Positions 1-55,366 of a stretch of 55,366 bases of DNA are shown piece by piece. Both the position numbers and the translations under genes were made by a program. Within the stretch, counting starts at the first letter, position 1. Every line of letters begins with the position of its first letter. Source of the stretch: Hyphochytrium catenoides (lineage: Eukaryota > Protista > Hyphochytriomycota); NCBI GenBank assembly GCA_900088475.1, contig FLMG01000940.1, positions 1 through 55,366 of the forward strand. Direction: 5' to 3'. The notes under the pieces are model-generated. The model had not been told where the DNA came from and made no database searches. It was given only the letters and a program-made list of their open reading frames with translations.

Positions 1-99
1 GAGGCAGAATAGAAGACACGCGTTAGGGTTACTGACTATGAGGAAAGCTCAATGGCAAGGCTTCGGAGAGACTGAGACAGACGGACGCACAGCACACAC

Positions 100-2336
100 C
101 CTATTTGCTGAAGTATCAAGGAGATAGGGACAATCGAGGCTCTGTCTCGCGGAAGAGGAGCGAGCCTACCAGAGGAGGAACGAATCAATCTCTCTCCCTC
201 TCACGCGCGTGCTCTCTCTCTCTTTCTCTGTCGTTCTCTCTCTCTCCTAACGATCATTTTCTCTCTCTCTCTCTGACACGAACGCGGAATAAAGAGAGAG
301 AAACCAAGAGGCAGAACAGAGCGGATCTCGCACCGGAGTCGCTGCTCCTCGGTCCATGGCCAAGGTTTGAGGCGTTTGGCTGCATTGCCTTCACCACAGC
401 AGCCATCCACATGGCCCGCTCTTCCTCACTTTTTGCCATCCAAAGACGGCGATAGATTTTTCCGTCGCTCTCGTTCACGACAATTTCAAACACGTGCTTG
501 CCTTGGAACCTGTGGCAATGAAAGAACAAAGACGAGAAAGAGGTCAGAGAGGACGGTATATCGTGAAAGAGAGAGACACGGGAAACAAGACACCTCGTCG
601 AAGTTGAGGTTATGGTTAGGCAGATAGTCAAAGAAGTAGAGGAACGAACGCGGATGCAAAGGAAGGAAGAATATGCTCGAAAGAGTTCAGGAAGGAGACA
701 GCCTATGATCAAGCAAGGTGCTTGACTGAGAGGAAGAACAGCATGATATAGAGAGGGACACGGTGAGAGATGAATATAGAGAGATTTTAGAGAAGAGACA
801 GCTCCGGCAGCATGTGAGAGACGCAGAGAGAAAGCTGGAGAGCTCGGATTGAGAGGCAGGTCATGCCTGATAGGGGAGAAAGATAGAGAAGAGAGACAGG
901 AAGAGACAGGAAGAGACAGAGTGAGACAGACGAAGACACAAAGGAAGAATCGGAGAAAGGGACGCGAGACGGTCAACAGAGAAACAGAAGATAATGGATG
1001 GAGATCGACCGAGAGAGACAGCATATCTCACCTCTGGCTGTTGACTGCCCTAACGCTACACTGTCTGGGGTCGAGGATGATGAGCTTCTTCTTGGATCCC
1101 CTGGTGAGCGGGCCAGAAACGTCCTCGTAGTAAGTCATCTTCCCGTGAGTCAGCACCACGAACTTCTGGTTGAAGAGAGGAATGGGAGAGTCTTTTGATG
1201 TCTTCATGTACCCTTAGAGGACAGGAATACGGCGTGAGAGAGATCCAAAGAAGGAGAGACATAATTGCAGGTGAAGGAGTTTGAGAGAAAAGAGAAAGAG
1301 AGAGTGGAGAGAAAGAAAAGAGAGAAGGACAGCAAGAATAGACAGAAAGAGTTGTACCGGTGAGGATAATGAAAAGACAACTGGGGGGAGAAGCGAGAGA
1401 GAGAGAGAGAGACAGAGAGAGAGAGACAGAGAGAGANNNNNNNNNNNNNNNNNNNNNNNNNNNNNNNNNNNNNNNNNNNNNNNNNAGAGAGAGAGAGAAA
1501 AGAGGAGAGGGAAAAGAGGGGAGAGAGAGAGAGAGAGTCGTACCGGTGAGGATAGTGTCAGGAGCGAGTCCCGCACGTGTCGCGATAGCCTGTGGAGTCG
1601 TCTTCGCTTTCTCTTCCAACAACTCCAAAGCTGCCCTGAAGAAAATCATCTGGTCCTGCTTGAGAGGATCGCCCTTCTTTACCATCGAAGAAGGAGGAGA
1701 GGAAGGCGTACTCTCTCTCGTCTCGCCATTCCCTCCTGGTGGAGAGGAGACAGAGTCCGTAGCTGTTGCCTGTGAACCTAGGCTGCTCTCAGATAGCATA
1801 GATGAAGAGCGTTGAGGGGGAAAAGAGGGAGAAGAAGAGAGACTATCTTCCTCTCTTCTCGCTCGTTGGCTTTGCTTCCTCATCTTCCTCTTGGAGTGCC
1901 ATCCTGGCCCGAAGAGGAGAGACTGTCTAGAAGCTTGAGAATAGCGGAGAATCCTCTCATGCCTGTCTATCTCCTCATAGAGAAGCTGATTCAAGCGAGA
2001 GAAACTGCTGAAGAGATCCTCTTCTTGAGGGTTCCGTAAGGAAGAAGTGTCTTGAGTGCTCTCTCTTCTCTCCCCTGTCAGTCTCCCTTCCCCTCTTTCT
2101 CTCTCGTTGTTCCCATTCAGAAGCTTCTCAAGAGCGCTCTTTCCCTCGTCTGACGCTGCTTGGCGGAAGGAGAGAGACTCTGCGTCAAGATAGCTGGCCA
2201 GAGAAGGGTCTGTCAGCAGCACATCGGCTATTATCTTCTCTATCTCAGTTCCTGCGCCACCGCTACCACCAGCTGCAGGCGCTTCTTTCTCTGTGGACTC
2301 GAAGACATGATGATGATGGGATGTCCTGACCTCCAT
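100..2336 (-). CDS. PH-domain protein, spliced, 3'-incomplete (continues off the window start)
   Basis: Exons 2336-1544, 1212-1032, 509-334 and probably 165-100 join in phase through GT-AG introns. They give ...TILTGYMKTSKDSPIPLFNQKFVVLTHGKMTYYED...RFQGKHVFEIVVNESDGKIYRRLWMAKSEEERAMWMAAVVKAM, a typical PH fold with the C-terminal helix Trp. The N-terminus is long and Ser-rich. The start codon is assumed. Confidence 0.75.
1437..1485. other. Assembly gap (N run) inside a GA microsatellite of an intron
   Basis: Run of N. Further gaps are at 20234-20242, 47195-47264 and 51881-51926; the last hides an exon end of the RhoGEF. Confidence 0.99.
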
Positions 2337-2849
2337 CCCGTCAGTTCTCTCTCACTTTCCCTGTCCTTCTGTCCCCTGCTCAAGGAAGCTTAGCTAGTGG
2401 CGGGTTGCCTGTCTATAAAAGAATGAGAGCTTGTCAACGAGAGAAGAAGATCGAAGCGCTGGTGTGCGTATCCCTCTCCTTGCCAGTGGCTGTGAGCTCT
2501 CCTACAGCTGCTCTGCAGTAGAAAGGTCCAGGGACAGGGGTTTGCCACGCAATCCCGAGGTTAGAGCTCTGTAGGCATAAGAGAAGCGAGGAGAATGGAT
2601 GTATGGAGGAGCGGCTGGTTGTAAGGTTACAAGCGCCAGACCTTGAGGAGCGACAAGATAGAGAAAGAGAGAAGACAGGTTGAGACGGGAGAGAGTGCAA
2701 GGGACTAACAGCGATAGAAGAGTTAGTGACGGGTGGACGAAGAGGTTAACACATAGAGAGAGGAACAAAGAGAGGGAAAGGCAGTGAAAGGAGGGACAGT
2801 GAGAGACTGCCAGATTGATAGAAGAGATAGGAGAAGAGGATGAGGGTTA

Positions 2850-3015
2850 GAGAGTGTGAGAGTTAGAAAGAGTTAGAGAGAGTGAGAGCGAGAGAAGGAA
2901 GACAGCGAGAGAAGCAAAAGAGCGAGAGAGGGAGAGAGAGCGAGAGAGGGAGAGAGAGCGAGAGAGGGAGAGAGAGCGAGAGAGGGAGAGAGAGAGAGAG
3001 CGAGAGCGAGTGAGG

Positions 3016-3077
<62 letters not shown>

Positions 3078-3115
3078 CAAAGAGAGAAGAGAGAGAAGAG
3101 AGAGGTGCACAGAGA
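2850..3115. repeat. (GA)n-rich tract including about 4 copies of an 18-nt unit gcgagagagggagagaga
   Basis: Directly visible. It lies between the divergent PH gene and CYB5D1. Confidence 0.9.
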
Positions 3116-3490
3116 GAGGACACTTCCTTTCCTTTCGGATAGAGAGACAAACATGTCCTTTCCTTTTCAGGGTGGTTACTAGACCGCTTCCTAGTAACTA
3201 AATAGTGATCTACATTATCAATAATCCCAGATCTAGCCCTTTGGTTGATTCAGTAACTGATTGCTTTAATGAGGTCGTTACAGAGCTTGAATGTCAGCCT
3301 TTCCCTTGGCTAAACCCAAGAATGCGTGCCCAAGGTCAGGCTACTCCTCCTCGCCCAGCCGCCAGTCCGGCGCCGCCGCACGCAGTTTGAAGCTCAAGAG
3401 CAGTGACAAGAGAAGCCGGACGTGTCAGCTGAAGATTCTTTAGGTCAGCTACCCGTGCCAGAGATCGTAGACGTAGAGCTGGACAGAAGT

Positions 3491-5631
3491 ATGGAGACGC
3501 TCGCGAGACGACGGCGGTATTATACGCCGCAAGAAGTTTCCTATCATAACTGCGCAGAGGTAAGAAAGTAAAGCTCAGAGACCTCACTTGACTGCAGACA
3601 GTCCTCAAGTCTATACATTTATTGCTGCTTAGAGCTTCGCCACCTTCTTCTCTCGGTTCTATTCTTAGTGGCTGTTAATTCTTCACTTCCTTCGCTGCAG
3701 GATTGCTGGGTTTCAATATTCTACAAGGTCTATGACCTAACAAGCTTGATTGCTCGGCATAAAGGTAGGCCTGCAGCTTGATGTTTAACGCCTTAGATAG
3801 GAGAAGTAAATCTTATCAATGAGGAGACCGAGAGCAAGACACAGAAAGAGAGAAAAGATGGGGGGAGACAGAAAGAGAGCAGCGATAGGCAGACGGACGG
3901 AAACAGCGCTACGACTTTCGTGTGATCTATCGGGAACAAAAGTGCAAAGCGCTGGGGCTAGGCTGACAGAACTAATATCTCTTTCTTGGCTCCCTCTCTC
4001 CTAGATGACTCAGCCGTGATTCCCATTATCAAAGCTGCTGGAACAGATATCTCCCACTGGTTCAACGAGAAGACAGGAGAGGTACGCGCAGATACACTGC
4101 GATGCGGCGCACTCTTGCCCTTAGACATTGTTCACCGTTCTGCTCCTACTGCTTGTCAGCATTCCTCTCTTTGCCTTCTTCTAGTTCCGCTCTTTCCTTC
4201 CTGTTTTACCTCGCCGCACAACTAAGGCAGTCCCACCGTGCTCTCCACTTGACGCTCCCCAATGCTGCCTTACTTCCGCTCTATCCATTGAGAGCTAGAG
4301 CGTATCTTCTGCTTGGGTTGCTCTTTCCACTGAGCTCAATTCTCTCCCTCCCGTTTATACGGTTTGCTCAGGTGGTGACAAGGTTCGATGCCAAGACCGG
4401 CCTTGAACTGCCATATCTCCCTCACGGGCATTTTCTGCATGTTCCACCTCCTGAGCCCGTCACAGACTGGGCCACGGACTTCAAGGAGCCGTGGTGGCGA
4501 GTAAGTGATTCCTTCTCACTCTGCATTCGCTGACTCCCTCCTTTGGCTCTCTGTCCCTCTCTCTTCTTGGCTCTCTGTCCCTTGTCCGTTGATAAACTGG
4601 CCTTCTCTCTCTTTCTGTCCCCTCTCTCGTACTTTCTCCAGTTAAAGCCCGCTCTCCAGCGGCCGCTATCTCTCCTCCTGGCTCGCTCCCCTCACCTTCA
4701 TTGCCGCTCCACTCTCTAGCTGCCTTCTCCCCTTCCTGGATCATCACCCCTCACTCTCCTTCGCGATGCCCCATAATTTGCGTAGGACTCAAAGTACGTG
4801 ATTGGGAAGCTCACTAGGAAGACTCGAGAGATTGAGATCACCAACACTCTCACCCAGCAAGTAGACCGACTCACGGTATGGAGACTTACTCTCTAATCAC
4901 TCTCACACAGAACATTTGGCATCAGACTTCCAATCCTTGCCTCTGCGCTCCTCCATCTCGTTCCAGTTCTTCACTTCGTATCGTTGAGACCTATCAAGGT
5001 CGCAGTAAGATTTCTCTGCTCTGGCCAGATAGATTATATCCTTCTGTTTCTTCTTGCTATACAGCTGCCCTTCATCGATATGCTGCGCTTTTTGCCTCAT
5101 ACTGCAGGTCTGTTCAGAGGAGACTTTTGAGGAGATTCGAGACAGATACCTGGATTGTAATGCACACGCCGAGAGCTACACGTGGAAGGTAAGAGAGAAA
5201 TAGGAAGAAAGTAGGCAGTGCCTCTGGAATAGGAAACAGAAAGAGAGAAGAAAAGAGAGAGAGAGCGGGAACGAGGAAGAAATTGAGCGGGTGAGGGTTG
5301 AAGGATAGCATGTCGAGCTCTGGGAGAGACGGCCATGGACGAGTTTGCGAGCGAGAGAGAGAAAGCGAGCGCGCGCGGGTAAGGAAGTGAAAGAGAGCAT
5401 TTGAAGCTTTGAGAGAAAAGGCCATGGACGGGGTCAGCGCTAAGATAGTTAACTGAATTTTTCCAGTATCTTTATGGGGATGAGTTTCTCCCTGTGAAGA
5501 TGAGAGAAACACTGGAAGGCAACGGAATCACCGACGAGGACAGCGTCTTCGAGAAACTTGGGATCACGGACGAGCAATGTACCCTTCCTGTCATCCACAT
5601 TTATTTCAACGATGACCTGACGGTGGCTTGA
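3491..5631 (+). CDS. CYB5D1: Cytochrome b5 domain-containing protein 1 (cytochrome b5-like plus ubiquitin-like domain; cilia-associated family), 7 exons, about 224 aa
   Basis: Exons 3491-3559, 3701-3764, 4005-4081, 4372-4500, 4786-4875, 5108-5188 and 5467-5631 are all GT-AG and in phase. Motifs [59 protein letters not shown] and the C-terminal [10 protein letters not shown] match the CYB5D1 family. Confidence 0.93.
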
Positions 5632-6173
5632 GGGCCGTCACGACTGTGGAAGCAACCAATTGCAGCTATGCTTCTGGATCCCTTATCGCTGTGATGCGGA
5701 GAGAGAGAGAGGAGCAGTGTGACAGAGTCTCGCCTCTCGGTCGAGTACCTCCCAAGGTCTATTCCGGCTGCCCGGAGGGCGGAGATCTGCCGACATCAAG
5801 AGTAGGCGCCAGCGAAATAAAAATGCAGGAAGGGACTGGCCCATCATGCTACGTAGACTCTTTATGACGCAGAGAGGCAGCCCCTCATCTGAAGTAGAGA
5901 GACAAGTCGTCGTCAGCCTTATAAAGCTGACATGCTACATAATTATTAAGCCAGATTTGTTCGCCGACCTTTGCATCTCTCTCTGTCTCTTCTCTCTCTC
6001 TTTCCTTTTCTCTCTTTCTCTTCCTTTCCCGGCACCTTATCTCTCGCCCTCTCTGTATTCTTCTCTGGTTGTCTCTCTCCCTTCTACTCGTCGATCTGGC
6101 TGCTGGGATTACCCCTTCTTGCGATCCCATTGTCCGCGCTTACCTCTACTCTCTTGCATCTTAACTCGGTCTA

Positions 6174-9100
6174 TTATCTCTTGGAAAGCGCCTCCAACTC
6201 CTGGGACCTTTCTCTCATCAGCCTCCTCTTCCTCTGCTCGCTATGCTCTACATACTGAGACAGCTGAGAGCACAGCAACCGTTTGTGCTCCATCTGTCAA
6301 GGTATAGAGGCAAAAAGTTAGTGAGAGATAACCGAAAGCAGGAGGTTATTATAGGTGCCAGCCACTTCACGACGAGAAATTTAACTGATCAGGCTGAACC
6401 ACGACAGCGAAACATAGTTGGCAAGCCGTGAGGGACTGAGGTAAACGATACGGACCAACTCCTCCAGCTGCGTTCTCAAGGCTATGTAATGTTTATGCAT
6501 CGCCTCGCGCTGTTGGTAGGCTGGAACTAGAGCTCGGTCAGCCTGTTCGATCTTTGACTGTATCACAGCAAAGTTGTCGACCCTCGCTGATGCTCCATTT
6601 CTCCCAGATAAGGCAGGCCTGTTTAGAGATAGTAGTAGGGTAAGTTTGCGCACAGTTAGAAGATAACTCGTCAACCTGAGGAGAAAGGGCAGAAGAGGGT
6701 TCGAAGAGCATCAATCACACTAAGGGTTGCTCACCGACTGGTATGGGGGGATATTCTCTGGCCACTAAGACTAAGAGCTTTCTCTTGCAGCTTGGATGAT
6801 AAGGACGAGACGGAGAATGCCGTGAAATGGTTTCCATCTGCATTCACCCGGAAGAGAAGAACACTCTATGGGTAAGTCGTTCTCCTTCGGCTAATATAGC
6901 AGTGCAACGCATGGGTTACTCAGCCTCTAGCCAGAATGGCACAAACTCCCACAGCTTGATGGTTATAGCTTGACTTGCTACACGAGCCATACTGACCAAG
7001 CTTTGCTTCCGCTCTTACGCCATTTGGTTGATGATCATGGCCACTAAGCTGCTCCATCAGGTTCAGCAGCTCCCTTCCATGCCTCTGCTTCTTGTGCTTT
7101 AGCTCTTCAACTTGCGAAAGAGAGGACGCAAAGAGCTGCCAGGTTTGGAGTAAGCGATAGAGCCACTACGGCTACCTCAGAACTCTGCCACGAAACAAAG
7201 AGTAACAGGGAACATTACAAGGCCAAACCAACATGAAAAAGAGCCGCGGTGAAGCGATAGTCAGAACTGGCATCCTGGACCGCATTGCCAGCTATAAAGA
7301 GTTGTTTTGCGAAATCAGTGGTTTGGTAAGGAAGGAGTCGGCGTCCGGATGGCTGCAGAAGAAGAAGAAGAGGAAGGGAACGAACGCTCATTATCTTACC
7401 GTTGCAGCCTGAGCGACTCTTGGAGTCAGAGCTTCAATATCTTTTTCTAACCCTTCGATCCTGACTCTTAAGGTTTCACTGTCATCAAGAGCTTCATGCC
7501 ATAGCACCAACAAAAGGCTTCAATTAGGCCATGACCAAAGAGAAATCAACAGGAGTGAAGAAGACAGTACCATAAATTTACTACCAGTGGAAAGCCATAG
7601 CAAAACGAAGGAAGAAAATGAACAACTTCGTACGATAGTGTACCGCTGGTTATTAGATAAACTCCTTCCCCAAGGCCAATAGAGACTGTCTCACCTTCCA
7701 CTGTAAGCACTTCAATTTCCTTTCTGATGCCTTCCAAGTTCTCCCTCAAAGGGTTCTCTTCTATCTGCAAAGGAGGCGGAATACCTGTCGACACTCTGTC
7801 AGCCGTTCCTCAGTGGCACACCGAGGTAATCGGGAGGCATTGCAGAAGCAGTAAATATTTATATACCCGGCATCCCGTCTCCTCTGGAACCTTCAAGCCA
7901 GACCTTAAGTTTCTGTTGAGATAACAAATCTTGATTAGAACCCGTGTCAGACAAGAACAGTCTTGAGGAAGATGTTTGCGCCTACGTCAATAGTGTACTC
8001 CTCTTCCAACTCCTTAAGGGTCCGTCTTTTGATGATAAAGTGTCGCATCAGGGGGCCCAAAGGCGAGATGGTAAGTTTGCGGAGCTCTACTTCTGCCTCT
8101 CGGCGGAGATATAGGCCCAACTTGAACCGCAAGGGGTGGAAGGAGAGGATCAATTCTACTGTCCAACATACTGCCGTTGGCAGATGCTTAAAGAAGCGAT
8201 AACCCAGGAGAAATAGATAGGGACTATTGCAGATCAAATGAAGATCAGTCCACCACTCAACCGATACTCCTGGCCAAGGAGAAGACGTTGCAGGAGTGCA
8301 AGTTGTGCGTGAAAAAGACAGAAAGTAGTAAGGCAGTACGAGCTCTCTGACAATCCTCAAGAACAGCTAACATTAGGAAAACGTAGAGTAAAATTGCAGA
8401 GCTGTCCCGTTTACCTCCTCAATGCCAAGAGTTAATATCTTGGCTTTCATGATACTGAGAAGAGACAGAGACACGCTGAAGACTTCTGGCCATCCGCGAA
8501 GGAAGAATAGCTCCCATATACGGGCGACCAGTCCATGGGGCAGCACTTTAGAGAACAGAGTAAGGAACCACTAGCGGGCAAGAGCAAGATATAAGAATGC
8601 GAGCGGAGGGGTTCAAGGGCATGTTACGCCTTTTGTCAGCACTACGAAGGATGATGACGGCAATGCTAAGGCCAAGATGAAGCAGACGAAGGCAGATGTT
8701 AAAGGAGAGGCAGTAGATCGACCAATAGGAGATTGGTGAACCTAACAGAGAGCGGTCGAGATATCTTGAGGCCCAGACCTTACAGGCCAAAGCATGAGTT
8801 TGAGCAACGGTGAGTTTGATAAGTCAAAAGAGTTACCTGTGTAACAAGAAAGTCGATCTGCAGTCCTATAGTCTTCAGGTGATAATGAAGACTAGGCAAA
8901 TGAGTCGCCACCAGCCGATTGAACTGATAAAGGCGCAGCTGCACACTGTCCAGATGGAAAGTCGTAACCAGTTGAGATTCTCAGAGACAGTGTAATGGGC
9001 AACAGATAACGGAGAAGATGCTCCAGGGGCCACGCGATAGACACATAATGGCAACTGCAATCCTTTGGGAAGCCCCTTGACAGGTAAGACCGCCATCAAT

Positions 9101-11597
9101 TATCATGAAGAGTTTGTTACGCTACCTCGGCATACCCGGACTCCAGAGCTGTTTCAGGTCACAGGTTTGCACCATTGCCGCCAATATCCAGAAAGAGTAC
9201 ATCTCAACACTGGCAGGAGCAACCGAAGGAGAATGGGAGAGAGAGGTGGCGGTAGAAGAAGATGCCAGTGATCCCGAGAATTCCGACTCGGGAACGATGA
9301 CGTGGGAATCTTTCAGCATTAACAGTAGGGCTCCCAGAACATAATTCATGCCCTGGAACGTAGTGGACAGAAAAAGCAAAGCGATAAAGGCAGAGAGTCA
9401 CGTGAGAGTAACACGAAACCAAGTGATGGCGCTGCAGGGAGAGAGACCAGAAGACGGATTGGTGGTTTCGTACTTGGGACTCGTCTAATTAACGTTTATT
9501 GGATTCTAAGGGCGAAGGTCTCATCAATCAGACACATGGGGAAAAGAAAGAGGGCGCTGTACAGATAGTCAGAGGCAGACCTGGCAGTATCCCATATCAG
9601 GGTATAGTTCTGCTATGGCTCGAAGAATGTTAGCAAGCTGATTCTGGCCACTGCCTGAACCAGAACGGTGAGCCGAAGTAAAGCGCTTGGACTACTAGAT
9701 TAGCTAGGGAAAGGAGGACGACGAAACAAATGAAAGAAGATACTCCACAAAAAAGCTGCACAGGGAGCAAGAAAGACGACAAAGAAGGAGGTAGGAAGAA
9801 AAGGAGGTTTGGACGGAGAAGGGGAGGAAGATGGACACGAACCTCCTTCATAAAAGTAAGGGCAGTCTTGGAAAGTCCTATCGATATCCCTTAATATCTC
9901 TCCTGTGGGATCGGACGTACAACTTTAGAGCAGAGAGATAAGAGAGAGAGAGAGAGAGAAGAATTAGGAGAGAGTGAGAGTGACGACAAGAAGAGGTGCA
10001 CGACTTAGCATACTTAAGAGCAATACGAGGGAGGAAACAAAGGGGTTGAGAAGTAGTGCCACCTTCTCTTCCCTCGCTATTTAAGGATCCTCTTCCACAT
10101 CTTCCCATTGCCAACCCAGACAGCTGCGTAGATTGTCAGATGGTTCTTCAAGCGAGGAGAGGCATCACGAAAGAGCGAAGTATAGAGAAGAAGAGCCATT
10201 TAATGTTTTTATGGCGCACGGGAGAAGTAACTGCAGCGCTAGAGACTAAGAGACAAGGATAAAGAGGCTTTTGTAGACGGAGAGGGTACGGGGGGTTCGT
10301 GCCTTCCTTTGGCGACATCACTAGTCGTAAAGGGAGCTAATGCAGGCCAGCTGAAGTGTAAGAGATGCTCACCTCTAAGTACAGCTTCTTGGGATCCATG
10401 TCCCAGGGGGGCCCACACTTCTCCTGAACGAACTTCTGCATCCCTAGGATAGAGCTCCAAAACCTAAAGGCCGGTACACATCAGACATAGAGCGAGACTG
10501 TGAGGAGGAACTGGACGTAGAGCTACGAACGGCCTTCAGCCGTAGCAGGACCAAGGGCAATGTCAGCGATCCGGTCAAGAGTTACGAAAGTGATTAGAGA
10601 AATGAGCAAGGGCAACTAGCAGCTGAGAAGGACCGCAGGCTAACCTCCATCGCATGACAGGGGTCAAGCCTTTCCCCTCGAGAAGTACAACTCGAAGGAT
10701 CTTCTTTCGACTGAGGGCTGGTGGATGAAGAAAGAAGAGCAGAATGAGGGCGAGGAATACATATGTAGAGAGAGAGAGAGGAGAGAGACAGAAAGGAAGA
10801 GGGAAATGCGTAGTAGCCTTGTGACTAGACAGTCAATGAAGGCAAGCACGTATCTCCTTCATCAAAAAGAGAGGGCATAGAGAGAGCGCGAGATGGGGAA
10901 TAGACAGAGCAGACTCATGTTCGTGAATATATAGACTGCTGAAGGAGATGAGACGACGAAAGAGAGAAGGAGACAAAGGCATCAGAGCCGTCTCAAGGGT
11001 GGGGTCTTTCTAAGCGGAGGGGGACAGGGAAAAAAAGCAAGGAAGGAGAGAAAAGAGAGAAGCAAGCGAGCGAGAAGAGAGACAGAGAGAGAAAAATAAG
11101 AGAGACCAGAGTGAGAATCGTGTTTAGTCACCTTTGTTCAACACCCTGTCGCACCGCTTTAGGCGGAATGCGTCAGATAACTATCGCCATGCGGAAGGGA
11201 GAGAATTTGTTAGAAAAGGATGCCAAAGTAGAAAAGAAGCGGACCGCAAGCCCCTTAAAGCGTAGAGCGAGAGAAGCAATAGAGACACAACTCTAATAGC
11301 CACAGAAGAGAGAGAGAGAGACAGAGAGAGAGCATATGAGGATGATCTAACGTGAGATGACGAGACAGGATAAGGGAAACCTCTGAGCAGGTCATGCAAG
11401 CACAAGTAGTTGGAGTGTGAAGATGGGCCAGATGCCCTGGACAAAGTAAGTCGAATCTAAACCGCTGCTTAGCAAAGGCCAACCCAATCCTTCTCTACCT
11501 CGAGGTACGGCAAGATAAGCTGCAAAACATCCTCAAGACAGAAAGTCCGGGCCGCGGCTAGGGAAGGAGGACAACGGCTCCTCCTTCTTCTCTCCAT
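6174..11597 (-). CDS. TBC-domain Rab GTPase-activating protein with N-terminal F-box-like motif and C-terminal coiled coil, about 17-18 exons
   Basis: Spliced motifs are GLTPVMRWR|FWSSILG (TBC motif A), EILRDIDRTF (Arg finger), MGYCQ|GMNYV (Gln finger) and WFLTLFSKVLP..ARIWELFFLRGW. Downstream heptad-rich exons end ...RSQELEALSKR* with TAA at 6176-6174. The start and one junction near 7770-7985 are uncertain. Confidence 0.88.
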
Positions 11598-11770
11598 CCT
11601 TTCACTTCTTCTTCCTCTAGCTCTGACATGCCCGTTATTGCCACTGAAGGGATAACATCGCCTCTTACTATGGTAGAGGCAGTAGATGTGAAGGCGCACG
11701 TCTCGTTCCGTCACCTTCTGGCAGTGCAACGGACATATTTGCTAGATACTGGTGTTCTCTCTCTCTCTCT

Positions 11771-11846
11771 CTCGTTCTCTCCTGTCAACGATGAATCTCT
11801 CTCTCTCTCTCGTTCTCTCCTGTCAACGATGAATCTCTCCCTCTCT
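11771..11846. repeat. 38-nt tandem duplication upstream of the TBC gene
   Basis: ctcgttctctcctgtcaacgatgaatctct... starts at both 11771 and 11809. Confidence 0.9.
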
Positions 11847-12018
11847 CTCTTCTGGCTTCTGAAGGAGGGCGACCTAGAGGATCGGCATCCTTTCGAGGAG
11901 ACTACCAGAGCCGCTAACGGACTCCTCTGTCTCAATAAAGCTCATGCTTGACTCAAGAGGAAGCCTCGCTCGGTCAGCGGCTCTTTCCCATCAGCTGAGG
12001 CGCCTGCAGAGCTTTCGA

Positions 12019-12052
<34 letters not shown>

Positions 12053-12502
12053 AGCTAAGACTCTAACATGTGACCGACGCCAAAGGACACACTTTATTTA
12101 GTCCTGCTTAGGATTTCAAAGCAGGGCTAGCAGGCCACGGAGGAGATTGGCTTTGAAAGTAAGAGAAGTACCCCAGAAAGGACCAGCAGCTGCCAAACCA
12201 AGGAGGTCGTTTGGTCCCGGGTCAGGTCTGTCTGTTGGTTAGAAAGAAGAGAACAAGACAGCCCACAGCCGTAGGAAGAAGGCAGCTTCACAGAGAAAGA
12301 GGGTAGAAAGTAAAACCCATTGCCGATGAACGCGGCTTTCGTTTGTGGACGCCTCGTGCCTGGGCCTTGAGAGGGTGTCGCTAGACCAGCTCCCTGCCGC
12401 TCCAACACAGCCCTGGGCTTTCCCAGAAGCACCACCGTGGAGCCAGAATGGCTGGCCTTGGGAAAGGAGGAGGATCAGAGGCCATCTGAGAAGACTCGCT
12501 AG

Positions 12503-20929
<8,427 letters not shown>

Positions 20930-21936
20930 TGGACGTAGTGCCCGGTTTGGGTTTACAAGAGCTCGAGGAGCAAGGTCAAGGTCTCTTCTTGACCAGCAAT
21001 CTCACCTCCAGACGGGTAACGAACCTAGTCCGGTACTACGGTCCAAGTTGCTAGAGAAGTAAAAGATAAACACAACCACCTGCCATCTTTTTATCGACCA
21101 CGAATTGAGGCTGGGAAGATAAGCACATAGACACCGTGGAAACCTCTCCTGTACCTATGCAGAGTGTACTTCGGAGCTCAAGCAGCAGGAGTTGAGGAGT
21201 GCGCAGCAGTTGTCACTTTCCGACAAGCTCAAGAAGAGTTGCGGCGAGAGGAGCACCTTTAAGTGTTCTGACTCTTCATCTGCACAAGACTGATTATCTG
21301 TATTGAAGGCGCTTTAGTGCTGCCCAGTCGTCCTGAAGCCCATGTAGCAAAGGTTGCTTCACAGAGGAGATGGAAGGTGGACCACAAACAAAAGGAAGAC
21401 GATGATGATCGCGCGGCACGAAGATCCACTGTAAGTAGCGGACACCGCGAGGATAAGAAAAGACAAGTTTTGAAGCTTTGATGCAGCTTTCACTTTTTTG
21501 GGCCAAAGCCTCCCAATGGCTCCCTGCATAAGACCGTAATCTACAAACGATAAAGAATACATTTTTGGCAGCTCTCACGTTCGTCCAATTAATGGCAGGT
21601 TCAACGGGACCACCGCTTACCCACCTGACAAAAGACCTTTTATTTGACAGAGAATAGTTCAAAACTCACTATATAAAGTAAGATAAGATTGTGATTTTAC
21701 CTCCCAAGTTAAGTTGTGGCATTATTCCTGATCCCTTCGTTCAGACTCAATATTTCTTTCATCTTATCCATCATATCCAGCTACAGGGGTTCATTTGGAG
21801 GCGGCATTCTTTGAGAACCTTTTGTCAACAGGAGGTGTGTGTGTTTTGGGCCCCACAAAGCAAAAGCGGGAGACAGAGGCCCCAAAAGGGAGCTTTCTCT
21901 ATAGGAACATGGATGGAGAGAGAAATAGAAAGCAAA

Positions 21937-21948
21937 TTTCGCGCGAAA
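21937..21948. promoter_or_regulatory. Perfect palindrome TTTCGCGCGAAA (double E2F-like site) in the divergent USP7/LUC7 intergenic region
   Basis: 12-bp palindrome matching TTTSSCGC on both strands, near an AT-rich stretch with tatataaa around 21670. Function is inferred. Confidence 0.4.
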
Positions 21949-22195
21949 AGCTGTGAAATGCCCAACAAAATAGGAAGGGCAGGGCGGCGCAATTCCATCG
22001 GTTAGTTCCCAAAGCTTTTCTACCTCGTCAACGGAGATTCACAGATTTTGCGGATCTCTTAAATGCTAGAGCTAGGCAAACCTCAAGAGCTGGCAATAGA
22101 GGCCTATTGAAAAGTCACTTACTTCTTACTTCGGGCTACCGACAGAAGGCGGGTCCTCATTGGTGTCTTACGGTTCCGCTGTCAAGACTTGAAGG

Positions 22196-24787
22196 ATGGT
22201 TGATGTTCAAAGAGAATTGCTGGACTCTTTGATGGGAGTCAATCGGGACGGCGATCGGCCGGATGCAGAAATCACGGTTCGTTGCTGCCAAGCTCTTTCA
22301 ACTTGGTCATACTTTCTGAACATTATCGTAAAGACGGATTCAGGGTTGCTGTTGACTAATCCGATGATGTAGTGTCAAGAGTTCCTCCTGCGCTTTCACA
22401 GCGTTATCCCTCCTTTTCGTGGATCTACTTCCTGCTTTGCCGTCCTCTCTGTAGTCTCTCGCACTTTATCTAACACTCGCACTCTAGGACTTTCGTGACA
22501 AACGAGTCTGCAAACATTTCCTGTGTGGCCTTTGTCCACACGACCTCTTTGCGAGTACTACCAAGATGGATCTGGGCGAGTGTGATAAGGTCCATGACGT
22601 CGACTTAAAGGCCCTGTAAGTAAAGTCCCCGGTAATAGAAGTAGTCTATAGGTAGACCCGAAGTAGCCTATAGGTACAACCGAGGCTTAATGTAGGGGAA
22701 GGTTCGGAGGGTCTTACAAGTGGTACGAGGGGTAATGCTCGGAGTCTAAGAAGGTCGAGCAGCAATCCAGCTGACGTCTAAGCGCCGTCAGCCCTGCCGC
22801 CGTTTCGAAGGCTATAACTTGAGCCGGAATGCAATGCGTTGCGAAAGTGTAAGAGTTAGGTCTGAGAGATAGTGCACGCTCCAGGGAGTCTGAGTCCACG
22901 ATCAAAACAAAAGGATATGGGCAAGAATCAGTTGGGACGTAACTTTAGGTAGGATTCTGACGCTGCATCTTTCTTACAGATACGACGAGGAGAGGAAGAA
23001 GCGTGATTTTGGCTATGAAGTTGAGTGGGAGAGGATGCTGTCCAACTTTGTCCAGGAATGCGACAGGAAGATGCAGGTCTGAAAATGCTTGAACACTTCA
23101 CTCGCAATATCCCTAACAATTCTGCATGGTTTTGGGACTGCTCTGTGGTCGTCCGTCTAGTCTTCGTCTTAATATCTGATTTGAAAGAGGGGGGTTGGAT
23201 TCCTTTAACAGCTTTGCATCTGTAGAGGGCGCAAAAGCGTCTTGAGGAGCAGGAAGGCGGAGCTGTCCCATTAATTAACGTAGAAAACAACGCTCGCGTC
23301 CTTGAGATCACAGCAGAGATTCAGGAGACATTGAAGAAAGCGGAGGCAGCTGGCAAGTTTATACTTTAACTCGACTTTGGTCTCTTAGGGACTGCGTTCA
23401 TTGTATTCCGACCTCAATCGTGCGCTATGATCAATCTAAACGTGGCGTGCGGCGTTACTAATTGTGATTGTGCGAACAGGAGAGGAAGGGGATGTTGACC
23501 TCTCCATGGAGTTGATGGCTAAGGTGGAAGAGCTCAATGTCAAGAAGGCAGAAGCCCAGGTAGGCCCATCTCATAGATGATGCGAATAGGGACGAGCTGA
23601 CAGCGATGCACGATAACCTCACCTAGAGCTAGTTAGAGTAGCAAGTGCATGCGGGGAGGGAGATAGCTTTTCATGAGAGGGAAGGGAAAGACGGTGAATT
23701 CTATCAGTTGAATGACTCACAGCCACAATCTAACTCTATTACGATGCTGGTCATCCTGTAGGCCGCGGCTCTAGTGACAACAGAGCCTGTGGCGAAAGAG
23801 ACGAACGAGAGAAACCGTCTGGGTGCCTCTGCTAATCAGGTAAGACGAAATTTCCAGCATGCTCCCTACTCGTCGAGGTCCTACTTCGACCCTCATCTGA
23901 GCGACAGCGTTAAATGAAGGCTCTAGACATCTAGACGTCCATTTCTCCGCTTTCTGCTTTATTCAGGCGATAAGTTAGTATCTCTTGTTGCACCAACCCA
24001 CACGAAGAGCGTCATGTGTTTTAGTCTAGCTGAATTTCCTTCCTCCCTCCAAGCTTACTTATCTGTAGCCTTGCTAAAGTTAAAGCTCTGTCTCTCTCCA
24101 ATTCTCCACTCGCTGCAGAAACTCCGTGTTTGTGACGTATGCGGCGCCTTCCTTAGTATTTTCGACAGCGACCATCGCCTGGCTGAGCATTTTGGGGGGA
24201 AAATGCACCTTGGATACCTAAAGATAAGACAGTGCCTGAAGGAGCTGAGGGAAAAGAGAGAGAAAGAAAGAGAGGAGAGGAGAAAGAATGGTCTGCCAGA
24301 AGATGAAAGACGAGGAAGCGATCGGGGATTCGACCGCCGTCGGGACTTCAGGTACCTGGTTAACAGTTAACTTTTCCCTCCTCATTCTTGCTCTCTCCAT
24401 AATCTTTGTCAGTATCTCTACCTGCAACCGAGAGTAGCATTCTGTCATTAAGAGCTTGATTTATCATCCCAAAACCTTCCAGGCGGCGCTCGCGTTCGCG
24501 GTCCAGAGAGCGGTCAAGGTAAGGTCTATCGATCTGCTGCCCTCGAGACACAAGCACTTTCTAGACGCATTCTATAGCGTCTCTAGTATCGTCTTACTGT
24601 TTACTCCTGCTCCCATCTGTCTTATTTTTTACTCAGGGGACACAACCGCTACGGAAGGAGGAGCCGGGAGAGATATGACAACCGATATGGAGGAGACAGG
24701 AGGAGGAGAGGAGGTGGACGCAGCGGAAGCCGCAGTCGTGACGGAGGAAGAGACAGGAGGAGACAGAGCCGAAGTCGCAGTCGATGA
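22196..24787 (+). CDS. LUC7: LUC7-like U1 snRNP-associated splicing factor, 9 exons
   Basis: MVDVQRELLDSLMG, zinc finger 1 (VCKHFLCGLCPHDLF..TKMDLGECDKVH), zinc finger 2 (KLRVCDVCGAFLSIFDSDHRLAEHFGGKMHLGY) and a C-terminal RS domain ending RQSRSRSR* with TGA at 24785-24787. Confidence 0.95.
23353..23479 (+). other. GC-AG intron (LUC7 intron 4)
   Basis: CTG|GCAAGT...GAACAG|GAG restores the conserved KAEAAGEEGDVD. The only nearby GT gives a frameshift and stop. Confidence 0.85.
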
Positions 24788-25110
24788 TTACGTTTTGGTT
24801 ACTGATTGACCTTAATGACATTCCTCTTTCGTCTGTACTGCACCGCAGTTTGTATCTCTTTACGGTCCCTGGTTCTTTAGAGTCGTAATTGACAGTGAGA
24901 AGATTCCGTTTGAGGCAAGCATTTGCCACGTGCTGTTTCTCTTGAGGCGCGGGCGACCGGTTTACTGCCTGCAATCCTTGCAGGGTATTCTCAGCTATGG
25001 TCTGGACTCTTACGTGCAGTCTTGATCTTCCCTTCCCTTCACGCTACTTCAGCTTTGAAAAATTGTTCCGTCTACAGCTACTGCCGATCTCGCTGGCTGG
25101 CGGAGGCCTA

Positions 25111-27073
25111 CTAGTCATCCATCCTCATAATGTTGAAAAATTCCTGTTGGTCGATAGCACCATCTTGGTTCTGATCAAACTCATCAATCATGGCCTGCGA
25201 AGGATAAATCAGGACGGAGAAGGACCGACATCTGCAGAGCATGTAAAAGAAAATTATACTGCGAGAGTGGAATTCATAAAAGTTGTTATCAGTCTGTGGC
25301 TCTAAGATGGCTACGAAGGAGTCCATGTGGCAAAACCACAGATAAGCTAACCAGATACCTGGAGCTCCTCGTCCGAGATATCTTCCCCTAGTTCCTTGGC
25401 GATGCGTCTTAAGTTCTAGATTCAGAAAGCGATGAGGCGAAAGAGACGAGGTAACCAGGAGTGTGCTCCAAGGACGATGAGAGTCTTAGGGACGAAAGAG
25501 AAGGAAGATTTATAGAAGATGGATACGAACAAATAACAGAACCATGGAGGTCCACAGACATCGTTAGAAGGACGCAAAGCAGATTAGCCTCTGTCGTATC
25601 AACCCCAAGGAGCCTTCAGTCTCTGTAATAACAGACCTTGACAAAGATGCGACCATTGCCATCGCTGTCGAACAGTGAAAAGGCCTGCACAAACCGAAGG
25701 TTTAAGAGATTAGAATCAAGAGCAGGACAGCGATTGAGGATACACAGTTTGCCCAGAAAGGTTATATGTACGTAACCAGAGCTGGATATGAAAAGCAATC
25801 CCACCTCACGCAGATCATCCACGGGATCCCTAGCTAGCACTTTATCTGTCACTTAAAACGAGAAGGAGGTTAGGCTTAGTTAGCCGCAAGCAAAGGCGCA
25901 TGCGGCAAAGGTAAGAGGAAAGACACAGCAAGCCTGATGGATAGAAGGTGTTTAGCTGTAGAATGACCGCAACTTGAGAGACTGTGGACGGCTGAAGTGA
26001 TTAAGTGGGGTCTTAGGCAGTGTCAAAGGTCAAGAACAGGTGCTAGGTGGATCCCAACCCAACAAAGCGACGACTGCTGGAACTAATAGTATACACATTG
26101 CAGGGCAGAGACTATTGGACAACAGAGGGGAAGCCGTCGATGACTGAAGAGGTACTAGGCAGGAGCAGAGCTAATCTTTCTTACTAATGTCCAAGAAGTC
26201 ATCGATATTTATGGTCCCGACGCCTTCTCTGTCAACCTTGTTGACAAGCTGCAGGACCTCGTTTTTCTTCACAGGATAGCCCAACGCTTTCATCGCGACC
26301 TGCACACAAAGATAAGATAGAGAAAGGAAAGAAGAGACCAGGTGTAAGGAGGCTTGGCCTGAGCGAGAGGCAAGGAAAAGACCGAAAGAAGGCGGACACG
26401 TGAAGATAACACTGCCGGAGGTAGGATGACCAGTGAAGCAGTAGGAAAGAGAGAAACTCAGTCTCAAAGAGGAGATCGATGAACAATGGTCTTATAGACA
26501 AACAGAGGAGCGCCGCTCGAAACGACGATCCAGGCCTTTGTCTTATAAGTCAGGTTCACATTTGGTTATGGGAGAGCGCTATTAAAGCAATTAGGCTGAC
26601 CGAAGCGATCGTGACAGCGGACGATAGCAGAAGAAGTGTGGTCATGAACAGGGATGAGATGCACAGTCTTACCTTGACTTCATGGTAGCCAATTCGGCCC
26701 GTCTTCTCGAAATCAAAGAGCTCAAACGCATCTCTCAGCTCCTTCTTCTGTGCCTCGGAGAGATATTTGCGAGGAGGCTGGAGAAGATGATTTGTAAGGC
26801 CAAGAAATGTGACAGAGCAAGCGAATCAAGATGGAAGAGTGTGGAGACCAGAAAGGAGGGTAATGGCCACGCTGGTGGCAGTTCAGGAGGAAAGGCGGAG
26901 TTGAGCCCAAGAGACGCCCACACGCAGTACTTATGGAATCGACATAGTCAAGCAAACCCTTCAGCCACCCTGCGACAAACCTTTTTCCTCCCATGAATAG
27001 GCGCTCTTGGTTTCTGCACGCGGGAGATGTCGGGCTTGGCCAGCCAGAACTTCTGTGACTCGGAGTAGCTCAT
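25111..27073 (-). CDS. Centrin, centrin-3/CDC31-like EF-hand protein, 7 coding exons
   Basis: Spliced product MSYSESQK...LSEAQKKELRDAFELFDFEKTGRIGYHEVK|VAMKALGYPVKK...M|TDKVLARDP..|AFSLFDSDGNGRIFVK|NLRRIAKELGEDISDEELQ|AMIDEFDQNQDGAIDQQEFFNIM. YHE(V)KVAM and NLRR are centrin-3-type signatures. Confidence 0.9.
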
Positions 27074-27972
27074 CCGTACCTCTGTGTCTTCTTCTTCGAA
27101 AGCGTTTCCTTACTCCTGCTCCTCTCGAATACCCTTCCTCGCCTTGTGCCGTGGCCAGGTGCCTTCGGCTTGGGCCTGCTCAGTATGCACTTCGGTTCGA
27201 TATTCTAGAGATATCCTCGTAAGAAGAGAAGAAGCAGTGAGGCAGGCGGCAGTAAGCTTCGATGGCCTCGGTGTTGCTTTGCTTTGAGGCAGCAGCTTGA
27301 AGCCCGGGGCAGCCGGCGGAGGACTGTAAAAGCGAGGGAAGGCAAAAAAGGTCAGCTCATAGCTTCAAACGGTTTTCACTACATAAGAGCGCTATCTCGT
27401 TCAAGATCAGCTAATCTCGGACCATTGTACTTGCTTTAGGACAGCTACGTACAAATACTTCTTGATAAAGGTAGATATTCGTATATATGTTAGGGTATAG
27501 CTGTTATTTTAGGGAGAGGGAGGAAGTTTGGGGAGGAGAGCAGCGAGCACTTCAGACCATCATCAGCGAACCATCAGCCTCTCCTTCCTTCATCGTTCAT
27601 CATCATTCTTGCCCTCAGGCTGCAGCATCAGACTGGAAGTCCGTGGCTCTTCCGACACAAAGACATCATTCTGGACGTCAGGGTTTGGCGGCTGTGCGGC
27701 CACTCGGGGTGCTGCTTTCTCTTCTGAAGGTCTAGCTGGAAGGCTACGTTGGCTAAGGACAACTGTAGGTGCATGGCGAAGCTGATTCTGAGTCCCCTTC
27801 TCTCCTCTTTCATTGTTCCCTTCTTTTTTACTTGGTCTCTTCCAACTCCGTTATCTTCGTGCTGTATCTCTATCTGCAGGTCATGGACTACGTTGAAAGC
27901 GCCCATTCCTCTTCTTCCTCTCGTTTTCTATCTCTGATTTTCTGTCCACATCTTGTTAGGCTTCTCACAGGG

Positions 27973-39280
<11,308 letters not shown>

Positions 39281-39882
39281 TCTCAACGCTGAATATTTCA
39301 AGACCAATTGTTTTGAACCTTGGATCTTCTGTTCACGACGCAAGGGGCAAGATCCGCCACTAAAGCTGCCCAGAAGCTCACGCTTAGGACAGGTCCTTTC
39401 AGGACGAAGTTGGAGCCATCAAGAATCTAATCTGCTGGCTTGGGAAGACCGCCCTACCATCTTGCATTGGATGGACTTCAAGCCTCTCTCTCCGCTAAAA
39501 TTTTGGATTGCCCATGGCTAGTGAGTTAACTTCATAGCACAATGCGTTTAACGTCCCAGATGGAAGATTGCTATTCACACGAAGACGCAAGTAGGGTAAA
39601 AATATAGTTAACTTAAGGTATATATCTCAGGCCAATACGTCCACCTATAATGATTCTCCAGTCTCCTCTACATCTTTGCCATTTTCATCCGTTCGCCCTT
39701 CGGTCGTTCCCTTTTGCAACTCCTCCTCACTGCTCGCCTCCCAACAAAAGGCCGCCTTTCACAGTCAGCCTCATCTCTCTGATACTAACAAATCGTTCAC
39801 ACCGCGCCTAGTCTTCTAACAGCTCTGTTTTGAGTACGTTCAACGCTTCACGCCTTGATTGTTTTGGTCAATGATGGCCAAG

Positions 39883-41341
<1,459 letters not shown>

Positions 41342-41659
41342 TCACCTCAGAACCAGCCAAAATCTCTGTGAAGACTCCGTCTGAGTCTTTCTGAAGCTGG
41401 AGAAGAGCACTGCGCTCTTGGGCCGAAGTTGGAAGGTGACAGACAGCAGGAGAGACGCTGTGGAAGGTGTTGGATCCAGAGCCGCTCGCTTTGAAATCAA
41501 GGGAGAGAGGGGTCAGAAGCATTCTGATAGCTCGTCATCTCTATCGCGCTCTGTCTCTCTCCACTCTTCCCGGTCTGTGCGTCTCTATCTCTTCTCTCTT
41601 CTCCTCATAACCTAATCATTATGCCTCTCTGTCTGCCTGCCTGCAGGGTCATTTGGGCT

Positions 41660-41920
41660 GCTTCTTCTCTCTCTCATTCCTTCCTCTCTCTCCAGTGTTC
41701 CCTCTTTCAAACCTACGACTTTGTCACCTTCCTCTCCTCTGTCTTTCTCGCTTTCTCTCTCTTTCTCTCTCTTCCTCTTCCTCTCTCTCTCTCTTCCTTT
41801 CTTCCTCTCTCTCTCTCTCTCCTATCTCCTGATCTTCCTCTCTCTTCCTCTCTCTCATCTCTCTCTGTCTCTCTCTCTCTCTTTCTCTCTCTCTGTCTCT
41901 CTCTCTCTCTGTCTCTCCTC
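41660..41920. repeat. (CT)n-rich tract upstream of beta-tubulin
   Basis: Nearly pure pyrimidine on the + strand. Confidence 0.9.
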
Positions 41921-43198
41921 ACCATCTTCCTTGATCTTTGTCACACAGCACGTCTCACACACCCTCCCCCACCCAACCCCAACCGTCAGATTCTCAACCT
42001 CAATGACCCGGGTAAGGCTCGAATAAAATACCCGAATAGGATGTCTAAGCACAGCATAAACACACTCAATGGAGTTCCACTTCAACTCGACTCAAGCCAA
42101 ACCCGAGTCCCCTGTTCAGAAGGGGAGCCAATGGAAATTTTGACTTTTCAAAAAGTGACATCAAAGCCGTGAGGGGCTTCGTACAGTAGAAGGTATTCTT
42201 TTTGCCAAGTGATATTCCAAACGACCCTCCATACCAATCAGTCTATTGATACAATTGTACTCGGGGCATCTGGAATAAGAAGCCTACTTATCTGGAACGT
42301 GGCGGAAGGCGCTACAGGTCCTGGCACGAACGGCACTCAAGATGTGGCTGTCACCTGTCATGAAGAGAACAGCGAAATCTCTGTTTGCCATAGACTGTCG
42401 GAGACTGTCAGCAAGGAGTCCTAGCTTCGCATCTTGGCAAACGATGAGGAAGCTAGACTCCCAGGGAATTTCTTGAAAGATTACGAAGGCTACGAGGTGG
42501 GCTGCGGGTAGCTTAGTTTGGTACTGCAGCAGCCTTGCTGTCTCAAGGATCCTTGACTTGCTCTCTGAGCCATGAGGAGCGATGAAAACCCAGCTGTCTC
42601 AGAGGAGATTTGCTGGTAGGATATAATTTGTGCTTTCGCTGGCTATGTCATCACTCAGCGCGTTCCCTGTACTTGAACCTTAATTCTGCTTCTCAGAGAC
42701 ATGTCTGAGTGCTCGGGGGTTCGGGTCGTCACGTGTGCTTCCCTAGGTCCTCACCTCTCTTCGAATTGCCTTTGTGCCTTGTGCTTCATGCTTAACCTCT
42801 CCGGCTACATCCTCCTCCTCTGTGCTGTCTGGCTATCACCTATTTCACGATCATCTAAGCCTTTAGGTAAAGAGAATTGTCACCTCTAGCTCTTGACTTG
42901 TTGAATCCTAAAGTTCGAGGTATGCTAGCCCTATTATTACAATGTGCAACAAGTCTGACGATGATAAAAGCTATTCATTGAAACCTTAACATAACAACGG
43001 TGCGGTGGGCTGGTGCACGGGCAGGAGCTATAACAAGCAGATAGAGCTCGCTGCGTCCACTAATAGCCCTGATAAACGTAAAGAATGAGCGAGCGAAGAA
43101 GAAATGTTGGGAGAGCTAGGTCTTAGAGATGGATGGCCTTCTTCTACGAATTGCCTAACAGAGACAAAAGGAAAAGAGAGGCTCCCTCCTAAACAGAC

Positions 43199-45187
43199 TT
43201 AGCGCAGCCTCTTCTGCGGAGCGGTTGTTGGATTCTTGGCCTTCTTCTTGGCAGCTTTAGTCGTAGGGACCGCTGTGGCAGGCTTTGCCGTACCTGCCGG
43301 CGCAGTGGTCATGGCAGCGGCTGACGTGGGATTCTTTGCTACCGTTGGGGCCACAGCAGAGGTTGGAGTGGCTGCCGTCATCATGGCTCCAGCGTTGTTC
43401 ATGTTGTTGGTGATGCCATTCATCATGTTCTGGATGGTGTTCATGTTCCCGTTGATGGCCGTCATAGCGTTCATGTTATTAACAGTGTTCATCATATTGT
43501 TGATGACGTTCATATTGGTGTTGATCGCATTCATGTTGGCGTTGATGGCATTCATATTGTTCATATTGACGGCGTTGATGTTCCCGTTATTATTGGCTCC
43601 TTGAGCGAGAAGGGCGAGCTGATTGCTGACAAAGTTGAGGCACTGTGGGACTGTTAGTAGCTGGTTCGCTGCCACTTGCCCATTGACGAGAACGGCTTGC
43701 TGTTGCCCGTTGACGGGTACAGGCTGCCCATTGGCTGCTAGCACGGCACCATTCTGTTGAACGACAGGAACGTTGCCATTGTTAGCACCAGCGGCGCCAA
43801 CCATATTGTTAACGGCAACAATTGCACCGTTCTGTTGTTGTTGTTGAAGAACCTGGCCATTAGCAGCTGGTATATTGCCATTCACCGCCCCAGCTCCGCC
43901 TACCATGTTGTTGACTGGGACGTTGCCGTTGATACCTGCTGCCGCTTTGTTGCTATTCACTGGTAACTGCTGCTGCTGCTGTCCTCCAGCCACTTGGCCA
44001 TTCGCGCCGCCTACTGCGGCCCCATTGTTCATCACTGGTACTTGGCCGTTCACTCCGCCTACCACGGCACCGTTGTTGTTCAATGGAACTTGACCGTTGA
44101 CTCCTCCGACGACCGCGCCATTGTTAGCTGCCGGGATGTTTGCGGGGTTACCGTTATTTCCCATGCTATTCGCCGGCGCCTGTCCATTTACTCCTCCTAC
44201 AGCCCCGCCATTGTTCCCGTTAACGCCGCCTCCCATCCCGTTAGCTGCCAGAACATTCAGGGCATCGTTCAAGTTTAATAGGCCCTGAGAGGTAACCTGG
44301 CCTGTTTGCACGTTCCAGTCCGTAGTGTGGAACCCAAAGCCCGTATCGGTCACGGCCAGGCCCAGGAAACGAATGTTGCCTTGAATGTTGGCCGGTGCCT
44401 GCCATTGAAGGCCGACATACACACTCTGAGTGCCAAAGACCTGTCCCAGCGCGGTCTGAAGCTGAGCTAGCTGCGGATCTGCCACCTGGACATCGCCGTC
44501 CTTGAAGAGCAAGGTCGAGTGGATTGCTGCGACGTTTGCATTAGGAGGAAGCCCCAAAGGTTGGGCACATGCCTGGAAGTTGGCCATGCGGGGTGCCGTT
44601 TGGCCATTCTGATCCGTTGCCAGGCCAAAGTCGGTGAAGGTGCCAACAGCTTGGCCTGTTGCCGTGTCAATAGCGAAAAGGAAGGCTCCATCAAGAGGTG
44701 TACCTGTCCCTTGTTGAGGGGGATTCTGCTGTGCGTTTTTGATGGGCTGCGCAGCGTTAGACACAAGGGAGAGCGTGTAAGTTTGTCCTGGCTGGAAAGG
44801 GATGGCGTTGTTCAGCAGGTTGTTAGGATTGAGCTGGCCCTTTGCTGGGGCGATGGTGACTCCGATGACCTGGTTGTTGGCGTTAATGTCCATATCATTG
44901 TTGTGGAATGTGGCTAGAGATCTAGCAATGGCCATTGGATTCTGTCCTTTCCCCTGGGCATTAGTGTATGGGTTCTGAGCTCCGTTGCTCTGAATTGTAG
45001 GGGCAATAGCGTCAGAGTTAGCGATAATATCCGCCGAGACTTTGCCCACAGAGAAAATTAACTGGCCAGCCTGAGGATCAAGGGAGCAGAGGACACCTGG
45101 CATCCACAAGGCGCCACTGGTAAACGCGTACGCCTTCTGTGAGACAGAGAATAAGATAGCGGTCAACAAGGACGAAGAGAGCTTCAT
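43199..45187 (-). CDS. Intronless predicted secreted protein, 662 aa: signal peptide, Reeler-like domain, Asn/Gln/Gly-rich repeats, Asn/Met heptads, Thr/Ala/Pro/Lys tail
   Basis: Uninterrupted 2-kb ORF. MKLSSSLLTAILFSVSQKAYA|F looks like a signal peptide. FQPGQTYTLSL..LDGAFLFAID..GQAVGTF..FQAC..AIHS..LQWQAPANIQGNIRFLGLAV follows the Reeler pattern, judged by eye. The internal repeats differ mainly at synonymous sites. Confidence 0.88.
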   Translation of the reverse strand: MKLSSSLLTAILFSVSQKAYAFTSGALWMPGVLCSLDPQAGQLIFSVGKVSADIIANSDAIAPTIQSNGAQNPYTNAQGKGQNPMAIARSLATFHNNDMDINANNQVIGVTIAPAKGQLNPNNLLNNAIPFQPGQTYTLSLVSNAAQPIKNAQQNPPQQGTGTPLDGAFLFAIDTATGQAVGTFTDFGLATDQNGQTAPRMANFQACAQPLGLPPNANVAAIHSTLLFKDGDVQVADPQLAQLQTALGQVFGTQSVYVGLQWQAPANIQGNIRFLGLAVTDTGFGFHTTDWNVQTGQVTSQGLLNLNDALNVLAANGMGGGVNGNNGGAVGGVNGQAPANSMGNNGNPANIPAANNGAVVGGVNGQVPLNNNGAVVGGVNGQVPVMNNGAAVGGANGQVAGGQQQQQLPVNSNKAAAGINGNVPVNNMVGGAGAVNGNIPAANGQVLQQQQQNGAIVAVNNMVGAAGANNGNVPVVQQNGAVLAANGQPVPVNGQQQAVLVNGQVAANQLLTVPQCLNFVSNQLALLAQGANNNGNINAVNMNNMNAINANMNAINTNMNVINNMMNTVNNMNAMTAINGNMNTIQNMMNGITNNMNNAGAMMTAATPTSAVAPTVAKNPTSAAAMTTAPAGTAKPATAVPTTKAAKKKAKNPTTAPQKRLR

Positions 45188-45619
45188 GGCAATCGGGCAA
45201 AAGAGGCACCAAGCCACTGTATCATGAGAAAGAGATCGACGTGGCAAGGGAGCAGGAACGAAGACGAAAGCGTCGAGATAAAGCAATCGGCCCGCTGTGG
45301 CTGTGCGTGGCAGAAAGCTCTGAAGGCTGCAGGGGGACAGCTAGCGCGGGTGCAGCGCTGCTTTTGTCCGTTTGGAAGGTAGGAGGAAGGTTTGATAATG
45401 AAGAGCTCACGCCTACGACCTTTCCTGCTTGTCCCATAGTCTGGTTCTTCTCCCATCTTCCCTACCTTCTCCTTTCCCTTCTCTTTGTACACAGCGTCTG
45501 CGTCCTCTACTCCTTTCTCTTCCGAGAGTGGGGAGGACATCCTCCTGCTTCTCTGGTGTGGTGCTCTAGAGATGTGACTATGGAAGCAGGAGGCCGATGG
45601 CGCAACTCTACCTCTCTCC

Positions 45620-45819
45620 TTTGCGATCTCCTCTTCTCTCTTCCTCTCTTCTTTCTCTCTTTTTTCATGTCTCTGCTCTCCTCTCTCGCTCCATCTCCTC
45701 TCTCCCTCTCCCTCTCTCCCTCTCCCTCTCTCTCTGTCTCTCCGTGTTTCTCTCTCGCTCTCCCTGTTTCTCTCTCTCTGTCCCTGCCTCTCTCCCTCTC
45801 TCCCTCTCTTTCTCTCTCT

Positions 45820-45893
<74 letters not shown>

Positions 45894-45905
45894 TCTGTTT
45901 TCTCT
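45620..45905. repeat. (CT)n-rich tract upstream of the secreted-protein gene
   Basis: Directly visible. Confidence 0.9.
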
Positions 45906-46699
45906 TCGTCCTCCCCTTGCTCTGGCCGGGTCCATCACATCATCATTCTGAGAGATTTATTACTCAAAATAGACAGATGATTAGAGAGATGCAATAGGGA
46001 AGCCTAAACGAAGTGAATCCTGGTGATTGTCGCGATATAAATGTCGAGTCAGAGCGTGTAAGAGATATACAAGCCCAGCGGAGAAAGACAGAGTGGGCAG
46101 AAGACAGGCAAAAAGAAAGGGCCATGCACACCAAAAGAGGTTTCTAATTCTTAGGCCTAAGTCTAAAAGAAAGATGTTGAGGATGTCAGAGGTATCGCCA
46201 GGAAGTATAGCTCTATGATATTTTGCCAAGACAGAGTAGAGCCCAGTAGTGTGTTTGGAACAGACCACTAGACGTGAATGTGCCCAGTGCGTACAACCAG
46301 AATTCAAAGAATTCTCCCATCAAAAGACAGGCTGGCTTAGGTTAGAACCCATCACACCTTCGAATTTCCTAAACTAGCTATGTAAAGAATGGATTGTTTA
46401 GGATAGGTTTTGGTCCACTTATTATCATGCAACTCCCGAGAAACAGTTATTTATCCTAGGGAATATATGTAGAAGGGCAGAGTGGTCTAGACGGTTGATG
46501 TCTTCCCTGTTATTACCTTAGCAGGTTTAGGATTGAGCTAGACTTTGTCCCTTTCGCACCGACCAGAAATGGTGATGATTTGTAACAGCTGTATTATTCC
46601 ATGACACAGCAACACAACAGCTAACACAACCACCACCTCCTTCCTATCACTTTCTATGTCGTTGCCTAGTAATGCTCTCTCTTCTTCTTCTCCCTCTTT

Positions 46700-46930
46700 C
46701 TCTCTCTCTCTCCTCCCCTCTCTCTCTGTCTCTCTTTTTCTTTCTTTCTCCCCCTCTCTCTTTTACTCTCTCTCTCTCTCTCTCCTCCCTTCTCTCTCTG
46801 TCTCTCTTTACTTTCTTCTCCCTCTCTCTTTTACTCTCTCTCTCTCTCTCTCCTCCCCTCTCTCTCTGTCTCTCTTTTACTTTCTTTGTCCCTCTCTCTC
46901 TTTTTACTCTCTCTCTTTTATTTACTCTCT
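46700..46930. repeat. Pyrimidine minisatellite, about 70-nt unit, 3 copies
   Basis: tcctccc(c/t)tctctctctgtctctc...ttttactctc recurs near 46711, 46783 and 46851. Confidence 0.8.
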
Positions 46931-48156
46931 CTCTCTCTCTCTCTCGTTTTCTCTCGCGCTGCTCTACACGCTCTCTCCACTCGCGTTTCTCTCTTTATTT
47001 CCTCTCCTCTTGCGGCTTTTGCTCTCCTGAAGAGACTCTTGCTCGTCCCCTTCCGAGTCGTCTCTCCCTCTGCGTCTCTTCCCTCTCCTGTCCCGTTCCA
47101 GTCACTTCCTTGCAAGTCTTTCATCGTCATCTGGCGGCGACCCTCCTCGGCATTACATTTCAACATTTCTACCTCCTCCGATCCTAGGCCCACGNNNNNN
47201 NNNNNNNNNNNNNNNNNNNNNNNNNNNNNNNNNNNNNNNNNNNNNNNNNNNNNNNNNNNNNNNNGAGAGGCTGCGTGACTGGACTCAAAGGCTCCCGTTT
47301 GTGGTGATGATAAGAACTCTTAGCTTGTAAGAGAAGTAGAGCACAGCTGGATTGAGGCTTGCGATCACGGAGGGACGGTATATGAAAGAGAGAGAGAGGG
47401 AGAGAGGAGAGGGAGAGAGAGAGAGAAAAAGAGAGACACAGAGCTAGTAGAGAGCGATGCGGTACTCTCTATATGGTCGACTCTAAGGCCCAACAGCCAG
47501 AGCTTTCTGGTGCAAGAGATCCATTACCAGTCCCAGCTGGCACACTTCACAGCTCAAGGGAGAATTGAGCTCTGAGCAAGTCTTCGGAAGGATGAGACCG
47601 AGCTGGTTGACTCAACAACAAGGAAGGATTATGAGGCGACTTTGGTCTAATAAAGCCCTTAATGGGGCGGTTGCATTCAATCAAGATGAGAGGAGAGAGA
47701 CCTGCAAGAACGGCACAAAGATAGTGAAATATGAGAAAGACAGAGTGAGAGAGAGGGAGAGGGAGAGAGAGTGAGAGAGAGAGAGAAGGTAGAAAGATAA
47801 GATCCTGATGGAACGGAAGCTCCAGAGTTCACTTTGTATCCATAAACTCATTGTGAGTGACAGAAATTCTTAATAGAGAAGATGAACGCCTGAGATGGAG
47901 ACTGACGTACAAAATGCCGACTTTCAGTGCTTATCTTTCCCACTTGAGCATTCTCCTTCTCTTTCTCTCTCTCTCTCTCTCTCTTTCTTCCATTGTGTCA
48001 TCAGAAAACCAGCATATTGTCAAAAGGTGACTATGAATTTCACTGCTCTTCCTTTCATTGCAATGCCAGCACTTCCCTCTGGCTGTGCTGGTTAGACGGT
48101 TTATATATTGTCTCTTATCGTACATGGAGAGAGAAAGAGAGCGTAGCTCGGGCACA

Positions 48157-50016
48157 CTAGGGAGCTGCAGTATCACTGTCAAGAGACGGCCTAGCAGAAG
48201 ACAGAGGGCTTGTAGAAGAGAGAACATCGTTCTCCTGCCCTTCTCTCCCTCCTCCCCCTATTCCTCTTCCAGTTCCTCCGCCTTCTGTGCTGAACCTTTT
48301 ACTCTGGTACTTGTGCAGGAGGTCATCAAGGTTCATGGAAGGCTCTTTCTCTCTTAAGGCCGCACCATTTCTTCCCGTTTTTGTCTTTAACGAGGCCCAT
48401 TTCCGAGTCTTTACAGAGGAAGAAGACAAGACTCGTGTCTTCCGGTCATCAGCCTGGGGCACGAAGTGGAGAAGGAGGATCAGGTGATGCGTAGGAGCAG
48501 TAGGAAACATAGAGAAAGGAGGTAGTGTGGTACGAAGAAGAGAGAGAATGAAAGCATGAAATACAGCGAGTAGGGAATAAAGAGACAGAGAAAGTAGAGA
48601 CAGAGAGATGGAGACAGGCAGAAAGCGAGCTAAATGGAGAGAGACAGCTAACCGAGGCGACAGACCAAGAGGTTGAGAGTTCGGTAAAGAGGAGCATAAA
48701 GACAGACAATTGACGGAAAGAGCATGGCAGTGGCCCAACAGAAACAGCGACTGGATTCCAGGTTGAAGACTGATTTTTCGTTAAGAAGACGAATAGCACA
48801 TTACCTGCTTGTGCCACTCCTCAATCTTGTCTTCCAATGTCTTGAGCAGTGTGTCTCTCTCTCTCTCAGTCTTGCACCACATCTGATAGCGGTCGACAGT
48901 AGCAGCTAGACCCTTCCTGCTGCTAACCGTTCCTGCCACAAGGAGAGCGAGAGGAAAGCCGTCTGCTTCTCCTTTCTCTTTCATTCCAGATGGCATGGAG
49001 GATGGAGAGGAGGCAGGGAGCGATGACGATGAAATGACCTTGAGGTCCTTGAGATTCCAGCGGAATTTTAAGTGCAAGGTTCCCGACTGCTGATACTGAG
49101 AGGGATCGAGGAGTTAAGAGGCACAGAGAAGAAAGATTGACGAATTGTGCGAGAAGAGAGAGAGACAAGGAGATGGATAAGGGTGAGAGAGAAGAGAGAA
49201 AGCGAGGGATGAAGAGGAGTGAGACAGACTAACAGAACTTGAGGTGAGAAGAAAGAGGAGAGAGACAGAGACAGAGAGAGGGAGAGAGAGAGAGAGAAAG
49301 GGTGCTTCACCAGCTTCCACACATCAAGGGGCAGTCTGAAAGTCAAGACAAACTAGAGGTAAGAGGCTCTGTGCCAGGTGGTACAAGAAGCAAAATTGTA
49401 TGACGGTTCAACGTGTTTAAGGCCGTCGCCATATCTCTCGCCTTCGTGGACATCATGTTTCATCTCTTACCTTCTTGAAGCCAGTATTGGGCCTGCCGAG
49501 GAGGAAGAGGTCAGAGAAGAGGAAGAAGTGATACTCTTTCCTCCCTGAGCTCTGGCTCTTCATGTCTACCATTCCTTCCAAGCAGAAGGAGCGAGCAGGG
49601 TCGACCAGGTCGCCCACCTCGCCGGAGAACTTCATAAATATCTCATACACTTTATTCTGGCTCGCAGCTTTCTGCATCTTCTCATTCACTTGGTTGGCTA
49701 ATGGACGACGAGAAGACAGAGTTAAGGATCCAACTTAGAGATAGGGAGACGCAAAGAGAAGGAGTAGCTCCAAGATAGGCAGAAGATAATAGATGAAGCC
49801 TCAGCCGTGGGCTGGGGAACCGCAGGAGCAATTGGAGAGAGATGGTTTATGCGTCCTCCAAGGAAAGAGAGAGACGGCAAAAGGGAATGCTCCCAAGTCA
49901 TTAGCGAGGCAACTTTTAGAAAGCCATGTAAGCAAACTGGACAAGATATATGTACAGTGGAGACTCAAAAAGGCTGAGCCCATGGTCGAAAAAAAAGGGC
50001 CGAGGAGAGGAAGAGA

Positions 50017-50079
<63 letters not shown>

Positions 50080-53000
50080 GAGAGAGAGAGGAGAGAGAGA
50101 AAGGAACAATGGCGGAGACAAGATGGGATAATTATCGACGTAAAGAGAGCTCTGCTGGCACAAAGGAAGATCATGCGAGAAAGAAAGAGAGTGAGAGCTC
50201 ACGAACCAATGTTCTGGAGTTCATTGAAAGTTTTCGATAACTGCTGATAATAGTCTTGTCGTGCATCCGCATGCTTCAGCAGCTCCTTGAAGAATAGTGG
50301 ATACTTGCATATTCTAGGAGCCGAGGTTGATGAGAGATGGACTTTCTCTCTATCTCTCTCTATCTTCAGTACATCTTCCACCCACCCGTTTTCTTTCTCT
50401 CATTTTCTCTCGTTACTTCTCTCTCCTTGTGCTTCCGGTTCTGTGTCTCTCTTGCTCTGTCTCTCTGTCTTTGTGTCCCCTGGCCTTTGCCTCTCTCTTC
50501 CTCTCCGTCTCGGTATCGCTCTCTCTCTCTCCGTTTAATTCTTGATTTGCTGCCTTCTCACCTCTGCACCGGTTTGATAAGGAAAGAAGCGAGGTCAAGA
50601 CCCTTCGAGAATTCCTCTCCTCTTCTCCTTTGAAGCAGCTCCTCAAAGGCTTCGTTTGACTTCCTCCACTGGTCGCACACAGCCAATGCGTTATGATAGT
50701 TGTTGCAGTACTACAGGGTACGTAGACAGGGAAAGAGATTGATTAAGCGTGAGCAGAACAAGGGTGCGAGAGTGAGAGAAAGCGAGTGTGTGAGAGTGGG
50801 AGCTGGAGAGAAACAGAGAAGAGAGAGGGAGAGAGAGAGAAGGAAAAAAAGAAAGAGAGAGAGAAAGAGAGTGAGAAAGGGAGAGGCCAAGCTGACAAAT
50901 GGAAGCAGGATGGCGAGTGATAGGAAGTGCCGGCCAGGGCAAGAAAAATGGAGCACAAGGACTTGACTAGGAAGTCCATCTCTCTCTCCCCTCTCTCTCT
51001 CCTCCCTCTGCCTTCCCCTGTCTGTTTCTCTCTCCTATCCCGTCTCTCTCCTGAACTCCAGCTAACTTCTATTATATTTTCCCTCATTCCAAAGGCAGTT
51101 CTGAACCCTTGCCCTCGATAGCTCTTACCACGGAGTAGGCCAGAAAGTATGGCATCACGTTTTCAAAGGCCTGAGCGTAGACCTTTGGCAAGTCTTTGTT
51201 TGATGCCTGAGCCTCCTCCAGATCCATAAGCAGCTAAAGGCAGTGATCACATGAGAAGGGAAGAGGACAGAAAAGAAGAGAAAAGAGAGGGAAAGCATGC
51301 GTCAACATAGATACACGAAGACGCGCAGAGGAGCAACCTCCCATATCGCTTAGATGAGGAAGAATCTGGGACTAGATAAGACAGAAGACACAAAGATACA
51401 AGGTACAAGCGGGAGAGACTGGAAGGCTTGACAGGATTATGTTAGGCATCAACAAGGAAGAGCAAAGGCAGCTCTGCGAGAAGGAGGCAGAGACATTGCA
51501 GTTAGCAAGAGTGGCAGTAGAAGAGAAGAGCACTAAGAGTAAAGCCTGGAGACCATGGCTTCTGACCGTTCTATTGATCATAATAAGTTCCTCGATGTTT
51601 GAGAAAATAGCATTCAGCTTCTCCGGAGTGATGTCTGCAGCCTGATACTCTGACTCTTTCAACCTTAGGAGGGAGACGTGGATAAGTCTAGAATGTGAGG
51701 GCTGCGAGGGAGATATATATGTATAGCCGCAACAGAGACGACGGGGCTGATTATGAAGAGTAAGAAGAGGAGACAGAGACAGCGAGAGAGAGAGAAAAAG
51801 CGAGAGAGAGAAAGCGCGAGAGCGAGAGAGAGAAAGCGCGAGAGCGAGAGAGAAAGAGAGAAAGAGAGAGAGAGAGAGAGNNNNNNNNNNNNNNNNNNNN
51901 NNNNNNNNNNNNNNNNNNNNNNNNNNTGAAGAAATGGTAATAACGCTGGCAAAGAATTTGCAGGTCCTGCACATAGTTTCTCTCTGTCTGCAGTATCTCT
52001 AAATAGACCATTGTCTCCTGCATCTTCATCACCTCTCTGGCTTCTTTCTCACAGGACATTGAGAGGGAGCGGCCCTTGCCTGACGGGGCAGGAGAGGCAG
52101 AGGAAGAAGAGACAACGTGTCGCTCTGAAGCAGACGTCTCTAATCTGATGTTGCTCTTTGCGCTCTCTGGCTGCATAGCTAAGATGAAACAAAGGAGGAC
52201 GTTAGGGAGCTGCTCGCTAGAGGAGGAAGAAATGGAGAGATAGGCAGGAGAGAGACAGTAAAAAGGCGCCGACAGAGCATCCTGGCAGAGAGAAACGGAA
52301 AGAAGGAGAGAGTAAAGAGACGCATAACACGAGCGGCAAACGAGAGAAAAGTGAAAGAGAGAGAACGAAAATGTGGATGCGGATGGTAGAAAAAAGATGC
52401 CTGTTCCTACCTTCTTCCCTCGTACTGCCTCCACTCTCATGAGGCTTCTTCTCTACTTCTCTCCACCCTTCACGTTGACTGAACTGGTTGTTGTCTCCTC
52501 TTGAGCCATGTGGAGGACTCCGATAAGCAGTGGCGAGCGTACATCGTCTCCCTCCTTCGGCAGCCTTAAGGAGCGCGCAGTCTAGCGAAGGAGAATGGCA
52601 GTCTCTTTCCTCTTCAGGAGTTGCTGGGTTCTCGTCTCTCTCTCCCTCCTCTCTCCCTCCATCCGTGTCTTTCTTCGTCTTGAGAAGAGAGAGAACCGGA
52701 GGCGGAGAGAGATGGTGAGCTGCGTTTTTGCTCCTGATCCTCTGCAAGAGAATATCATTCTTAGTAGGACGCGGCTTCCCTGGAGGAAGAGGCTTTGTGA
52801 ACCTCAGTGAAGTTCCTGATGGAGGAGAATGAATGAGAGAGGAGGGAGAGACAGGGCCCCGAGCGTGAATATCCACTTTCTCCTCTTCCTTCACATCTTT
52901 CAAAGAGACCAAGAAGACTCTCTCCTCTCCCGACGGGAAGGTAGGCATTTGCCCCTTCTTCCTCTCCGTCAAGTTGTCATTCTCTCTCTCTCTCTCGCTC

Positions 53001-53137
53001 TCCAGCTGGTTGTTGGTCTCTGGCGTCTCCTGGGCAATAGAGTCTTTCAGGCCACGGATGATGGAGAAGTCCACAGTGCGGGAGAGACGGCCGTAGAAGT
53101 TTGACTTTTTCCTTTCTGCGGCCCCTTCCGCCTCCAT
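48157..53137 (-). CDS. Dbl-family Rho guanine-nucleotide exchange factor (DH-PH), about 9 coding exons
   Basis: DH motifs YLEILQTERNYVQDL, IFSNIEEL, YSV|YCNNY, LDLASFLIKPVQR|ICKYPLFFKELLK and NQVNE, followed by PH motifs YHFFLFSDLFLL and ERDTLLKTL. The N-terminus is disordered. One donor is hidden by an N gap. The start (MEAEG) and stop are tentative. Confidence 0.9.
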
Positions 53138-53619
53138 GATTCCTTCTCCCTCCTGGCAACTCTCTTTCTCTCGTCTTTGCAATCTCCTCTCTACCTTTTG
53201 GCCTCGTTGACTATCAGCGTAGCGCTCGCTCCTCGGACTACTGACAGCTTCGAAGAGAGAGAGAAGGCAAAAGGAAAAAAATCACCAGGAAGGAAGGCTA
53301 CGAAGAGACGGCAAGGAAGCTCACAGAGACTGTCAGGTCCAGTTTGTTCCCCTTTTACCAGCAGTAGAGTAGTGGAGATGACAGTGAGCGGTAGAGAGAG
53401 ACAGAGAAAGAGACAGAGAGAAAAGAGAGAGGTTGAGAGAAGGAGAAATCACTGCTGCCGTCAAGCAGAAAGAGGAGGACAGATGAGAGGAGGAAGACCG
53501 CCAGGGCCGTGCCTCGCTCTTGTTAAGCAGCAGGCAGTCCCGTTCTCTTAGTCTTGCCGGTCCGTCTGCGGCTTTCTACTTTGATCATGCGGCGACATTG
53601 AGCATGCTATATCACTGTC

Positions 53620-54232
53620 ACTCTCTCTCTCTTTCTCTCTCTCTCTTTCTCTCTCTCTCTCTTTTCTCTCACTTCGCTGTGCGGTGCTAGACTAGCTCGC
53701 ATTATCACTTATAGATGCACGGAAGTCCACACCCTACATCCTGCTAGCATTTGGACCATTATGTACTTTGCGTCCTTTCTCTCTTTTGGTTTGCTGCTGC
53801 TTCCCCGCCTCACTCAGTCCATTCTCTTTGGCTCCCTCTCTCTCTCTCTCCTCATTCTCTTTTCCCTTCTGTCCTTTCTCATTGCCTCGAATTTTTTCCA
53901 CCTACTCTTTCCCTCTCCTTACCTCTTCCTAGCGCCCTATCTCATTCGATCGCTAGCACACAGGAAAGATGGGTTAGCACCCATTCGCTCTTCTCTTTCT
54001 GGCCTGTGTTACCCTCTCTCTTTTCCTTCATTCGGTCTTCTTCTTCTTCTCTCTCAAAGAGTCTCTCTCTCTCTCCTACTGTCTCTCTTTCTCTTCTACT
54101 ACTTCCTTTTCTCTTGCACCGACAGGTTCATATCTCTTGTTCTATATCTCTGTATAAGATCTTTGTTCTTCTCTCTGTCTATCTTTGTCTACTCTCCCCT
54201 CCCGTGTCTCTCTACCTCTACCTCTAGCACCT

Positions 54233-54273
<41 letters not shown>
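53620..54273. repeat. Long CT-rich low-complexity region upstream of the RhoGEF, ending in pure (CT)n
   Basis: Directly visible. Confidence 0.85.
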
Positions 54274-54276
<3 letters not shown>

Positions 54277-55366
54277 GCATCCATCACCTTTTTCCCTCTC
54301 TCTCCAGGCGTTGATCACCCTCCTTGTAACCGACTACAAATCGTAATGTTACAATTTAAGATCTCACAATCAGAGGACCCGTCTACGTATTGCCCCGTAA
54401 ATATACGAAAAATCCAGCAAAAGTACTAGCTCAAGAGAGAGAGAGAAAAGAGAAGAGAGAGAGAGAGAGAGAGAAGAGTCACAGATGTAAAGAGAAAGAA
54501 CTGGGAGAATGGCCGAAGCTCGCTAGCAAAGGAAGGATAAGGAAGAACGACCGTGCGCTTCTGCTAGAGGCTCTCCTGGCTTGTGATGATAGATACACGC
54601 AGAGGCAAGCAGAAAGTTAGCGCAGGATCAGAAGTCTTGCGGTTGGAGCATCTAGGAGAGGAAAGTCAAAGACTTGTAAGCCATTCCAGATGGCTGAGCC
54701 GCTGCGAAGAAGGACCCTTTGACCAGGACGTGCAAGAGAGATATTCAGAGACAAGTGGGTTTACCGAGGGACAGTGAAGAAAAAATCTTTGACCAGAACG
54801 TGCCAGAGAGAAACTCAGAATCAACTCGGAAGGAGCTCTATCGAGTGAGTTCAGGGCACTTGCAGGCCGCTGCCCTTGACCACAGTTCACGGCAGAGCGC
54901 GTAAGGCTGGCATGACGTTGTGCATCTGGCTCTATTTCTATAATAAGTTCATAAGTGCAATAAATAGGGGCGTTGATGCCCACTCTGTGCTCTAATTAGC
55001 CTCCTTTGAGGCCACTGCCAGCTATCCCCAATAATATTGTCTCTCTCTCTCTCTCCCCTCTTCTCAGAGGGGTTGCAGCCTGCAGAATATCCCGCACGTC
55101 GCTTGTTGGCCCATACTAGTACCTCTTCTCCGATGACAAACATACGGCGAAAACCTGTGGCATCCCTGACAGTCAAGGTCAGAAGCTAGAGGATGGAGCC
55201 GTCACACTTTAATACCGCTGTCCCTAAACCCCCACAAGAGGCGTTATCCAAAGGCTTTAAGACCGGTGGAGGACGTTTCGACCGCTTCGAGATCACGGAT
55301 GGCTGCCGGAAGATACTAGCACCCGCCGGGAAGAGGGATGATGCAGGAGGAAGCTTGGTCTGAGGT

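Follow-up and report, generated by a model that had tools for sequence, protein, structure and literature searches.

Most of what is known about Reeler domains comes from matrix and immune proteins of animals; the Reeler-DOMON-cytochrome b561 ferric reductases are a known example of metal/redox Reeler proteins. Adhesins of the Als/Flo type, which reside in the fungal wall, combine a signal peptide and a binding head with a Ser/Thr stalk and a GPI anchor. As regards ligands, the reelin_N domain of F-spondin binds heparin (PMC3117680), and the insect proteins Noduler, Hdd11 and BmReeler1 have been described as sticky binders of microbial wall polymers (PMC10321396).

Within the stretch of DNA analysed here (the window; 55,366 nucleotides), we identify a gene which, with a probability that we place at roughly 55%, codes for a eukaryotic surface protein of a hitherto undescribed family, secreted and lacking an anchor, with a diverged Reeler-type head and a low-complexity tail. 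It adjoins a tubulin gene; no other housekeeping gene is complete within the window. An exact look-up of the two proteins located neither of them in the collection searched.

43199..45187, minus strand: complete single-exon CDS, 662 codons plus stop (stop at 43199-43201)

This ORF, the longest in the window, has no internal stop on translation and is counted from its first ATG at 45187; a longer version of 695 aa, which was also listed, starts at an upstream TTG. In the region coding for the tail, the two alternative sense frames contain 32 and 15 stops, the GC3 of the ORF (0.59) is close to that of the adjoining tubulin gene (0.60), and every other open frame in the window has at most 13 N+Q per 80 aa. 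Taken with the 9:2 ratio of changes between repeat units described below, these observations place the composition of the ORF beyond chance. The predicted protein begins with a signal-peptide-like segment, followed by a globular head and then by about 300 nearly uncharged residues rich in N/Q/G/A/V/M, behind which come a T/A/P linker and a Lys/Arg end.

The head does have relatives. On sequence grounds it is a member of an unnamed family comprising some 40 proteins, found in Chytridiales fungi, the vampyrellid amoeba Leptophrys and environmental eukaryotes. An exhaustive phmmer search recovered 11 true relatives, including P0001 (E 1.3e-10, the best) and P0011 (E 2.3e-4), and a profile search gave 27 matches, five of them already found by phmmer. 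The match of a leave-one-out family profile to the window protein is strong (E 6e-25 for 1.8e9 sequences) and delimits the conserved domain as follows.

44306..45127, minus strand: family domain, aa 21-294 (leave-one-out profile, 104.8 bits, profile positions 1-228)

Used as a single query, the head gave no match in a word-indexed protein search, metagenomes yielded distant relatives only (at most 33% identity), and neither tblastn nor a six-frame HMM search found further copies of the family in the window. The members share the motif string FTNGTLLPxYLC ... FHN ... LDGxFxYAxDTATG ... C ... VGIVH ... WxAP ... GFG, and those with a named source are Chytriomyces sp. MP71 KAI8618829.1, Podochytrium sp. 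JEL0797 KAJ3062481.1, a protein of Siphonaria sp. JEL0065 and transcripts of Leptophrys vorax. In the family tree, the window protein falls in a supported clade of seven rows (95/90) together with all the named chytrids. Most relatives consist of the head, a short Thr/Ala stalk, and then a TM helix or a hydrophobic C-terminal end, with the TM helix and a short basic cytosolic tail behind it being the prevalent ending; others have no C-terminal part, some are short secreted forms of about 200 aa, and a few carry long low-complexity tails with A/G/T, A/S/T or A/T/V/N compositions. A literature search found no paper on the family and none describing a family with the architecture of the window protein, consistent with the view of an earlier note on this DNA that this architecture matches no described family; to our knowledge, no member has a known function.

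The relationship of the head to Reeler domains is transitive and structural, because Pfam reports no family for the whole window protein at E <= 10 and none for the head alone, and because sequence searches for solved structures with two family profiles and the best Reeler-scoring relative returned chance-level matches or none. Three relatives do pass the 21-bit gathering score of the Reeler model PF02014, namely P0038 (27.9 bits), P0011 (24.3) and P0001 (21.6), although, of the 36 family members in the alignment, just four are recognised by Pfam. Further, in a language-model search 70 of the 100 nearest clusters are Reeler. AF2 without an alignment gave a pLDDT of 34, as against a pTM of 0.72 with the 36-row family alignment, the blocks from model residue 141 onward being mostly at pLDDT 80-95. 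The F-spondin reeler (2zot/3coo) was the top PDB match of this model in three structure searches: Foldseek-PDB gave E 8e-6, a second search aligned 128 of 138 residues (rmsd 2.9 A, about 20% identity) with a Z of 9.6, and in an independent wide search it was, with a Z of 8.2, the only match at Z >= 8, although the margin of these two scores over generic beta-sandwiches (Z 7.6-7.7) is small. Structure searches of AFDB and the ESM Atlas likewise placed Reeler-domain proteins at the top. The Reeler-like head proposed in the earlier note is thus supported indirectly, through the three relatives and the predicted model, and the domain is best viewed as a very divergent Reeler-type beta-sandwich.

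44306..44890, minus strand: Reeler-like beta-sandwich core, aa ~100-294 (AF2 model and structure searches)

The earlier note had confined the globular domain to 44315-44806 (aa 128-291), a boundary that has to be moved, since the conserved domain begins just after the signal peptide and spans aa 21-294. It opens at the N-terminus with a conserved strand that carries C34; a loop of variable, N/Q/A-rich sequence (aa ~35-90) and the FHN motif (H95) then lead to the beta-sandwich core, in which two insertions (aa ~190-199 and ~231-254) are specific to the window protein. Within the family, C207 is invariant and C34 nearly so, the structural alignment begins at the position of C34, and the two cysteines probably form a pair which stabilises the head. 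With 14 D against 8 K/R and no E at all, the head is acidic, which makes a glycan or wall polymer a more plausible putative ligand than a polyanion.

The state of these residues also bears on whether the gene works at all, i.e., whether it could be a decaying, unexpressed copy, or whether the true protein is anchored in the membrane through an unrecognised splice. A look-up of sequencing runs listed none from RNA, which would suit an unexpressed copy. The branch leading to the window protein (2.79) is by far the longest in the family tree, and several near-invariant residues (the NGT sequon, Y12 and the PKS motif) are missing, which is what a decaying copy might look like and which suggests that the head may have altered or lost its ancestral function. 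However, all eight invariant family columns are kept, the 662-codon ORF is intact, the codon usage is like that of the neighbouring housekeeping gene, the repeats of the tail are under constraint, and the Chytriomyces relative, as annotated, likewise has this layout and lacks an anchor. As for splicing, one of the window-specific insertions coincides with a GT...AG stretch of 60 bases that stays in frame, but the 5' site of this stretch is poor, and retained in-frame introns were rejected as the origin of the insertions. A non-working or misread gene is hence highly improbable.

The N-terminus preceding the domain has the layout of a secreted protein, as the earlier note had supposed.

45125..45187, minus strand: signal-peptide-like N-terminus, aa 1-21 (predicted cleavage A-Y-A / F22, read from sequence)

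It consists of MK, a hydrophobic core and A-Y-A ahead of F22. The core is only moderately hydrophobic (Kyte-Doolittle 0.98). A hydrophobic start of 17-25 aa is found in all complete relatives, where a small residue directly precedes the F-T-N-G-T with which the conserved mature sequence would begin; the members agree in where they would be cleaved, a pattern that would fit secretion. The same note's claim that a TM or GPI segment is lacking holds as well: the best 19-aa Kyte-Doolittle mean is 1.21, compared with 1.9-2.9 in the anchored relatives, and the last 25 aa, which end in K-R-L-R, have a mean hydropathy of -1.23. By analogy with characterised Reeler domains, the head might serve as the ligand-binding part, with a glycan or wall polymer as the candidate ligand. 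Where most relatives have an anchor, this protein and a few of its Chytridiales relatives have an extended low-complexity tail instead. Such a tail could keep the head at a distance from the surface of the cell or the matrix of its wall, or else enmesh it there. The likeliest form of our reading is accordingly phrased as an anchor-less surface- or wall-binding protein with a fast-evolving disordered stalk.

The tail itself can be divided into the following segments.

43568..44263, minus strand: N/Q/G/A/V-rich low-complexity region, aa 309-540 (one charged residue, K414)
43988..44221, minus strand: four 16-aa repeat units, aa 323-400, ending GG(V/A)NGQ(V/A)(P/A) (TRF; gap between units 1 and 2)
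43967..43981, minus strand: QQQQQ, aa 403-407 (composition/repeat scan)
43832-43846, minus strand: QQQQQ, aa 448-452 (composition/repeat scan)
43598..43675, minus strand: short non-repetitive island, aa 505-530 (third Cys, C516, unpaired-looking)
43391..43579, minus strand: N/M/I-rich 7-aa repeats of the N-M-N-x-I-N-x type, aa 537-599 (two registers)
43259..43390, minus strand: T/A/P-rich mucin-like linker, aa 600-643 (composition)
43202..43258, minus strand: basic C-terminal end, aa 644-662 (6 K, 2 R; not hydrophobic)

The measured composition is N 15.4%, Q 9.2%, G 11.3% and A 15.1%. Michelitsch and Weissman reportedly proposed in 2000 that Q/N-rich prion-like domains be recognised by at least 30 Q/N per 80 residues. 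The tail exceeds this value in its densest 80-aa segment (34 N+Q, aa 522-601) and has 27-31 across aa 381-520, whereas K414 is the sole charged residue in aa 309-617, leaving uncharged runs of 105 and 203 aa; the N/Q-rich, low-charge tail of the earlier note is thereby confirmed. TRF describes the 16-aa units with a period of 48 (2.8 copies, 77% matches) and the 7-aa repeats with a period of 21 (3 copies). Between the units at aa 353-368 and 369-384, nine codon changes are synonymous and only two non-synonymous, a pattern which, at the sequence level, marks the tail as translated and under protein-level constraint. The island at aa 505-530 is the most hydrophobic stretch of the tail and contains the above-mentioned Kyte-Doolittle maximum (at aa 510). 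A coiled-coil reading of the N-M-N-x-I-N-x repeats was rejected, since their 3.5-residue periodicity was reached by 591 of 5000 shuffles and is not significant.

Two accounts of this tail depart from that of a surface-binding protein with a fast-evolving stalk. The first holds that it is a self-assembling module, forming an extracellular amyloid, a glue or the matrix of a cyst or sporangium wall, which displays the head and sticks to polyanions through its basic end. Besides the density of N+Q, V/A/I/M are abundant in the long uncharged runs and Pro accounts for just about 5%, and the repeats have been kept as protein while their silent sites diverged. Additionally, the tail has no N-glycosylation sequon where 7.1 would be expected (P = 2e-4), in contrast to about four per head in the relatives, which fits a glycan-free surface. 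The third, unpaired-looking cysteine would suit a possible covalent variant, in which disulfide dimers form via Cys516 or a transglutaminase cross-links Gln to the C-terminal Lys. Nevertheless, a word-indexed protein search with the tail found no homologue, its best score in a language-model atlas was only 0.50 (to mucin-like viral glycoproteins, and no lead), the long-tailed relatives differ in composition in the manner expected of a neutral spacer, and the basic ends of the window and Chytriomyces proteins are alike in composition only. Self-assembly is therefore unlikely, and its specific form, in which the charge- and sequon-free tail makes an amyloid-like or cross-linked extracellular polymer displaying the Reeler-type head in a cyst or sporangium matrix, is slightly more so; amyloid or glue behaviour as such is speculation. 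The free variation of tails across the family and the lack of a homologue for the N/Q tail instead suggest a lineage-specific, fast-evolving stalk as opposed to a conserved assembly module.

The second account, which we consider doubtful, is that the tail is a neutral repeat expansion on a soluble secreted protein and that the biology lies entirely in the head, in the form of glycan recognition or metal/redox chemistry. The freely varying composition among relatives and the tandem repeats of 48, 21 and 3 bases would be compatible with such an expansion; further, the near-invariant His95, His223, Asp174 and Asp281 of the head could form a site, and the structural neighbours include ferric-chelate reductase 1, cytochrome b561 proteins and the copper-binding YcnI. 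Against this, the 9:2 ratio argues for constraint on the peptide, the absence of sequons and near-absence of charge over 300 aa would be hard to obtain via neutral drift, and no DOMON or cytochrome b561 domain is detected by Pfam.

Under the preferred reading of a secreted surface protein with a diverged Reeler-type head, a strongly diverged Reeler-like family is now seen beyond animals, in chytrid fungi, a vampyrellid amoeba and environmental eukaryotes. It offers a natural comparison series, with one type of head set on a TM anchor, a GPI-like end, nothing at all, or long low-complexity tails, of which that of the window member is the most extreme. Should this tail assemble, it would be a rare case of Q/N-rich, charge-free sequence acting as extracellular material and a candidate part of the poorly known surface or attachment apparatus of chytrids; if it does not, the gene would be an ordinary lineage-specific secreted protein.

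Among known systems, the F-spondin Reeler (PF02014; PDB 2zot, 2zou, 3coo) is comparable in being an extracellular beta-sandwich directly after a signal peptide, an arrangement predicted for the window protein too, and in its cysteines, one close to the N-terminal end and another within the core. Unlike it, the family carries an extra, variable loop (up to ~60 aa) that separates the first strand from the core, the window protein alone has the two further insertions, and its acidic head differs from a heparin-binding domain. The insect Reeler-only proteins (Noduler, Hdd11, BmReeler1) are small and secreted, are among the top structural matches, and share the overall layout of the short family members (~200 aa); however, they lack a low-complexity tail and any detectable sequence similarity to the window protein, and they are animal immune proteins, while the window protein comes from a zoosporic microbe. 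Similar in layout is Chytriomyces KAI8618829.1 (P0006), from the same clade, which has the family head (33% identity), lacks a TM segment and continues into a long tail of low complexity with a Lys-rich end. Yet its tail is Ala/Gly/Thr-rich and that of its tandem paralogue Ala/Ser/Thr-rich, in contrast to the Asn/Gln-rich tail of the window protein, with which no alignment is obtained; BLASTP likewise did not align the basic end of the window protein with that of P0006, both Chytriomyces genes have an intron whereas the window gene has none, and no gene order common to the two loci was seen. The Q/N-rich prion-like domains, such as the N domain of yeast Sup35, resemble the tail in their high N+Q and very few charges, but they are intracellular, whereas the window tail follows a signal-peptide-like start and is far richer in Val/Ala/Gly/Met. 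Finally, although the window protein differs from the Als/Flo fungal wall adhesins in having no GPI signal, a stalk rich in N/Q/G as opposed to Ser/Thr and a head of unrelated fold, it parallels them in the succession of predicted signal peptide, putative binding head and low-complexity stalk, including a short T/A/P mucin-like stretch.

The longest ORF of the window, in which long ORFs are rare, suggesting an intron-rich eukaryote, encodes a 662-aa protein with the following layout:

43199-45187, minus strand: CDS, an uninterrupted open frame of 662 codons plus stop
aa 1-21: signal-peptide-like start as read from the sequence, with Met-Lys, a hydrophobic core and an A-Y-A end right before F22
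aa 21-294: globular head
aa 309-617: near-uncharged region, split by its sole charged residue (K414) into uncharged stretches of 105 and 203 aa
aa 403-407 and aa 448-452: QQQQQ
43391-43579 (aa 537-599): 7-aa repeats of the N-M-N-x-I-N-x type, in two registers, each with about four repeats
aa 600-643: T/A/P-rich linker
aa 644-662: basic end with 6 Lys and 2 Arg

The earliest ATG lies at 45187, and the version in the ORF list extends to 695 aa via an upstream TTG. Translation recovers the order that the earlier note had proposed, i.e., a signal peptide, head, N/Q tail, T/A/P linker and Lys/Arg end. Its remark that no TM or GPI segment is obvious also stands, as a hydropathy scan gave nothing resembling a TM helix (best 19-aa value 1.21), nor was there a GPI-like signal. 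The protein is rich in Asn (15.4%), Gln (9.2%), Gly (11.3%) and Ala (15.1%), with a maximum of 34 N+Q per 80 aa. All further open frames of the window hold at most 13 N+Q per 80 aa, and hence this composition does not simply reflect a bias of the DNA at large.

As far as sequence alone shows, the tail is coding. The remaining two sense frames of the tail contain 32 and 15 stops, GC3 is 0.59 for head and tail alike (0.60 in the neighbouring tubulin gene), and the best two 16-aa repeat units (aa 353-368 versus 369-384) are separated by 9 synonymous and only 2 non-synonymous codon differences; Tandem Repeats Finder reports unit lengths of 48, 21 and 3 bases in the gene. Beside these figures, a dead or mis-modelled gene appears highly improbable. 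A 60-base in-frame GT...AG stretch at 44429-44488 (aa 234-253), corresponding to a helix-forming insertion unique to this protein, might in principle be a retained intron, but its 5' site matches the splice consensus poorly. In the N-M-N-x-I-N-x repeats, Met and Ile are spaced 3 and 4 apart in a heptad-like manner; a 3.5-residue periodicity across aa 537-599 is not significant. The neighbours are unrelated housekeeping genes, and long microsatellites flank the gene:

near 13 kb: USP7-like piece
36.7-38.7 kb, plus strand: DExH helicase pieces
39883-41241, minus strand: apparently single-exon tubulin gene, 2 kb downstream (Pfam Tubulin 1.6e-52, Tubulin_C 7.6e-42)
about 41620-42170 and 45600-45950: (GA)n/(CT)n microsatellites, one on either side
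51-53 kb, minus strand: RhoGEF-like gene

The microsatellite tracts give spurious S-L-S-L and R-E-R-E ORFs, and the assembly has a gap at about 1300-1420, where a block of N (X in the translation) lies inside a low-complexity ORF, 1056-2336. The window stretch is also present in three small runs labelled 'DNA?', which may simply be the assembly source runs; a search of the run listings gave no RNA run.

A word-indexed protein search with the head returned no matches. An exhaustive phmmer search with the head against 1.84 billion representatives recovered 13 hits, 11 of which display an obvious common signature, in which a signal peptide precedes F-T-N-G-T-L-L-P-x-Y-L-C at the mature N-terminus, followed by F-H-N, L-D-G-x-F-x-Y-A-x-D-T-A-T-G, a second Cys with V-G-I-V-H after it, W-x-A-P and G-F-G. 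The other two (P0002 and P0012) are repeat proteins and were discarded as relatives. A profile search yielded 27 family members, 5 of them already among the phmmer hits, and a profile of the family from which the window protein had been withheld matches that protein across aa 21-294 with 104.8 bits (E 6e-25 in a 1.8-billion-sequence space). Named members comprise hypothetical proteins of the Chytridiales (Chytriomyces sp. MP71, Podochytrium sp. JEL0797 and Siphonaria sp. JEL0065) and several Leptophrys vorax (vampyrellid amoeba) transcripts; the remainder are metagenomic or belong to unlabelled assemblies. A maximum-likelihood tree places the window protein in a supported 7-row clade (95/90) together with all named chytrids, on by far the longest branch (2.79 changes per column).

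Four independent lines indicate that the head is a divergent Reeler-like domain, as judged by transitive homology and predicted fold, rather than a plain member of Pfam PF02014. Three relatives score above the PF02014 cut-off of 21 bits, at 27.9, 24.3 and 21.6, and matches to this model occur in 4 of 36 family members. In a language-model search with the head, 70 of the 100 nearest clusters were Reeler (top score 0.89, 184-192 shared features). AlphaFold gave a pLDDT of 34 for the head without an alignment; supplied with the 36-row family alignment, it reached a pTM of 0.72 and a mean pLDDT of 71.8, most of the core lying at 80-95. The best solved match of this model in every structure search was the F-spondin reeler domain, with Foldseek giving E 8e-6 (TM 0.59 by target) and VIA-align Z 9.6 (rmsd 2.9 A over 128 of 138 residues, 20% identity). 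It was the sole match with Z >= 8 (Z 8.2) in a wide search independent of Foldseek. Beta-sandwiches of unrelated proteins (cohesins, YcnI and complement MG domains) come next, not far below, at Z 7-7.7. Family sequence profiles reached no solved structure. The Reeler-like assignment of the earlier note is supported indirectly, through relatives, language-model neighbours and fold, including the AlphaFold and Foldseek check it had suggested, and not through the window protein itself, which has no Pfam match.

The C-terminal part varies freely between family members. In the majority form, a short run of Thr/Ala leads into a TM helix rich in Gly/Ala/Val, and the short basic tail on the cytosolic side often ends in Leu-Leu. 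Others consist of the head only (about 180-250 aa; relatives P0009-P0011, P0023, P0026 and P0029, and loci L003-L006), or possess a hydrophobic C-terminal stretch resembling a GPI signal (P0039 and locus L007). Anchor-less long low-complexity tails are found in a few members of the chytrid clade. Among these, a Chytriomyces protein (P0006, KAI8618829.1) has an A/G/T-rich tail with a Lys cluster at its end and its tandem paralogue an A/S/T-rich one, in contrast to the N/Q/G/A/V tail of the window protein, which is the longest in the family and the only N/Q-rich one; the basic ends of the window protein and P0006 are alike in composition only. Neither a word-indexed protein search nor a language-model search found a homologue or look-alike of this tail. 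The two Chytriomyces paralogues are adjacent on MU614568.1 (L001:1569-2899 and L001:3640-4967), each interrupted by a single intron behind the first conserved strand and ending in a low-complexity A/S/T-rich or A/G/T-rich tail, whereas the window gene lacks an intron.

The protein contains no Glu, which is largely explained by the low-complexity tail and by the Glu-poor heads across the family (1.1% on average, 0 or 1 in several, and charge generally low). More striking is the absence of N-x-S/T sequons: there are none among 102 Asn, while region-wise shuffles predict 7.1 and only 2 of 10,000 shuffles gave zero (P = 2e-4). Relatives' heads carry about 4.3 sequons each in the family alignment, one of which, the N-G-T of the mature N-terminus, is nearly invariant. 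This N-G-T is lost in the window protein, P0006 and the Siphonaria head (P0038), and the heads of the latter two are likewise sequon-free.

We favour, at a probability of roughly 0.55, a binding protein that lacks an anchor and is associated with the cell surface or wall. Its Reeler-like head would bind a ligand, and the protein would be tethered to or entangled in the surface matrix by its long, uncharged tail together with the basic end. The acidity of the head makes a neutral glycan or wall polymer seem a likelier ligand than a polyanion. That the tail is instead a neutral stalk seems rather unlikely. The amyloid or glue role suggested in the earlier note is a slightly fainter prospect, given that tails vary freely among relatives, even though the tail composition, the constraint on the repeats, the missing glycosylation sites and an odd Cys516 are all compatible with it.

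A full-text literature search on Reeler domains in chytrids and fungi offered no description of the head family or of this architecture, in keeping with the earlier note, which did not recognise the architecture as a described family; for chytrids it brought up a single unrelated paper, and matches for a secreted fungal Reeler domain were only arthropod papers and a Plasmodiophora effector list. The conserved Leu-Leu-type endings of the short cytosolic tails in anchored relatives (P0001, P0005, P0008, P0017, P0018, P0020-P0022, P0024, P0027, P0028, P0030 and P0032; e.g., ...K-A-P-L-L-L, ...E-P-L-L-M-N-S and ...D-V-L-L-E) resemble dileucine signals for endocytic or lysosomal sorting, and members of the head family may serve amoeboid or phagotrophic cells as trafficking receptors. 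Matches in AlphaFold DB and the ESM Atlas are Reelin-domain proteins, ferric-chelate reductase 1, spondins, insect defence proteins and Reeler-cytochrome b561 proteins. A further AlphaFold DB cluster match (rank 21), the 571-aa A0A138ZXJ7, is named 'LysM domain-containing protein' and has a Reeler-like N-terminal domain at aa 40-179 that matches the model, hinting that such heads are paired with chitin-binding modules in other organisms. Unlike in the canonical Reeler domain, the first strand (with C34) and the core are separated in this family by a variable loop, which is absent in the 180-aa members and spans about 60 aa in the window protein, where two extra insertions (aa ~190-199 and ~231-254) are peculiar to it.
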